From the NCBI GenBank assembly GCA_963813025.1, contig CAWEXO010000011.1, forward strand, positions 576,001 through 640,000: a DNA stretch of 64,000 bases. The letters are read 5' to 3'. The translations under genes were made by a program, and so were the position numbers. The notes beneath the pieces were generated by a model that did no database searches, was not told the origin of the DNA, and saw only the letters and a program-made list of their open reading frames with translations. Positions 1 to 64,000 of this stretch are shown here, one piece after another (position 1 is the stretch's first letter; each line of letters begins with the position of its first letter). The stretch is from an uncultured Verrucomicrobiae bacterium. GTDB lineage: Bacteria; Verrucomicrobiota; Verrucomicrobiia; Chthoniobacterales; JAFAMB01.

Positions 1-135
1 TCGATGCGCGCACTACAGATTGCCCAAAGTCCGACAGACCCGGGGGCCGTCCGCCTCTGTCCTCCCTTTCGGGGGACTACGGCGCGACAAGTTTCGCGCA
101 GGTGACCCTGCGATGGCGACCTGCGGGAAGCAGAG

Positions 136-966
136 TTAATGCAGTTTGATCGCTTTGTAGGACTGCATGGTTTCCACGAGCGCTTTTTCCACCGGCAGAC
201 GTTCCATGCTCGAGGCGCCATAGAAACCGTGAATGCCCTTGGTGTGATGCAGGACGAACTCAGCATCCTCCGGCTCGGAGATTGGACCGCCGTGACAAAG
301 CACCAGGATGTCGCGGCTGACGGACCGAGCAGCATCGGCAATCGCCTGAACCCGCTCTGGCGCCTCTTCCAAGGTGACCGCCGTGGAGGCGCCGATGGAG
401 CCCTTCGTGGTGAGTCCCAGGTGAGCAACCACGATATCGGCCCCGGCGCGAGCCATCGCCGTGGCCTCACCGGGATTGAAGCAATAGGGCGTGGTCAGAA
501 GGTCGAGTTCCCGAGCAGCGCGAATCATGTTCACCTCTAAATCGTAGCCCATACCTGTTTCCTCGAGGTTTTTCCGGAACAAACCGTCGTAAAGGCCAAC
601 TGTAGGAAAATTCTGTACTCCGGCGAAACCGATTTCTTTGATCTGCTTCAGAAACAAAGGGATCTGTCGGAATGGATCGGTACCGCATACGCCGGCTAAA
701 ACCGGCACGCTCTTGACGATCGTCAAAACCTCGCTCGCCATCTCGAGGACGATCGCGTTAGCATCTCCATAGGGCATCAATCCGGCAAGGGACCCACGGC
801 CGGCCATCCGGTAACGGCCGCTATTATAGATGACAATCAGGTCAACACCGCCGGCCTCCTCAAACTTGGCCGAGATCCCAGTACCGGCGCCGCCACCGAT
901 AATCGGTCGACCTTCCCCGATGATTTTTCGAAACCTGCGCAGAATCTGTTGGCGTGTTTTGGACAT
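136..966 (-). CDS. PEP-hydrolase-like / TIM-barrel signal transduction family protein (Tm-1 C-terminal-like)
   Basis: Motifs [41 protein letters not shown] and [12 protein letters not shown]; start moved to MSKTRQ at 966. Confidence 0.85.
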
Positions 967-1043
967 TTTGAGGGAGCTGGTTCGAACTGAGATTTTGCCT
1001 GTTCCAGCCCTCCGTGCAAGGTAAGACGCACGAGCCGCGTGTC

Positions 1044-2288
1044 TTACGCTCCCATGCGCCAACTCTTCTTTTGCTCAATGAGTTGGCCGATCAATTCGAC
1101 CGCCTTCGCGGCGAACTCCGGATCGTTGATGTTATGCTCACTTTTAACAATGGGAATGCCGGGATTGAGCGTTTGCCGGATGGCGTCGAACATGGCTCGG
1201 TCGGCCGCGCGGTCGCAAAACGGCTGGCCGTCGCCGTCAAGCATCGAAACGCCGCGCAAAGGAAAGAGGAAAGCAACAGGACCCTTCGCCGCGTTCGCTT
1301 TTTCGGCAAAAATTTCGCCCATGCGCCGGTTTTCGGCTTCATTGGTCCTCATCAAGGTAACGGAAGGGTTCCATTCATAAAACAGGCGGCCGGCTTCGCG
1401 GTACCGCGCGGGGACCGTGGAAGGCGCGCCAAAGTTGACCATATCGACACAGCCCGGCACGATCAGATGCGGAACACCGCTTTGGCCCGGAGCGCTCAGC
1501 CGTTCGGGACCAGCGCTGAACACCCCTCCGCAAAGTTCGTCTGCCCACTCTGTCGTGGTGATGTCGAGGACTGCTTCGACCAAGCCATCCGCGACGAGCG
1601 TCTCCATGGCGCGGCCGCCGGCGCCGGTGGCATGAAATACCAGCACCTCAAAGCCTTTCTCGTTGAGCGATTTTACGCAGGCGTTCACGCAATCAGTGGT
1701 GTTGCCGAACATCGAAGCAACGATCACGGGCCGATCCGCTTCGGGATGGGGTGGTTCGCTTTGGACCATCCCGGAGATCGCACCGGCCGCTCTGGTATAA
1801 ACCAAACGGGAAATGCGGTTCAGCCCGGCCACATCGACGATTGCCGGGAACATGACGATATCTTTGCCACGCACATAAAAAGAAGCGTCTCCGGAAGCGA
1901 CGGTTGAGACGAGCACCTTGGGTACTCCAATGGGCAAGGCGCGCATGGCCGAGGAGATAATGGCTGAGCCGCTGGAGCCGCCCATCCCGATGATGCCGTC
2001 AAACTTTCGCTGGGCGTAAAGCTGTTCAATAAAGCGCGGAGCGGCCTGATCGAGCGTTTTCATTGCTTCGGCCTTGTCATGGCGGGCGCGCAACGCATCC
2101 AGATCGACGTTGATCGCCTGGAGAACGGCGGCGGTTTCGAAATCTACCGGCAGGCGGTCGGTCGAGCTGAGGAAGCCGATGTTGACGGTCAGAACTTGGT
2201 GACCGAGTTGCTGAATCTGTTCACGGAGGAACGCATGATCGTCGCCTTTGGTATCGAAGGCGCCAATAACACAGATAGTTTTTGCCAT
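1044..2288 (-). CDS. Tm-1-like ATP-binding domain protein (UPF0261)
   Basis: Motifs [40 protein letters not shown] and VTLMRT; directly upstream of the TIM-barrel partner. Confidence 0.88.
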
Positions 2289-2366
2289 AGGGGAGAACGA
2301 AGGCTTCAATCTCACACAAAGACACGAAGACACAAAGATCGACTGAATCCGGGAGAGCTCCCTGAG

Positions 2367-2490
2367 TTGACAACGATCCTTTTCTGTGGCTTTTTCCACG
2401 TCCCGCGCGAGCCGCACAAAAGAACCGTGCCGTTGGTCCCTGGGTCGCAGCTTGTTGGCTGTGATCGCCCGCGCCAGGGGGAACCCGGCA
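2367..2490 (+). promoter_or_regulatory. Candidate rpoA promoter (-35 TTGACA) and structured 5' leader
   Basis: TTGACA at 2367-2372 with no clear -10; nested stems TGCCG/CGGCA, TCCCTGG/CCAGGGG and GTCGCAGC/GCTGTGAT at 2428-2490. Confidence 0.4.
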
Positions 2491-2506
2491 AAAGGATGTT
2501 ATTACT

Positions 2507-3544
2507 ATGCCCGTTCGTCTAGGACGATTCGAAATGCCGAAGAGCCTCTCCAAAGATGAGGCCACGGCCACCGAAACCTACGCCAAATTCATCGCCGAAC
2601 CCTTTGAAGCCGGATACGGTCACACGGTGGGAAATTCACTCCGTCGCGTGTTGCTTTCCTCGCTGGAGGGCGCGGCCATAACGTCTGCCCGGATCACGGG
2701 AGCCCAGCACGAATTCGCATCGCTGGCCGGCGTTGTCGAGGATGTCACCGACATCGTTTTGAACCTGAAGAAGATCAAGTTCAAGGCGGTTGACCATGAT
2801 TTCCGCACGGTCGCGATCAATGTGACCAAGGAAGGTCCAGTTACGGCCGCGGATATCCAGACAGTGACGGGGGTTGAAGTGCTCAATCCCGAGCAACTCA
2901 TTTGCACGCTTGATAAAAAGCAGAAGTTCGAAGCCGAATTCGATGTGCGCGTCGGACGCGGCTTTGCCTCGGGGGATGAGAACAAGCGCCCGGACACCCC
3001 GATCGGTGTCATCCCTATCGATTCAATTTTCTCGCCGGTTTTACGGGTCAAATACGCCGTCGAGAACACCCGGGTCGGTCAGCGAACCGATTATGACAAG
3101 CTGGTCCTTGAAGTGTGGACCGATGGCAGGATTACTCCGGACGAGGCACTCTTGCAGGCCTCATCGATCCTGCGTCATCACCTCGACGTGTTTGTCAATT
3201 ACGACGATTCGCTAGTTGAGTTCGACGAAACACCCGAGGAAATCAGCCAGGAGAACACCCGCCTGAAGAAACTGCTCAATATGAGCGTGAACGAGATTGA
3301 GTTGTCGGTCCGGGCCGCCAATTGCTTGAATAACGCCAATATCACCACGGTGGGCCAATTAGCGATGAAAACCGAGGCAGAGATGTTGAAGTACCGCAAC
3401 TTCGGAAAGAAATCCTTGAACGAGATCAAGGAAAAACTTCAGCAGCTTGGGTTGAGTCTGGGAATGAAGTTTGACACGGGATTGGTCGACACTCCGATTG
3501 GCGGTGATCGCAACAATGACGACTCCAGACTCATTGCGATCTGA
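2507..3544 (+). CDS. rpoA: DNA-directed RNA polymerase subunit alpha
   Basis: EPFEAGYGHTVGNSLRRVLLSS, VENTRVGQRTDYDKL; alpha-CTD ELSVRAANCL...NFGKKSLNEI. Confidence 0.98.
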   Translation: MPVRLGRFEMPKSLSKDEATATETYAKFIAEPFEAGYGHTVGNSLRRVLLSSLEGAAITSARITGAQHEFASLAGVVEDVTDIVLNLKKIKFKAVDHDFRTVAINVTKEGPVTAADIQTVTGVEVLNPEQLICTLDKKQKFEAEFDVRVGRGFASGDENKRPDTPIGVIPIDSIFSPVLRVKYAVENTRVGQRTDYDKLVLEVWTDGRITPDEALLQASSILRHHLDVFVNYDDSLVEFDETPEEISQENTRLKKLLNMSVNEIELSVRAANCLNNANITTVGQLAMKTEAEMLKYRNFGKKSLNEIKEKLQQLGLSLGMKFDTGLVDTPIGGDRNNDDSRLIAI

Positions 3545-3593
3545 GCAATTGGAAAATAAGACCTGCTGACCCGGCTTCTGACTCCTGACTCTT

Positions 3594-3980
3594 ATGCGGC
3601 ACCAGAAAAAGACCTTAAAACTCGGCCGTAAAGCCGAGCATCGGAACTCGTTGCTGGCAAACCAAGTTTGCAGTTTGATCGAGCACGATCGGATCAAGAC
3701 AACCTTGGCCAAGGCTAAGGCCGTTCGACCATTTGCGGAAAAAATGGTGACCCTCGGCAAGCAAGGTAATTTGCATGCTCGGCGCCAGGCGCTGGCCTTC
3801 CTCGGTCATAAAGAGCTTGTTCGGAAATTGTTTTCGGACGTTGCGCCGCGGGTGGCGAACCGCCAAGGCGGTTATGTTCGAATTGTCAAGCTGGGGCCGC
3901 GCGGTAGTGACTCGGCCCCGATGGCGTTTCTGGAATGGGTGGATACGGCAGTGCAGGAAGAGAAAGTCGCCGCGAAGTAG
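3594..3980 (+). CDS. rplQ: 50S ribosomal protein L17
   Basis: MRH...KLGR...IKTTLAKAK...GGYVRIVKLGPRGSDSAPMA; follows rpoA. Confidence 0.98.
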   Translation: MRHQKKTLKLGRKAEHRNSLLANQVCSLIEHDRIKTTLAKAKAVRPFAEKMVTLGKQGNLHARRQALAFLGHKELVRKLFSDVAPRVANRQGGYVRIVKLGPRGSDSAPMAFLEWVDTAVQEEKVAAK

Positions 3981-4439
3981 CACGAAGCGCGACGCATCCA
4001 TTCTGCACATTTTCTCGGTCTGCACTGACGCATTGATCCTGGAGCTGCCGGTCCGCTCCAAGGAGGAATCTCACGGGAAATCACCGAGAAATTTGTGCAC
4101 ATCTTCCAAGGTGACCCGCGTTGAGCCAGCAGCACCTTGAACCGTTAAAATGCCGGTTTTGGTACTGCGCCGCAGGTGCGCGGGGACCTGTGAAGTGCTC
4201 TGGCCCGCAAAAACTCGGAAAAGTTTTGTTTCTGCTGGCGGGCCTGCGAACGGATTTCGGCCATTTCCTGAGCGGAGACTTTAAATGAAAGCGTCGGCAC
4301 GTAAGACGCCATTACCCATGGGCACTCCTTTCAACGTGAGCTTTGCAATCTACCGCGCACCAAGTCGCCCCGACTCCGAATGCTTAGCGGACCAGGCATT
4401 CGGTGCTGCAACTCTGCAGCCGCTTGATATTGTTTGGCG

Positions 4440-5608
4440 ATGAGCGCTTCTATCGCCCTTCCACGTTTACTGCTGGTGGGGCCGGCGCTCGCCGGGAGAT
4501 TGGATCTCTACTGACGACATTGGGGCTGCGGAAACCGGTAATCATTACCGACCATTATCTTTCCAAGCAGCCAGTGATGCGCGAATTTCTCGACTCTTTC
4601 CAAGAGATAAAGCTGCCGCCGCCCTCGGTTTTCGACGGGGTGGTGCCGGACCCGACTTCAGGCTCGGTCAACTCAGCCCTCCACTTTCTTCGCGAACATC
4701 GGCCCGATTCGGTCATTGGATTCGGCGGCGGAAGTTCCCTCGATACGGCGAAAGCCGCGGCGATGCTTGCCGTGCATGGCGGCGAGATGCGCGACTACAA
4801 AGCTCCCCATCAACAGGACACCCCGGGGTTGCCGGTGCTGGCCGTCCCGACGACAGCCGGTACGGGATCCGAAGCCACGCGGTTTACCATCATAACGGAC
4901 GACCCGACTGGAGAAAAAATGCTCTGTATCGGTTTAGCTTACCTGCCAATCGCGGCCATCAGCGACTACGAACTGACGCTGACCAAGCCGCCGCGCCTGA
5001 CCGCCGATACCGGGGTTGATTCGCTCACGCATGCGATCGAGGCATTTGTGAGTCGTCGGGCGAATCCTTTCGCTGATGCCTTTGCGGTCAGCGCCATGCA
5101 AGCGATCTGGGCCAATCTGCCGGTGGTCTTTTTCGAACCGCAAAATCGCGCTGCTCGAGCGGCCATGATGTTAGCAGCTACTCAGGCGGGCATTGCCTTT
5201 TCCAATTCAAGCGTTGCGTTGGTCCACGGAATGAGCCGTCCGATCGGAGCGCGCTTCCATGTGCCTCATGGGCTCTCCAATGCGATGTTGCTGCCGGCAG
5301 TGACCCGGTTTTCGGTCCAAGGCGCGCTGGACCGTTATGCCGAATGCGCCAGGGTCCTGGGGATTGTGGAATCAGGCTCGACTAACGCAATAGCGGCGAA
5401 GACGCTCGTCGACGCGTTGCGTGATTTAAATCGGCGATTGGAAGTACCGACCCCGCAGACTTTGGGCATTACGGCGGCCGACTGGGACGCCAGTTTGTCA
5501 ATGATGGCAGAGCAGGCGATTGCCTCTGGATCTCCGGCAAACAATCCGCGGGTGCCGACGCTGGATGAGATTATTGAGCTGTATGGGCAAGTGTGGCGTG
5601 GAGAGTAA
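4440..5608 (+). CDS. Iron-containing alcohol dehydrogenase (1-nt frameshift near 4480)
   Basis: GGGSSLDTAK, PTTAGTGSE, DSLTHAIE, HGMS...HG. ATG 4440 gives the family-like start MSASIALPRLLLVG, joining the main frame at the G-run at 4477-4481. Confidence 0.88.
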
Positions 5609-6179
5609 CAAGGCAGGACCGGCAGGAGGCGGTCCCGCCGATCCACTGCGATCGGAGTGCGGTAGGGACGAGCTCTTACGCGACCTCTCTATTTTGCTAA
5701 GTCAAGTCTTCGAGCGCGGAACGATGCCGGCGCAGGAATGCCAGGTCGGCAGCGTCAGTGAAGTCGTGTCGAGAGGCCAGTAAACGCTGGCGAGCTGCGA
5801 GATCTTGTTGCCGCCGGCCTCTCAGCCAGTTGATCTCGTGAGCCAAACGAAGTTCCATCTGTTGAATTGTTGAATCAAACTGGCTGGATTGGGCCAACCA
5901 TAAACGGAACAAAACATGCGAGCGCGCCAAGGATAAGTGACTATCTTCCCAGCGAGACAGTTTCGGGGTGAAATTAGGCCAAGAAAGCTGATTACTTTCC
6001 AGGTTCCAAATTGCGTGATTTGGACTCGGTCCAGTGATTCTGGCACCGATCGATCAGATCGATCTCACCTGGGCGACGTTGATGAGCACGACAATGTTCC
6101 GCCATTTAGGTATGGATGAAATCATTGAGCCGTATTGGCAAGTGAGCGTGGAGAGGAGCGGGTAGATCACGCGCTCAAT

Positions 6180-6234
6180 CAAGACGGCTCAAACAAGTTC
6201 TCGCTAAGGCTCGAATGAATTTTCGCCCTACCGG
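6180..6234 (+). repeat. REP family A copy (distal from RAYT)
   Basis: CAAGACGGCTCAAACAAGTTCTCGCT...TTTTCGCCCTACCGG, near-identical to 28851-28905 and 29725-29772. Confidence 0.85.
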
Positions 6235-6259
6235 AACAGGGTCAAATCAAAAGGCGTTC

Positions 6260-6595
6260 TGCTCAAGGGCGCACAAATCGCCATCCCGGTCGGAGATCTA
6301 AGTAAAGCCGAGACAATCGTTCTGCACGTCAGGTTTCCACCCCATTTTCAAACTTCCGCCGCACAAGCATTCTTATTCGGAATTCGTCACTGTGCTTAGC
6401 GGCACTCTTTGGAACGCGATGGGTGATGATCTGGAGAAAGGCGTGATGCTAAAGCCGGGATCAGTTTTAGTGCTTCCTGCAAATCACAGTCATCAAGTCT
6501 GGACAACGGACGAGGAGGCAATCATCCAGGTTCACTTCACTGGCCCGGGAGATATTACCTTCATTAATCCGGCTGACGATCCGCGAAAAAAGTAG
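6260..6595 (+). pseudogene. Cupin-domain protein, 5'-truncated and frameshifted
   Basis: KGAQIAIPVGD...RFPP / PPHKHSYSEFVTVLSG...PANHSH...IQVHFTGPGDI; frameshift near 6350 and no clear start. Confidence 0.65.
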
Positions 6596-6813
6596 GATAT
6601 TCTTCTCGACCGACATTGCCGAGTCATGGCGACAAATGGATCTGCACGGTCGGCGTATTCATGTCCGTATCGACGAAGGCGCGATCGCCAGGGTACGACT
6701 GCTCTCCGGCGCTTGAGCGCCCCTGAAACCCTGGAGCGCCCTTAAACCCGAAACAGACGTTGGGCACCTGTTCTTAAAGGAATGAATTGCAACGAACTGT
6801 TCCAAACCCCTCT

Positions 6814-7902
6814 CTAGCAGATCCGCGGCAACTGTTCGCCCGAGAGCATGTCGACGATCCGCGTGCCGCCCACCCTGGTTCGCATCAGGACCAGACCCGG
6901 TTCCTCGGCCGTGACTTCACCAATAACCGCGGCGTTTTTACCAAGCGGATGCTGGCGCATCGCGCATAAAATCTCATCTGCGTCTTCGGCTGCGACGATC
7001 GCCACGAGTTTCCCCTCGTTTGCGACATAGAGTGGATCAAGCCCGAGGATCTCACAAGCGCCTTTTACCTCCTCGTCGACCGGGATGTTTGCTTCGTCAA
7101 TCAGGATGCCGAGGCGCGCACTTTGCGCTATCTCGGTCAGCGCGCTGGTAATTCCTCCGCGGGTCGGGTCACGGAGCACGTGGACGGTTTTGCCGGTGCC
7201 GAGAATCTGCTCAACCAAACCGTGAAGCGGCGCGGTATCGCTTGCGATCTCGGTCTCAAACTCCAAGCCTTCCCGGACCGAGAGAATGGCAATTCCGTGG
7301 ACCGCGATCGTGCCGCTAACGATGATGCGGTCGCCTGCGCGCGCCCGATCCGGAGCGATTCGCAGGTTGTCGGGCACCAGCCCGATCCCCGATGTGTTGA
7401 TGAAGATCCGATCCGCTTTGCCTCGATCAACTACCTTGGTATCTCCGGTTACCAGGCTTATACCCGCCGTGCGCGCTGCCTCGCGCATAGACTCGACGAT
7501 TCGGTAAAAGTCGGTCATCGGCAGACCTTCTTCGAGAATGAAACCAGCCGACAAGTAGAGTGGGCGTGCACCGCACATGGCGAGATCGTTGACCGTGCCG
7601 TGGATGGCCAACTTACCAATGTCACCACCTGGAAAAAAGATCGGGCTGACGACAAACGAGTCCGTGCTGAAGGCAAGGCGTGCACCATTGATCGAAAACA
7701 CGGCTCCATCATGCAAGGGCGCAAGCAGCTCGTTGTGGAATTGCGGCAGCACAACGCCCTGAACCAATTGCTGACTCAGTTTACCCCCGCTGCCATGGCC
7801 TAAGACAATTTCTTGGTATTGTGAGATGGGCAAAGGACAGGAACTCATCAACTCGCCTGGTTCAATGCCATCTCCCACCGCTGGTCGTGCAACCCTTGTC
7901 AT
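6814..7902 (-). CDS. hypE: Hydrogenase maturation carbamoyl dehydratase
   Basis: GHGSGG, TDSFVV.P.FFPGGDIG, GDTKVV, DPTRGG, ANEGK, C-terminal QLPRIC; start overlaps the hypD stop. Confidence 0.96.
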   Translation of the reverse strand: MTRVARPAVGDGIEPGELMSSCPLPISQYQEIVLGHGSGGKLSQQLVQGVVLPQFHNELLAPLHDGAVFSINGARLAFSTDSFVVSPIFFPGGDIGKLAIHGTVNDLAMCGARPLYLSAGFILEEGLPMTDFYRIVESMREAARTAGISLVTGDTKVVDRGKADRIFINTSGIGLVPDNLRIAPDRARAGDRIIVSGTIAVHGIAILSVREGLEFETEIASDTAPLHGLVEQILGTGKTVHVLRDPTRGGITSALTEIAQSARLGILIDEANIPVDEEVKGACEILGLDPLYVANEGKLVAIVAAEDADEILCAMRQHPLGKNAAVIGEVTAEEPGLVLMRTRVGGTRIVDMLSGEQLPRIC

Positions 7903-9044
7903 CAGCGTGATGCCGGTTGGGTAATCAGTGCGGCGGCTGCAGCGGTTTCCGCTTTGCGCAGGTGCCGTCCATATGCGTAGTAGGCCGCGCAGGCACCTTC
8001 CGCGGAGACCATGGTGGCACCGAGAGGATGCTCGGGCGTGCACTGCGTGCCGAAGGCGGCGCAATCATGCGGCTTCTTCACGCCCTGTAAAACCAATCCG
8101 CTGATACAGACAGCCGGCTCGGCGGTGTCGATCTGCTCCACCTCGAAAATCTTTTCCGCGTCATGCTCGCGAAATTCCTCCCGCAGCCGGTAACCACTTT
8201 CCGGGATCATGCCCACTCCGCGCCATTTACGGTCCGATATTTCGAAAACTTTGTTAACCAAATCCTGTGCCACGAGGTTGCCATCCCGTTTCACGACGCG
8301 GGGATACTGGTTTTCCACTTCCGCCTGACCGGCCTCGAGCTGGCGAATCGTCATGAGTGTGCCTTCGAGAATATCCAACGGCTCAAAACCAGTGACGACA
8401 ATCGGCACATGATACTGTTCCGCGATGGGTTCATACTCGCGATAGCCCATGACTGTGCAAACGTGTCCGGGCCCCAGGAATCCCTGAACCCGATTCAGCG
8501 GCGAGTCCAGAATAGCGCGCATCGCCGGCGGCACGAGCACATGCGACACCAACACCGAAAAATTGGTGAGACCTTGTTGCCGAGCGTTCCAGACTGACAT
8601 GGCATTTGCCGGCGCCGTTGTCTCAAAGCCGATCGCGAAGAAGACAACTTGTTTGTCCTGGTTGGCTCGGGCGATCTTGAGGCAATCAATCGGCGAGTAT
8701 ACTACCCGGATATCGGCGCCATGCGACTTCAGGATTAGCAGGTCGCTGTGCGAGCCGGGTACGCGGAGCATGTCGCCAAACGAGCAGAAGATTACATTCG
8801 GCCGTTGCGCGATGGAGTGAGCTTTGTCGATCATCTCCAGAGAAGTCACGCAAACGGGACAACCGGGGCCGTGCACCAGTTCTATTTCCGGTGGCAGGAG
8901 TCGATCGATTCCATATTTGATAATCGAGTGGGTTTGTCCGCCGCATACCTCCATCAGCACCCAGGGTTTAGTGACCGTGCGCCGGATTTCGGCGACGATC
9001 GTGCGAGCGAGGGGTTCGTTTCGATATTCGTCCAGGTATTTCAT
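7902..9044 (-). CDS. hypD: Hydrogenase maturation protein HypD
   Basis: [41 protein letters not shown]. Confidence 0.97.
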
Positions 9045-9055
9045 GGGAAGGGGTA

Positions 9056-9361
9056 TCAGGTCAGGTTTTCCGCCACAGGGGAAGGGACAACTGCGTCGTC
9101 CAGTTCATCGAAGCCGGGAGTGTCCAGTTCGCTTAACTGTTCCATTTCTTTTAATAGCTTGAACGTGCGCTCGGCCTCAGCCTCGTCCACTTTCCCAAGA
9201 GCAAAACCGACGTGCACCAGGACATAGTCGCCCGGGATTACCTCCGGGGTGTACTGCAGGCAGACCTGCTTGACGATGCCGCCAAAATTTGCCTTACCCA
9301 TCCTGACGCCGTGCGCGTCATCACTGACTTCGATCAATTTACCTGGTATGGCCAAGCACAT
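9056..9361 (-). CDS. hypC: HypC/HybG/HupF chaperone
   Basis: MCLAIPG...[11 protein letters not shown]. Confidence 0.95.
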
Positions 9362-9551
9362 AGTATTCCTCTTTCTCTGGTTCCACTTTACTCAAGGCGA
9401 CTCCGTCGCATAACAGGATCCGGTCGCCTGGTTTCGCCTCTGAAACAAGGTCGAGCCACACCGTTCCAATGGCGCCCGCAACCCAAATCTTGCCGCAGCG
9501 CATGCCGCTTTCCTCGGAAACATGCAAGAGCTCGCCAAATACGAGATTCAT
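9339..9551 (-). CDS. HypC-like paralog lacking Cys2
   Basis: 70 aa, PGDRILLCDGVALSKV resembles the HypC fold; overlaps hypF and hypC. Confidence 0.65.
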   Translation of the reverse strand: MNLVFGELLHVSEESGMRCGKIWVAGAIGTVWLDLVSEAKPGDRILLCDGVALSKVEPEKEEYYVLGHTR

Positions 9552-11870
9552 TCGGCTATTGCTCCTTCCAAAGTTTCGGATCGAACTCCCTGCAGACTGG
9601 CGGCGGCGCCGATCACCTGACCAATCGCCAATCCACCGTCGTTTGGCGGCACGCGTTGATGCCAGTATGGTCGAAAGCCTGCGCTCGTCAGTTGCTGAAT
9701 AGAACGCTCCAGCAGATAGCGGTTCTGGAAACAGCCGCCGGTCAGGAGAACACTTGCTTCCGCGATCAGGCGAGCCGCCGCTACGATAATCTCTGCGAGC
9801 GTGTTATGAAAACGGGCAGCGATCACGCCAACTGGTTCTGCGTTTTCCGCATCGCGAATGATCCCTTCGATCATTGGCTGCCAGTCGATCACCAATGGTT
9901 TCTCCTGGCCCACTTCGAATGGATAGCCGCCATCGATCCCTTCTAACACCCTCGATTCAAGCTCTAGTGCCGCCTGACCTTCGAAACTGGTCCGTTGCCG
10001 CAAGCCGAGGATAGAGGCTACGGCGTCGAAAAGCCTTCCGGCGCTTGATGTAAGCGGAGCATGCACCCTTTTCCGCAGCATCTGCGCCAGCAACGCGCGC
10101 TCGCGCTTCGGCAAAGCTCGGATCGAAGCAAGATTAGCGCGCGTAAAAACGGCGTCGCCCCACATCTCGTGTAGCAGGCCAAAGGCTGTCCGACAAGGTT
10201 GCCTAATGGCCGCCTCTGCGCCTGGCAGCCGGAACTGACGAAAATGCGCCGCCCGCTCAAACGACGCGAGGTTAGAGTGCGGGACAAGGAATTCGCCGCC
10301 CCAGATTGTGCCGTCGAGTCCGAGGCCGGTACCATCCCAGGAAACTCCGAGCAAGGGGGGCGCCAAATCATTTTCCGCGACGCACGCGAGCACATGAGCC
10401 CAATGATGTTGCACGGGAACGCAGGGCGGTCCGAGCGCAGCGGCGTATTTTGTCGACAGATATTCCGGGTGCAGATCGCAGGCGACGGCCTCGATCTGGA
10501 CGCCGTAAAGTCTCGGCAAATCGCTGGCGACCCGTCGAAAAGCCGAGTGAGCCTGAACAGTTCCAAGGTCGCCGATGTGCTGACTGACAAAAACGTCCTG
10601 ACCGATACTCAACCCGACCGTGTTCTTCAGGTGTCCACCAACGGCCAGCACTGTCGGCAGCGTCGCCGGCAGATGTGAGGGCAGGGGAGCATATCCTCTA
10701 GCTCGGCGGAGCATTAGTTCACGGCCGGCAGCGATCCGAATGACGGAGTCGTCGATTGGTCGAACGATCGGACGATTGTGCACGAGAAACATGTCGGCAA
10801 TGCCCTTCAGCCGATCGACGGCTTCTTTCTCTTCCGTACAAATTGGCTCATCGCTCCGGTTGCCACTGGTCGCAACCACCGGGAAACGAACATCAGACAA
10901 GAGCAAATGATGCAGCGGCGTATAAGGAAGCATTACTCCCAGATAAGGATTTGCCGGGGCCACGGAAGGAGCGATCTGCGATCGAGCCGACCGTGGCAGA
11001 GCAGTTACCAGCACGATTGGCGTCTCCGGTGAAAGCAGAGCACGCTGCTCGAGCTCCGTTATCCGGCAATCTTGCCGTATCGTAGCAAGATCAGGGTACA
11101 TCAGCGCGAAAGGCTTTTCTTCTCGTCGTTTACGGTTTCGGAGCCGGACGACGGCTCCGTCGTTGCGTCCGTCAACGATGAGCTGAAAACCGCCGATCCC
11201 TTTCAGCGCGACGATCAGGCCATTCTCGATTGCCCGGCCGGCCTTTTTCAGTGCGGCGTCGCCTTCCGCACGCGAGATCCCATCTGCGGCTCCACAGCTC
11301 GATCCGAGGTCCGCAGTGTGGGCAGGCATTCGGTTGGGCATGAAACCTCCGGTCGCGCGGATCGCTGTATTCGCGCTGACAATCCGGGCAAAGCGGGAAC
11401 TGCTTCATCGAGGTGTTCGCTCGATCGTAAGGGAGGGCTTCGATGATCGAGAACCGTGGACCGCAGTTCGTGCAGTTGGTAAATGGGTAGCGATAGCGTC
11501 GATCTCGCGGATCAAGCGTCTCACGCAGGCAATCTTTGCAGGTAGCGATATCCGGAAGAATCAGGACCGACTTTGTACCCTGATCCTGGCTGTAATGGAT
11601 CTCGAAATCTTTGTAGCCGAGAGCGTCCAGAAGCGAAAATTCAGAGCTTTGCACGACGGCTCGCGGCGGCCGAGCCAGATCGAGCGCGAGGCGAAATTGA
11701 TCGAGCACCTGGCGTCTCCCTTCGACCTCAACGAAAACTCCCTGTGCCGAATTGAGTACCCATCCGGTCAGGCCGAGCTCGGTAGCGAGGCGGTAGACAA
11801 AGGGCCGGAATCCAACGCCTTGAACTGCCCCGCGGATGACTCCGCGCATTCGTTGGATAGGGGGCTGCAT
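9548..11870 (-). CDS. hypF: Carbamoyltransferase HypF (split by frameshift near 11290)
   Basis: Acylphosphatase GAVQGVGFRP, zinc fingers CKDC...CTNCGPR and CPDC...CPHCGP, then KGIGGF, RRARGYAP, QHHWAH and PNDGG in the next frame. Confidence 0.93.
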
Positions 11871-11888
11871 CTGGAGTTTAAGAATCGG

Positions 11889-11940
11889 GTGGGACAAGCT
11901 TCCAGCCTGTCGGGGCGACCGGCAGGATGCCGGTGTCACG
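11889..11940. repeat. REP-like inverted pair (GTGGGACA type)
   Basis: GTGGGACAAGCTTCCAGCCTGTC...GACCGGCAGGATGCCGGTGTCAC in the intergenic gap upstream of hypF. Confidence 0.55.
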
Positions 11941-12026
11941 ACGCTCAGAACGCGGCTCGCACGCACTCCGCGACACGCCTGTGCGAGCCGTCTGTGCGAT
12001 AGAGCGAAGGAAATGTTGGGCCCGGC

Positions 12027-12941
12027 TCACAGTTCGACAGCTCCGGCGTCAACATTCATCGGTACCGAAACCTTTACCGTTCCATTTTCTGCTATCAGAG
12101 GGAAAGGCTCAAGGTGGATAGACGGCTGGTCCAGGCAGCGGCCAGCCTCGAGTGCACTGAAGCGATGACCGGCGCGGCAGGTCAGCGTCTGAGCGGTCAA
12201 GATACCCAGGTGGAGTGGTCCATTGCACTCGGGACAGCGATCGCGATAGGCGTACAGATCCTGGTTGACCCGGCAGATCACGAGGTGATGTCCAGCAAGG
12301 TCGACGGTAATCAAGTTCTCCTCCGCGAGCCGCCCAGCATTTTCCACCACAGTCCAGGTCGCCACATTTATCCCCCCGATGTCTGAGTCCTTCTTGACGG
12401 CCGTCAAGCCGTCGACTTCGAAGCCGGCCAAGTCCGGGCAAGCTTCTTCGATGGCCTGACGAAGCGCGAGTTCCAGCGTGACGGCCGAGGAAGGGCAGCT
12501 CTGGCAGGTTCCCACGAATCGCAATCGTGCGAAACCGTCAGAAAAATTCAGCACCTCGACGTTACCCCCATGGCTTTCGAGATAAGGGCGCACCTTCTGA
12601 AGCGCCTCTTGCAGGCGCGTCTCCAGACTAACGGGATGAAGGCCGTGGATCAGCAGCAATCCCCGGACAACGGTGTCGTTGATCAGATCGTGGTAGGGTT
12701 TCTGGCCGTCGATTCCCGAACGCTTGATGATCTGCAGGATCCGGTTCAGGCCGATGCCGTAGAAGCTGACTACCGATTCAACGCATTCATGCATCAGAGA
12801 ACGAGCAGCGGGATTCGGCAGCTTATCAATTTCCTCGATGATCTCTTGAATTCGTTGGCCGTAATGGTTGATGTCGTCGAGTTGTACCGGCGAACTCTCG
12901 AGATCATTCGGACTGCCGTTTCTGCTGGAGTAAGGATTCAT
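12027..12941 (-). CDS. NifU-like plus Rieske-like Fe-S protein (HhyE-like)
   Basis: LLLIHGLHP, RPYLESHGGNVE, GTCQSCPSS; C-terminal RCPEC...LTCRAGH; ATGA overlap with hypA. Confidence 0.82.
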   Translation of the reverse strand: MNPYSSRNGSPNDLESSPVQLDDINHYGQRIQEIIEEIDKLPNPAARSLMHECVESVVSFYGIGLNRILQIIKRSGIDGQKPYHDLINDTVVRGLLLIHGLHPVSLETRLQEALQKVRPYLESHGGNVEVLNFSDGFARLRFVGTCQSCPSSAVTLELALRQAIEEACPDLAGFEVDGLTAVKKDSDIGGINVATWTVVENAGRLAEENLITVDLAGHHLVICRVNQDLYAYRDRCPECNGPLHLGILTAQTLTCRAGHRFSALEAGRCLDQPSIHLEPFPLIAENGTVKVSVPMNVDAGAVEL

Positions 12942-13342
12942 GCGGGAACTCCGGTGCAGGTTTGCTCCGATCGCCCAATAAATCTGATCGAACGGATCGA
13001 GCATTCGTGTCCGGCGATCGGCTCGGTCGCCTGACCGCAGGCTGGGCATTGCAGAGTCGGAACCCGCTTGCCGGAGAGTGCGCCATCCCAGTAGGTCGGT
13101 GTGCCTTCGTAGGAACAATGCGCACAACGGACCGTCGCAGCCATCGTTTCAATCTCGAGGAAGGCTTCGGCCAGAGCGGTCTCCGTCGTGATGGCACCGA
13201 AACAAAACCGAAGCTGCTCTGACTCGATATGCGTCAGCTCGCCGATCCATAGATTGACTTGGAGAACTCGATCGATTCCATGCGCATCCGCGAAACTAAG
13301 CACGGCCTCGGCCAGAGAAGACGCAATGGAAAGTTCATGCAT
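12938..13342 (-). CDS. hypA: Nickel chaperone HypA
   Basis: MHELSIA N-terminus; CAHC and CPACG zinc motifs. Confidence 0.93.
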   Translation of the reverse strand: MHELSIASSLAEAVLSFADAHGIDRVLQVNLWIGELTHIESEQLRFCFGAITTETALAEAFLEIETMAATVRCAHCSYEGTPTYWDGALSGKRVPTLQCPACGQATEPIAGHECSIRSIRFIGRSEQTCTGVPA

Positions 13343-13356
13343 ACATCGATCCTTTC

Positions 13357-14063
13357 TTAGATGGCGAGCAGAGCGGCTCCGACTTCGTCGAGCCCTTCAC
13401 CGGTTTTGCAGCTGGTCGCGATCACTTTGATGTCCGGCTTGAGCTGATGCACATCACTGCGGAGCGTCTCGACGCTCACCTCCATCGCAGAGGCGAGATC
13501 CACCTTGTTGATCACCACGATCTGGGCCCCGAGAAACATGTGCGGATGCTTGCGCACCATCCACGGGCCTTCGGTCACGCTGATTACTACGACGCGCGCT
13601 TTCGACCCCAGCGGAAATTCCGCAGGACAAATCAGATTTCCGATGTTCTCGATGAAGATCAGCCGCAGATCGTGCAGATTGATTTCTTGAGGGCCTTTCC
13701 GACCAGGTTGGCGTCAAGGTGGCAGCCATTGACCGTCGCGATCTGCACCACTTCGACGCCATGCCGGGCGATCGCGTTGGCGTCTTCACTGGTGGTCGCG
13801 TCGCCATTAAATACCGCTATTTTGTGTTGACCTTTCAAGCTGCGCGACCAGCCCGGCGATGAGTGTCGTTTTGCCCGAACCGATCGCGCCCATGAAATCG
13901 ATCGCCGTCACTCCACGCTCGATCGAGGTATTTCGCGATTCTGGCGAGCTATCTTTGCGTTCGCCTCCAGCAAGCTGTGTTCCAGCTCGATATCGTAGAT
14001 CTCCTCCGGAGACGCTTCGATCGTCGGCAGGCTGCCAAGGGGTGGGACAGCCGCGGAACTCAT
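13357..14063 (-). CDS. hypB: Nickel incorporation GTPase HypB (several frameshifts)
   Basis: Fragments across frames: LLEANAKIA, MGAIGSGKT, CHLDA, ENIGNLICPA, TEG....KHP.MF, NKVDL. Confidence 0.85.
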
Positions 14064-15860
14064 TGCGCCAGCCCGAGCAATCCGGTGGGGGTATGGAGTT
14101 GTTTCAATAGCTTGCCTTCGCCCAGATACATGTGGACTCCGCACGGCAGGCAGGGATCAAAACTTCGCACGGTGCGCATGATATCGATTCCCTTGAAGTT
14201 ATCCGGCCCATTCTCTTCGAAGATCGGCGTGTTTTGCACCGCGTCTTCGTAGGGTCCGGGCGTTCCGTAGATGTCCCGCGGATTTGCATTCCAGGGTGTC
14301 GGCGGATAGGGATGGTAGTTGGCGATCTTGCCGCCACGGATCACCAGATGGTGCGAAAGGACGCCGCGAACCGCTTCGTGGAATCCGCAACCGATCGCTT
14401 CATCCGGTACCTTGAAAGGCGTGAACGTCTGTGTCCGGCCCGCGTAAACTTCGCGAATCGCCTGTTCAGTGAAATAGAGCGCACAGGCTGCCGCATAAGC
14501 CTGGAAATAAGTGCGGGCGCGATCCCGCTCGATGGCATTGCTCCACTTCGGGATCTTCCACTCGAATTCCGCCTCGGGCTTGAGAGCGGTCTTGGGCAGC
14601 CGGATTTTCACGCTGTCGCCAGTGGCTTTAACATAACCGATGTCGACCAGATTGGCGAGCGCGGTGCTCCAAAGCCGGGCGATTGGGCCGCCGCCGGTAT
14701 CCAGGGCCAGATGGTCGCCAGTTCGCTTGTCGAGCCAGCGTGGTGACATGACCCAGGTGTATTTGTCGTCAAAGTTACGGCGCTGCGGTTTGGGAATAGT
14801 GGTCTGGTTCCACGGATGCTTTTTGTCTATCGGGTTGCCCAGCGGGTCGTGGGTAACGAATGTTTCTTCGTTGTTCCAATCGTCGTAATAGGACGAACCC
14901 AGCAGGATGCGGATCCCGAGATTGATGTCCACAAGATTGGTCGTGACCAATTTCCCGTCGACACGATGCCTGGAGTAACATACATCGCTTTGCCCCACTC
15001 ATTCATCGTGCGGTAGTTGTAGTCACATACCGCCGGATCCTGAAATGAACCCCAGCAGCCGAGAAGCACTCGACGTTGCCCAACTTTTCGTAGCCCGGCA
15101 AAGCCTCATAGAAAAAGTCAAACAAGTCATCGTGCAGCGGGACCACCTTTTTCATGAACTCCACGTAGCGCATCAGGCGCACCTGGTAGTCGGTGAAGAC
15201 CTGAATGGAAGGAACGGTGCCAACTCCTCCGGGATAGAGCGTCGACGGGTGGACATGGCGACCTTCCATCAGGCAGAACATCTCGCGGGTCAGGCGGCTC
15301 ATCTGCAGCGTCTCGCGATAGAACTCGCCCGAAAACGGGTTCAGCGACGCCATGATATCCGCGATCGTGCGATATCCGTGATCCTTGGCGTGAGGGGCTT
15401 CTTTCTTTTGGGCCTTTTCCCAGACGCCGGGGTTCGTCTCCCGCACCATCGTCTCGCAAAAGTCCACCCCAACCAGATTGTCCTGAAAGATGTTATGGTC
15501 GAACATGTACTCGGCCGCTTCACCTAGATTGATGATCCATTCGGCGAGCGGGGGCGGTTTGACACCGTAAGCCATATTCTGAGCATAGACCGAGCAGGTT
15601 GCATGGTTGTCGCCGCAGATCCCGCAGATCCGGCTAGTGATGAAGTGGGTATCTCGCGGATCCTTATTTTTCATGAAAATGCTATATCCGCGGAAGATCG
15701 AAGAGGTGCTGTGGCACTCGACGACCTGTTTCTTATCGAAATCGATCTTCGTGTAGATTCCGAGACTGCCGACAATGCGGGTAATTGGATCCCACGACAT
15801 TTCGACGACGTTGCCGCTTTCAGTAGGAGCGGCCGTTTTTGGTTCGGCTAGGGCTGGCAT
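14060..15860 (-). CDS. hhyL: Group 1h [NiFe]-hydrogenase large subunit (frameshifts near 14960 and 15070)
   Basis: L1 TSRICGICGDNH, L2 SFDPCLPCGVH and N-terminal WDPITRIVGSLG are typical of group 1h/5. Confidence 0.93.
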
Positions 15861-15932
15861 ATTTGACGACCTCCGGGCGTTAGGGGGATCTTAGTAAAGA
15901 CACTCTGGTAAGTTTAGCTGGGTTAGTTCCGG

Positions 15933-17003
15933 TTAGTTTTGCGCGTAGTGGCGCGGTGTGTACCCGGTGGTAAGCGCCTTGCGGGGATGCCGCCATTTAG
16001 GCTCTTTGTTGACGGTGTGATTGGTGATTCCTCGCAGCAGGCGGATCACGCTACCGTAAACTCCCGATACCGCGCTCGACACGGCTGAGCCCGGCGGTGC
16101 ATCCATGAAAGGCATGAACTTGTCCGGAAATCCCGGCATGGTGCAGCCGATACAAATTCCGCCGACGTTCGGACAGCCACCAATACCGTCCATCCAACCT
16201 CGCTTGGTGACATTGCAGTTCACGACCGGACCCCAACAACCGATTTTCACCAGGCACTTGGGTGAACCGTATTCGCGGGCAAAATCGCCCTGCTCGTAAT
16301 AGCCGGCTCGATCACATCCTTCATGAACGGTTTTCCCGAAAAGCCAGGTTGGACGCAACTGGTCGTCGAGCGGGATCATCGGGGCGAGTCCGGCTACTTG
16401 ATAAAGAAGGTAGAGGACCGTCTCCATCATGTTATCCGGCTGAACCGGGCACCCTGGAACATTGATGATCGGAAGACCGGCCTTTGACTTCCAGTTCCAG
16501 CCAAGATAATCGGCCAGGCCCATGGCACCCGTGGGATTACCTTCCATGGCGTGGATGCCGCCATAGGTCGCGCAGGTTCCGCAGGCAATAACTGCCAGCG
16601 CCTTCGGCGCCAGGCGATCGATCCATTCGTTAGTCGTGATTGGTTGGCCGGTATCCGGATCGGTCCCCATTGCGGCCCAATAACCTTCACTTTTGATCCG
16701 CTCGTTCGGAACCGATCCCTCCATGACGAGGACAAAGGGATCGAGGCGGCCGGCCGCCGCTTGAAACCAGTATTTCATGAAATCGTCGCCGACTTCATAC
16801 GCGAGTACGGGGTTGTGTAAATGCACTTTGGGCAAACCCGGAATGGCGCCGAGAACAACGTCTTCGATGCTGGGCAACGAAGCCGCCGTGATGGAAACCG
16901 AATCACCATCGCAGCCCAGCCCGGTTGTCATCCAAACGATATGGACTTCGGAGACATCCGGCGGACGATCCGCGAGGATTTGGGGAGTTTGTGCGGGGGA
17001 CAT
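15933..17003 (-). CDS. hhyS: Group 1h [NiFe]-hydrogenase small subunit
   Basis: GLGCDGDS, GTCATYGG, PGCP, VHEGCDRAGYYEQG, CIGCTMPGFPDKFMPF; no Tat signal. Confidence 0.95.
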   Translation of the reverse strand: MSPAQTPQILADRPPDVSEVHIVWMTTGLGCDGDSVSITAASLPSIEDVVLGAIPGLPKVHLHNPVLAYEVGDDFMKYWFQAAAGRLDPFVLVMEGSVPNERIKSEGYWAAMGTDPDTGQPITTNEWIDRLAPKALAVIACGTCATYGGIHAMEGNPTGAMGLADYLGWNWKSKAGLPIINVPGCPVQPDNMMETVLYLLYQVAGLAPMIPLDDQLRPTWLFGKTVHEGCDRAGYYEQGDFAREYGSPKCLVKIGCWGPVVNCNVTKRGWMDGIGGCPNVGGICIGCTMPGFPDKFMPFMDAPPGSAVSSAVSGVYGSVIRLLRGITNHTVNKEPKWRHPRKALTTGYTPRHYAQN

Positions 17004-17094
17004 AGTTTTACTTTTTCTAGCTGCGAACAACTTTTGGATTCAGATGCACTGTTCAAAAAATCGAGGGGCAAAGCACCTGAACGGAGACGGGTCA

Positions 17095-17205
17095 CTACAT
17101 CCGGCGAATCCGGAGATAACGTCTCAGCTCTGGCAGATTCGCCAGGATCGCGACGCCGAGCACCACCAGTAAAGCGGTGAAAATGGCTTCTAATGTATGG
17201 TTCAT
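17095..17205 (-). CDS. 36-aa single-TM micro-protein of hhy clusters (not in ORF track)
   Basis: MNHTLEAIFTALLVVLGVAILANLPELRRYLRIRRM; GGAGGT SD and ATGA overlap with the protease stop. Confidence 0.78.
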   Translation of the reverse strand: MNHTLEAIFTALLVVLGVAILANLPELRRYLRIRRM

Positions 17206-17723
17206 GGTAAAATCACCTCCTTTCCGAGGCTGGGTTGGAAATCACGACGAGCGGACCTGTGGCTAAGCAGATCGCGAACGAGGTCTTGAATCAGGTCAAC
17301 CGCTTGTGGAACCACGGACTGCACCGTTTCGCAGAGGCCGATCTCCTCCGCTTCCAGGATAGCCGGTTCGCAGCCCACGACATACATCCGTCCGGTTTTT
17401 GCTCCGAGGTTTTGCACCATTTGCAGGACGCTTGCCGGACTCAGTCCATGCGCGTTGATCAATTCTGGACTCCCCTTTTCACCCGGATCGGCTTCGATCA
17501 GCGACAAGGTTCCCGGCGCTTCTCCGCGCGGCATCGCATCCACCAGAATCACGGCGTCATAGCCGTCCATAATCGCGTAAGCGAGATCGTAGCTGCGGAT
17601 TCCGAAATCCTCGACGTGAACTCCGTCGGGCAAAGTGGTGAGCAGCAACCGGCGAACAACCTCACCACCAAAACCGTCGTCGCCGAAGAAAATGTTGCCC
17701 ACGCCGGCAATCAGGATGCGCAT
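17202..17723 (-). CDS. Hydrogenase maturation endopeptidase (HupD/HyaD family)
   Basis: AGVGNIFFGDDGFG, ILVDA, NAHG, GCEP. Confidence 0.93.
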   Translation of the reverse strand: MRILIAGVGNIFFGDDGFGGEVVRRLLLTTLPDGVHVEDFGIRSYDLAYAIMDGYDAVILVDAMPRGEAPGTLSLIEADPGEKGSPELINAHGLSPASVLQMVQNLGAKTGRMYVVGCEPAILEAEEIGLCETVQSVVPQAVDLIQDLVRDLLSHRSARRDFQPSLGKEVILP

Positions 17724-19033
17724 GGCTCACCTCTTTCCAAGGGTTCAACCTCATCGACCAAGTAGAAGAAGCGATGGCCCGGCTGGCGGATCAGGCCAAG
17801 GTCTTTCCCAGGGTCATCGTCCAGAACGAGCGCAAGATGCACCTGGCCGTCGACGGCTTGCTCGATCGCTTCAATGGCCGCGATTTTTCCGTTCAGAATA
17901 AGGTCCATGGCGTCAGCCCGGCGTTTCGACCGGATGCGGACGCGGTCACCCGGCTTGAGACTCACTTGTCCAATGGTTACACCTTCGAGCTTTGGGTCCC
18001 GTTCAAAAAAGGCTTGTTGAGCGGTTTCCCTCATCATGCCATGCATCCCGAGCCAGCTCTCTTCCGCTAAGGCCTCGGTGCGTTCCAGAATTCGGCGCGC
18101 GTGATCGTCGACCTGACGCATCTCGAGCTTTTCTTCCTCACTCATGGCCAGGATCCGTAGGCTGAGGATCTCGTCGATTTCTGTGCCGTCAAACAGGTCC
18201 CCCGGGCTCTCAGTGGCTACTTTCGGATAATCATAGAGGATAATCGGCGAAGACAGCAGCACATTCCGCTCACATGCCTTTTCGTCGCCGACCAGCACCG
18301 GCCAGGTGCCGATGTTCTTACAGGCGAGCGCGATCTCCCGGAGAGTGTCCGGCGGCTCCAGCAGCGAGACGAACTCGCCGCCGGTGACGGTGAGCACGGT
18401 GTGCGTGCTGGCGCAGGTTCGCATCACGATGGCGTCCTGGTCGTTTAAGAAAGATTCGGCGACGGATGTCGTATTCACTACACAAATCCTGAGTTTCCAG
18501 AGGTTGCAGCCAACTGCTTCGGCGGTCAGTTCGACGGTGCCTTGTAGCGGGTCGTTGCGTAGCCGGATTCTGATGGAATCGTCATCCGGATGATTTGCGA
18601 TTTGCTCCGACGCCGGAAACGCGAACTCGACAACGTGCGGAGATTCGGAGAGTAACCGTGGCTCCGCCGCCGGGAGATCTATCTGCCGCTCGATCGCCTC
18701 CTGCCAGGTAAGCAATCGCTCGTTGGCCCGGCGAATCTCGGGCACGACTGCAAAATTTTTGCCTTCTGATGTCCGAGTCAGAATTTCCCGCCAAATCGGC
18801 TGCAGAAAACGAACTCGGACGGTCAGCTCGGCCTGCGAGATCTCACTCACCAGGCACTCGGTTTGCATCCGGCAAGGTTCGACGCCGTTCTGTGATCGGC
18901 TGTAGACCTCGGGATAAACGCGGCCGAAAGTAAAGCGCTGCTGGTTCTTTTTGGACGACGCTCGATAAGGGTAGAGGATGTACCCCTCGTAGAGCAAGGC
19001 CAGGACCAGTCGCTCGACAAGCGGTGTATTCAC
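17711..19033 (-). CDS. Conserved group 1h hydrogenase accessory protein
   Basis: LLYEGYILYPYR.SS.KNQ.RF.FG, LSSPIILYDYP, ES.GDLFDGTEIDEIL; C-terminal DDPG.DLG...PGHRFF module; GTG start coupled to the upstream stop. Confidence 0.78.
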   Translation of the reverse strand: MNTPLVERLVLALLYEGYILYPYRASSKKNQQRFTFGRVYPEVYSRSQNGVEPCRMQTECLVSEISQAELTVRVRFLQPIWREILTRTSEGKNFAVVPEIRRANERLLTWQEAIERQIDLPAAEPRLLSESPHVVEFAFPASEQIANHPDDDSIRIRLRNDPLQGTVELTAEAVGCNLWKLRICVVNTTSVAESFLNDQDAIVMRTCASTHTVLTVTGGEFVSLLEPPDTLREIALACKNIGTWPVLVGDEKACERNVLLSSPIILYDYPKVATESPGDLFDGTEIDEILSLRILAMSEEEKLEMRQVDDHARRILERTEALAEESWLGMHGMMRETAQQAFFERDPKLEGVTIGQVSLKPGDRVRIRSKRRADAMDLILNGKIAAIEAIEQAVDGQVHLALVLDDDPGKDLGLIRQPGHRFFYLVDEVEPLERGEPCAS

Positions 19034-19725
19034 GGCGCGCCTTTCAGAACGTTTTCCGCGATTTGGGCATTTTCCCAGCGGGCTTCCTCGCCACCAGCGG
19101 CATCCAGGAGTTTTTCGATAACGGCTTCCCAGGAAGCTGCACCCGCCCGGCGGCGAAATGAGTAAAGCCGATCGAACACGTCGCGAGACAGGTAAAGCCA
19201 GGAAAGATTGGGATAAAAGTGCTCCATCAGCTCGTGCCAAGTCCGCACGGGCATGCGGTACTCGCATTCTTTGTTCCAGGACACCTGTTGCACCTGCAGG
19301 CGATTATCAGGACCTCGATAAAAAATGGTGCCGCTGAAGAGAAACAGGAGCGGAATTTCCCCTTGCTCGAGGGCGTAGAAATATTTTGTGGCGCTGACGT
19401 TGAGATCAAACGTACAGGGTACCGGAAGAACGGCCTCGGTTGAACCGGCGAAAGTGCGCAAAGTAGTGCTCGCGTGGGTCCAGAGGCGGTTTCGCAGGGT
19501 CTGGCCCCAGCGGTCCGGTGAGCCGAAAAGATCCACGAGCTTTTCTTTTTCCGCCGGAGCATAGGAGCGGTGGGCCGATTGGACCTGGATCTGCGCTTGC
19601 ACCATCGCCGAGTGAATGGTTTCAGCAGCCGGAGAATTTTTTACTTCGAGATTGAAGTGGAGCAAAGGAGTTAGCCCGCGCGCCGCCGCTGCCACCCCAG
19701 TGATTTTGAAATCGAGCTCAGGCAC
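19030..19725 (-). CDS. Group 1h accessory protein (DUF6084-like)
   Basis: DLFG.P.RWG.TL, VPCTFD.NV...KYF.AL..GEIPL.FLFSGT.F, W.KE..YRMPV. Confidence 0.8.
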   Translation of the reverse strand: MPELDFKITGVAAAARGLTPLLHFNLEVKNSPAAETIHSAMVQAQIQVQSAHRSYAPAEKEKLVDLFGSPDRWGQTLRNRLWTHASTTLRTFAGSTEAVLPVPCTFDLNVSATKYFYALEQGEIPLLFLFSGTIFYRGPDNRLQVQQVSWNKECEYRMPVRTWHELMEHFYPNLSWLYLSRDVFDRLYSFRRRAGAASWEAVIEKLLDAAGGEEARWENAQIAENVLKGAP

Positions 19726-20374
19726 CGGGAACCTCCTTGACGGCGAAATTTTCGCGTCGCGCTTCCGTTTTGAGCTTCGCGAAAAAGGAATCGATTTCTT
19801 TCCAAACCGTTTCTCCCCCGGAGAATCCGCGCCAGTGCAGACGGATGAGCCCGACCAACTCAAAGCAAGTATCGATTGGGACAACAAACGCCTCACGTGC
19901 TGTACCGACGCGATTCACCAGCAGGGCTTCGACATCCGGCTCCAGTCGACTCAGTGCCGGGTTCCGCGCGACCAGAGATCGCCACGCGGCCAGCGGCAAG
20001 AGCGAAGTAGTTGCACCGGCCGCTCCAGGATAGATCGCGTTCACCTTGTCTTCCGCGCTGTTCCAGAAGAAGAACGCCAGGTTAATCGGGAGCGCCAGAT
20101 CATCCCACTGCTGATCGGTGATGAGGAAATCCGCTAAAACCTTTGACTCACGAGGAATCAATTTGAACCGGCTTTCCACCACATCCTGGAAGCGCAGCGC
20201 GCACGGGTCACAGGAACAAACGATTTGCCGATTGGCCATTTCCAGCAAGTGCCGATGTCTCGGAGGGAGAGCGAGGCCGCAAAGTCCGCAGTGCTCCTTC
20301 ACCGCCCGCGGCTGCGCGAAACGCCGAAGCGTAGCAAGAGCGCTCGACCCGATCGGAGGAGCGACTGCTTTCAT
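19718..20374 (-). CDS. Group 1h accessory protein (DUF5947-like, Cys-rich)
   Basis: E.CGLC......HRHL, C.C.PC, LP.NLAFF, YP..AGAT.S.L, VPID.C.ELVG..R.HWRG..GG. Confidence 0.8.
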   Translation of the reverse strand: MKAVAPPIGSSALATLRRFAQPRAVKEHCGLCGLALPPRHRHLLEMANRQIVCSCDPCALRFQDVVESRFKLIPRESKVLADFLITDQQWDDLALPINLAFFFWNSAEDKVNAIYPGAAGATTSLLPLAAWRSLVARNPALSRLEPDVEALLVNRVGTAREAFVVPIDTCFELVGLIRLHWRGFSGGETVWKEIDSFFAKLKTEARRENFAVKEVPGA

Positions 20375-20461
20375 AGGAAGCGGGGAAAACTCTAGCGCTG
20401 CATCAGAAGAAAACGCGAAACATCAGCCCTATGGACCGGGGTTACGCGCGGACAAATTCAA

Positions 20462-20659
20462 TCAGGCCGGCGGAAGGTTCGCCATTTTGGGATTGATCGG
20501 CTCTCGGCGTGATGCGTTGATTCCGGTGGAATCTCTCGCTGAACGATAGTTTTTGGCGTGCAGATCGCGGCCCGGTTCTTTGCGGAAACCCGCTTCTTCG
20601 CCTCGCTTGGTTCCTTCGACATGAGTCGGCTGCGGCGGTCTGTTGGGGAATTCAGGCAT
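20462..20659 (-). CDS. Small conserved protein, first gene of the hhy operon
   Basis: 65 aa with P.HV.G...GE and R.STGIN....PI.P.M..LPPA; AGGA SD upstream. Confidence 0.65.
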   Translation of the reverse strand: MPEFPNRPPQPTHVEGTKRGEEAGFRKEPGRDLHAKNYRSARDSTGINASRREPINPKMANLPPA

Positions 20660-20741
20660 ACAGTGTTCCTGGGGTTCGATGATTTGACTGTGAGAGAGAG
20701 AACGAGAGAACGATACGGGCAGGGGGAACCAGCCGTTTCCG

Positions 20742-20780
20742 ATTATAGCCCAATCCATTCCAAGCCCAAATTTTATTTGG
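20742..20780 (-). promoter_or_regulatory. Candidate hhy operon promoter
   Basis: Perfect TATAAT on the minus strand (20747-20742); inverted repeat CCAAAT-TTT-ATTTGG at 20766-20780 over the -35 region. Confidence 0.4.
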
Positions 20781-21062
20781 AACAATTACGCTGCTTTCTC
20801 GCATTGTGGTGCAACGCGCAATTCGGAGGATCGGCCCTCTTGCCGGTGACTGAACGCGGGTGACAAGCTGAAAGCACCTGACGTTCCCTGCGCCAGCTCA
20901 CCCAGATGCTGTAGTCGTCGTAGCGTTCCGGATTTTGTCGTTCGCGGCAGAGGGCGGAAAACCGCAACAAACGATAAAGAGAGTCTTCTCGTTTTTGCTG
21001 CTGGCCCGATGGAGATTCCAGCGCGAGGTCAGATACTCTCGTCTGTTCAGATCCATCAAAAC

Positions 21063-22697
21063 TTACGCCATGACTTGCGCGGCTAAACGCTGCATACCGG
21101 TCGCGCCTTGCGGGACAGTGCCGCGTTCTTCGGAGCTTTGCCTCTGACCGTTCCCATCATAGGCCCGGACAGCAAAGACCACCTCACCCGCTTTCTCCGG
21201 AATGAAAGGAAAACTCCACAGACTCCATGATATTTTCGTTCCCGGATGGATAATGGTCGCCTCTTGCCACGTCTTTTCCTTGTCGTGGCTCAATTCGACC
21301 TTGCTGAGCCCGCGATCGCCTCCAAACGCAATACCGCGAATTTCCACCGACTCACCAACGTGGAACGGAGCATGGAACCGGCCGTTCCGTGCCATTGGAC
21401 TATCAATCCGGGAAAACGTCGGAATGGTAAAGTTCGGTCCCCAGCCTTGCTCTTTGTAGAAGCCGCAGCCGTGTGTGCGAACCAGCCTCGGATCGTTTGC
21501 TGCGAGCAGTTCGATCTTGGTCAGCCATTTCGGATTCTTCTCGCCATACAGCCCGGGCACAACCATTCTCAGGGGAAAGCCATGGATTCGCGGGATGGGT
21601 TCGCCGTTCATGTCGTAGGCTAGCAGCGTTGTTTTCTCGGAAGCTTTGGCGTACGGAATCGTCTCGTAATAGCCGTCGGCTGCGTGAAAGAGGAGAGCCT
21701 CGATGCCTGGCTTTGGCTTTGTCTGCGCTAATAGATCCGGAAGCGGCACTCCTTTCCAGACAGCATTGCTCATCAGCCCGCCACCGATCGGATTGCTGAT
21801 GCACATCAGGGTGGTTTCCTGTTCGACTGGTGGCATGGCCGCGATTTCGGCGAAGGCAAACGTCTTCGGTTGTTCCACCAAGCCGCCGACCTCCAGCCGC
21901 CAGAGGTCGCGCACCACGTCCGGATCCACAATGTTTTTGGTCACCGAATAGAATTTTTCAGTAGGCGTGACCTGGGCGATGTCGGGACCGTCGTAAGTGT
22001 GCCCATCGTAAAAGAATGTGCCCAGCTGATAAAGCCGTCGCAAAACGGCGGCGAACGCGACGCCGATTACCGCCATCAGGCCGAGCGCCAGGAAAGAGCG
22101 GCGAGAGGTGCGCGGGCGAACGGCGGTCGCTGGTAGAACTTCAACGGGGGTGGCATCGAGTAAACGATAGAAAAAGGCTATGCCCAGAGCGCACGCGCTG
22201 AAGTCAATCAGCAAACCCAGAGCGCCGAGCCACGTTGCGATTGACGGTGGCACGCCGTGGTACTGGGTCAATAACGTTGGCCAAAGAAAAATCACGAAGG
22301 CTAACCAGACGAGGAGCAGGAGTGGTAAAACAGTCCGCAGATCTCCGCGTACTTTTTGCCGGCGATCCGCGATTGGCGATTGGCGAATGCGCAGCACGGC
22401 ATAGAGAACTCCGGCAATCATCGCGACAATCAGTTGGCCGGCCAAGGCTCCCACAGCACCGGAGATTTTGAGCGGTGTGTAACCGCCGGCTAAAACGATG
22501 GATTTGATAAACACATCGATCGACACAAGAGGAAAAGCTCGATCGAAAATCATTTCCGTTGGCGTCGGGAAGCCGAGCAGCCAGCGGAGCAGGAGCGCTA
22601 CCAGCAACATCAACAGCCCGCCGCCCAAGCCAGACAACAAACCGATTAAAAGCAGGCGAACTATACCTCGGTTTCGCGAAGAGGTCTTTTGCATCAT
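21063..22697 (-). CDS. Membrane-anchored molybdopterin oxidoreductase (sulfite oxidase/MsrP-like family)
   Basis: N-terminal TM helices, internal SRRSFL motif, TLMCISNPIGG, MNGEP....HGFP.R..VPG.YG.K..KW. Confidence 0.88.
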   Translation of the reverse strand: MMQKTSSRNRGIVRLLLIGLLSGLGGGLLMLLVALLLRWLLGFPTPTEMIFDRAFPLVSIDVFIKSIVLAGGYTPLKISGAVGALAGQLIVAMIAGVLYAVLRIRQSPIADRRQKVRGDLRTVLPLLLLVWLAFVIFLWPTLLTQYHGVPPSIATWLGALGLLIDFSACALGIAFFYRLLDATPVEVLPATAVRPRTSRRSFLALGLMAVIGVAFAAVLRRLYQLGTFFYDGHTYDGPDIAQVTPTEKFYSVTKNIVDPDVVRDLWRLEVGGLVEQPKTFAFAEIAAMPPVEQETTLMCISNPIGGGLMSNAVWKGVPLPDLLAQTKPKPGIEALLFHAADGYYETIPYAKASEKTTLLAYDMNGEPIPRIHGFPLRMVVPGLYGEKNPKWLTKIELLAANDPRLVRTHGCGFYKEQGWGPNFTIPTFSRIDSPMARNGRFHAPFHVGESVEIRGIAFGGDRGLSKVELSHDKEKTWQEATIIHPGTKISWSLWSFPFIPEKAGEVVFAVRAYDGNGQRQSSEERGTVPQGATGMQRLAAQVMA

Positions 22698-22768
22698 TTT
22701 GTCGAGTTGCCCCAACGTGAACTTATTCCTTTAGTCTGCGTCGCTCGCAACCCCTTACAGACCAGTTA

Positions 22769-22850
22769 GGACGAGCGGGAGCTCGTCCATACCACATTCT
22801 GATCGCTGTTGATCGGTAGGGATCGGCTCAGGATCGGCTCCTGCCGGTCC
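22769..22850. repeat. REP family B pair
   Basis: GGACGAGCGGGAGCTCGTCCATACC and CGGTAGGGATCGGCTC...CTGCCGGTCC; related copies at 5615-5675 and 63945-63970. Confidence 0.65.
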
Positions 22851-23018
22851 AGCAGATCCTCCTGGTCGAAGTCTGGTTTGATCTCCGTGCCGGGAGTCAG
22901 ATCTGTTTACCCAGAATCACTTAGCCCGAAACTCCGGCCCAACTCATCCTCCACCACCTCGGTTGGTCTTTACCCGAACAACCACCTCCAAAAATCTATC
23001 GCGACCAAAATCTGCGAC

Positions 23019-23714
23019 TCAGGCGCTTGTTCTCTGTCGGCTGACCCGCAGGAAGGTTTGCATGATCCGGATAGCTGCGCGGATGGTTCCGATGAATGAG
23101 CCGGACACTTTTGATTTGCCGCCCCGCCTGTTCCGATGATCGACGGGCACTTCGAGAATTCTTGCTCCGCGCCGGGCCACGAGCATCTGCATCTCGAGAT
23201 TCCAGCCGTACGTTTCCTCGTGCATGCCGAGTTCCTGGAAGAGCGTTGCCCGGATGGCTCGGAACGGGGACATGTCGGTGAAACGCACTCTGTAAGCCCG
23301 CTGGAGCAACCAGCCGGCCACGTGTGCGGCCATCAGTTGTGAAGTGTTCATGCTCCCCGGTTCACGATGACCGCGAGTTCTCGAACCGATGACAAAGTCG
23401 TACTCGCCCGACGCCACTGGTGCCACGATCTGCGGCATAAATTCCGGGCGATCGCTCCCGTCGCCATCGATAAACACCAGAACGTCCGCGCCTGCTTTTA
23501 TGGCGGCATTTGCTCCCGCTCGGCAGGCCCGCCCATAGCCGGGGGTCGGTTCGGTTACTACCTGTGCACCGGTCTGACCCGCCACAGCGGCGGTTCCATC
23601 GGTGCTGCCGTTGTCCACCACGATGATTTTATCGATGACCGTATGCGGTATTGAGCGAATGACCTCGGCGATCACTTCGGCTTCGTTGAGCGCCGGGATG
23701 ATGAGGAAGACCAT
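23019..23714 (-). CDS. Glycosyltransferase family 2 (polyprenol-phosphate glycosyltransferase-like)
   Basis: IIPALNE, VDNGSTDGT, DGDGSD, GSR, TD...FRAI, SKVSG. Confidence 0.92.
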   Translation of the reverse strand: MVFLIIPALNEAEVIAEVIRSIPHTVIDKIIVVDNGSTDGTAAVAGQTGAQVVTEPTPGYGRACRAGANAAIKAGADVLVFIDGDGSDRPEFMPQIVAPVASGEYDFVIGSRTRGHREPGSMNTSQLMAAHVAGWLLQRAYRVRFTDMSPFRAIRATLFQELGMHEETYGWNLEMQMLVARRGARILEVPVDHRNRRGGKSKVSGSFIGTIRAAIRIMQTFLRVSRQRTSA

Positions 23715-23717
23715 GCG

Positions 23718-23759
23718 AGTGGCAGTGTTAGTGTCAGTGCTAGTGCTAGTGTTAGTGTT
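23718..23759. repeat. Hexamer tandem repeat (AGTGYY-like) x7
   Basis: agtggc agtgtt agtgtc agtgct agtgct agtgtt agtgtt; the same unit occurs x4 at 59695-59718. Confidence 0.8.
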
Positions 23760-23859
23760 TCGTTCATTTTTGCGCGATCGCTAGTGGTTAATCTTGAACG
23801 AGCGCTGTTCCGAGCTGCTGCTGGTTAGTGAGAGGACTGCAGGAATGGATAACGCTTAA

Positions 23860-25071
23860 TCAAGTTTTTTGCAGCGCCCTCGATCCCGCCCCGCTTGCAC
23901 CGGCACTTGCAGTGAGATCCACTTTTTGCAAGATCCCTTTCGCGCGCAGGATTTGCTCTGCTTCTGCGAAGTATTCCCGAATACTACCCTGGCAGCGAAT
24001 CCAGGAGAGGTATCGCTCGATCCCTTGTTCCAGTGCAACCTGGGGTTGGTAACCAGCTGCGCGAATACGCGTGGTGTCCGAGATCAGGTGCCGCATCTCA
24101 CCCGGTCGAAACTCGCCATTCAGAATCGGCTCGAGACGGACATCAAGCGCTTCGCTGATCAGCTCAGTAAGGCGGCGGATGCTGACCGCTTGGCCGCTGC
24201 CGACATTCAAGGCAAGTCCGTCTAGTTGCGAGCTGGTGGCGGCTAGCAGATTCGCGCGGGCGATATCTTCAACGAAACTGAAGTCGCGGGTTTGCTCGCC
24301 ATCCTCATAGATTATCGGAGGCAGGTTGTTCAACAGGCGCGTGCAGAAAATAGCAATCACCCCGGTATAAGGATTGAAGATCGATTGACGGGGGCCATAG
24401 GTGCAGGAGTAGCGTAGAGCGACCGCCGGAATGCCCGTTTGGCGGCCCCAGATCAAAACCAATTTTTCCTGGTCGATTTTCGTAATCGCATAGACTGTTT
24501 CGCCGCTCAACGGTGTGTTCTCGGGCGTGGGGACGGAAGTCGTACCCGCGCCGCAAATCGGACAATGCACGGAGAAATCGCCTTGGCGCAGTTGAGCTAC
24601 CGGGCGGACGGGCGGGAACACCAGCCCGTGACTCGGACACCGTCCAGCTCCTTCCGGGTAAACAACCTGCGAAGAGGCAACGATGACTTTTTTTATGGGC
24701 AAATGTTTCTCGCGAATCAGCTCGAGCAGTTGGGCTGTGCCAAAGCTATTCACCGAAATGTACTTGGAGAGCTCCGGCATGTAACCGCCATAGGCGGCTT
24801 CATGAAAGACCACATCGACATCCTGCAGAGCCGCTTCCACCGCTGTTCCATCGCGGATGTCGCCCGGCAGAAACTCAAACGAGGCGTTCTGGCGGTTCAG
24901 CCAGGGAGGAGAGCCGTGGCGATGAGTTTGCGGCTCAAGATTGTCAAAGACGCGGACCGTCCAGCCCTGGGCGAGCAAGAGGTCGGTTATATGCGAGCCA
25001 ATCAGCCCTGCGCCTCCGGTGATTAGAGCACGCCGGCCGTGGCGAGCAGGGTCAAAGAGGTGGTGTTTCAC
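23860..25071 (-). CDS. NAD-dependent epimerase/dehydratase (extended SDR)
   Basis: TGGAGLIGSH, YAITK, LRY..TYGPRQ, EDG.QTRDF; Cys-containing insert C..HG...CP.C. Confidence 0.9.
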   Translation of the reverse strand: MKHHLFDPARHGRRALITGGAGLIGSHITDLLLAQGWTVRVFDNLEPQTHRHGSPPWLNRQNASFEFLPGDIRDGTAVEAALQDVDVVFHEAAYGGYMPELSKYISVNSFGTAQLLELIREKHLPIKKVIVASSQVVYPEGAGRCPSHGLVFPPVRPVAQLRQGDFSVHCPICGAGTTSVPTPENTPLSGETVYAITKIDQEKLVLIWGRQTGIPAVALRYSCTYGPRQSIFNPYTGVIAIFCTRLLNNLPPIIYEDGEQTRDFSFVEDIARANLLAATSSQLDGLALNVGSGQAVSIRRLTELISEALDVRLEPILNGEFRPGEMRHLISDTTRIRAAGYQPQVALEQGIERYLSWIRCQGSIREYFAEAEQILRAKGILQKVDLTASAGASGAGSRALQKT

Positions 25072-25101
25072 GTTTTACGTTTCACGTTTCGCGGAATTAG
25101 G

Positions 25102-26559
25102 TCACTCGTCTCCCTTCAGCCGTTCAAGCCGCTCAGCCCGCTGATCATTTCCGAGCCGCCAGATGCCGAGACCAAGCAATACGAGAAAAGGCAGCCAGAT
25201 CTGCGAGTGTAACATGAAATAGTTTTGTCGAGTGTACTCGTGAATTGCGCGGTAGAGAACAAAGCATGACAGAGTAACAAATAGACCGGCGGCGGAAGGC
25301 ACAAATACCAGGAAAGGCACCAGCCAAGCGTTGTACCATGGGTAATCAAAGGACAGCAGGGCGGTAAATGCGAGCACCAAAAGGAAAGCCTGCCTGAGCA
25401 TCATTGTGTTCTGCGCGATGATTGGCTCGAATGCTTTCTCCGAACTCGGGCCGGTTGGATCTGGCGTTCCCAATTTCCAATTTATTTTGAGAAAAGCGCG
25501 GAAAGCGAGTGCGCCCAATCCCATGAGCGCGGATACGATGAACACCAGCGGCGGGATGCGGAAAGGGAGACCGCTCCAGTGGAGGAGATGATTGAGCAGA
25601 TTTAAGAAGTAATAGCGCTCGCCGGTCTGCAATCGCTCCTCGCGCGCATAGCTTGGCAAAAAACCAAGCACTTTGGAACCAACGCCAACAAAGTAGATGA
25701 GATAGAGCAGCGCCACAATTAATCCAGCGGAGATCGGCATTTTCCAATCGCGTTTTCGGTAAAGCACCGGAAAAAGCAGCAACGGAATGAACTTCGTCAC
25801 CATGGCGCAACCGAGGGCCAACCCGGCCGCGACGGGCTCGTTTTCGGCCCTGGCCAGGAAAGCTAGGACGAGAAACAAGATCATCACTGAATCGATGTGG
25901 CCAGCACTGGCAAATTCCCAGATTGGTAAAGGATGCCAGGCGTAGACCAGGACGCGTTCCCGCGGCAGATGCAGGACAGCCAAGAGTCGCACCAGAGCGG
26001 CGACGGTGGTCAGATCGATCAAAGCCATCGCCGCTTTGAACCAGCAGACCGAGTTGCTTAGGCAGGCAATGGCGTAGAACCACAGTTCGGCGAGCGGCGG
26101 ATAAATGGTTGGTGCGTAGTCTTTCCGATTTATCTTCGGATAGATCTGCGGATCGCGCAGCAACGCCAGATGCTGGTCGGCTGGTATATAGGCGTAGGGG
26201 CTAAATCCGGCTCGTTGTACTCGGCCGTCCCAAAGATAACGATAGAGATCGGTGGAGAGCCGTGGCGGATCCAAGGGCACCAGTAACAGTCGCGCTACTA
26301 CGGCAAAGATGAGAATAACGGCCAGGCAACCTTTGCCAAAGATAGTTGCCCGAAAACACCGATAGACGGCCAAGGCAAACGGAATGCCGCTCAATAACAG
26401 AAAGGTAGTCAGGAGGAAGATGTTATCGGCCAGGTAGGCGCTAATAGCCGCTAGTTCAAAGCAGAGGCAGGCGAGCCCAAGCCAAGTCAGACTTGGCCAG
26501 CGGAGAACGCTTTGTTCGCTTTCTACCGCAGAGGTCGATCCTGGATTCGGGCGATCCAT
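25102..26559 (-). CDS. GT-C fold membrane glycosyltransferase (GT87/DUF2029-like)
   Basis: S.D.YRYLWDGRVQ..G..PY, TIYPP, YAWHPL...E....GH.D; many TM helices. Confidence 0.82.
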   Translation of the reverse strand: MDRPNPGSTSAVESEQSVLRWPSLTWLGLACLCFELAAISAYLADNIFLLTTFLLLSGIPFALAVYRCFRATIFGKGCLAVILIFAVVARLLLVPLDPPRLSTDLYRYLWDGRVQRAGFSPYAYIPADQHLALLRDPQIYPKINRKDYAPTIYPPLAELWFYAIACLSNSVCWFKAAMALIDLTTVAALVRLLAVLHLPRERVLVYAWHPLPIWEFASAGHIDSVMILFLVLAFLARAENEPVAAGLALGCAMVTKFIPLLLFPVLYRKRDWKMPISAGLIVALLYLIYFVGVGSKVLGFLPSYAREERLQTGERYYFLNLLNHLLHWSGLPFRIPPLVFIVSALMGLGALAFRAFLKINWKLGTPDPTGPSSEKAFEPIIAQNTMMLRQAFLLVLAFTALLSFDYPWYNAWLVPFLVFVPSAAGLFVTLSCFVLYRAIHEYTRQNYFMLHSQIWLPFLVLLGLGIWRLGNDQRAERLERLKGDE

Positions 26560-26567
26560 GCGGACGC

Positions 26568-27344
26568 TCAGGGCGGGAATTTGCCAGCGGCGTTTTCCCG
26601 GAAACGCCACTGTTCCAGGAATTTGCGCGTAATCGGGGCGGGATAACAAGATTCTTCCGCAGCAGATCGGGACATGAGTTCACGCGACAGACGTTCCAAC
26701 GACGCGGCGTCATCCACGTCATACCACTCGCCCAGAGTGACGACCCGCAAGCCGAGTTCCGCGGCCCTTTGGAGAGTCTGGCTGAACACGCGGTCCGTGC
26801 TCCAATCAATATTGGCAAATAACGCGGGGTAAAGCGTGGTCATCCCGATCAGATAATAACCTCCGTCTTCGGTCGGACCGAGGACGAGCCGGTCAGCCGG
26901 CGCACTAGTTAGCTGATCGATCAGCTCCTGGTAGTAATGTACGGGCAAGGACGGGCTATCGGAGTCGATCAACGCCACGCTCGAAAAGCCCACGGAGAAC
27001 AGGTCCCGGAGAGCATTGTGCAGGCGTTGGCCAAAATCGGAACCTCGTTGAGGGATCAAAAAGAATTCCGGCGGGACCGCTCCGAAAAATTCGTTTTCCG
27101 AACCGGCCGGCGTATAGATCGCTACACCCACAGCCTGGCCGGCTTTGCGGCAGGCCAGTGCGATATTCGCGGTTGTGTCCCGGAGAAAACATCGGCTCAG
27201 ATCAGCGGCTTGCTCCGGTCGAAGCGGCGGACACAATCTTGTTTTGGACTGGCCGGGTCGAGGCGCCTTGATCATGACCCCGAGTGCGCAATACCCGATC
27301 AGGCCCTTGACCGTTTTGTCTGGTTCAAGGAGTGCGAAGCTCAT
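26568..27344 (-). CDS. DUF2064/TIGR04282-family glycosyltransferase-like protein
   Basis: K.P.PG.SKTRL, Q.G.D.G.R, DSDSP, GP..DGGYYLIG, WST, WYDVD. Confidence 0.85.
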   Translation of the reverse strand: MSFALLEPDKTVKGLIGYCALGVMIKAPRPGQSKTRLCPPLRPEQAADLSRCFLRDTTANIALACRKAGQAVGVAIYTPAGSENEFFGAVPPEFFLIPQRGSDFGQRLHNALRDLFSVGFSSVALIDSDSPSLPVHYYQELIDQLTSAPADRLVLGPTEDGGYYLIGMTTLYPALFANIDWSTDRVFSQTLQRAAELGLRVVTLGEWYDVDDAASLERLSRELMSRSAAEESCYPAPITRKFLEQWRFRENAAGKFPP

Positions 27345-27499
27345 GGCTCGACGTTCCGTGGTTGAGAATCAAAGTTCAAGGCTGTCGCGCCAGATCGTTT
27401 TGGCTGAGCGATTTATCACGCCAGTCTGGCCAATGCAGGGTATCGAAGCGCGTTTAAGCGATGGGAAGGACCCGATGCCGGTAGATACGGTCTTGGATG

Positions 27500-28510
27500 T
27501 CAAGGGCATTGCTTTAAGGAATGGCGGGCCAGGTTAGGATTGTAGGGTTGTTGGTGAGCGAGAACACCGAAGGCGATGTGCAGGAGTTTTCGCATGACGG
27601 CACCGCGGATAGCCAGGGAGTGGAGCTTGCGCGACTCGAGACCTGCGGCCCATTGCTGGATGGGTTTACACCAGCGGCGAGCAACGGCGGCCGGCAAATA
27701 GAGTGCTTTGCGCAGGAAAGCGTTGCCGATTTTGCACAGGGTGGTTTTGCCGTAGAGCGAGACACCGGAACGGAATTCAGAAGGATTCAGCCCAGCATAG
27801 GCCGCCAACTGCCGAGCCGATTGGAACTCTTTACCGGCCAGCTCGGCCAGCAGCTTGGCGGCCGTGAGCTGGGCAATGCCGGGAATAGAGCACAGCAGTT
27901 GGCTTTGGCGGCTTAAAGCCTGATCAGCCGCGACTAAGCCGAAGATGGCCGACTCCAGCTGAGCGATTTCTTTCTTGAGCTGGGCGAGTCGTTGGCCACG
28001 CTGTTGGCTGATAAGCTCGGGCAGCGCAATTTGGTAAGGGTCTTTTTTCACCCGGTTCTGTTCCCGGATGAGCTTGCCAACCCGGCTTTCGCGCTCCCGC
28101 ACCAGCAGTTTGAATTCTTCCTCAAGGGGGCGCAGCGGCCGAGTGGCCAGTGGTTTTCGCTCCAGACAAAACTGGGCAATGATGGCCGCATCAACCCGAT
28201 CATTTTTGGTGCGGCGCAGGACCGAGAAAGCAAAGTATTTGACTTGGGCGGGATTGAGCACGCTGACCGCCAAGCCTGCTTGGTGCAGAGCGGCGATCAA
28301 TCTCTTCCCGTAGACCCCGGTGGCTTCCAGGGCGAAGTGGATCTGGGAGAGCGGCCAAGAGCGGGCCTGGAGTTGGGCTAAAAATGCTCCAATGCCGGTC
28401 GCATCATTGCTGAACTTTCCCCGCCACAGGCGAGTGCCATTCTTGGAGAGCAGGCAAAAGTCAAAGCTTGCTTTTGCCATATCAATACCCATGCAGTAGC
28501 GTTTTTTCAT
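27500..28510 (-). CDS. IS110 transposase / bridge recombinase (336 aa)
   Basis: RuvC-like DEDD (GID, LEATG, KND..DA), SIPGI, A.AGL.P...SG.S (Tnp serine), GNA.LRK.LY, A.MRKL. Confidence 0.95.
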   Translation of the reverse strand: MKKRYCMGIDMAKASFDFCLLSKNGTRLWRGKFSNDATGIGAFLAQLQARSWPLSQIHFALEATGVYGKRLIAALHQAGLAVSVLNPAQVKYFAFSVLRRTKNDRVDAAIIAQFCLERKPLATRPLRPLEEEFKLLVRERESRVGKLIREQNRVKKDPYQIALPELISQQRGQRLAQLKKEIAQLESAIFGLVAADQALSRQSQLLCSIPGIAQLTAAKLLAELAGKEFQSARQLAAYAGLNPSEFRSGVSLYGKTTLCKIGNAFLRKALYLPAAVARRWCKPIQQWAAGLESRKLHSLAIRGAVMRKLLHIAFGVLAHQQPYNPNLARHSLKQCP

Positions 28511-28559
28511 CAGACAGGAATTCGCGTTGAATTGGTTCTTTGTTTGATGAAGCGCTTGG

Positions 28560-28790
28560 GCGCGCGCCTGCTGACAGAGCCTTGTGAACACGGGCTTATG
28601 TTCCAACCCTGTTTGGAAGGGCCTAAGATACGGTACGGTCTTATGCAGGTGCGGCACGAGGAAGGGTGGACTAATCTACCGGACAGGTTCTACCGACCTT
28701 TGGGCGAGGCAGTTTTCCACCCTCCTCGGCCAAGTTCTTCACCTCCAGAGTTCCGCCCTTGCGGGCGGCTTTAAAAGGGAAAAAAAATTG
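28560..28790 (-). ncRNA. IS110 bridge RNA (target-binding and donor-binding loops)
   Basis: Guides CCTCGCCCA (28709-28701), CCGGTAG (28682-28676), ACCGTATCT (28634-28626) and CACAAG (28586-28581) match the target and donor; closing stem GAGGAGGGTGGA/TCCACCCTTCCTC; ends are approximate. Confidence 0.82.
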
Positions 28791-28805
28791 GTGGGGCAAG
28801 GTACA

Positions 28806-28956
28806 AGGGCGAACACTTGTTTTGAGCCGGACCCCGGAGTTGCCACCGTCCAAGACGGCTCAAACGAGTCCTCGCTGAAGCTCGGATAAGTTTTCGCCCT
28901 ACCGGTCGTGGACCAGCGGGATTTTGTGAGACAGCCTCTAAATTTTTGCCCTACCG
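28806..28956. repeat. REP family A REPIN on the RAYT 3' side (left arm split by IS110)
   Basis: AGGGCGAACACTTGTTTTGAGCCG...CGGCTCAAAC...TTTTCGCCCTACCGG, plus partial TTTTGCCCTACCG near 28944. Confidence 0.85.
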
Positions 28957-29017
28957 AAACAGGGCAAATAGTGAGTCAACGAGTGCTTAGAGCCGTCACC
29001 ACCAATCAGCAATCGGG

Positions 29018-29458
29018 TCATCTCACCTTGGAATCGCCAACGCGCTGGCTCGTCGTCAAGCCCGCCCTAATCGGATTCACGAGTATATACCGGTACCTTG
29101 CTTCAGCGCTGTCGTGGGCGCGAATCCGATGATGGAATGCCCCGGACTGCCATCTGCACCCTGGCTGATCGAATCGTAGTGAGACCCGCGATTTCCAAAT
29201 CTTGATCCAAAGATCCAGTCCGGCTGGGCCTGAGCCTGGCCAAGCAAAGAAATGCAGGTGATCAGGCATGATCATGTAGCGCCCGATGTGCCAGTCAGTT
29301 GCTTCTCCCCACGCTGCAACGAGCAATGTGTGTACCGTATCGTTAGCCAGCCATCTGACTCGCTTTCGGGTGCACACGGTGACAAGCACCAAAGTGGGCT
29401 GTTCGTCGATAAAAAGAACACCTTTTGCCGGGTGTTTGCGTGGCGGCCGATAATCCAT
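29018..29458 (-). CDS. REP-associated tyrosine transposase (RAYT, Y1 HUH); probable C-terminal frameshift
   Basis: VT.CT, MPDHLH (HUH), WQ..F.H.IR, YI..NP.RAGL; the alternate frame continues EPARWRFQGEM; flanked by GTAG REPs. Confidence 0.88.
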   Translation of the reverse strand: MDYRPPRKHPAKGVLFIDEQPTLVLVTVCTRKRVRWLANDTVHTLLVAAWGEATDWHIGRYMIMPDHLHFFAWPGSGPAGLDLWIKIWKSRVSLRFDQPGCRWQSGAFHHRIRAHDSAEARYRYILVNPIRAGLTTSQRVGDSKVR

Positions 29459-29560
29459 CTAACACAATTATTCGATGTGTTTTCGATCGGCGATTTAAAA
29501 CTTGAACTTTGGCCGCGTCAGATGAAGAGAGTGTGTCGCAACATTGGCCCGATCCCGCGC

Positions 29561-29772
29561 CGGTAGGTGAAAACTTTATTTGAGCCGTTTTGCGCGCGTG
29601 GCCTACCTTTTGGTCCGGCTCAAACAAGTTTTCGCCCTACCGATCTAGGGCGTTGCGCGACATGCTCTTTATTCGAGTGCCAAGCGAGAACTTGTTCGAG
29701 CCGGGCGCTGAGGCAGGTCACACCTAAGACGGCTCAAACAAGTCCTCGCTCGAATAAATTTTCGCCCTACCG
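29561..29772. repeat. Two REP family A REPINs upstream of RAYT
   Basis: CGGTAGGTGAAAACTTTATTTGAGCCG / CGGCTCAAACAAGTTTTCGCCCTACCG (29561-29642) and GCGAGAACTTGTTCGAGCCG / CGGCTCAAAC...TTTTCGCCCTACCG (29684-29772). Confidence 0.87.
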
Positions 29773-29863
29773 ACATCGGGCACGAGGGCGATTTCGTTGC
29801 ACTTATGCCGCGCTGTGATCTGCGATTGCTATCTGCAATCGCGAGCGCAACGTGGCAACATAA

Positions 29864-30256
29864 TCATCCCAGCACCTGCAATGCTTTTTTGAGATCGTTT
29901 GGCCGAAAGATCAACGTGCCGAGTTCCATGTGCGGTCCGCTGGCGAGGTAAGCGTACTCGATGTTTATACCGTGTTCGGCCAGCGTTTTTGCGACGGCTG
30001 ACAAGGTGCCCGGCTTATTGTCGTGCTCGACCATGAGCACTTCGTTCTCGACCACTAGGGTGCCATGAGACTCGAAAATTCCGAGCGCCTTGTGCGGATC
30101 GCTTACTACCATCCGGACCACGGCATGATCGACCGTATCCGAGATGGTGAGTCCGTAGATGTTTATCTTTTCGGCGGCCAAAGCGTCGCAAACCGCGGCC
30201 AGCGTTCCCGGTTTGTTAGCGAGAAACAGGGCGAGTTGAGTAGCAGTTTCCACCAT
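29864..30256 (-). CDS. Tandem ACT-domain protein
   Basis: QL..FL.NKPG.L......L....INI, repeated as DNKPGTL...L...GINIEYAY; 3 nt after the gltB stop. Confidence 0.88.
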   Translation of the reverse strand: MVETATQLALFLANKPGTLAAVCDALAAEKINIYGLTISDTVDHAVVRMVVSDPHKALGIFESHGTLVVENEVLMVEHDNKPGTLSAVAKTLAEHGINIEYAYLASGPHMELGTLIFRPNDLKKALQVLG

Positions 30257-30259
30257 ACT

Positions 30260-34840
<4,581 letters not shown>

Positions 34841-35014
34841 GGAGAAAAAACCCGCTGAGATTATCGTCTAAAACGGCAAAAGCAAGACAAAAAACATCTT
34901 TTTACATTAGATTTCGGTCGCCCATAAAGAACAATTTGCCTAATGTCGGTCGAAGCCAAACATGCGGCTCGCGGGAAATGGAGAGAAGGTTTTCCCGAAG
35001 CCTTCTATAGTGAC

Positions 35015-35594
35015 ATGAGAATTTTAGATGAGCAAGAGAAGGCGATCGTCCGCCAATTGATTCGCGATCCCCGCCAGTCGGATAACGCGGTGGGCGAGCG
35101 AACGGGGATAAACGTGCGAACAGTCAGCCGCAAACGGCTGCGGCTAGAACAGGAAGGAATACTGTCCTATTATCGCCAATGTCGATCTCTCCGCCGATGG
35201 CGCGCGCCAATTCATCGCGCGACATCTGTATATCATCAAGTTCCGCGTCGGCGTGACTTACAAGCAGCTGCTGGACGAGATGCGACAGGAATCGAATCAA
35301 CAACCGGTTTTCACTGAAAGTATTTACGAGAGTCACATGGCCGAGATCGACGGCAAGGTGGCGCTTCTTGTCTATGTCGATGGTGACAGCGATCTGGACA
35401 TCGTGCGCCGGGTTCACGAGGAGATTGTTCCGACGCTGTTTGAGAACCACGGAAACGATTCAATCGAAGAAATCTCGACGGTGCGATTGTTATCTCCCGT
35501 CCGCGTGATGCGGAATTATCTGCCACTCATTAATATGGCCGAAGGCTATCTCAAGCCCGAGTGGCCGTTGGAAGCCATCTACGTGGGGAAATAG
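35015..35594 (+). CDS. Lrp/AsnC-like regulator (frameshift near 35175), divergent from gltB
   Basis: LDEQEK.I...L..DPR.SDN..G...G...RTV..KR..LE..G HTH; C-terminal half in ORF 35253-35594. Confidence 0.72.
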
Positions 35595-35622
35595 CGCGGG
35601 CGGCCTCGTCCGTAGTCAGGCG

Positions 35623-36072
35623 TCAGGAGGAGCCGCGGGCTGCGGACGACTTGGTAGTCCGCTGTTCCAGGCTGGCTGCCGCGCTCTCCAACAGGGCGCG
35701 GATTTTCTGCCACTGCTGAGTGCCGATCGCCTCCAGGGCCTCTCTTTGGGCGACATGCCAATGCGGTAACGCCTGCGCTAACCGTTCGCGGCCGATCACT
35801 GTTAAATTTATCATTTTCTTGCGGCGGTCCTTGCTGGCCAGGCGCTGCACTAAACGTTGTACAAACAGCGGACGCAAATTTCGCGTTAAAGTCGTGCGGT
35901 CCATCCCCAGGAAGGCAGCCAGATCGCCAATGGAGAGGCTTCGGTTCAGTTCCACCACTGCCAGAATCGTCACCTGTTGCGACGCCAATCCGAGCTTGCC
36001 CAGGCCACGATCGTAGTGGCGAGTGATCTGTCGGGCGGCGCGACGCAAACCCAGGCAGACACATTCAGGCAT
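35623..36072 (-). CDS. MarR family regulator
   Basis: CVCL.LRRAAR.IT..YD, LA..LGMDRTTLTRNL, DRR....LT..G; start uncertain. Confidence 0.88.
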   Translation of the reverse strand: MPECVCLGLRRAARQITRHYDRGLGKLGLASQQVTILAVVELNRSLSIGDLAAFLGMDRTTLTRNLRPLFVQRLVQRLASKDRRKKMINLTVIGRERLAQALPHWHVAQREALEAIGTQQWQKIRALLESAAASLEQRTTKSSAARGSS

Positions 36073-36838
36073 TTGGCGCAGGAGACCCAAATCCGGCCCG
36101 GCCGTCTTTGGCTCCTTGCGATTGTCTGGTGAGATAGAAGGAGAGTTGGGCGATGGAGAAGACATGAAAGACCAGCACCAGCGGTACCGCTAAGGTTGGG
36201 ATCAAGACGAGCGGGAAATGCGGGAGATAAAGGCGGCTCGAGATAGGGTCCGGTCCGAAGACCAGCCGATCCAATCCCGCAAAAAAACCGATGCCGGTTC
36301 CCACGGCGATTACCAGATCAAGGATACCAAGTGCGTTCCAGGCCAAGCCCAGCCGTATCGCGCCGGCATTCGGACGTTGGAGAGCGTAGGCTGTTGGGAT
36401 GGCGGCGAGACCGACCAGCACATCGCCCCAGCCTGCCGGTAGCGCAAAAGAGGGGGGCAACTGGTGTCGGGCAAGAGCCAGCAGGAACACGCCCCCAAGG
36501 ACGCGCGTGACCTGAGCCGCCACGAGCGCATTCGGTGGAGTATCGCGCAAAATTTGCCGAACGGCTGGGAACATGAGGAGCCCGACAGCGGCAACGGGAG
36601 GCCACAAGAGGAGAAGGAGGAACCCTGGAGAGATCCCAGAAGGATGAGGGCTGAGCGACCGCAAGAGGGCGTACGCGAAATTACCGCCGATGAGGCCGGC
36701 AAAGGCAATGAAGAAAATGAATCTGTTTCTGCCGGAGATCGCGAGTTGATCGAGCGCGGCAGCGAACAGGAAGGAGGAGAGGGCGACGAGCGCGACACAA
36801 CCGGCAACGACAAGGAAACTGAGATCGAGTGAAGCCAT
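36065..36838 (-). CDS. Integral membrane protein of unknown function
   Basis: Multiple TM helices; Q..R..G..F, LP..FA.PAG.GD, WN..G..DL, FP...IP. Confidence 0.75.
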   Translation of the reverse strand: MASLDLSFLVVAGCVALVALSSFLFAAALDQLAISGRNRFIFFIAFAGLIGGNFAYALLRSLSPHPSGISPGFLLLLLWPPVAAVGLLMFPAVRQILRDTPPNALVAAQVTRVLGGVFLLALARHQLPPSFALPAGWGDVLVGLAAIPTAYALQRPNAGAIRLGLAWNALGILDLVIAVGTGIGFFAGLDRLVFGPDPISSRLYLPHFPLVLIPTLAVPLVLVFHVFSIAQLSFYLTRQSQGAKDGRAGFGSPAPNA

Positions 36839-36884
36839 ATACGTGTATATGCACGTATATTAGGGCGGAACGTTTTATCGTCAA
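36837..36884 (-). promoter_or_regulatory. Sigma70 promoter with overlapping palindromic operator (probably MarR)
   Basis: TTGACG-N16-TAATAT on the minus strand; ATATACGTG-TATATG-CACGTATAT at 36837-36860. Confidence 0.65.
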
Positions 36885-36964
36885 GTAATTTGCCAAACCG
36901 TCTTGGCTTCGACCCTGTTCCGCCGCGGCTTCCAGCCGTACGCGGACTCCCGAACTCCGAGCTT

Positions 36965-38059
36965 CTAGGCTTCCTCGCGAATTCCTTCTCCGCTCGGATA
37001 ACTGCCCAGCACTTTTACAAACGTACAATGTTTCTCGAGCTCATGAATCGCTTCGCGAACCAGCTGATCGTCGCAATGGCCTTCGATGTCGACAAAGAAA
37101 AAGTACTCCCAATTCTTTCTTTTCGAGGGCCGGCTCTCGATTTTGCTCATGCTGAGCTTGAGACTATTAAAGGGCTCGAGCGCGGCGTAAAGAGCACCAA
37201 CTCTGTCATGAACGCAGAACATCAGAGAGGTCTTGTCGTTTCCCGTCGGGGGGCAGGTCGTGTGCGAAATGACGAGAAACCGGGTCGTGTTGTTCGGGCT
37301 ATCCTGCACTGAGCGCTCAAGCACCTGCAGTCCATAGACTTCGGCCGCCATTTCTCCGGCCAGGGCTGCCGAATCAGACTCGCGAGCCGCGATTTCGGCT
37401 GCCCGCGTAGTGCTGGAGACCTCAATCTGTTCGAGGTCGCGGGCATTCTTTTGCAACCACTTCCGGCACTGGCCCAGAACCTGCGGGTGCGAATAGATTC
37501 GGCGGATCGCGTTGCGCGGACTCTTGGAGAGGAGGTGGTTTTCGATGCGAAGCAAGATCTGCGCGCAGATCTTCAGCTCCGAATCCGTAAACACGTCCAG
37601 CGTATAATTCACGGCGCCTTCAACCGAGTTTTCAATCGGAACAACCCCATAATCCGCGAGATGCCGCGTTACTTGATCAAACACGTCGCCAATATTCGGT
37701 TGGGGAGCGTAGCGGACTGAACCGCCGAACTTCGCGCGTGCCGCTTGGTGCGACCAAGTCGCTTCCGGTCCCAGATAAGAGATCGTCAGGCCTTTTTCCA
37801 GAGCGTATGATGCCGAAATAATCTCCCGGAAAATCGCGCGAATGGCGAGCGGAGGGAGACGTCCTTTGCTGCGCTTGAGCAAGGTTTGAAAAAGAGCTTC
37901 CTCGCGCTCCGGCGCAAAGATGGAGAGGCCGGACTGTTTTTTCAGCAACCCAACTTCGTGAACCAGGTCGGCGCGTTGATTCAAGAGTCGAAGCAAGTGA
38001 CTATCAACCTCGTCAATCTGTTTGCGGATCTCCGTCAAGGATATTTTTGCTCGCTCCAC
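36965..38059 (-). CDS. pheA: Chorismate mutase/prephenate dehydratase
   Basis: IR.QID.VD, LGPE.T.SH.A, PIENS.EG.V, SHPQ, N.TRF, IESRPS; GTG start after a GGAGG SD. Confidence 0.94.
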   Translation of the reverse strand: MERAKISLTEIRKQIDEVDSHLLRLLNQRADLVHEVGLLKKQSGLSIFAPEREEALFQTLLKRSKGRLPPLAIRAIFREIISASYALEKGLTISYLGPEATWSHQAARAKFGGSVRYAPQPNIGDVFDQVTRHLADYGVVPIENSVEGAVNYTLDVFTDSELKICAQILLRIENHLLSKSPRNAIRRIYSHPQVLGQCRKWLQKNARDLEQIEVSSTTRAAEIAARESDSAALAGEMAAEVYGLQVLERSVQDSPNNTTRFLVISHTTCPPTGNDKTSLMFCVHDRVGALYAALEPFNSLKLSMSKIESRPSKRKNWEYFFFVDIEGHCDDQLVREAIHELEKHCTFVKVLGSYPSGEGIREEA

Positions 38060-38750
38060 TTTCTTCCTCCGATGAATGTCCCGACAAACCGGCTGGGTCA
38101 ACAGTTGTTCTGGCTGCTGGCTGTGATTGGATCAGCTCCGGTGTGTTGTGTTTTGCACCAGCATTGACGGTTCCGGCTGTTTTTGCGACGAGTTCCGAAA
38201 TTTGACGGAGCTCATGAGCGTTGGGCAAGTCCTGCAGTGAGTTCAGACCAAAATGCTCGAGGAAATGGTGTGTAGTTTCGTAAAGGAGGGGACGCCCGGG
38301 GATCTCAGCGCGTCCAGCTATTTTGCTCAAGCCTGCATCCAAAAGCTTCTGTAAGACCCCGTCGACGCTGACTCCGCGAATCGCCTCGATGTCGGCCTTG
38401 GTGATTGGCTGGCGATACGCGATGATCGCGAGAGTCTCCAGAGCGGGCGGGCTGAGGCGGTTCGGGCGCAGATCAGGATAGAGCTGCCGAATCCAGACGG
38501 CGTATTCCGCTCGCGAGGTAAGCTGCCAGCCCCCCGCGCGCTGAACCAACTGAAAAGCGTGCCCGTCCTTTTCGTACTGTTCGGCCAAGCCCTGAAGCGC
38601 TTGTCCGACAGTGTCTTCATTTACCGTGGATACCGGCGGATTCTCGGCGCATTCCGCCGCGCCACGGATAGCTTGTTCGATCTGCTGCTCGGTAAGAGGT
38701 CCGGAAGCGCTGAACAGGAGCGCCTCGATAATGCAGTTCAGTGTGACCAT
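38013..38750 (-). CDS. scpB: SMC-Scp complex subunit ScpB
   Basis: IEALLF, LS..ALETLAIIAYRQPIT..IE.IRGV, GRP.LY.TT..FL..FGL..L..LP. Confidence 0.93.
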   Translation of the reverse strand: MVTLNCIIEALLFSASGPLTEQQIEQAIRGAAECAENPPVSTVNEDTVGQALQGLAEQYEKDGHAFQLVQRAGGWQLTSRAEYAVWIRQLYPDLRPNRLSPPALETLAIIAYRQPITKADIEAIRGVSVDGVLQKLLDAGLSKIAGRAEIPGRPLLYETTHHFLEHFGLNSLQDLPNAHELRQISELVAKTAGTVNAGAKHNTPELIQSQPAARTTVDPAGLSGHSSEEESGASKNILDGDPQTD

Positions 38751-38948
38751 GGACGATGATTCGGGGAATCTGAGGAAGTTCAAGGAAGTTCGAGGAAGTT
38801 CAAGGATCCAGGATTGCCTCGGCGCGGTCCAGTTCTTCTTCTACAGCATAAAAAGCATCGTCTCCATTCAACCCGGAGACGGCAGAATGGCTACCCCTGC
38901 GCCGCATCATCGCCTTTTTTGGTCTTTTTTACTTCGGGCCTAGTTGTG

Positions 38949-39701
38949 TCAGGTCGCCAGAAATCCGCCGTCGATCCGCAAGGCGAGAGCGTTCAGCATG
39001 GACGCACCGTCGCTCAGGAGGAAACAGACGACGGACGCCACCTCCGAGCATTCCGCAAACCGCCGCAAAGGAATGCGAGCGAGCATGGGTCCTCCCTTAT
39101 CGGGATCGGTCCAGGCGCGTTTGCCCATTTCTGTCAGAACCACTGTGGGATTCACGGAGTTGACCCTTATACCATACTCGCCAAGCTCGACCGCCATGAC
39201 CTTGGTGAGCTGGTCCAGACCCGCTTTGGAAGCGCAATACGTGGCGTGATCTCGCAGCGCCTGAAAAGCCGCCATGCTCGAGACGTTGACAATTGAGCCG
39301 GCCACCTTGCGTGCAATCATGCCGCGAGCGACAACCTGAGAGAGAAGCAAGATGGAACGCAGATTCACCGCCATCGTGCGGTTAAAATTCTCCTCGGTTG
39401 TATCGAGGAACGACTGCAGAATCGCGATTCCCGCGTTGTTGACGAGCAGGTCGATCTCGCCGGCTTGCTGCGCCGCCCGCCGGATCTGACCCGAGTCCTC
39501 AAGGTCGGCAACGATGGTTTCGCACTTGATCTGGTCTTGTAAACTATCCAGGTCGGAGCGGGTTCGACTGAGCCCGACGACTTGGGCATTGGACCGGGCC
39601 AGCATGACGGCTATTTCTCGCCCGATGCCTTTGCCGGCGCCGGTGACGAGGGCACGGCGCCCCTTAAAATCGAGCTGCTCGGTAATGGGAGGAAAATTCA
39701 T
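38949..39701 (-). CDS. SDR, L-xylulose/erythrulose reductase (DCXR-like)
   Basis: TGAGKGIG, NNAG, YCASK, RVNSVNPTVVLT.MG...W.D. Confidence 0.85.
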   Translation of the reverse strand: MNFPPITEQLDFKGRRALVTGAGKGIGREIAVMLARSNAQVVGLSRTRSDLDSLQDQIKCETIVADLEDSGQIRRAAQQAGEIDLLVNNAGIAILQSFLDTTEENFNRTMAVNLRSILLLSQVVARGMIARKVAGSIVNVSSMAAFQALRDHATYCASKAGLDQLTKVMAVELGEYGIRVNSVNPTVVLTEMGKRAWTDPDKGGPMLARIPLRRFAECSEVASVVCFLLSDGASMLNALALRIDGGFLAT

Positions 39702-39805
39702 ACGAGACTAGCATGAGATATGGCACGACGACCAGCATCGCGCAAAACGCTGACTTCGCAGCCGCTGGACCTTACGCGTAGCTCATGAAATGTTCGGGGA
39801 AGCAC

Positions 39806-40762
39806 ATGGCAATGCTTCCCCGAAAAAAGACGAGCGCCGTTGCGGTACGGTCGGGCAGCCTGGAATTTGTCAAGATCAATACTGCGCGATACGACTTCCG
39901 AGACCTTTATCACCTGGTATTGACATTATCCTGGCCGGCGTTTTCGGCGGTGGTCTTTATTGTCTATCTCCTGCTTAACTTTATTTTTGCCGGCCTTTAT
40001 TTAGTCGGCGGGAACGCGATCGCTGAGCTCCCGCCCGGATCCTTTCTCGAAGCATTTTTCTTCAGTGTTGAAACCCTGGCGACCGTCGGATACGGGCATA
40101 TGTACCCGGTTACTCTGTACGGCCACTGCATCGCGACCCTCGAGATTATCATCGGTATGTTTGGTCTGGCGGTGATTACCGGCCTCATCTTTGTCCGTTT
40201 TTCCCGCCCGACCGCCCGGATCCTCTTCAGCGAATCCGCCGTGATCACGCTCTTCGACGGGGTTCCGACTCTAATGCTGCGCGTTGCAAATCTCCGGCAT
40301 CAAGCGATGGCCGAAGCAGATTTTCGGATCATGCTGCTCCGGAACGAGCCGATCCGAGAGGGCGATTTCTTCCGGAAATTCTATCCTTTGAAGCTGTCTT
40401 TCGATCACCTGATCATGTTCCCGGTCGCTCTCACCCTGCGACACCCGATTGACGAGAGCAGCCCGTTGTTTGGGATGGGACCGGAAGATCTGGAACGCAC
40501 CGATGTGCGGATTTTGGCTTCAATCGTTTGCGTCGATACCGTCATCCAGGCCCCGGTCCAAAGCCAGGCCGACTACGGCTGGCAGAAAATCCTTTGGAAT
40601 AAACGCTTTGTCGAAATCTATACCGAGGGGGCGGACGGTAGGTACACGGTCGATTATGGCCGAATTCATGAGGTTGAGCCGGTGCCTCCGAGCGATGTTA
40701 TACCGGGGATTAATTTGTCCATCGACGCGGACAAGTCCTTTGAGCCGATCCCATCTGAGTGA
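39806..40762 (+). CDS. Prokaryotic inward-rectifier K+ channel (KirBac)
   Basis: Filter FFFSVETLATVGYG.MYP, F.RFSRP.A, PTLM.R.AN.R, H.IDE.SPL. Confidence 0.92.
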   Translation: MAMLPRKKTSAVAVRSGSLEFVKINTARYDFRDLYHLVLTLSWPAFSAVVFIVYLLLNFIFAGLYLVGGNAIAELPPGSFLEAFFFSVETLATVGYGHMYPVTLYGHCIATLEIIIGMFGLAVITGLIFVRFSRPTARILFSESAVITLFDGVPTLMLRVANLRHQAMAEADFRIMLLRNEPIREGDFFRKFYPLKLSFDHLIMFPVALTLRHPIDESSPLFGMGPEDLERTDVRILASIVCVDTVIQAPVQSQADYGWQKILWNKRFVEIYTEGADGRYTVDYGRIHEVEPVPPSDVIPGINLSIDADKSFEPIPSE

Positions 40763-40787
40763 TCCCGGCCCAGAGGCCGGATGAAAC

Positions 40788-41690
40788 TTACAGCGATCCG
40801 CGCATGGCCGCGAGGTTTCGTTTCATCTCCGCAACACGGCCGTTATGCTGTTCGCCGCGTCGAATGACCACGCAGGTTGCCAAGACATCAATCAGGGTGA
40901 GCGTCGCTAACCTCGATGTTGTTGGCGTGTATATATCGGTATTTTCGAGCGTTTCAACCAACAGGACAACGGTGCAATGATCCATCAATGGGCTTTTCTT
41001 TCCGGTAATACCTAAAACCGATGCACCATTCTTCGCCGCCGTCTTTGCGGCCTCGATCACCCCTCGGGTTCGACCTGTATTTGAGATGGCAACAACGACA
41101 TCTCCACGAGCCACCATCGAAGCGGCGATAAACTGCTGATGAGAGTCGCAATGGGCCATGCAGGGAACACCGAAGAGAGGAAATTTTTGTTGGGCATCCA
41201 GCGCGGCAATCCCGGAAGCACCAAACCCGAAAAACTCGATTCGGTTAGCGCCCACGAGCAACTGAACCGCACGTTCGAGTGCTCGCAGATCGAGCTGTTT
41301 TCGAGCCCAATCGAGACTGTTCATACTGTAATCAAAGATCTTCTCAGCGACATCGCTGACGGAATCACCCGGCAGGATTACCGAATGCGTAGCCGGCATC
41401 CCAAGAGCGACGCTTTGGGCAAGGCGCACCTTGAATTCTTGAAAACCACCAAAACCCAGTGCCTCGCAGAACCGGATCACGGTAGGTTCGCTTACACCGG
41501 CGCGGGTCGCGGTCTGATCGACTGTCCCATTGAGAACAAAGTCCGGCGCGGCGAGCGTCAGTTCCGCCACTTTCCGGTCAGAAGGCCGCAGGGCGGACAG
41601 GCAGGTCGAGATGGTCTCAAGCAAGTTGCGATTGAGATCGATTGGAATTGGTGGTCGCGGAGGTCTAGGCACCGGGGATGCTTTCAACAA
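40788..41690 (-). CDS. RpiR/HexR family regulator (HTH plus SIS)
   Basis: VSEPTV.RFC..LG..GF..FK, FFGFGAS, IS.TG.T, YTP..SR. Confidence 0.92.
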   Translation of the reverse strand: MLKASPVPRPPRPPIPIDLNRNLLETISTCLSALRPSDRKVAELTLAAPDFVLNGTVDQTATRAGVSEPTVIRFCEALGFGGFQEFKVRLAQSVALGMPATHSVILPGDSVSDVAEKIFDYSMNSLDWARKQLDLRALERAVQLLVGANRIEFFGFGASGIAALDAQQKFPLFGVPCMAHCDSHQQFIAASMVARGDVVVAISNTGRTRGVIEAAKTAAKNGASVLGITGKKSPLMDHCTVVLLVETLENTDIYTPTTSRLATLTLIDVLATCVVIRRGEQHNGRVAEMKRNLAAMRGSL

Positions 41691-41710
41691 GTCACTAACA
41701 TTTTCATCAT

Positions 41711-42649
41711 TTAATGACTGGCCTGCGTGGCGATCTCGGAAAGCCTGGCAAAACTGTCGGGATCAATCTCGATCTTGAATACATCGCCTATCACGCAGGT
41801 CCATCCATGGATGAAATAGTCCCAACCATCGTAGATGCTCAGCTCTTTAGCCGTTTGCTGAGCTCGAGCTTGCTTTAAAAAATCGAGTTCGCCGCGATAG
41901 TTCAGCTCCCAGACGATCGCCCGGTCAGGGAATTCGGCGCTGTCGCGAATGGGTGAGCCTGGCCGGTCTTTGCCCAATCCGGTCGCGTTGATAACCAATG
42001 AACCGGGTCGCAAACGACCGAGCAAACGGTCGCTCTCGTCCGGGTTGCTGACCAATCGAGTCTCCAATCGATCAGACTGCACCAGCTTCGTAAGGTGCGT
42101 TAAGCGACTCAACGAAATATCCGAGACATAGACATGATCCGGGCGCCCAAGCCGATGCTCACCATAAAGCAGGAACCAAAGGATAGCGACGCCGGCCCCT
42201 CCCGCCCCAAAGCAAAGCACATCTGCTGTGCCACGATCCCAGTAACCCTCGGGGAGCATCTGGACCAGGGTCCGACCGGCCGAGATCGGATCTTTCGCCT
42301 GCGCAACCAAACGGTTCTCCCGTTTGGAGATAGAGCTAACTTCTTGCATTAATTCGGCAAACCGGTCTCGCTCGTCAAACAGGTCGGAGCACGCCTGAAA
42401 AAGATCGATCTTGTGGGTAGTAACTAAGGCGCCATACGACAGCAGATCCTGCCGGATGAAACAGATAACATCCCGGTACTTTTTCGCATCGGCATGAAGC
42501 GGCAAATCGATCCCTCGAAGCTGAGCATCGCGCAATCCCAGTTCTTTTGCCCACTCCGGAAATACTTTGCGAATCGATGAATACCGCGTCGATACCCCTA
42601 TAAAATACATGGTCGGGGCCTCCGCCCGGGCCAGACGGGTTGCATCCAT
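41711..42649 (-). CDS. Shikimate dehydrogenase-like oxidoreductase (substrate unknown)
   Basis: GALVTTHK, GAGGAG, INATGLGKD.PGSP, WELNYRG, DGW.YF.HGW. Confidence 0.75.
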   Translation of the reverse strand: MDATRLARAEAPTMYFIGVSTRYSSIRKVFPEWAKELGLRDAQLRGIDLPLHADAKKYRDVICFIRQDLLSYGALVTTHKIDLFQACSDLFDERDRFAELMQEVSSISKRENRLVAQAKDPISAGRTLVQMLPEGYWDRGTADVLCFGAGGAGVAILWFLLYGEHRLGRPDHVYVSDISLSRLTHLTKLVQSDRLETRLVSNPDESDRLLGRLRPGSLVINATGLGKDRPGSPIRDSAEFPDRAIVWELNYRGELDFLKQARAQQTAKELSIYDGWDYFIHGWTCVIGDVFKIEIDPDSFARLSEIATQASH

Positions 42650-42898
42650 ATGGATTCAGGTTTCGGCCGCCCTGCGAACGTCGGCTGCGACAGATTCCCG
42701 AATCGCGCTCCGGTTCTGATCGCGAATCCATTGCTGCCTGCCAGAGAGCCGAGAGATTGCGAGCGCTATCGCAGCGGGTTCCTTCAGGCAGCGCCGCAGC
42801 TTGCTCACATTCCTCGTAAAGACAAAGCGGGTCATAGCGAATCGCCACAAAAACGTCTGGACGCCGTGATAAAAGACAGCCAATTATTTCACTGTTAG

Positions 42899-45022
42899 CG
42901 TAGCAATACAACAAAAACAATTCAACGCACTGAACGGTACGCTCGAAAAAGATGTTTCGGTTTCGGCGCGCCTTGCCAAAGCCCGCTCGCATTGATGCGC
43001 ATAACTTGAAGAAACTGACGACCGTGAAAACACCTTTTCCCAGGAGCAATACTACGTGCTTAGGCTAGTCCCGATTTTTAGCGCCTGCTGCCGCGAGCAA
43101 CCGGAGCGGCGTAGTCCGTTGATGCACAATACGACATGCTCAAACGGATCGCCGATGCCGGCCCGATGCAGACCGGGTCCCGGGCGGGATCGAGCAGCGG
43201 GTGGGCCCGTTGATTTGCGCGCCCAAAAGCCGATTTTCTAGCGCGTACCAATGCCTCCAAATTATGGCCTCTAATTCCAAGGATCTACTCCTGGCTGTCG
43301 ATGTCGGTACTGGCAGCATACGCGCGGCCCTGGTTAACGGTGTCGGCCAGATCGTCGCATTCGCCGGATCCGAACACGATCAGATCGTTCCAAGTTTTGG
43401 CTGGGCTGAACAGCGTCCGTCCGACTGGTGGAGAGGGGTGGTTGGTTGTATCCGATCAGTTCTAAACCAGACTGATAATTCTGCCGGGCGGGTCGCCGCA
43501 GTTTGCTGCTGCGGACAGATGCATGGAACCGTATTGCTCGGTGCGGATGGCTTACCGGTGGTCGATTATGCTCCACTCTGGAACGATAAACGTACGAAAG
43601 ACGTACTCGAATCGTTTGCCGAGCAACACGATCCGCAGCACCTGCTTCCGCTAACCGGCAATCCACCGGCCACGGCTTGGCCAGCTTTCAAGCTCCTCTG
43701 GTTCAAACAAAACCGCCCCGACGTGTATTCCAAAGCGGTACGCATGCTGATCGCCAAGGATTACATCAACTACCGCTTAACTGGTGAACAAGCGATTGAC
43801 CATCCGGAGGCGTCCACCACTTACCTTTACGATGTTGGCACTCGGACGTGGAGCGAAGAGCTAGCTCAGCTCTTCGGGATCAATCCCGGGCTTCTGCCGG
43901 CGATCCGGGCACCTACCGATCTTGTCGGTGCAATTTCAAAACAAACGGCTACGGAAACCGGCTTGTGTGCGGGAACACCGGTTGCAGTCGGCGCCGGCGA
44001 CTTTCCAGTGACGCTGCTCGGATCGGGGGTTAGCCGGATCGGCATCGGTTCGGACTCCACGGGCACTTCGACCTTGTTATCTCTTCAGACCTGCGAAGCG
44101 GTACTCCATCCCATCATCAGCAATGTCTTGGGGATCGACGAAGGCTGGGCGGCGTTCACGATTCTGGACGCTGGCGGCGACGCGATGCGTTGGGCGCGCC
44201 GCGCCTTTCACGACAACCAGGTGAGTTATGATCAGGTGGTCAAGCTAGCACAGAGCGCCCCTGCTGGTTCGGGCGGCTTAATCTTTCTTCCCTATTTGAA
44301 CGGTGAACGTCTTGGTTCGAGGACCAACGCCCGGGCACAGTTCTTCGGGCTAACTTACGCGCACGGCAGCGGCCATCTGCATCGGGCGGTAATGGAAGGA
44401 GTGGCTTTCGCCTCACGCCGCAACCTCCACATCATGGCGAAGAGCGGTAATCGAATCGATTACCTTATAGCGAGTGGCGGAGGAGCAAAGACGCAACTCT
44501 GGCTCGAGATCAAGGCGAGCATTTACCAGACGCCGATTCGTACGACCAGGCATCAGGAATCGAGCATGCTTGGTTGTGCCATGATCGCCGGCACTGCGGT
44601 GGGAGTGTTTAAGTCCCTGCGTGACGCCACCAATCAGCTCGTTCATCTTGACGCGAGTATCGAACCAAATGCCGATTGGGTTCCACGATACGAACACCTA
44701 GGACGGTTGTTTGATCGGATCTATGACGACGCAGCACCATATTATCTGGCGCTGGACGAGTATGGTAGACAGGAGTAGGACAAGCCCGTGCTCGAAAATC
44801 GAGCAAAAATGATGAAGAATATTTTGAATTCTGATTTCATGATGTAGTATTGCTACGTCCGTGTTCGGGTAATTTTTACCTGATGATCTAGATCTCTGCC
44901 ACTCCCCCTGAACCATGCACCAAAAATCTTTCCCTATCCCTTGTGTCAAGGCGCTTATTTCCCTTACCGATCCTCCTGTTCCTGTAAGCATGCCGCCCGA
45001 ATCATGCGGTAGCAACATTACA
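42899..45022. promoter_or_regulatory. Four HexR/RpiR-type 15-bp operator sites
   Basis: CGTAGCAATACAACA (42899), AGGAGCAATACTACG (43042), TGTAGTATTGCTACG (44843), GGTAGCAACATTACA (45008); all intergenic. Confidence 0.62.
43264..44778 (+). CDS. FGGY carbohydrate kinase (xylulokinase-like)
   Basis: DVGTGS, GQMHG, WND.R, KDY..Y.LTG, FLPYL.GER, GGGA. Confidence 0.92.
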   Translation: MASNSKDLLLAVDVGTGSIRAALVNGVGQIVAFAGSEHDQIVPSFGWAEQRPSDWWRGVVGCIRSVLNQTDNSAGRVAAVCCCGQMHGTVLLGADGLPVVDYAPLWNDKRTKDVLESFAEQHDPQHLLPLTGNPPATAWPAFKLLWFKQNRPDVYSKAVRMLIAKDYINYRLTGEQAIDHPEASTTYLYDVGTRTWSEELAQLFGINPGLLPAIRAPTDLVGAISKQTATETGLCAGTPVAVGAGDFPVTLLGSGVSRIGIGSDSTGTSTLLSLQTCEAVLHPIISNVLGIDEGWAAFTILDAGGDAMRWARRAFHDNQVSYDQVVKLAQSAPAGSGGLIFLPYLNGERLGSRTNARAQFFGLTYAHGSGHLHRAVMEGVAFASRRNLHIMAKSGNRIDYLIASGGGAKTQLWLEIKASIYQTPIRTTRHQESSMLGCAMIAGTAVGVFKSLRDATNQLVHLDASIEPNADWVPRYEHLGRLFDRIYDDAAPYYLALDEYGRQE

Positions 45023-45040
45023 GAAACCAAGGAGGAGAGG

Positions 45041-46108
45041 ATGAGTAAAAAAATACGCTTTTTGTCGGGTAAGATCCTGACTGGGTTCTTCTGCGCATCT
45101 CTTCTCCTGGTAAGCCCGCACCAGGCGTTCTCGGCATCAGGCCCACCGGTGACTCTGGCGATATCGATCCGTACCCTCTCGAACCCCTATCAAGCCAACT
45201 ACAAGGTCGGAGCCGAGGCCTTCGGCAAGCTCGTCGGATGGCCCGTTGACGTCCTGACGACTGAAGCAAACAGCGAGAAAGGTCTGACCGACATCAAGTC
45301 GGAGGTCGCGCGTACCGGTGGCAATGTGGTGTTCTTCATCGATCCAAACCAGGAAACAGACTGCGTGGCGATCGCGAAGATCCTCGATCGGGCCGGAGTC
45401 TATTTTGTTACCTGGTGGAACAAGCCTGCGGACGTGAAAGTATGGGACTATCCACATTGGGTCGCGCACATCTCTTTTGATGGCGTAGCCGCGGGCAACT
45501 ACACCGCCAATGAGCTGTTCAGGACCTTCAAGAATCCGGGTCACGGTAAGATCGTCGCTCTGCAAGGGCTTCTCGCTAATACACCGGCGGCCGAGCGATT
45601 CCGGGGACTCCAGAAGGCGATAAGCGAGCAGAGCGGAGTGCAGCTCGTCCAATGGGTAGCCGCGGACTGGGATCGAACCAAAGCCTACAACGACACAAAG
45701 GCAATGCTCATCGCGCATCCCGACATCGACGGGGTGTGGTGCGCGAACGACGATATGGCGATGGGCGCGATTCAGGCTCTGAAAGAGGCTGGCCTCGGGG
45801 GAAAGGTGTTTGTCACCGGCACCGACGGAATTCCGGAGATGTTCGATGCGATCAAAAGCGGACTCGCCGCAGCCACGGTCATGAATGACGCCAAATACCA
45901 GGCAGGACTTGGGTTGGCCATGTCGCTCGCTGCGAAGCAAGGTTAGTTTGATGTGGCATCCCAGCCCCAGAAATACCGGCAGTTCGAGATCCCTGCGGTA
46001 AACGTTAACCGCCAAAACGTGGACCAGATCGTCAACGAGTACATAACCAATACGCCGAAGTATGACTTCACCAATTTCTACGCGCGGTGGTCGGTTGCCA
46101 TTTCGTAG
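45041..46108 (+). CDS. Sugar ABC substrate-binding protein 1 (in-frame TAG at 45944-45946)
   Basis: Signal peptide, ND.MA.GA; the frame continues past TAG with FDVASQPQKYRQFEIPAV...WSVAIS, collinear with paralog 2. Confidence 0.85.
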
Positions 46109-46139
46109 AGACATAATAGCCGCCGATGCGTGTAAAAAA

Positions 46140-47225
46140 ATGATCCGTCACAAGGAAAATTTCGAAACGAAGATCGTCCGACGAGGATCCAGCTTAATTG
46201 CGCTGGGGTTGCTCTTTTCAGCATTCACTTCGGCCACAGGACAAACCAAGTCGTCTGCGCCACCTACGACCCTCGCAATATCGATCAGGACGCTCTCGAG
46301 CCCCTACCAGGTCATGTACAAGGTCGGAGCCGAAGCCTACGCGAAACAGACCGGTTTACCCCTTGATGTCCTGACGACCGAGGCAAACAGTCAAAAGGGA
46401 CTGACCGACATCAAGTCCGAAGTGGCCCGCACGGGTGGTAATGTGGCATTCTTTATCGATCCGAACGATGCTTCGGATGCCCTCCCGATCGCAAAGACGC
46501 TCGAGCCGGCGCGCGTTTACTTCGTTACGTGGTGGAGCAAGCCGGCCGACGTCAAAGTTTGGGATTACCCCCGCTGGATTGCTCACATCTCGTTTGACGG
46601 ATTCGCTGCAGGTACGTATACCGCTACCGAGCTGTTCAAGAGCTTTAAGACGCCGGGCAAAGGGAAGATCATAGCATTGCAAGGGCGCCTGGGCGATACC
46701 CCCAATGCCGAGCGCTGGCAGGGTTTGCAGCAGGTCCTTTCCCAGAATCCCGGAATTCAGTTGGTTCAATGGGAGTCCGCCCAGTGGGACCGAACTCAGG
46801 CCTACAACGATACAAAGGCGATGCTTGTCGCTCATCCCGATATTGACGGAGTGTGGACTGCGAATGACGACATGGCCATGGGTGCGATTCAAGCCCTGAA
46901 AGAAGCCGGGCTAGCCGGCAAGGTGCTTGTTACCGGCTGCGACGGGATTCGCGAGATGTTTGATGCAATCAAAGGTGGGCTTGCGGCAGCCACGATTTTC
47001 AACGACGGCAAGTACCAGGCCGAGTTAGGTCTTGCCATGGCACTTGCAGCGAAGGAAGGGAAGCTCGACGTCGCTTCTCTACCCCACAAGTATCGCCAGT
47101 TCGAGATTCCGGCGGTGAATGTGAATCGCGAAAACGTCGATCAAGTCGTGCACGACTATGTGGAAAATACCCCGACCTACGATCTGACGGATTTTTTCGC
47201 CAAGTGGTCGAAAGCGATTCCGTGA
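46140..47225 (+). CDS. Sugar ABC substrate-binding protein 2
   Basis: RbsB-like fold motifs; close paralog of the upstream gene. Confidence 0.92.
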   Translation: MIRHKENFETKIVRRGSSLIALGLLFSAFTSATGQTKSSAPPTTLAISIRTLSSPYQVMYKVGAEAYAKQTGLPLDVLTTEANSQKGLTDIKSEVARTGGNVAFFIDPNDASDALPIAKTLEPARVYFVTWWSKPADVKVWDYPRWIAHISFDGFAAGTYTATELFKSFKTPGKGKIIALQGRLGDTPNAERWQGLQQVLSQNPGIQLVQWESAQWDRTQAYNDTKAMLVAHPDIDGVWTANDDMAMGAIQALKEAGLAGKVLVTGCDGIREMFDAIKGGLAAATIFNDGKYQAELGLAMALAAKEGKLDVASLPHKYRQFEIPAVNVNRENVDQVVHDYVENTPTYDLTDFFAKWSKAIP

Positions 47226-47328
47226 CTCGATGGCGCCGTCGGCGGACGCCGTGATACTCGCCGGCGCCTCTTGATTCGATCTTCAAGGGCCGTAATAAGG
47301 TACAGGGAGAAGCGGGGGCTGTGCAATC

Positions 47329-48357
47329 ATGTCGAATAACGTGACTTCAACATCGCCGCCTCGCGCGTCCGGCTGGCTTTCGATTTCCGCCGCGAGAGGA
47401 CAACGATGGTTTCGGCGAAGCGGAATCGGCGGCCAGCTCCTTTCTCTGGTCATAGTAATGGGAATATTCGCCATCGGGACTAAGGGGAAATATCTTTCCT
47501 GGCCGAACTTCCAAGTTATTCTCAGCCTCAGCGCAATACCGGCGATCATCGCGATCGGGCTGCACCAGGTGGTAGTTCTCGGAGGGATCGATCTGTCAGT
47601 CGAAGGGATTGTGGCGCTCTGCGTGGTTTTCGTCGGCCTCCTTGCGCGCAACAAATTCAACTCGAATGACGTCGGATTGTGGATTGTTCCGATAACCGCG
47701 GGCGTCGGCGGGCTTGCCGGAGCTATCAACGGCCTGCTCAACACGAAACTGAAGATACCGTCGTTTATCAGTACACTAGGTATGAGCTGGGTCCTTTGGG
47801 GATTGGCGGTTTTTGTGAGCAAGGGGCAGACCATTCCGTTGCTTAACAGCCCGCTAAGCGGTTTCGTGAACGGCTATGTGCTGGGCGTTCCGAACCTGGC
47901 ACTGGTCGCGATCGGGTTGTTTATCGTTATTCAGATTATTCAGGACAGAACCCGATTCGGCCGTTACCTTTACGCGATCGGCGGAGACGAAGTGCTTGCT
48001 GCGCAGGCAGGCGTTAAAGTCGATGGGACGAAGATTATCGCCTTCGGTATCGCCGGAGTATTCTACGGTCTTTCAGCTTTGTTCCTCGCCGTGAGACTCG
48101 ACAGCGCCCAGGCGATAACGGGCAACAATCTCCTTTTCCCGGCTGTAACCGCAGTGGCGGTCGGTGGAGTCGCGTTAACCGGCGGAATCGGGGGCGCTAA
48201 GAATGCAGCGCTCGGGGCGCTGATCATCACGGCGCTAAACGAGGGGCTGATCCTTCTGAACGTCAACCCATATGCGCAGGAAGCGGTGAATGGAGTCGTT
48301 CTGGTTGCGGCGGTTGCGCTGACCATTGACCGAAAGAAGCTTGGCTTCATCAAATAG
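47329..48357 (+). CDS. Sugar ABC permease (RbsC family)
   Basis: GGIDLSV, IPSFI.TLG, GR..YA.GG, AV.VGG..L.GG.G. Confidence 0.93.
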   Translation: MSNNVTSTSPPRASGWLSISAARGQRWFRRSGIGGQLLSLVIVMGIFAIGTKGKYLSWPNFQVILSLSAIPAIIAIGLHQVVVLGGIDLSVEGIVALCVVFVGLLARNKFNSNDVGLWIVPITAGVGGLAGAINGLLNTKLKIPSFISTLGMSWVLWGLAVFVSKGQTIPLLNSPLSGFVNGYVLGVPNLALVAIGLFIVIQIIQDRTRFGRYLYAIGGDEVLAAQAGVKVDGTKIIAFGIAGVFYGLSALFLAVRLDSAQAITGNNLLFPAVTAVAVGGVALTGGIGGAKNAALGALIITALNEGLILLNVNPYAQEAVNGVVLVAAVALTIDRKKLGFIK

Positions 48358-48389
48358 ACCCAGGTTGTGATGATGGGAAACCCGACAGA

Positions 48390-49913
48390 GTGACTGCAAA
48401 AGAACCAGTGCTTGAGCTGCGGCGGATTACAAAATCCTATCCAGGAGTCGTCGCACTCGATCGAGTGGACTTCACCGTGTACGAGAATGAAATCGTCGGG
48501 CTAGTCGGCGAGAACGGTGCCGGAAAGTCCACCCTGATGAAGATTCTCATCGGACTCATTCAACCCGATCGGGGCTCTTACACGTTACAAGGAGAGCCCG
48601 TCGTGTTAAGAGATCCGGCAAGTGCGACCAGGCTCGGAGTCGGCATGGTTTTCCAGGAAGGTTCCCTCGTGCCGAATCTGTCCATCATGGAAAATCTATT
48701 TTTGTGCCATGAGTCACGGTTTCGAAGATTCGGTTTTCTCTCGAAGCGCGCGATGCAAGAAGCCGCCTACGCTGCTCTTGCGCCTGTGAAAATAGAAACG
48801 GACCTGGATACCCCGATTGCAGATACCACTCCCGAAGTCCGCCAAATGGTCGAGATTGCGCGCCTTCTTTGGCTTGCGAAGCTGTACGGCCAGAGGAATC
48901 CCATCCTTATTTTGGACGAACCGACGACCGTCCTGACCGAGAATGAGCGGGACACTCTTTTTTCGATTCTTGGCGGGATCAAGAGCCAGGCATCGATCGT
49001 TCTGATTTCTCACCGGCTGCAGGAAGTCGTCGAGAACTCGGATCGCATCGTGATCCTGAAGGACGGAAAGAACGTTACCGAATTGGGGACCGGAGAGGCG
49101 AGTATCCCTGATATCGAGCAGATGATGGTTGGCCACCGATTCGCAGCGGACCGTTACCGCGAAGACGAGCAGGTTGAGCCGAGCGACCAAACTGTATTGA
49201 GGGTGCAGAACTTGAGCAAACGTGGGCTGTTTGAACCGATCGATTTCTCCGTCAGAAGAGGGGAGATAGTCAGCCTTGTTGGGCTTGTCGGATCCGGCAA
49301 GGAAGGAATATGCCGATGCATAACTGGCCTGGAGAAGCCCGACAGCGGCTCAATCGCGCTCGGGGGGAATAAGCTTACTTCCGGCTCTCCTAGCGAAAGC
49401 GTTCGCTCCGGGATTGGGCACATTCCAATCGACCGGCGAAGCGAGGGTCTCGCCCTCGGGATGACTGTGGCCGAAAACGTGAATCTCCTTGTGCTGGATC
49501 GCTTCAAGGTAGCTGGTCTGGTCAGTCCTGCGCGTGAGAAGCGAAATGCAGTCCACTGGATTGAGGAGTGTCGGATCAAGGCTCCTTCTGCTTGGACGAT
49601 GTGCGCCAACCTGAGCGGCGGGAATCAGCAGAAGACAGTGATTGCAAAGTGGCTCTCGTCGCAGATTCAGTTTCTGGTGCTTGATCACCCGACACGCGGC
49701 GTTGACGTGGGAGCCAAGCAGGAGATTTACCGGCTGATCCGAAAGCTGACGCGTGACGGAATCGGCATGCTCATTATGTGTGACACGCTTGAGGAAGATA
49801 TCGGTCTCTGTAATCGAGCGCTCATTATGAAAGATGGTCGGCTCGTTAGGGAGATCAGCTGTCCGCCGTTCAAGAAAGCCAGCCCCAGTGAGATTATAGG
49901 CTCACTCGTGTGA
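48390..49913 (+). CDS. Sugar ABC ATPase (RbsA family)
   Basis: GENGAGKST, LDEPT, ISH, LSGGNQQK, PTRGVDVGAK. Confidence 0.94.
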   Translation: MTAKEPVLELRRITKSYPGVVALDRVDFTVYENEIVGLVGENGAGKSTLMKILIGLIQPDRGSYTLQGEPVVLRDPASATRLGVGMVFQEGSLVPNLSIMENLFLCHESRFRRFGFLSKRAMQEAAYAALAPVKIETDLDTPIADTTPEVRQMVEIARLLWLAKLYGQRNPILILDEPTTVLTENERDTLFSILGGIKSQASIVLISHRLQEVVENSDRIVILKDGKNVTELGTGEASIPDIEQMMVGHRFAADRYREDEQVEPSDQTVLRVQNLSKRGLFEPIDFSVRRGEIVSLVGLVGSGKEGICRCITGLEKPDSGSIALGGNKLTSGSPSESVRSGIGHIPIDRRSEGLALGMTVAENVNLLVLDRFKVAGLVSPAREKRNAVHWIEECRIKAPSAWTMCANLSGGNQQKTVIAKWLSSQIQFLVLDHPTRGVDVGAKQEIYRLIRKLTRDGIGMLIMCDTLEEDIGLCNRALIMKDGRLVREISCPPFKKASPSEIIGSLV

Positions 49914-49945
49914 GGCACCGCCGGCACTGAGAAAGGAGAAGTGAA

Positions 49946-50941
49946 GTGGTACAGGTAAAGCCCGGCGGCCCGGCGGACGCGCCAGCGACGACAACCGCCC
50001 GGGGTAAGCGGGCAAGGATACCCGCGATCTATTTCGCGGTCACACTTCTCGTTGTCCTGGTTTTTTTGTTTACCATGGGCAACCGGAATTTCCTCTCGGC
50101 GTATAACCTCAACACGATTGCAAGTTATACCGCGATCTTGTTGGTGGTCGGTCTGGGCCAGATGAATCCCATCCTCATCGGCGGAATCGACCTCTCTGTC
50201 GGGGGCCTCATGTCATTCGTTTCGGTCGTGTTCGTCGTATCGTTGAAGACGATTGGGATCTGGGCCTTCCCGCTCTGCATTCTAATCGCGCTGACCGCGG
50301 GTTTTCTCAATGGAAACATTCTCACTCGCATCAAGATTCCCTCGTTCATTGCTACTCTGGGCACCGGGGGCATCCTGACGAGCCTTGCACTTCTTGTTTC
50401 GCCCCTGCCGGTCGATGTCCCGGCCCCTTCGTATCCGTTGCTGGAGACCGTAAACGGCACAGTGCTCGGGGTACCAAATCTGCTGCTCCTGACGCTCGGC
50501 GTCTTCGCGCTTTTCTATGTCATTCTCCGACTTACCACGGTCGGTCGGAACATTTACTACATTGGCAGCAACATTAAGATGTCCTGGATGTCGGGGATCG
50601 ATATCGTCAGAACGCGGAATTTTGCGTTCGCATTGTCGGGTCTCGGTGCAGGGCTCGCGGCCATCATGCAATCGTGCAGCCAATACGGTGGCGACCCGTC
50701 TTTGGGCAAGGTTTATATCCTGCAATCAATTGCTGCGGTTGTGGTGGGCGGTACCGCACTCACTGGGGGAACCGGCGGAGCGATCAATACCGTTATTGGT
50801 GCCCTGATTCTAGGCGTAATGGAAAACGGTATGAACGTGGTTGGAGTCGATGCCTATTTCCAACAGAGCATCCTCGGGCTCGTTATCATCATTAGCGTGG
50901 CGCTTACGTTTGACCGAAGCAAAACGGCGATGATCAAATAG
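49946..50941 (+). CDS. Sugar ABC permease (RbsC family)
   Basis: GGIDLSVG, IPSFIATLG, IAAVVVGG..L.GG.G. Confidence 0.93.
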   Translation: MVQVKPGGPADAPATTTARGKRARIPAIYFAVTLLVVLVFLFTMGNRNFLSAYNLNTIASYTAILLVVGLGQMNPILIGGIDLSVGGLMSFVSVVFVVSLKTIGIWAFPLCILIALTAGFLNGNILTRIKIPSFIATLGTGGILTSLALLVSPLPVDVPAPSYPLLETVNGTVLGVPNLLLLTLGVFALFYVILRLTTVGRNIYYIGSNIKMSWMSGIDIVRTRNFAFALSGLGAGLAAIMQSCSQYGGDPSLGKVYILQSIAAVVVGGTALTGGTGGAINTVIGALILGVMENGMNVVGVDAYFQQSILGLVIIISVALTFDRSKTAMIK

Positions 50942-51024
50942 AATGAAGATTCCGGAGGAGATCTGTTCGGATCAATTCGAGCGTGCGGCCCGGCTCTTGT
51001 ACTGGATTGGACGGCAGTTCATGG

Positions 51025-51402
51025 GTAAGCGTCACGCCAAGCGCCTCGCAGTCGTCCATTGACTCGAAGGGACTGTAAAAGTCGTAAGTTTGAGTTACGA
51101 CATTTAGAATATTTAGGCTGCTCTGGGTGCAGTGTTTCTCCTGGCTGCTGCCCAAGCTTTTGGAACAATGTCTTTAATCTGATGATTGGTCATTGTGGGC
51201 AGGCGGGTCAGTACGTCGAGCAGATAAGTGCAGGGCTCGATAACCTGCCGCCGGCAGCTTTCGATGATCGAGTAAATGATCGCGCTGCGTTGGTTGGCCT
51301 GCGTCGGCGTCACCGAAAAATAACCAGTTCTTCTTTCCAAGAGCGGTAGGTCGGACCGCATTCTCAACCAGGTTATTGTCGATCTCGATTTCGGGCTCTT
51401 TG
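51025..51402 (-). mobile_element. IS66 remnant (TnpC C-terminus and terminal IR)
   Basis: EIDNN.VEN..RP..LGKKNWLF and YS..ESC....EP..YL.DVL.RLP in two frames; GTAAGCGTC terminus at 51025. Confidence 0.8.
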
Positions 51403-52175
51403 CGCCTCACCTCACGAAACGGAAAAAATCGTACATTAACCGAAGTTCCGCAGTTATTCCTGCGGAACTCAGGTTAGTTAAGAAGCAAGAACCGGGTCGG
51501 AGGGGCCGAAATTTTCCGCTTTCCACCCGCCGGTTCTGCCGCCAGACGTAATCGCCAGTGAGGTTGATGTGTTCCCAGCCGAGGGACGACAGGTGTTCAA
51601 GCAGGTTGTCGCCCACCGCTTGCGTACGAAACCGGTCGGTGCGTCGGCAGGCACCTTGCGCAGGTTATCGGCGTTCATGACCTTAAGCGTTTCGAGCGCT
51701 TCAAGGGCTTTTAGCCGTTCAGGGTGTTCGAGCAGGTGCTTCGCGCTCGGCACGCCGGGCGCTTGTCGTCACCAAGCCAGCGTGCTGGAGGTCGATCCGG
51801 TCGATTGCCGCAAAAGCCCCTCCAGCTGCGCGTGATGGCCGTCGTTAAGGGTCTCGGTCAGGGTTAAATAGATTTTCCGATTCGCGCGCGTGATGGCTGG
51901 CGCACAAATGCCCTCGATCACGTTCAGAGGAGGCAAAATGAGCTTTTCTTGGCGTAGTTCCTGAACCAACGCAATCGCCAGGGCTCGGCCCGGGTACCGC
52001 AGGCCGCACATCAGAATGGCAAAGCCAAGGCGATGCGCATCACCCCGGCGTTGGTTAATCACAGATAGACTTGTTCGCTAAAGGTATAAAGCCGAATCAG
52101 CTCGGATCGCTCGCTCGGAAATGCCAACAATGCGTTGCGTTCGGCGGGGTAAGGATGCATCGATGGGGATGGATA
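51403..52175 (-). pseudogene. tnpA: Internally deleted Tn3-family transposase with degenerate 38-bp IR
   Basis: N-terminal QRRG..NR/HRLGFA and LE..ERL pieces fused to C-terminal [19 protein letters not shown]-like TCACCTCACGAAACGGAAAAAATCGTACATTAAC at 51403-51440. Confidence 0.82.
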
Positions 52176-52199
52176 TTCTTCTCGGAAACGAACCTTAAT

Positions 52200-52736
52200 G
52201 AGAAGGAAAGCAACCAGAACCTTGAACTACAACTAGCGGCGCTGAAGAGAGCCAGCTGCAAACGGATCTTTATTGACAAGGTCAGTGGCGCTAAGGCAGA
52301 TCGTCCTGAACTCACAAAGACGCTCTCCCACTTGCGGGAGACTGATACTCTGGTTGTTTGGAAACTCGATCGTCTCGGACGCAGCGTGAAAGGATTGGTT
52401 GATCTGGTGAATGGACTCCAAGAGCGCCACGTACATTTCAAAAGTCTGACCGATGGCATCGATACAAAGACGCCGGCCGCCCGGTTCTTTTTTCACGTGA
52501 TGGCAAGTCTTGCGCAGATGGAACGAGAGCTGATTATCGAACGGACACGCGCCGGATTGGAAGCGGCAAAACGACAAGGCCGTGTAGGTGGCCGAAAACG
52601 CCGAATGACCGAAGGCAAGGTCAAAGCAGCTAGGAAGTTGCTTTCTTTGGGTACGCCGCCAAGAGATCTGGCCCAAAGTTTGGGCGTGTCGGTGCCAACG
52701 TTATACCGCTGGGTTCCCGCCTCTACGAGAATGTAG
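52200..52736 (+). pseudogene. tnpR: Tn3 serine resolvase lacking the N-terminal catalytic YARVS motif
   Basis: QNL.LQ..AL, VVWKLDRLGRS, ERELI.ERT..GL..A...GR.GGR, C-terminal HTH; the YARVS segment is absent. Confidence 0.8.
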
Positions 52737-52977
52737 GTGCTTGCTCGTCAATTCAAAAACTATACTGTACATCTAACAAAACGACAAAACGAGACCAAGC
52801 GATTCGACCTGATCTTGCCCGTCAGGACCCTTTTTCATCCTGATGAACACTGAGGCATCGCCTGCCCCAAACTCGGGAGGGGAGCCGCTTTAATCAAAGA
52901 ATCAAAAAGCCGCCTGTCGGGGACGAGAAATCCTTGCGGCCACTACCCCGTTGCCCTTATCGCTCGGCCCTGTTTGC

Positions 52978-53724
52978 TTAAACCGCGATCATTCCACCAT
53001 CCACCACCAGCTCGGCGCCGGCCACAAAGCTGCTGTCATCTGAAGCCAGGAAGACGACCGCCTTAGCGATTTCGTCGGGCTGACCCACACGACCTAGGGG
53101 GATTTGAGCCGCCATCTGTGCCGCGAATTGTTTGAGCTGTTCTTCGTTGCCGAGAGCGCGGTAGCCCTCGGTCGGCACCACGCCGGGACTGATCACATTG
53201 ACACGGATCTTTCGCGCCTTTAAATCCGTGGTCCAGGTGCGAGCAAAAGAACGCACGGCAGCTTTGGTAGCGCTATACACACTGAATGCTTCCATCCCGA
53301 TCGACGCCACGATCGAAGCGTTCAGAATAATCGCTCCCCCATCCTTCAACAGCGGTAGCGCTTTCTGCACCGTAAAAAGCAGCCCTTTTACGTTGATGTT
53401 AAAGATCTGGTCGAAATGTTCCTCTGTGATTGCGCCCAGCGGAGCAAAACTTCCTCCTCCGGCGTTGGCGAAAACGATATCGAGATACCCTTTCTCTTTT
53501 TGGATGGTGGCATAGAGCCGATCCAGATCCGCCAGGTTAGAGACGTCTCCTTGGACGCCAAGGACATTCCCGCCGAGGCGTTTTACGGCGGAATCAAGTT
53601 CAGCTTGTCGCCGGCCGGTGATGATCGCGTCAGCGCCTTCGCTGAGAAAGCGTTCAGCGGTGGCAAAGCCGAGGCCGGTGGTTCCGCCAGTAATAAGCGC
53701 TATTTTTCCGTTTAATTTACTCAT
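52978..53724 (-). CDS. SDR family oxidoreductase
   Basis: TGGTTGLG, ANAG, YSATK, VDGG. Confidence 0.92.
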   Translation of the reverse strand: MSKLNGKIALITGGTTGLGFATAERFLSEGADAIITGRRQAELDSAVKRLGGNVLGVQGDVSNLADLDRLYATIQKEKGYLDIVFANAGGGSFAPLGAITEEHFDQIFNINVKGLLFTVQKALPLLKDGGAIILNASIVASIGMEAFSVYSATKAAVRSFARTWTTDLKARKIRVNVISPGVVPTEGYRALGNEEQLKQFAAQMAAQIPLGRVGQPDEIAKAVVFLASDDSSFVAGAELVVDGGMIAV

Positions 53725-53948
53725 GCTGTATTTTTCTTTTGTGACTGAGGGTTGCGGTCGACTAAATTGTTTCTTTTACAGTAACAATTTTGGGAACAAT
53801 GCTGCGTGATTCTGGCCCGCAGCGCTGCGTTAGTTTGAGTCTGGGTAATACCCATCGAGCAGTTCTTCCTCGTTAAACCACGCAAAATAATTTCCCAAAA
53901 ATCGTCAGCGGCGGAGTGGACAAAAAATGGCCACCGTTGGGACACATT

Positions 53949-54497
53949 TCATCGGTAAGAGGCGAGCATCGCATAGACTGCGACCCCGGTTACGGAAACG
54001 TAGAGCCAGATCGGAAACGTCCAACGAGCAATCCGGCGATGGGCCCGGAAGCGGCCGCTCAGCGAGAAGAAAAAGGTAATAAGAATCAGCGGAAGGGCCA
54101 GGACCGAAAGACTGATGTGGGAGATGAGCAGGCCGAAATAAAAGGGCCGAATCATACCTTGGCCATGAAAACGCATGTCACCGTGCAGGGCGTGATTGGT
54201 GATGTAGGTGACAAGGAACACGGTGGAGAAAACAAACGCCGTAAACATCGCAGCTCGATGGGCTTTGACCCGCTTGGTCCGGATGAAAACGAAGCCCGCA
54301 AGCAGCGCAAGCGCCGAGAGGGCGTTGAGCAGCGAATTGAGGGCGGGAAGGAAACGCAAATGTGTTCCGGCCACATCGGCAGGCGCATGAAAATAGACCA
54401 ACCAGCAGAGAAAAAGACTGGCGACGGCACTGACCGCGACGATGACGCCTATGACAATCGGCGGAGTCCGGGTTTTGTTAGCAGCCAGGGTGGTCAC
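53949..54497 (-). CDS. DUF420 (YozB-like) membrane protein
   Basis: LP.LN..LN, H...M..AF..S..FL..Y, LISHI.L, H...ARW..PIWLYVS.TG. Confidence 0.87.
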   Translation of the reverse strand: MTTLAANKTRTPPIVIGVIVAVSAVASLFLCWLVYFHAPADVAGTHLRFLPALNSLLNALSALALLAGFVFIRTKRVKAHRAAMFTAFVFSTVFLVTYITNHALHGDMRFHGQGMIRPFYFGLLISHISLSVLALPLILITFFFSLSGRFRAHRRIARWTFPIWLYVSVTGVAVYAMLASYR

Positions 54498-54687
54498 GTT
54501 TTTTAGTGCGCTTGGCGCAGCGCCTATATGGTAAGGCTCCAAATCGTCCCTGAAAAGGCGGAAGCGGCTTGCTCGCAAGGCTGACCCCGGCGTATCCCTT
54601 ATTCTTCACCCCTCATGCGCCCGATTGTGACGCAAGAAAACACCCTCATTTCCGCGCAAATGACTCGCGAACGAATCCGCAGAAATT

Positions 54688-55650
54688 ATGCCTAAAGTAC
54701 TTGTGACTGACAAGATTCAGCAAGCTGGTCTCGATGTCTTAGCTCAACGCAGCGGTCTCGTGCTTGATCGCTGCTGGGATCGACCGAGCGAGGAAGAGCT
54801 GGTTGATCGAATCCGTGATGTCGATGCTCTTCTGGTGGGCACAACGCCGATCACGGCAAAGATCATCGATGCCGGACGTCAACTGAAAGTAGTTTCGCGG
54901 CGCGGTGTAGGCTACGACAATATCGATTTGGCTGCCTTGCGGCGGCGCGGAATTCCGCTGGCGATCGTTGGTTTGGCCAATGCGTCCGCTGTGGCAGAGC
55001 ATACGCTCTCGTTTATCCTGGCGCTGACAAAACAATTGATGGCCTACGACCGCGCAGTCAGAAGCAGCAACTGGGACTTTCGAAACACCCTGGTCGCCAA
55101 TGATGTACTGGGAAAGATTTTGTTACTGGTTGGCTTGGGCCGGGTCGGCCGCGCAGTTGCTGTTCGTGCAGCTGCTTTTGGCATGCGGGTGATGGGTTAT
55201 GATCCGTTTGTTCCGGAAGCTGCATTTCGTGAAGTGAAGATTGAACCGATTACGGATCTCGTTCAGGGATTGGCTGCGTGTGATTTCCTCAGTGTGCATG
55301 TACCATTGACCCCGGAAACCTGTGGATTGATCGGGCGGAAACAGCTCGCGGCCATGAAGCCGACCGCTTTCGTGGTGTCCACGGCTCGAGGTGGGGTGCT
55401 TGACGAAGTAGAGCTCGTCAATGCGTTACGGACGGGGCTCATTCGAGGAGCAGGATTGGACGTTTTTGCTGAGGAGCCGCTTCCGCCGAATCACCCGTTA
55501 ATCGAATTGGACAATGTAATCCTGTCGCCGCACGTGGCGGCGCTGAGCTGGGAGTGTGCCCGGCGGATGGACGAAGTGGCAGCCCAGAACTGCCTCGACG
55601 CCATCGATGGGAAGCTGGATCGGGCACTGACTGTTCCGAATGAAGAATAA
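54688..55650 (+). CDS. D-2-hydroxyacid dehydrogenase (SerA-like)
   Basis: GVGYDNID, GLGRVG, H.PL.PET, ARGG, LDVF..EP, SPH. Confidence 0.92.
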   Translation: MPKVLVTDKIQQAGLDVLAQRSGLVLDRCWDRPSEEELVDRIRDVDALLVGTTPITAKIIDAGRQLKVVSRRGVGYDNIDLAALRRRGIPLAIVGLANASAVAEHTLSFILALTKQLMAYDRAVRSSNWDFRNTLVANDVLGKILLLVGLGRVGRAVAVRAAAFGMRVMGYDPFVPEAAFREVKIEPITDLVQGLAACDFLSVHVPLTPETCGLIGRKQLAAMKPTAFVVSTARGGVLDEVELVNALRTGLIRGAGLDVFAEEPLPPNHPLIELDNVILSPHVAALSWECARRMDEVAAQNCLDAIDGKLDRALTVPNEE

Positions 55651-55699
55651 GCCCCGGTTTCGCAAACCACCATAATGGCGGCCGGCGTATTCATTGTCT

Positions 55700-56109
55700 T
55701 CAGGGCGGGAAGTTTTTCAGATAGTCACGGATTTCATTTCGTACTCGGCGAAACAGCTCCAAGCGTTTTTTCTCCGTGCCTTGAAACGCCGCCGGCTCAT
55801 CAAAAGCGTGGTGAAGTCGTTTTTGCCTGACCGGGAAAGACCGGGCAGCTTTCCTTGGCCTTGTCGCACACCGTGAGCACGTAATCAAAAGATTGACCCT
55901 GAAACTCGTCCACGTGCTTCGAGCGATGAGTGGAAATATCAATACCAAGCTCTTTCATCACTGCAATCGCTTCTGGTCTAAGGTGCCCCGGGTTTGTCCC
56001 GGCGCTTTCGACTTCGAAACGGTCGGGCCGCATCATGAAGGAGCAATCCTTCAGCCATCTGGCTGCGGGCGGAATTCCCGGTGCAGAGAATCAAAACGCG
56101 TTTCTTCAT
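55700..56109 (-). CDS. arsC: Thioredoxin-type arsenate reductase (LMW-PTP fold), two frameshifts
   Basis: MKKRVLILCTGNSARSQMAEG, SAGT.P, TVCD.A.E.CPVFPG, FRRVR.EI. Confidence 0.85.
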
Positions 56110-56156
56110 GATCTTTCTCCAACCACCGTTTCAGTCATGATTACCCCAGCGCGGAG

Positions 56157-57011
56157 CTAAAATGAAGGCACCGTCACTTTCGATTCGGCGGGCTTGCTCG
56201 CACGGACAAAGGCGCTGAGAAACTTCCCGGCGACCTCTTTCGCCAGCTCATCGACGCTGTGGCCCCGAGCCGACAGGAAGCACCGCGCATCATCGATATT
56301 GTAGACACGCGTGGCCTCGATATCGATGTTCTCGAAACCCGCTTTGGCGAGTTTTGCGAGATAGTCATAATCGCTCAAAGCTCCGGCAACACAGCCCACC
56401 CAAAGCTCCATGCTTCGCTTGATTTTCGCAGGCACGTCGCCGCGGACGACGACATCGGAGACGGCAAAACGACCTCCCGGTTTAAGCACCCGAAACGCTT
56501 CCTGCAGTACGCGGTCTTTGTCGCCCGAAAGGTTGATGACACAGTTCGAGATGATGACATCCACCGAATTGCCAGGAAGCGGAATGTTCTCGATTTCGCC
56601 TTTCAGAAACTCGACGTTCGTTAAACCGCTTTTACTCTTATTCTCTTCCGCGAGCGCCAGCATCTCAGCGGTCATGTCGAGACCGAAGGCTTTCCCTGTC
56701 GGACCGACCCGGCGAGCGGAAAGCAGCACATCAATACCGCCGCCGGAGCCGAGATCGAGCACGGTTTCTCCTGACTTCAATTCAGCAAGCGCCGTGGGGT
56801 TACCGCAGCCCAGGGAGGCTTTGATGGCCGTGTCCGGCACTTCACCTTTCTGAGCCGGATCGTAGAGGTTTGAGGTTATCGGATCACATGACCCTTTCTG
56901 TGCCGGAGGACGGTCGTCGTCGCCGCAGCAACTGCCCGTGCCTGAGGCGGCTCGACGGGCCGCCTGTCCATACTTCTTCCGGACAACTTCTCTCACATTC
57001 GGCATACTCAT
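56157..57011 (-). CDS. arsM: Arsenite S-adenosylmethionine methyltransferase
   Basis: SCC, SLGCGNP, LDLGSGGG.D, ISNCVINL, W.GCVAGA. Confidence 0.93.
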   Translation of the reverse strand: MSMPNVREVVRKKYGQAARRAASGTGSCCGDDDRPPAQKGSCDPITSNLYDPAQKGEVPDTAIKASLGCGNPTALAELKSGETVLDLGSGGGIDVLLSARRVGPTGKAFGLDMTAEMLALAEENKSKSGLTNVEFLKGEIENIPLPGNSVDVIISNCVINLSGDKDRVLQEAFRVLKPGGRFAVSDVVVRGDVPAKIKRSMELWVGCVAGALSDYDYLAKLAKAGFENIDIEATRVYNIDDARCFLSARGHSVDELAKEVAGKFLSAFVRASKPAESKVTVPSF

Positions 57012-57025
57012 TGGGTAGTTCTTTC

Positions 57026-57373
57026 CTAGCGGCAGACGGAGACAATCTTCTGAGGTTCGATGGCCTTGTTGCGCGTGCAGCATTCCGCGTAGAGAAACCG
57101 AAGCAGTTCTTGAAGCCTTTCGGCGTTGGCCGAATACCAGAGAAATGTCCCTTCGCGGCGGACCTTCACCAGCTCCTCGATTTTCAGCTTATCGAGATGG
57201 TGCGAAAGCGTGGAGCTGGGAATTTCGAGTTCATTGCCGATCTCACGAACAATCATGCCGTCCGGATATGCTGAAAGAAGCAGCTGCATGATCCGCAGCC
57301 GCGGCTCAGCGCCCATGGCCGAAAGCATTTCGGCATAACGAGTTACCTGTTCGAGACTCTGTTTTCTAATCAT
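57026..57373 (-). CDS. arsR: ArsR family repressor
   Basis: RL.I..LL, STLSHHL..L, C-terminal ECC. Confidence 0.9.
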   Translation of the reverse strand: MIRKQSLEQVTRYAEMLSAMGAEPRLRIMQLLLSAYPDGMIVREIGNELEIPSSTLSHHLDKLKIEELVKVRREGTFLWYSANAERLQELLRFLYAECCTRNKAIEPQKIVSVCR

Positions 57374-57389
57374 CAACCGCCGGGCTGCC

Positions 57390-57411
57390 TCAATACTTCC
57401 ACAAGTATCGA
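57390..57411. promoter_or_regulatory. Candidate ArsR operator
   Basis: TCAATACTT-CCAC-AAGTATCGA inverted repeat just upstream of arsR. Confidence 0.55.
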
Positions 57412-57507
57412 AATACATGAGCGAGTCAAGCGACGTTTCAAGCATTCCTGTTCAAGGGCCCTCACCTATGCTAAAACTAGATCAACCCTATACCCCCTAG
57501 ACTAAGC

Positions 57508-58764
57508 ATGAAAATCTTCGATCCGAGGGTCATCTGTACGGCTGCATGTTTCCTGCTTGCCGGATCACTGAGTTCCGCGAAGACCTTGACCGTCCTCCTT
57601 TTGGCCAATGCCAGTACGCAAGATGTGATGCAAAAGTTTCTCAAGGAGTATGGACAGAACCATCCGGGGATTGATTTCAACGTATCGATTGTGCAATACA
57701 GCGCGCTCACCGCGAAGATCAATACGCTTGTTACCGCCGGTGAGCCTCCCGATATTCTGGAGGTAACAACGTCTTATATTCAGACGTTTGCCGAACAAGC
57801 CCTCGATTTGGCCAAGTACACAAACGGACCCGATCTGTTAAATCGGTACCTGCCAAGTTACCAGCCTTTCATCAGGTCGGAAAATAGAGTGATCGGAATT
57901 CCGATCGAAGCCACGGTCAATGGCCTTTTCTATAACAAGGAACTTTTTAAGGAAGCGGGCGCAAATGTACCAACGGATGCGGGTCACGTTTGGACCTGGC
58001 AAGAATTCAAGGACACGGTTCAAAAGGTAATGAAACTGCCATCCTGCCGGATTGGAGTGGCCTTCGATTGCAGCGTGCAGCGTTGGTCCAACCTGCTTTA
58101 CCAGGCAAACGGCCGCTGGATTTCCCCCGATGGGAAGACAATCCTGCCGGATCGGGCCGCGGCTAAACATGCGCTGACTTATTTCCGCAGCTTGATCGAG
58201 GCAAAGCTTGTCCCCGGTTCTTCCTGGCCGGGTAAGACGGACGGAGGTCCACTCTTCCAGACCGGCGTTACCGCGCTCATGTGGGCTGGAAACTGGGAAT
58301 TAAAAACGCTCCTGGGAAGCGGACCATCCTTCGCGTTTGGCACCACCTACTTCCCCAAGGATGCGATAAGAGCCGCGTGTCCTGGAGGCGAGTTTTTGAT
58401 CGGGTTCAGCAAATCGCCGAATCATGACGATGCGGCGAAGGTATTGCTCTGGTGGGCCGAGCCATCCACGACAAAGCGTTATCTCGAAAGCCTCGGAGGT
58501 TCTCTCCTGAGTCCGATCAAAGACTTACCGATCAATTACGGAAAGTACGCCGAATACCTGAAGCCGATGCTGGACGATTTAGCGGTAACGCCGCAGTGGG
58601 TTTCGGAGGATCTGGCCAAGCCCGCTCTCAACCTTTTGCAGAATGACTTGCTCGATCAGTTGATCCTCTTCTCCACCGGAAGGAAGCCGCTGAACGACAC
58701 GATCGCCGAGATTGAAAACCTGGGCTCCGGCGTTCTGCAACAGAATAAACCCGTAAGCAAATAG
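57508..58764 (+). CDS. Carbohydrate ABC substrate-binding protein (CUT1)
   Basis: Signal peptide, AG.PPD, L.YNK.LF..AG, WTW.E. Confidence 0.88.
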   Translation: MKIFDPRVICTAACFLLAGSLSSAKTLTVLLLANASTQDVMQKFLKEYGQNHPGIDFNVSIVQYSALTAKINTLVTAGEPPDILEVTTSYIQTFAEQALDLAKYTNGPDLLNRYLPSYQPFIRSENRVIGIPIEATVNGLFYNKELFKEAGANVPTDAGHVWTWQEFKDTVQKVMKLPSCRIGVAFDCSVQRWSNLLYQANGRWISPDGKTILPDRAAAKHALTYFRSLIEAKLVPGSSWPGKTDGGPLFQTGVTALMWAGNWELKTLLGSGPSFAFGTTYFPKDAIRAACPGGEFLIGFSKSPNHDDAAKVLLWWAEPSTTKRYLESLGGSLLSPIKDLPINYGKYAEYLKPMLDDLAVTPQWVSEDLAKPALNLLQNDLLDQLILFSTGRKPLNDTIAEIENLGSGVLQQNKPVSK

Positions 58765-58772
58765 CAGCGGTT

Positions 58773-59696
58773 ATGAATTCGCCGGATAACGCAATCTCCA
58801 CACTGCCGACGGCATCCTCGTCGCGCGTGAAAGTTCCGTTCCAATGGGCGCCTTACCTGTTTTTGCTTCCCACGGTCGGCATCATGGCTCTTTTCAGCTT
58901 ATATCCGATGCTTTACGGCATTTGGATGTCACTACACGACTTTGATGTTATTCACGGGACATTCAGGTTTATCGGGCTAGGAAATTACCTCAAACTGTTT
59001 CACGACGCGCAATTTGGTCAGAGTGTGGTGAATACCGCCTGGTACACGCTCACAGTGGTCCCGCTAATTGTCGCGGGAAGTGTCGCGATCGCCGTGTTTC
59101 TCCGCGAAAGCAGACCGGCGCGGTTGGTCGCTCGCGTCGGTTTTTACATCCCGTTTGTTTTGTCGCCGGTCGTGGTGGCGACTTCCTGGAAATGGCTTTT
59201 GAACGAAGATCTCGGCGTGATCGATGGATTCCTGAAGTGGGCGGGAGCTTCCACGATTCCGTGGTTGACGTCCGACCTTTCCGCGCGAGTTAGCGTTGTA
59301 CTCATCAGCGTCTGGAATCTCGTCGGGTTTTATATGCTCATGGTCTTGGCCGGTTTAAGTCAGATCAGCCCGGACCTCTACGAAGCGGCCCGAATTGAAG
59401 GCGCTACCCGGTGGCAGCAATTTTGGCGAATTACCCTGCCGATGCTGAGGCCCACGCTTCTGTTGGTCCTTATCCTCGCCACGATTCACGCTACTCAAGC
59501 TTTTGAGATGATCCTGCTGCTCACGGCGGGAGGACCGGGCGACGCGACGCGGCTCGTGGTGCAGAATATGTATCAATCTGCCTTTGGACGTCTCCAGCCC
59601 GGCTATGGTGTGGCCCAGGCCGTTGTCCTGCTGCCGGTGATCCTGATAGTCGCCTGGCTGCAGATGCGGCTCTTCAAAAAGGAGGGGATCATTTAG
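58773..59696 (+). CDS. Carbohydrate ABC permease (MalF-like)
   Basis: F.GL.NY; EAA loop LYEAARIEGA..WQ.F..ITLP. Confidence 0.92.
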   Translation: MNSPDNAISTLPTASSSRVKVPFQWAPYLFLLPTVGIMALFSLYPMLYGIWMSLHDFDVIHGTFRFIGLGNYLKLFHDAQFGQSVVNTAWYTLTVVPLIVAGSVAIAVFLRESRPARLVARVGFYIPFVLSPVVVATSWKWLLNEDLGVIDGFLKWAGASTIPWLTSDLSARVSVVLISVWNLVGFYMLMVLAGLSQISPDLYEAARIEGATRWQQFWRITLPMLRPTLLLVLILATIHATQAFEMILLLTAGGPGDATRLVVQNMYQSAFGRLQPGYGVAQAVVLLPVILIVAWLQMRLFKKEGII

Positions 59697-59830
59697 TGCC
59701 AGTGTCAGTGCTAGTGCCAACGGGAGCGCTGCTCGCCGGTGATGCGTCAATTCAGATATGCACCGTCCACTGGGACCGTCTGGCCGGCCGGCATTGTTAA
59801 ACGCAACACCATGCCATTATTTATGAAACG

Positions 59831-60679
59831 GTGCACGATGTGAACAGAGACAAGCAAGCGAGCAGGAATCTCGGGAAAGCCGTCTACGATTGTTGTGCGA
59901 TCGTTGTTTGCCTCATTTTCCTGATTCCGGTGATTTGGGTTCTTTTTTCCGCGTTTCAACTACCGAAGCATCTGTTTACCTTTCCACCAAGTTTTGATCC
60001 CCGGCAATTTAGCTGGATTAACTTTAAGACCGTCTTTGCGACCGGCGACGTGCCGCGCTATGCGATGAATTCGCTGATTGTGGCGACATCGAGCAGCCTG
60101 ATCACTGTCCTGGCGAGTTCTATGGCAGGATTCGCGCTCGCGAAATATCGGTTTTTGGGGCGCCATGTTATCTTTCTGCTGATCATTAGTGTGCTTTTAG
60201 TTCCGTTGCAGGTCTTAATGGTGCCGGTTTTTCTGATTTTGAAAGCCTTGGGTTGGATTAACAGTTTGATTGGTATCATCATTCCGCCGGCGGCTACAGC
60301 GACGGGAACATTCATGATGCGCCAGTACATCCTGGGCATTCCGGATGAGTTGCTGGAAGCTGCTCGCATGGACGGCGCTTCGGATTGGAAAATCTATTGG
60401 CGCGTTATTCTACCACTATCCGCTCCAGCTTTGGGAGCGGTCGGAATTCTGAGCTTCACCTGGCGCTGGAATGATTATCTGTGGCCGTTGATCGTTATCA
60501 GTAACCAGAAGAACTTTACGTTGCAGCTTTCATTAGCCAACCTGGTAGGAACGAATACGGTTGAATGGGGCACCTTGCTGGCCTACGCCACCCTGGCGAT
60601 GCTGCCGGTCCTTGTTGTCTTCATTTGCTTTCAGCGGTATTTTCTAAAGGGATCGCTGAGCGGAGGCGTTAAAGGATAG
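59831..60679 (+). CDS. Carbohydrate ABC permease (MalG-like)
   Basis: IPDEL.EAARMDGA, WNDYLWPL, FQR.F..G...G.VKG. Confidence 0.92.
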   Translation: MHDVNRDKQASRNLGKAVYDCCAIVVCLIFLIPVIWVLFSAFQLPKHLFTFPPSFDPRQFSWINFKTVFATGDVPRYAMNSLIVATSSSLITVLASSMAGFALAKYRFLGRHVIFLLIISVLLVPLQVLMVPVFLILKALGWINSLIGIIIPPAATATGTFMMRQYILGIPDELLEAARMDGASDWKIYWRVILPLSAPALGAVGILSFTWRWNDYLWPLIVISNQKNFTLQLSLANLVGTNTVEWGTLLAYATLAMLPVLVVFICFQRYFLKGSLSGGVKG

Positions 60680-60783
60680 ACTTGGCATTCCCAGTGGCTG
60701 GCAATGCCATAGCTAGACGTATTTCGTCTGCGGACGGCTTGAAGGGAGCGGACGAGTCCGCAATAGGAGTAGGCAGAGCCCAA

Positions 60784-61074
60784 TCACCCAAGGTACTCAA
60801 CTTGATTGTTCTTGTCGCGCACCGCCACGGACGCGCCCGGATCGGCAAGCAGCAGAGTCAGTGCCGAACCGTCCGCAAAATTCAGCGTGAACTCTGCGCC
60901 GTCCTCCTGAATTGCCTTGATCGTACCGCCTGGAGGAATGTTTGCGATGCCAACCGTCTTCACTTTCATCGTCGACTGATCAGCGAACGAAATAATTACG
61001 TTGCCCGATTCAACGGTTGCAACGCGAACGGTTCGCCCTCCAATAACGTTCGTTAGCTTATTGTTTCTTGGCAT
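60784..61074 (-). CDS. Hypothetical protein (two internal F.D.S beta repeats)
   Basis: Clean 96-aa ORF with ATG start, convergent with the ABC operon. Confidence 0.6.
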   Translation of the reverse strand: MPRNNKLTNVIGGRTVRVATVESGNVIISFADQSTMKVKTVGIANIPPGGTIKAIQEDGAEFTLNFADGSALTLLLADPGASVAVRDKNNQVEYLG

Positions 61075-61077
61075 AAA

Positions 61078-61441
61078 CTATCGACCGGCCCTGCCCGCAG
61101 GCGAAAACCCGCTATCAACAGCGTCGATCTCGGTCATGAACGTCCCCTCTGGTTCTTCCGTAAAACCGTGAACCCGGCCTCCAGTATTTGCCCGAGCGCG
61201 TGTTCACCCAGACTTCATCTGCGGAGGCGGTTTCGGCGGAAACCGGTAGCGCGCGCACCTGCGACGCCGGCGGCGTTTCGGCGACATACTTCTGATATGC
61301 TTTAATCCAGTGGGTAGCGATCTCATGCTGAGCGGTCTGGAGGTCGACCTTCTCGTTGCAGACGAGATTATACAGTCTTCGCTCCAGCACATCCTTCACA
61401 TACGCATTCCAGGGCGAAGTGTTGTATGATTGGCTCGGCAA
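61078..61441 (-). pseudogene. 5'-truncated, frameshifted hypothetical (HNH-associated-like) gene
   Basis: QSY...WNA..KD.LE..L..LVC...DL..AQ..IA..W and VWVNT.SG.Y....SR.YG.T modules; N-terminus missing. Confidence 0.5.
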
Positions 61442-61555
61442 ACCCCCGCGCAGAAAAGCATATCGAGCGAAGCGGAGAAAGCCAAAAGAACTTTACGCTG
61501 CAGGTATCGATCGCCAATGTAACGAGAAGAGAGGAGGAAAGTTGGAGGATCGGGT

Positions 61556-62707
61556 ATGGAAACAGTAAGACTCGGAATTGTCGGCCTTGGATCGATGGGA
61601 TCCGTCCATGCGCGAGCCATCGCGGACGGCAAAGTGCCACGATGCCAATTAACCGCAGTGTGTGATCTGAAGGCTGAACGTCTTCAGGCGTTCTCATCGG
61701 CCGAAGGGTTTCTTTCCGTGAGCGATTTCCTGCGGTCATCGGAAACAGATGCGGTGCTGATTGCGACGCCACATTACTCTCACACGACGATCGGCATCCA
61801 GGCGCTCGGAACCGGCCGGCACGTGCTCGTTGAAAAACCTATTTCAGCTCACAAACTGGATGCCGAACGTTTGCTGGCGGCCCATCGCGGTACTAATCAA
61901 GTGTTTGCCGCAATGTTCAACCAGCGGACGGACCCTTTCTTTCTCAAGCTTCGTCAACTGGTGCAGTCCGGCGTTCTCGGGGCGATCAGGCGAGTCAGCT
62001 GGACGATTACCGACTGGTTTCGGACTGAAGCATATTACCAGTCGAGCGACTGGCGAGCTACTTGGGCCGGCGAAGGAGGCGGGGTTTTGCTGAACCAGTG
62101 TCCGCACAATCTGGATTTGTTCCAATGGATCTTCGGAATGCCTGAAACTGTCCGTGCCTTTTGCCATTTTGGCAGGTACCACGATATCGAAGTCGAGGAC
62201 CACGTGACGGCGTATCTTGAATACTCGAACGGGATGACGGCCGTATTTACCGCTTCAACGGGGGAAGCACCGGGGACGAACCGGCTCGAAGTGGCGGCTG
62301 AGCAAGGTAAAGTCATCATCGAAAATGATCAGTTTCTCTTTACACGCAACGAGGTGCCCATGAGCGAATTTTCGCGGACAGACCCAGGTCGCTTTTCGAC
62401 GCCTGCCACTTGGGATATCCGGATACCGATTGTTGGACACGGCCCACAGCACAATGGGATTCTCGCGAATTTTGCCGCGGCCATCCTGGACGGAGCGCCT
62501 TTGATTGCGCCTGCGCATGAAGGTATTTTTTCCTTGGAACTGGCAAACTCGTTTCTGCTCTCGAGTTTGGAAAATCGCTCAGTCCGACTTCCGCTGGACG
62601 GAGCATTGTTCGAAGAACATCTCAAAAAGCTGATCGGTTCATCTGATCGGCGGAAGCCGAAAGTTATCCGGGAAGTTTCCGACGACATGGCCAAATCTTT
62701 TCGGTGA
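61556..62707 (+). CDS. Gfo/Idh/MocA oxidoreductase
   Basis: GIVGLGSMG, ATPH, EKP, GGG.L.NQ..H..D. Confidence 0.92.
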   Translation: METVRLGIVGLGSMGSVHARAIADGKVPRCQLTAVCDLKAERLQAFSSAEGFLSVSDFLRSSETDAVLIATPHYSHTTIGIQALGTGRHVLVEKPISAHKLDAERLLAAHRGTNQVFAAMFNQRTDPFFLKLRQLVQSGVLGAIRRVSWTITDWFRTEAYYQSSDWRATWAGEGGGVLLNQCPHNLDLFQWIFGMPETVRAFCHFGRYHDIEVEDHVTAYLEYSNGMTAVFTASTGEAPGTNRLEVAAEQGKVIIENDQFLFTRNEVPMSEFSRTDPGRFSTPATWDIRIPIVGHGPQHNGILANFAAAILDGAPLIAPAHEGIFSLELANSFLLSSLENRSVRLPLDGALFEEHLKKLIGSSDRRKPKVIREVSDDMAKSFR

Positions 62708-62729
62708 CGAAATGCGATCTTCTTAAATT

Positions 62730-63801
62730 ATGAGTCAAACAGGTTACGATTACGCTCCGAAAGGTAAACCCGCGCCCGTGTGCCGGCCGGGTGAATTTAA
62801 ATTTGCGGCCGTGGCTCTCGATCACGGCCACATTTATGGCCAGTGCAACGGGCTCGTGGAAGCAGGCGGCGAACTATGCTGGGTATTCGATCCCGATCCG
62901 CTCAAAGTCGAAGAGTTCCGCAAGAAATTTCCTCAAGTAAAGGTTGCCAAGGCGCTGGACCAGGTGCTGGAGGATCCTGGAATTCAACTCGCCGCGGCCG
63001 CCGCGATCCCGTCGGAGAGAGGGCCTCTCGGCGTGCAGGTGATGCGAGCCGGTAAACATTATTTTACCGATAAAACTCCATTCACTGAGCTGCGCGCAAC
63101 TTGCGGAGGCGCGACGGGTGGCGGCAGAGACTGGAAAGAAATACATGGTTTACTACAGCGAACGTCTCCATGTCGAATGCGCGGTGTTCGCCGGTGACTT
63201 AATTGAGCAAGGCGCGATCGGCCGGGTGGTCCAGGTCCTTGGGTTAGGGCCGCATCGCCTAAGCGCCGAATCACGGCCGACCTGGTTTTTTGAAAAGGCG
63301 AAGTACGGCGGAATCTTGTGCGACATCGGCAGCCATCAGATCGAGCAGTTCCTTTTCTACTCCGGAGCCTGCGACGCCACCGTCACTTCGGCGCGGGTTG
63401 CCAATTACGCAAATAAAGAGTACCCGGAACTGGAGGATTTTGGTGACGCAACGTTGGTTGCCGACAACGGTGCTGCCTCCTATTTCCGCGTGGATTGGTT
63501 AACCCCCGACGGCCTGCGCACGTGGGGCGATGGACGCACGTTATTCTCGGAACCAAGGGTTACATCGAGATGCGAAAGTATATTGACGTTGGTCGTGAGG
63601 CGCAGGGTGATCAGCTGTTTTTGGTTAACGAAGAAAGGCGAGCAACACTTCGCGCTCGCTGGAAAAGTCGGCTTTCCTTTCTTTGGCCGGTTAATTCTTG
63701 ATTGCCTGAACGGAACCGAAGCAGCGATGACCCAGGACCACGCATTCAAGGCGGCGGAGCTGTGTCTCAAGGCTCAGGCTGCTGCTCAACGCATCGAGTA
63801 A
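62730..63801 (+). CDS. Gfo/Idh/MocA oxidoreductase (frameshifts near 63090 and 63540-63630)
   Basis: LDHGHI, DK.P, GPHR, GGIL.DI.SHQ, DW.TPDGL..WGDGR across frames. Confidence 0.85.
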
Positions 63802-64000
63802 GGCTTTTTCTCACACGCTGATCGTTGGGAGCGGTAGGGATAAGCTTCCGACTACGGACAAGCCTTCGTCGCGACTCGGATATGGAATGGCGCAAAAGTT
63901 CGACCGGAGGGGCATTAGTTAGGCTTGCGGAGGTGGCCTGCTCGCGGTAGGGATGAGTTCCTGCTCGTCCGGATCGGGATGTGATCCAACCTAAGAGGTC

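Follow-up and report, generated by a model that had tools for sequence, protein, structure and literature searches.

The window, a 64,000-nt stretch of verrucomicrobial DNA, carries on its minus strand at 27483–28807 an IS110-family element of 1325 bp, comprising a gene for a 336-residue DEDD/Ser recombinase and a non-coding left end of 297 nt (Table 1). The recombinase contains an N-terminal RuvC-like DEDD domain (PF01548, E = 1.7e-31, residues 8–156) and a C-terminal Tnp domain with the catalytic serine (PF02371, E = 1.1e-21), and scores 204.5 bits against NF033542, 'IS110 family RNA-guided transposase' (cut-off 140). With phmmer it matches IS621 (8wt6) at E = 4.6e-46 and ISCro4 (9t56) at E = 2.2e-44. 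Residues D10, E62, D104, D107 and S248-G249 align with D11, E60, D102, D105, S241 and G242, the catalytic residues of IS621 (PMC11208158), and E62, D104, D107, S248 and G249 are invariant among eight relatives. An exact look-up of the 336-residue protein gave no match in the collection, where a different start codon may be annotated. A phylum-wide protein search found matches at E <= 1e-40 in two of 401 genomes, its own included; these being too few, the relatives used for comparison were taken from soil metagenome contigs and from other genomes.

Table 1. Features of the IS110-family element and its surroundings (positions in the window)
Feature	Position	Strand	Remarks
Whole IS110-family element	27483..28807	-	1325 bp including one CT core copy per end; BLAST copies over 1-1325
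Right target flank ACCGG	27478..27482	-	Same flank at 12/12 right ends in the genome
Core CT, right junction	27483..27484	-	Preceded by right end ACCGTAT, 27491-27485
-35 hexamer TTGACA, right end	27498..27503	-	Overlaps recombinase stop codon; TTGACA or TTGACT in relatives
Recombinase gene, 336 aa + stop	27500..28510	-	PF01548, PF02371, NF033542 and IS621 matches
Donor-binding loop closing stem, 3' strand (GCAGG)	28567..28571	-	Helix 4
Right donor guide (RDG) CACAAGG	28580..28586	-	ACAAG complementary to CT+TGT of left end, 5/6
Stem-loop inside donor-binding loop (CTTCCAA..TTGGAAC)	28600..28619	-	Helix 5: 7 pairs, 6 changed on both sides, 83% paired
Left donor guide (LDG) ACCGTATCT	28626..28634	-	Identical to right end + core, 9/9
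Donor-binding loop closing stem, 5' strand (CCTGC)	28645..28649	-	Helix 4: 7 pairs, 3 changed on both sides; pairs with GCAGG
Target-binding loop closing stem, 3' strand	28652..28670	-	Helix 2
AT directly 3' of RTG	28674..28675	-	Place of the IS621 handshake guide, after PMC11208158
Right target guide (RTG) CCGGTAG	28676..28682	-	Exact reverse complement of CT+ACCGG, 7/7
Stem-loop inside target-binding loop (AGGTC..GAACCT)	28685..28699	-	Helix 3: 5 pairs, 96% paired, without covariation
Left target guide (LTG) CCTCGCCCA	28701..28709	-	Sense as left flank + first core base
Target-binding loop closing stem, 5' strand	28716..28733	-	Helix 2: 17 pairs, 7 changed on both sides, 95.3% of cells paired
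5' stem-loop GCCGCCC-GCAA-GGGCGG	28753..28769	-	6 pairs, invariant in 25/25 aligned relatives; also seen in other fold predictions
-10-like hexamer TACCTT, left end	28798..28803	-	17 nt from TTGACA once ends joined; putative function
Core CT, left junction	28806..28807	-	TGTAC next in element
Left target flank GTTCGCC	28808..28814	-	Flank of the 27483-28807 copy
Intact target TCGCCCTACCGG	28894..28905	+	Partner arm of same repeat pair, opposite orientation

The junction strings quoted in the initial annotation, ACCGTAT-CT/ACCGG at the right and GTTCGCC-CT/TGTAC at the left, are all present on the minus strand, and the boundaries given there coincide with those of seven full-length copies in the same genome, which BLAST aligns over positions 1–1325 with 99–100% identity and identical ends. 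CT is the only sequence common to both junctions in all copies, the neighbouring bases differing (c/t before, t/a after). The 336-residue frame is intact in seven of seven full-length copies and the guide strings described below are identical in all of them; the sole substitutions near the guides, at element positions 108 and 119, both lie outside them. The six siblings each differ from the copy at 27483–28807 at seven to 12 positions. In addition, the genome contains two internally deleted derivatives of 1012/1013 bp, which are identical to each other at 1007 of 1013 positions and occupy different sites, and a further internally deleted derivative of 632 bp. Near-identical deletion derivatives at different sites point to mobilization in the recent past. 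Contigs from three sequencing runs spanned the element in parts, showed no informative joint across it and bear neither on expression nor on excision.

The left end can be drawn as five helices read from the alignment of 25 distinct relatives (Table 1), in which 93.9% of the cells are paired, compared with 40–51% when the partners are slid by one to three columns, a contrast that is inflated because the helices were drawn from the same alignments on which they were later scored. Sixteen of the 42 pairs are changed on both sides, against 6.0 ± 1.6 after shuffling, and 16 was reached in none of 500 shuffles. G-U pairs are confined to the sense strand of the element, one pair being U-G in all 25 relatives; an RNA of that sense therefore fits the pattern and a DNA cruciform does not. 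The constrained consensus fold and the constrained single-sequence fold were noisy, and the helices read from the alignment were used instead. Neither the 5' stem-loop nor the RDG ever varies among the relatives, and no covariation signal comes from either. A search of positions 27300–29100 with Rfam 15 at E values up to 10 yielded nothing but three hits below threshold, two to microRNA families and one to a snoRNA family, all unrelated, in a database that possibly holds no bridge-RNA model.

The initial annotation had placed four guides within stems in the order LTG-RTG-LDG-RDG, and this is the order found; the guides lie in two internal loops, each closed by a stem that covaries. In the published layout the target-binding loop runs stem, LTG, stem-loop, RTG and the donor-binding loop stem, LDG, stem-loop, RDG (PMC11208160, PMC11208158). 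The LTG, CCTCGCCCA, matches GTTCGCC+CT of its own site at six of nine positions, as had been reported, and agrees better with sites of the commoner TCTCGCC type (7/9); counted without the core, its fit is 5/7 at this copy and 5–6/7 at the others. Its last base, A, mismatches the second core base, T, and the LTG thus does not pair with both core bases. Of 26 relatives, 20 have CA and only two have CT as the two bases after the LTG 7-mer. The RTG, LDG and RDG each include both core bases. For IS621 a preference for pairing with both core bases is reported (PMC11208160); that all four guides do so is a particular of IS621, not a defining trait of the family.

The remaining guide assignments of the initial annotation also held: the RTG is the exact reverse complement of CTACCGG, the LDG is an exact copy of the left donor half with the core, and CACAAG, set there against CTTGT, is present, with ACAAG complementary to the left end and the sixth base unpaired. 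ACCGTATCT occurs twice in the 64-kb window, in the LDG and at the right end only, where 0.23 occurrences are expected and three of 100 shuffles reach two. Shuffling the 287-nt left end 200,000 times produced the 9-mer in 239 cases, the 7-mer in 3830 and the two together in eight. The AT that follows the RTG could pair with donor positions 6–7 (the AT of ACCGTAT); the donor is invariant here, and the dinucleotide is only consistent with this role. A candidate handshake guide after the RDG was not adopted: its first base, G, could pair in most relatives with the C at target position 7, but not in the L049 group, which has G there.

Guides and flanks were compared across the relatives, and the permutation tests on them overstate independence, many of the relatives being close kin. 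With this reservation, 146 of 160 non-core RTG positions are complementary to the right flank over 32 unique guide/flank pairs that contain 14 different RTGs, compared with 91.4 ± 5.0 in permuted pairs (maximum 114 in 10,000). The pairing is perfect in 24 of the 32 pairs, among them CACAAAG-TTGTG, CTTGTAG-ACAAG, CCCGGAG-CCGGG and GGGTCAG-GACCC, and imperfect in eight (L053, 2/5; L021, L063, L065 and L071, 3/5; L061, L079 and L088, 4/5). For the LTG, 157 of 182 positions match the left flank in 26 unique pairs, the permuted value being 127.4 ± 4.3 (maximum 144 in 5,000). The LDG varies as well: in L055 and L065 both this guide and the right end read ACCCTATCT, and in L127 both read ACGGTATCT. 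ACAAGG of the RDG and CTTGTA of the left end are both invariant, and the RDG is uninformative on covariation. In the aligned relatives, which come from other genomes and from soil metagenomes, the guides vary in step with the flanks.

Mapping of the other copies and their flanks, one of the checks that had been proposed, returned the same ends and a uniform setting. TCGCC precedes 12 of 13 left ends in the genome and TCGCT the remaining one, and ACCGG follows all 12 right ends. TCGCC-CT-ACCGG, the empty site, lies within a REP-like repeat, whose uninterrupted 12-mer TCGCCCTACCGG occurs 95 times in 4.42 Mb, against about 0.5 expected by arithmetic for a random 12-mer. The repeat often forms inverted pairs about 106 bp apart, and the target consensus of the element within it is TTYTCGCC-CT-ACCGG. 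A second IS110 lineage of the same genome uses the same repeat with different ends, insertion base and core, and has one base in common with its site; the PF01548 scores of other IS110 lineages in the genome are 76 and 75 bits, compared with 111–112 bits for the element described here. The open reading frame at 29018–29458 had been guessed to encode a REP-associated transposase; this assignment was dropped, with no match in Pfam and an NCBIfam match below the cut-off.

The view of the locus as an IS110 bridge-RNA system is supported by the protein domains, the catalytic residues, the CT core, the fold, the order of the guides and the guide–flank covariation. A candidate sigma-70-like promoter would also arise at the circle junction, the right end joined to the left end reading TTGACA-17-TACCTT. 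It is a well supported conclusion from these sequence features that the element is an intact, recently active IS110-family member which probably carries its own guide (bridge) RNA. We consider it likely, with a probability of roughly 0.88, that it is an autonomous IS110-group insertion sequence working like IS621. The element would excise as a circle in which the right end is joined to the left end, placing TTGACA 17 nt upstream of TACCTT, and from the rebuilt promoter the left end would be transcribed as a bridge RNA about 200–230 nt long. The first internal loop would then read the target through the LTG (CCTCGCC + C) and the RTG (CCGGTAG), and the second would read the element's own joined ends through the LDG (ACCGTATCT) and the RDG (ACAAG). 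Held by this RNA, the DEDD/Ser recombinase would exchange strands at the CT core, and the predicted landing site is TTYTCGCC-CT-ACCGG within the abundant REP-like repeat. We infer circle formation, promoter use and transcription, RNA–protein binding, the chemistry and programmability.

Other explanations were weighed against the one given above. The matches might act at the DNA level, the left end holding captured repeat halves and a copy of the right end as binding sites for the recombinase, with no guide RNA. The target repeat is very abundant, and fragments of it could be captured; however, the halves of the target have opposite senses, with a conserved hairpin between them, and do not form a contiguous repeat copy, and relatives with unrelated targets (TTGTG, ACAAG, CCGGG and GACCC) keep the split layout with matching guides. 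Pairing in the stems is, moreover, maintained by G-U and compensatory changes on the sense strand, and the recombinase belongs, as a close relative, to the structural family of IS621 and ISCro4, in which RNA guidance is established. We regard this explanation as hardly credible. Somewhat less remote, and still quite improbable, is the proposal that the family was recently active while the copy at 27483–28807 is silent or a fixed passenger whose guides are readable relics. Its left flank, GTTCGCC, is indeed the poorest LTG fit of the seven copies, but its 336-residue frame and its ends are intact, its guides are those of the six siblings, and the two deletion derivatives, identical at 1007 of 1013 positions, lie at different sites.

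A third proposal accepts the bridge RNA and adds a second required layer, the hairpin or shape of the repeat or a host factor, so that altering the guides would not by itself redirect the element. All 13 left and 12 right ends fall in one repeat family despite an LTG fit of 5–6 out of seven non-core positions, the repeat is often found in inverted pairs about 106 bp apart, and a 'sequence-structure dual-match logic' has been put forward in a 2026 preprint for ISPpu10, which inserts in a conserved intergenic sequence (10.64898/2026.03.19.712850). Set against this, the 95 exact copies of the 12-mer are available and guide pairing by itself accounts for the choice of site, the relatives retarget through guide changes alone, and IS621 can be reprogrammed by changing its guides (PMC11208160). 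An additional layer is unlikely, although it deserves more weight than either of the other two proposals.

More tentatively, the clade may vary the bridge system in several ways, a combined proposal that we hold possible and somewhat short of probable. The LTG may consist of seven bases and the first core base only and the RTG of a full seven, giving an asymmetric 14-bp target; the deleted derivatives of 1012/1013 bp and 632 bp, which keep only the ends and the bridge-RNA region, may spread non-autonomously, served in trans by full copies; and at least one other IS110 lineage may cut the same repeat a few bases away, so that several bridge systems would divide one repeat. In this host the abundant REP-like repeat serves at least two IS110 lineages as a safe landing pad. 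The element is a further instance of a described mechanism (IS621, ISCro4), and knowledge of that mechanism is unchanged by it. Its value lies in the clear illustration of natural bridge-RNA guidance that it gives, as far as can be judged from sequence: 14 different RTGs occur in the clade, most of them matching their flanks base for base, and the covariation logic of the bridge-RNA discovery is repeated on independent sequences. With a natural target of 14 bp and a 7-nt RTG, it is also a candidate orthologue for recombinase testing.

Among known systems, IS621 of Escherichia coli is the closest point of comparison. Both elements have a two-domain DEDD/Ser recombinase with all catalytic residues and a CT core, and in both the guide RNA is encoded, here putatively, in the left end, upstream of the recombinase gene, as a 5' stem-loop, a target-binding loop and a donor-binding loop with the guides LTG, RTG, LDG and RDG (PMC11208160, PMC11208158). 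The LTG and LDG have the sense of the top strand and the RTG and RDG are complementary to it; an AT after the RTG stands at the place of the handshake guide, the -35 and -10 hexamers, putative here, lie in the right and the left end respectively, and the natural target lies in repeated extragenic sequence. The two differ in that the proteins match distantly and the present element is known from its sequence alone. The initial annotation had called it an orthologue from a distant phylum with a different target specificity. The second part stands, the target here being 7 + CT + 5 (TTYTCGCC-CT-ACCGG) compared with the 11-bp ATCAGGCCTAC of IS621 (PMC11208160), whereas the phylum is no novelty, as IS110 recombinases from Verrucomicrobia/Verrucomicrobiota are already tabulated by Durrant et al. 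(Supplementary Table 1; PMC11208160). The donor here is ACCGTAT-CT-TGTAC. The RTG has 7 nt instead of the 4 nt of IS621, longer RTGs in IS621 orthologues having already been remarked upon (PMC11208160), and the LTG pairs with the first core base only. The left end is 297 nt long, compared with 191 nt in IS621 (PMC11208160), and the closing stems are longer.

ISCro4 (PDB 9t56) and IS622 (10.1101/2025.05.14.653916) belong to the same protein family and are likened to the present element by protein only; use in human cells says nothing about the present orthologue. ISPpu9 and ISPpu10 of Pseudomonas putida resemble it as multi-copy IS110-family elements that occupy one base of an abundant extragenic repeat, a REP or a conserved intergenic sequence (PMC12288879, 10.64898/2026.03.19.712850), and differ in phylum and in repeat. 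In ISPpu9, as described, a small RNA gene lies downstream of the transposase gene, whereas the guide region of the element described here lies upstream.

The guide strings and junctions quoted in the initial annotation for this 1325-bp IS110-family insertion sequence were all found on the minus strand. ACCGTATCT occurs in the 64-kb window only as the left donor guide (LDG) and at the right junction, with 0.23 occurrences expected, and when the left end was shuffled 200,000 times the guide 9-mer and 7-mer appeared together in eight cases.

Positions of the element's junctions, guides and promoter motifs and of associated repeats and insertion sequences
Feature	Position	Strand	Remark
Left junction GTTCGCC-CT-TGTAC	28814-28801	-	sequence read
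Right junction ACCGTAT-CT-ACCGG	27491-27478	-	sequence read
Left target guide (LTG) CCTCGCCCA	28709-28701	-	first guide string in non-coding stretch upstream of gene
Right target guide (RTG) CCGGTAG	28682-28676	-	second guide string, same stretch
LDG ACCGTATCT	28634-28626	-	third guide string, same stretch
Right donor guide (RDG) CACAAGG	28586-28580	-	fourth guide string, same stretch
TTGACA	27503-27498	-	right end, overlaps recombinase stop codon
TACCTT	28803-28798	-	left end
REP-like repeat, 12-mer TCGCCCTACCGG	28894-28905, 6223-6234, 29632-29643, 29762-29773		sites in window
Second IS110 lineage (~1.7 kb), examples	C4:3203-3679, C11:77058-77534, C11:83624-84100		outside window

The annotation had staked its reading on other copies sharing their boundaries and having related targets, and this they do. 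A search with 27483-28807 of the genome that carries the element, a 4.42-Mb assembly in 16 contigs with an estimated completeness of 80%, gave 20 matches, seven of which span positions 1-1325 at 99-100% identity. All seven start with CTTGTACC, end with CCGTATCT and carry a 336-aa open frame and the identical four guide strings; two of them have substitutions in a linker and in the hairpin (element positions 108 and 119). When partial copies are included, TCGCC precedes 12 of 13 left ends (TCGCT the other) and ACCGG follows 12/12 right ends. Only CT is common to both junctions.

The strongest evidence in this analysis, as read from sequence comparison, is that guides change together with flanks among relatives. 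These comprised 22 loci from a scan of species genomes and 80 from a scan of metagenome contigs, the closest being labelled as Verrucomicrobiae, Verrucomicrobiota and Chthoniobacterales MAGs. Guides were anchored on the invariant GAACCTG(T/G) beside the RTG and element ends were located by motif. An RTG and a right flank were available at 39 loci (32 unique pairs); L094, L100, L106 and L117, which are distant, have doubtful anchors and also lack a right end, were set aside. At the five non-core RTG positions, 146/160 bases are complementary to the right flank, against 91.4 ± 5.0 in permuted pairings (maximum 114 in 10,000), although these and the following permutation figures overstate independence because many loci are close kin. 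Perfect pairing is seen in 24 of the 32 pairs; the imperfect ones are L053 (2/5), L021, L063, L065 and L071 (3/5) and L061, L079 and L088 (4/5). Since the LTG register shifts by about one base among clades, the best ungapped match of seven flank bases was sought in the 24 nt before the anchor, with permuted pairs treated likewise: 157/182 positions agree on 26 unique pairs (permuted 127.4 ± 4.3, maximum 144 in 5,000). Despite the kinship among loci, the distinct guide classes are many, with 14 different RTGs. On the donor side, every relative whose right end is ACCGTATCT has the LDG ACCGTATCT, L055 and L065 have ACCCTATCT in both places, and the LDG of L127, ACGGTATCT, equals its right end; the right end of L064 is ACCCTATGT. 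Neither the RDG (ACAAGG) nor the left end (CTTGTA) varies, so this pair carries no covariation signal. One locus, L035:1-1300 on an uncultured Verrucomicrobiae MAG contig, holds one copy of the 49%-identical relative in which the left-end start CCTTGTATCTT stands three times in tandem at the junction.

The uninterrupted target 12-mer TCGCCCTACCGG occurs 95 times in the 4.42-Mb genome, compared with ~0.5 expected for a random 12-mer, and forms the end of a REP-like repeat unit of ~50 nt, ..GGCTCAAACAAGTTCTCGC..GCTCGAATAAATTT-TCGCCCTACCGG. These units frequently pair up in inverted orientation, ~106 bp apart; in the window the element occupies one arm of such a pair and the partner arm is intact (28894-28905). 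Among the 95 sites, 75 read TTCGCC.. and 12 CTCGCC..; the LTG (CCTCGCC) matches occupied sites at only 5-6 of seven positions, whereas the rarer CTCGCC type fits better.

Single-sequence folding gives structures of greater stability than shuffled sequence does (z = -3.0 and -2.6), with a predicted 5' hairpin and, enclosing the region of the first two guides, a long stem. Besides that of the element, our alignment of 25 distinct left ends took in those of two diverged own-genome copies, four of other genomes and 18 of metagenome contigs. Five helices, drawn from the very sequences scored and so favoured, were paired in 93.9% of cells, against 40-51% with partners slid by 1-3 columns, and 16/42 pairs changed on both sides, against 6.0 ± 1.6 when shuffled (0/500 shuffles). 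The 5' hairpin and the small first-loop hairpin never covary and are thus uninformative either way. G-U pairs on the minus strand are consistent with an RNA in the same sense as the gene. The left end runs 5' stem-loop; stem/LTG/stem-loop/RTG; stem/LDG/stem-loop/RDG; the published architecture of Escherichia coli IS621 (PMC11208160, PMC11208158) is the same.

Joining the ends places 17 nt between the right-end TTGACA and the left-end TACCTT, and relatives retain TTGACA/TTGACT and TACCTT/TATCTT. The same arrangement is reported in PMC11208160 for IS621 circles, by analogy with which the rebuilt promoter would presumably be used here. The outward-facing TTGACA also points at a DUF2064 gene (26568-27344, minus strand) that begins 139 nt past the right end.

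Several copies are internally deleted. C15:123618-124629 and C9:218159-219171 (1012/1013 bp) share the same deletion and 1007/1013 bases, have different flanks and come from a diverged relative of the element; C12:154616-155247 is a 632-bp derivative. In all three, the two ends and the bridge-RNA region are retained in full, and their recombinase frames are shortened or lack the part holding D104 and D107. Two near-identical derivatives at different sites of the repeat suggest, from their sequences, mobilization in trans. Of C8:36966-38210 and C9:67089-69147, one has an internal deletion of ~80 bp and the other keeps only the first 298 and last 312 bases, with ~1.4 kb of other sequence between.

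The IS110 DEDD domain has 40 matches in the genome, 39 above the cut-off, in several score groups that suggest at least four lineages. A second lineage (~1.7 kb; ten copies examined) uses the repeat targeted by the present element but is inserted a few bases farther upstream in it, at ..AAATTTTC-G-CCCTACCG.., and has one single base in common with its site. Beside the repeats, a 146-aa ORF (29018-29458, minus strand) matches the NCBIfam REP-associated tyrosine transposase model (E = 1.8e-16; 60.4 bits, below the cut-off of 80) and has no Pfam match; this ORF may encode a divergent transposase linked to these repeats.

The 336-aa product contains both IS110 domains, scores above the cut-off of NCBIfam's 'IS110 family RNA-guided transposase' and resembles the solved recombinases of IS621 (E = 4.6e-46) and ISCro4 (E = 2.2e-44). 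D10, E62, D104, D107 and S248-G249 align opposite D11, E60, D102, D105, S241 and G242, given as catalytic in IS621 by Hiraizumi et al. (PMC11208158); positions in the PDB chain are numbered two higher than in that paper. The bridge-RNA mechanism and the IS110 family are already published, and the NCBI family name already reads 'RNA-guided'. Durrant et al. (PMC11208160) list at least ten Verrucomicrobia/Verrucomicrobiota recombinases in the available part of their Supplementary Table 1, and by eye none of the ten there resembles the 336-aa protein. Compared with IS621, the left end and closing stems are longer and the guides read a target of 7 + CT + 5; the IS621 RTG has 4 nt, longer RTGs being noted in orthologues by PMC11208160. 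The base after the LTG core C is A in the element and 20/26 relatives, so that the LTG pairs with the first core base only.

Follow-up and report, generated by a model that had tools for sequence, protein, structure and literature searches.

An IS621-like insertion sequence within a REP element beside a RAYT-like gene in a soil Verrucomicrobiota genome

Organization of the locus

The window analyzed here is the whole stretch of 64,000 nucleotides from an uncultured Verrucomicrobiae bacterium, and the features under study are collected in Table 1. An IS110-family insertion sequence (IS) interrupts a REP within its GTAG foot, with CT as the core. Beyond the rest of the interrupted REP follows a gene for a RAYT-like transposase, and on either side of this gene lie GTAG repeats of a kind that occurs in large numbers throughout the genome.

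Table 1. Features of the locus, with positions in the window
Feature	Position	Strand	Evidence
5' piece of the interrupted REP, CCGGTAG	27478-27484	+	Sequence; identical junction in 12/12 copies
Right end of the IS: left-donor sequence and core (27483-27491), -35 hexamer TTGACA (27498-27503)	27483-27503	-	Sequence
IS110-family, IS621-like IS, 1,323 bp including one CT core	27485-28807	-	Identical ends in 12 genomic copies
IS110 bridge recombinase, 336 aa	27500-28510	-	PF01548 and PF02371, NF033542, PDB match, residues
Predicted bridge RNA, approximate limits	28560-28770	-	Fold z -2.0, guide positions, guide-target covariation
Start of the left end: core, right-donor sequence, -10-like hexamer TACCTT (28798-28803)	28798-28807	-	Sequence
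Rest of the interrupted REPIN: left-arm body, spacer, right arm	28808-28905	.	Sequence, repeat comparison
Single degenerate REP directly downstream of the RAYT	28935-28957	-	Sequence
RAYT-like HUH Y1 transposase gene, 146 aa	29018-29458	-	NF047646 60 bits, motifs, Atlas clusters
REPIN upstream of the RAYT, two feet	29560-29642	.	Sequence
Second doublet upstream of the RAYT; left arm without GTAG foot	29681-29772	.	Sequence

An AG dinucleotide (CT in the orientation of the IS) is found at both ends of the element. In the short piece to its left, CCGGTAG, this AG is the CT core on the minus strand and CCGGT is the right target; positions 28808-28829, to its right, read GGCGAACACTTGTTTTGAGCCG. 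An earlier note on this DNA had claimed that removal of the IS restores a REP, and deletion of 27485-28807 indeed joins CCGGTAG to the REP body at 28808 and yields exactly the 29-mer given there. The restored arm and the arm ending at 28905, which has a free CC-type foot at 28896-28905, fold into one long hairpin of -31.6 kcal/mol (DNA parameters). The distance from this left arm to the RAYT gene, put at about 200 bp, measures 210 bp from the IS end to the RAYT stop (29018). The REPINs described on the other side of the gene are present as two doublets, of which the one at 29681-29772 has a single GTAG foot. The arrangement of an IS in a REP beside a RAYT is thereby confirmed.

Elsewhere in the genome, the restored 29-mer has no copies within one edit and four within two edits. 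The same-genus genome G001 is syntenic at the window locus and has no REP, RAYT, or IS there; its gap holds a different repeat, so it does not test the REP reconstruction. Contigs from three runs reached the IS, a RAYT paralogue, and REPs, and the joint across the IS was not among them. When reads were searched for the empty allele, which was not found, one soil run contained a quarter of the searched words.

The IS110 element and its copies

Fourteen places in the genome were examined, of which 12 have both IS ends, one has the left end only (giving 13 left ends of this type in the genome), and one, which was dropped, has REP sequence only. The 12 two-ended copies comprise seven full elements, one with an 80-bp deletion, one broken by a 1,450-bp repeat, and three derivatives shortened by deletion to 629-1,010 bp, in which the ends and the guides are retained. 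Their ends are identical and their flanks differ, and in all 12 the CT core is common to both ends with no target duplication beyond it. The seven full copies are 99.0-99.7% identical and all have an intact reading frame.

The recombinase scores 204 bits against NF033542 (cut-off 140), contains the PF01548 and PF02371 domains, and has IS621 (8WT6, E 4e-46) as its best match in the PDB. Residues D10, E62, D104, D107, and S248, which represent the DEDD residues of the RuvC-like domain and the catalytic serine of the Tnp20 domain, are present and are the equivalents of the catalytic residues described in PMC11208158. In the computed circle junction, TTGACA stands 17 nt before TACCTT, a spacing that arises only in that junction; no circle junction occurs in the assembly. 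Named relatives with 46-77% identical recombinases come from Verrucomicrobiae or Chthoniobacterales assemblies. A phylum-wide search at 1e-60 matched one of 400 other genomes, and the ends of that match are not of this type.

Target choice and bridge RNA guides

All 12 two-ended copies are inserted at the same position of the same repeat. The right-end junction is CT-ACCGG in every copy, and the left-end junction is TCGCC in 11 and TCGCT in one. Copies lying mostly outside REPs had been named in the earlier note as the outcome that would speak against its reading, and none of the two-ended copies is so placed. The genome-wide count proposed there gives 231 copies of GGTAGGGCGA, compared with 9.7 expected and 16 for the reversed control. 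The abundance of the REP and the uniformity of the junctions are not due to chance. Moreover, 100 of the 243 free sites belong to the CC variant of the REP, and every insertion is at this variant (P 3.6e-5), in agreement with a 7-nt right guide that pairs along its full length. Across genomes, the guide variant and the commonest REP variant agree only partly: the CC variant accounts for 95 of 231 copies in the present genome (G000), the AG variant for 18 of 153 in G015 and 1 of 231 in G000, and the AC variant for only 3 of 80 in G023.

The left end carries target and donor guides in the IS621 order, namely LTG (28701-28709), RTG (28676-28682), LDG (28626-28634), and RDG (28581-28589), and in the predicted bridge RNA these guides match target and donor. 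To compare guides with targets, 79 sites with both flanks were reduced to 42 distinct guide pairs; the set excludes duplicate loci and those in which one of the two ends is not recognizable. Guides were taken from alignment columns, and the larger alignment was chosen because MAFFT on five left ends misaligned IS621. Left guides agree with their targets at 237 of 294 positions (shuffles 128 +/- 7, maximum 156), scored for data and shuffles alike as the better of two registers, and right guides at 168 of 210 (shuffles 89 +/- 6, maximum 113). Covariation of REP and guide, suggested as a check in the earlier note, is thus found for both guides above all 10,000 shuffles, which ignore kinship. Among the 13 guide pairs at 65% identity or more, agreement is 74/91 for the left guide and 62/65 for the right. 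In a single register, the left guide agrees at 123 of 294 positions, and the subset at 45% or more falls below the shuffle maximum.

Individual elements depart from this pattern to some extent. The left guide of the window IS matches its own site at five of seven positions, and the right guide in G015 is mismatched at one position to all of its sites. In G012, which has three copies of the REP motif and no RAYT match in a search at 1e-15, the IS inserts at a different, non-GTAG repeat with 19 free perfect copies there. The targets of L160 and L169 are CCCGAAG and CCCGGAG sites. These three cases of re-targeting to non-GTAG repeats show that dependence on the REP is not obligate.

Origin of REP targeting

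The E. coli element L230 agrees in target and guide with IS621 as described in PMC11208160, and its end motifs and target-loop scaffold are common with those of the window IS. Shared ends, donor, and scaffold make the machinery of the window IS and of IS621 homologous. Among 65 labelled rows, 45 have a right guide with GTAG at its end. These come from several phyla and are spread over the tree, and the GTAG label changes at least 11 times on this quick tree with open deep branches. The description of REP targeting as convergent in the earlier note is therefore not upheld, as the two elements share their end motifs, donor, and bridge scaffold and GTAG guides are so frequent. Judged from the guides, GTAG targeting is the commonest habit of the IS621-like group, and the GTAG guide was likely kept without a break on the path to the window IS.

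An independent origin of REP targeting in the window IS and in IS621 is unlikely by comparison with this continuity, although several observations give it some room: guides are re-programmable, six of the label changes are forced by starred branches, and the sister group of the window clade is mostly non-GTAG (four of five rows), so that a return to GTAG could have taken place. It has to be set against the common descent of the machinery and the dominance of GTAG guides, which are found in 8 of 13 pairs among close relatives and in 17 of 24 among distant ones.

The RAYT-like gene and its repeats

The window protein scores under the NF047646 cut-off of 80 bits, and the gene is therefore named RAYT-like; its two intact paralogues, of 154 aa, both score 68 bits. 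The protein has HLH at 67-69 and Y-x3-NP at 124, and the combination of HUH and Y-x3-NP is the class 2 signature (10.1101/279083). A Pfam search of the window protein at 1e-3 gave no match, and in the Atlas it groups with PF01797 (Y1_Tnp) clusters in Verrucomicrobiota. Relative to the paralogues, the window gene is without two single bases near its 3' end, and the adjoining gltB shows about 40 small indels against the intact gene of a relative. The window RAYT may thus be frameshifted, or, given the gltB indels, the assembly may be in error. No RAYT was found in viral contigs.

Repeats and RAYT genes are associated well beyond the window. The closest RAYT relative found (in G010, 53-55%) is flanked by the same repeat as the window RAYT, and GGTAGGG repeats lie within 350 bp at 32 of 35 RAYT loci, with the repeat type following the RAYT clade. 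Among 25 genomes of the family, a RAYT flanked by GGTAGGGCGA was seen in 9 of the 12 that are rich in REPs and in 2 of the 13 that are poor in them (Fisher p 0.005), and a close IS relative (at least 75%) in 4 of 12 and 0 of 13, respectively (p 0.04). The REP-rich threshold of 40 copies, three times the control, was chosen after seeing the data; the comparison covers 30 of 45 RAYT matches and includes many incomplete genomes, as well as related genomes that do not count as independent. G001 retains a 139-bp relic of the window RAYT and 16 copies of the motif (control 12), and the IS was not found in this genome. Decay of REPs after loss of a RAYT has been described (10.1101/2021.07.10.451892 and PMC3686654), and GTAG-dependent cleavage of single-stranded REPs at CT is known for other RAYT members (PMC8266576). 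The earlier note had the RAYT maintaining the landing pads of the IS; what stands of this claim is a correlation, consisting of the contrast between REP-rich and REP-poor genomes and the relic in G001 with its background level of REPs.

It is improbable that the repeats have another origin and that the gene merely lies within an abundant family that it does not maintain. Such a reading would accommodate the score below the NCBIfam cut-off, the possible frameshift of the window copy, and the three of 12 REP-rich genomes that have no RAYT flanked by the repeat among the fetched loci, and the maintenance role itself is a prediction. It would leave aside, however, the close association of GGTAGGG repeats with RAYT loci and clades, the same REP beside the RAYT of G010, and the joint loss of RAYT and REPs in G001.

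Position of the IS beside the RAYT

Two of the 12 insertions are in RAYT-flanking REPs (in the window and at C15), and two of the three RAYT copies in the genome have an adjoining IS. When compared with the sites near the three RAYT genes, this adjacency has a p value of 0.088 for perfect sites and 0.119 for all sites. The IS beside the RAYT at C15 belongs to another subtype, which is 82-90% identical to the window copy and 99.4% identical to a copy on C9, and the two neighborhoods are thus the result of two separate landings. Outside this genome, no RAYT was found in the fetched flanks of 79 close IS loci, 39 of which have at least 1.2 kb of flank and some of which repeat a site; among distant IS loci, two of 76 have weak RAYT matches. 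In G023, a RAYT-flanking REP contains three extra bases that match the left end of the IS and are possibly the scar of a lost element. The significance that the earlier note attached to a three-layer locus is not borne out by these p values and the 79 close loci. The side-by-side position of IS and RAYT looks like chance, and a mild preference of the IS for RAYT-flanking REPs is possible.

Also improbable is a functional link of the three layers, in which RAYT activity or RAYT-proximal chromatin would make nearby REPs preferred targets, by means such as extruded single-stranded hairpins or nicks at CT. The two insertions beside RAYT genes and the possible scar in G023 would agree with it, and integration of ISPpu10 was reported in a preprint to increase with a stem-loop in the target (10.64898/2026.03.19.712850); yet, in the same preprint, ISPpu10 needs recombinase and RNA only, the folding energies of the three single REPs are weak (-1.0 to -2.8 kcal/mol, against -22 to -39 for doublets), and neither the p values nor the RAYT-free flanks of the close loci favor a link. 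That the IS carries the RAYT as cargo, with IS, REPIN, and RAYT moving as a composite that explains the RAYT copies, is highly implausible, since neither IS end encloses the RAYT, no IS end is found near the copy at C14, and the adjacent ISs diverge more (82-90%) than the RAYT genes (95%), even though IS and RAYT share order and orientation at C11 and C15, IS-driven RAYT multiplication was proposed for Neisseria (10.1101/2021.07.10.451892), and capture of cargo was shown for ISPpu10 (10.64898/2026.03.19.712850).

An explanation for the locus

Taken together, we consider it very probable that an IS621-like, bridge RNA-directed IS has its target in an abundant REP family associated with RAYTs, at the GTAG foot, and that its position next to a RAYT gene is incidental. 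The sequence itself shows the limits of the element, the placement of the CT core on the AG of GTAG, the agreement of the guides with target and donor, 12 of 12 insertions at this site, and a bias toward the REP sub-variant to which the 7-nt right guide corresponds. By analogy with IS621, excision as a circle would create a sigma-70-type promoter across the junction, from which the bridge RNA would be made, and the recombinase would then join donor and target at the core. Correlation and literature suggest that the RAYT family sustains the REP population, which would supply the IS with about 100 free perfect sites, and the IS would need neither the RAYT protein nor a nearby RAYT. The window copy would then represent a single landing among twelve independent ones, in repeats that cluster densely near RAYT genes. 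REP targeting appears to be common throughout the IS621-like group, with guides that were probably re-programmed repeatedly.

Multiple RAYT copies and possible mobility

Targeting of REPs by an IS is already known from IS621, and the presence of a RAYT in several copies is less expected. The copies at C11, C14, and C15 of this one genome have 95.1-97.2% nucleotide identity and each lies between different genes; further RAYT fragments are a 90% 3'-end piece (C4) and an 80% relic (C11). In G001, the genes that flank the three loci adjoin without a RAYT; they are separated by 348, 413, and 921 bp, and another gene lies in the 921-bp interval. The segment common to C14 and C15 starts and ends in REPs, and a second RAYT family is likewise non-syntenic between G000 and G001. 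The intergenic DNA of G001 does not align and so yields no junctions of a RAYT insertion. The three copies satisfy the 95% rule for duplicates of 10.1101/119735, a source in which duplicates of this kind are uncommon and RAYTs are regarded as not copying themselves; groups 2 and 3 are described there as non-duplicating, with duplicates amounting to 0.8% in group 3. For pseudomonads, duplication of RAYTs to new sites has already been suggested (PMC3686654).

From these sequence comparisons we tentatively suggest, as a possibility with less than even support, that this RAYT is not fully domesticated and that a REP-bounded unit (REPtron) may still copy itself to new places. Instead of transposing itself, the RAYT may have been multiplied by recombination between repeats or with the help of another element. 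Five RAYT pairs in other genera retain their flanking genes, which counts against general mobility. No RAYT pair above 86% was found in any other fetched genome, where fragmented assemblies collapse repeats. The window position is also occupied by a RAYT of another clade in G019 and G023 (3 of 31 loci), so loss of the RAYT in G001 is possible there. If the copies arose by self-transposition, RAYT self-movement and the spread of REPs to new lineages would become directly testable with a single gene and the repeats that flank it. Such a lineage would stand, as a living intermediate, between IS200-like transposons and RAYTs that have become fixed, and an RNA-guided IS that tracks the spreading repeats would be a parasite on a still-mobile element.

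Comparison with known systems

In 2006, Tobes and Pareja (PMC1525189) compiled IS110-family ISs whose insertions in a REP are invariably at a single position, REPs are mentioned as IS targets in RAYT papers (PMC2817692 and 10.1101/2021.07.10.451892), and RNA guidance has been established for IS621 (PMC11208160). Among the openly accessible papers searched, supplements aside, none joins IS110, REP, and Verrucomicrobia, or bridge RNA with RAYT. The IS part of the present locus brings no new principle. Its contribution is an IS621-like recombinase of soil Verrucomicrobiota that is intact and was recently active, and the natural re-programming of guides onto several repeat families, together with a 7-nt right guide, makes the group a tool candidate and a natural test set.

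The elements of the 2006 list (ISPa11, ISPpu9, ISPpu10, and ISRm19) are proteobacterial, unlike the window IS. The closest model is IS621 of E. coli (PMC11208160 and PMC11208158), with which the window IS shares an IS110 recombinase with DEDD and serine residues, a CT core, a left end that encodes a bridge RNA (predicted for the window IS) with guides in a common order, and insertion at CT-AC, the GTAG foot of a REP; the donor of L230 shows two differences from that of the window IS in 14 nt. In contrast to IS621, the window IS has a recombinase that is about 35% identical, uses another REP family in another host phylum, has a right guide that acts over 7 nt and selects the CC variant, has a left guide that ends in CA rather than CT, and has internally deleted derivatives that retain both ends and guides.

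The RAYT-like gene and its repeats resemble a REPtron, as described in PMC2817692, 10.1101/279083, PMC8266576, and 10.1101/119735, in the HUH motif and the Y-x3-NP class-2 signature, in the position of the gene between inverted GTAG repeats with more than 200 copies in the genome, and in doublets that form hairpins. They differ in that the single REPs of the window fold weakly and the RAYT scores below the NCBIfam cut-off, and in the three RAYT copies in one genome, as opposed to the non-duplicating groups 2 and 3.

Copies and position of the RAYT gene

The source genome (G000) carries three RAYT-like genes with 95-97% identity, each in a different gene context, as well as two RAYT fragments. 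The same gene contexts are found in the same-genus genome G001 without these genes. The copies and fragments may represent a mobile REPtron, i.e., a RAYT gene unit bounded by REPs. Genome-wide, a CT located 6-7 nt from the GGTAG foot, on its 5' side, is fairly conserved (C 79%, T 58%; 243 sites), and is a candidate RAYT cleavage site. The position downstream of the ACT-domain gene (window 29018-30256) is also occupied by a RAYT in another genus (G019:C323 and G023:C221; 3 of 31 loci); the gene there is 42-46% identical and belongs to a different clade. In the glutamate synthase large-subunit region (window 29869-35600), about 40 one- or two-base indels were observed relative to the G001 frame, which is intact (1,529 codons); either the assembly is locally rich in errors or the gene is a pseudogene.

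A second RAYT family, with its own repeats, shows no synteny between G000 and G001, and a G001 unit is absent at the matching place in G000 (C11 near 65000). None of the 12 G000 IS insertions targets the repeats of this family.

Table. RAYT genes, deleted IS derivatives, and other repeats
Feature	Location	Remark
RAYT-like gene, window copy	G000 C11:605021-605458	window 29018-29458
RAYT-like gene, second copy	G000 C14:454609-455073	
RAYT-like gene, third copy	G000 C15:124761-125225	
RAYT fragment	G000 C4:19386-19465	
RAYT fragment	G000 C11:78014-78182	
Second RAYT family	G000 C13:20967-21416	GGTAGGGA repeats
Second RAYT family	G001 C1:68958-69610	GGTAGGGA repeats
Second RAYT family	G001 C2:326296-326914	GGTAGGGA repeats
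Internally deleted IS	G000 C15:123620-124629	both ends, bridge-RNA guides kept
Internally deleted IS	G000 C9:218159-219169	both ends, bridge-RNA guides kept
Internally deleted IS	G000 C12:154615-155245	both ends, bridge-RNA guides kept
1,450-bp element	G000 C9:67401-68850	near-identical copies
1,450-bp element	G000 C11:168084-169533	near-identical copies
1,450-bp element	G000 C13:244723-246172	near-identical copies

Derivatives and relatives of the IS

Since two of the three internally deleted derivatives (C15 and C9) are 99.4% identical at different sites, these derivatives probably moved in trans; the right guide of the C9 derivative has a one-base change. One of the three copies of the 1,450-bp element sits within an IS copy. 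In G023, a RAYT-flanking REP (L324, C221 near 37500; L059:2025) contains three additional bases that match the left end of the IS, the outcome expected if an IS were deleted between 4-nt microhomologies.

IS621-like relatives have been re-targeted to other repeats at L005/L010 (G012), L160, L166, L169, and L086-L104, namely to ACCACAAAG-type, CCCGAAG/CCCGGAG-type, and GGGGTCAG-type repeats, with the core always on an AG. These repeats may belong to other Y1 transposases.
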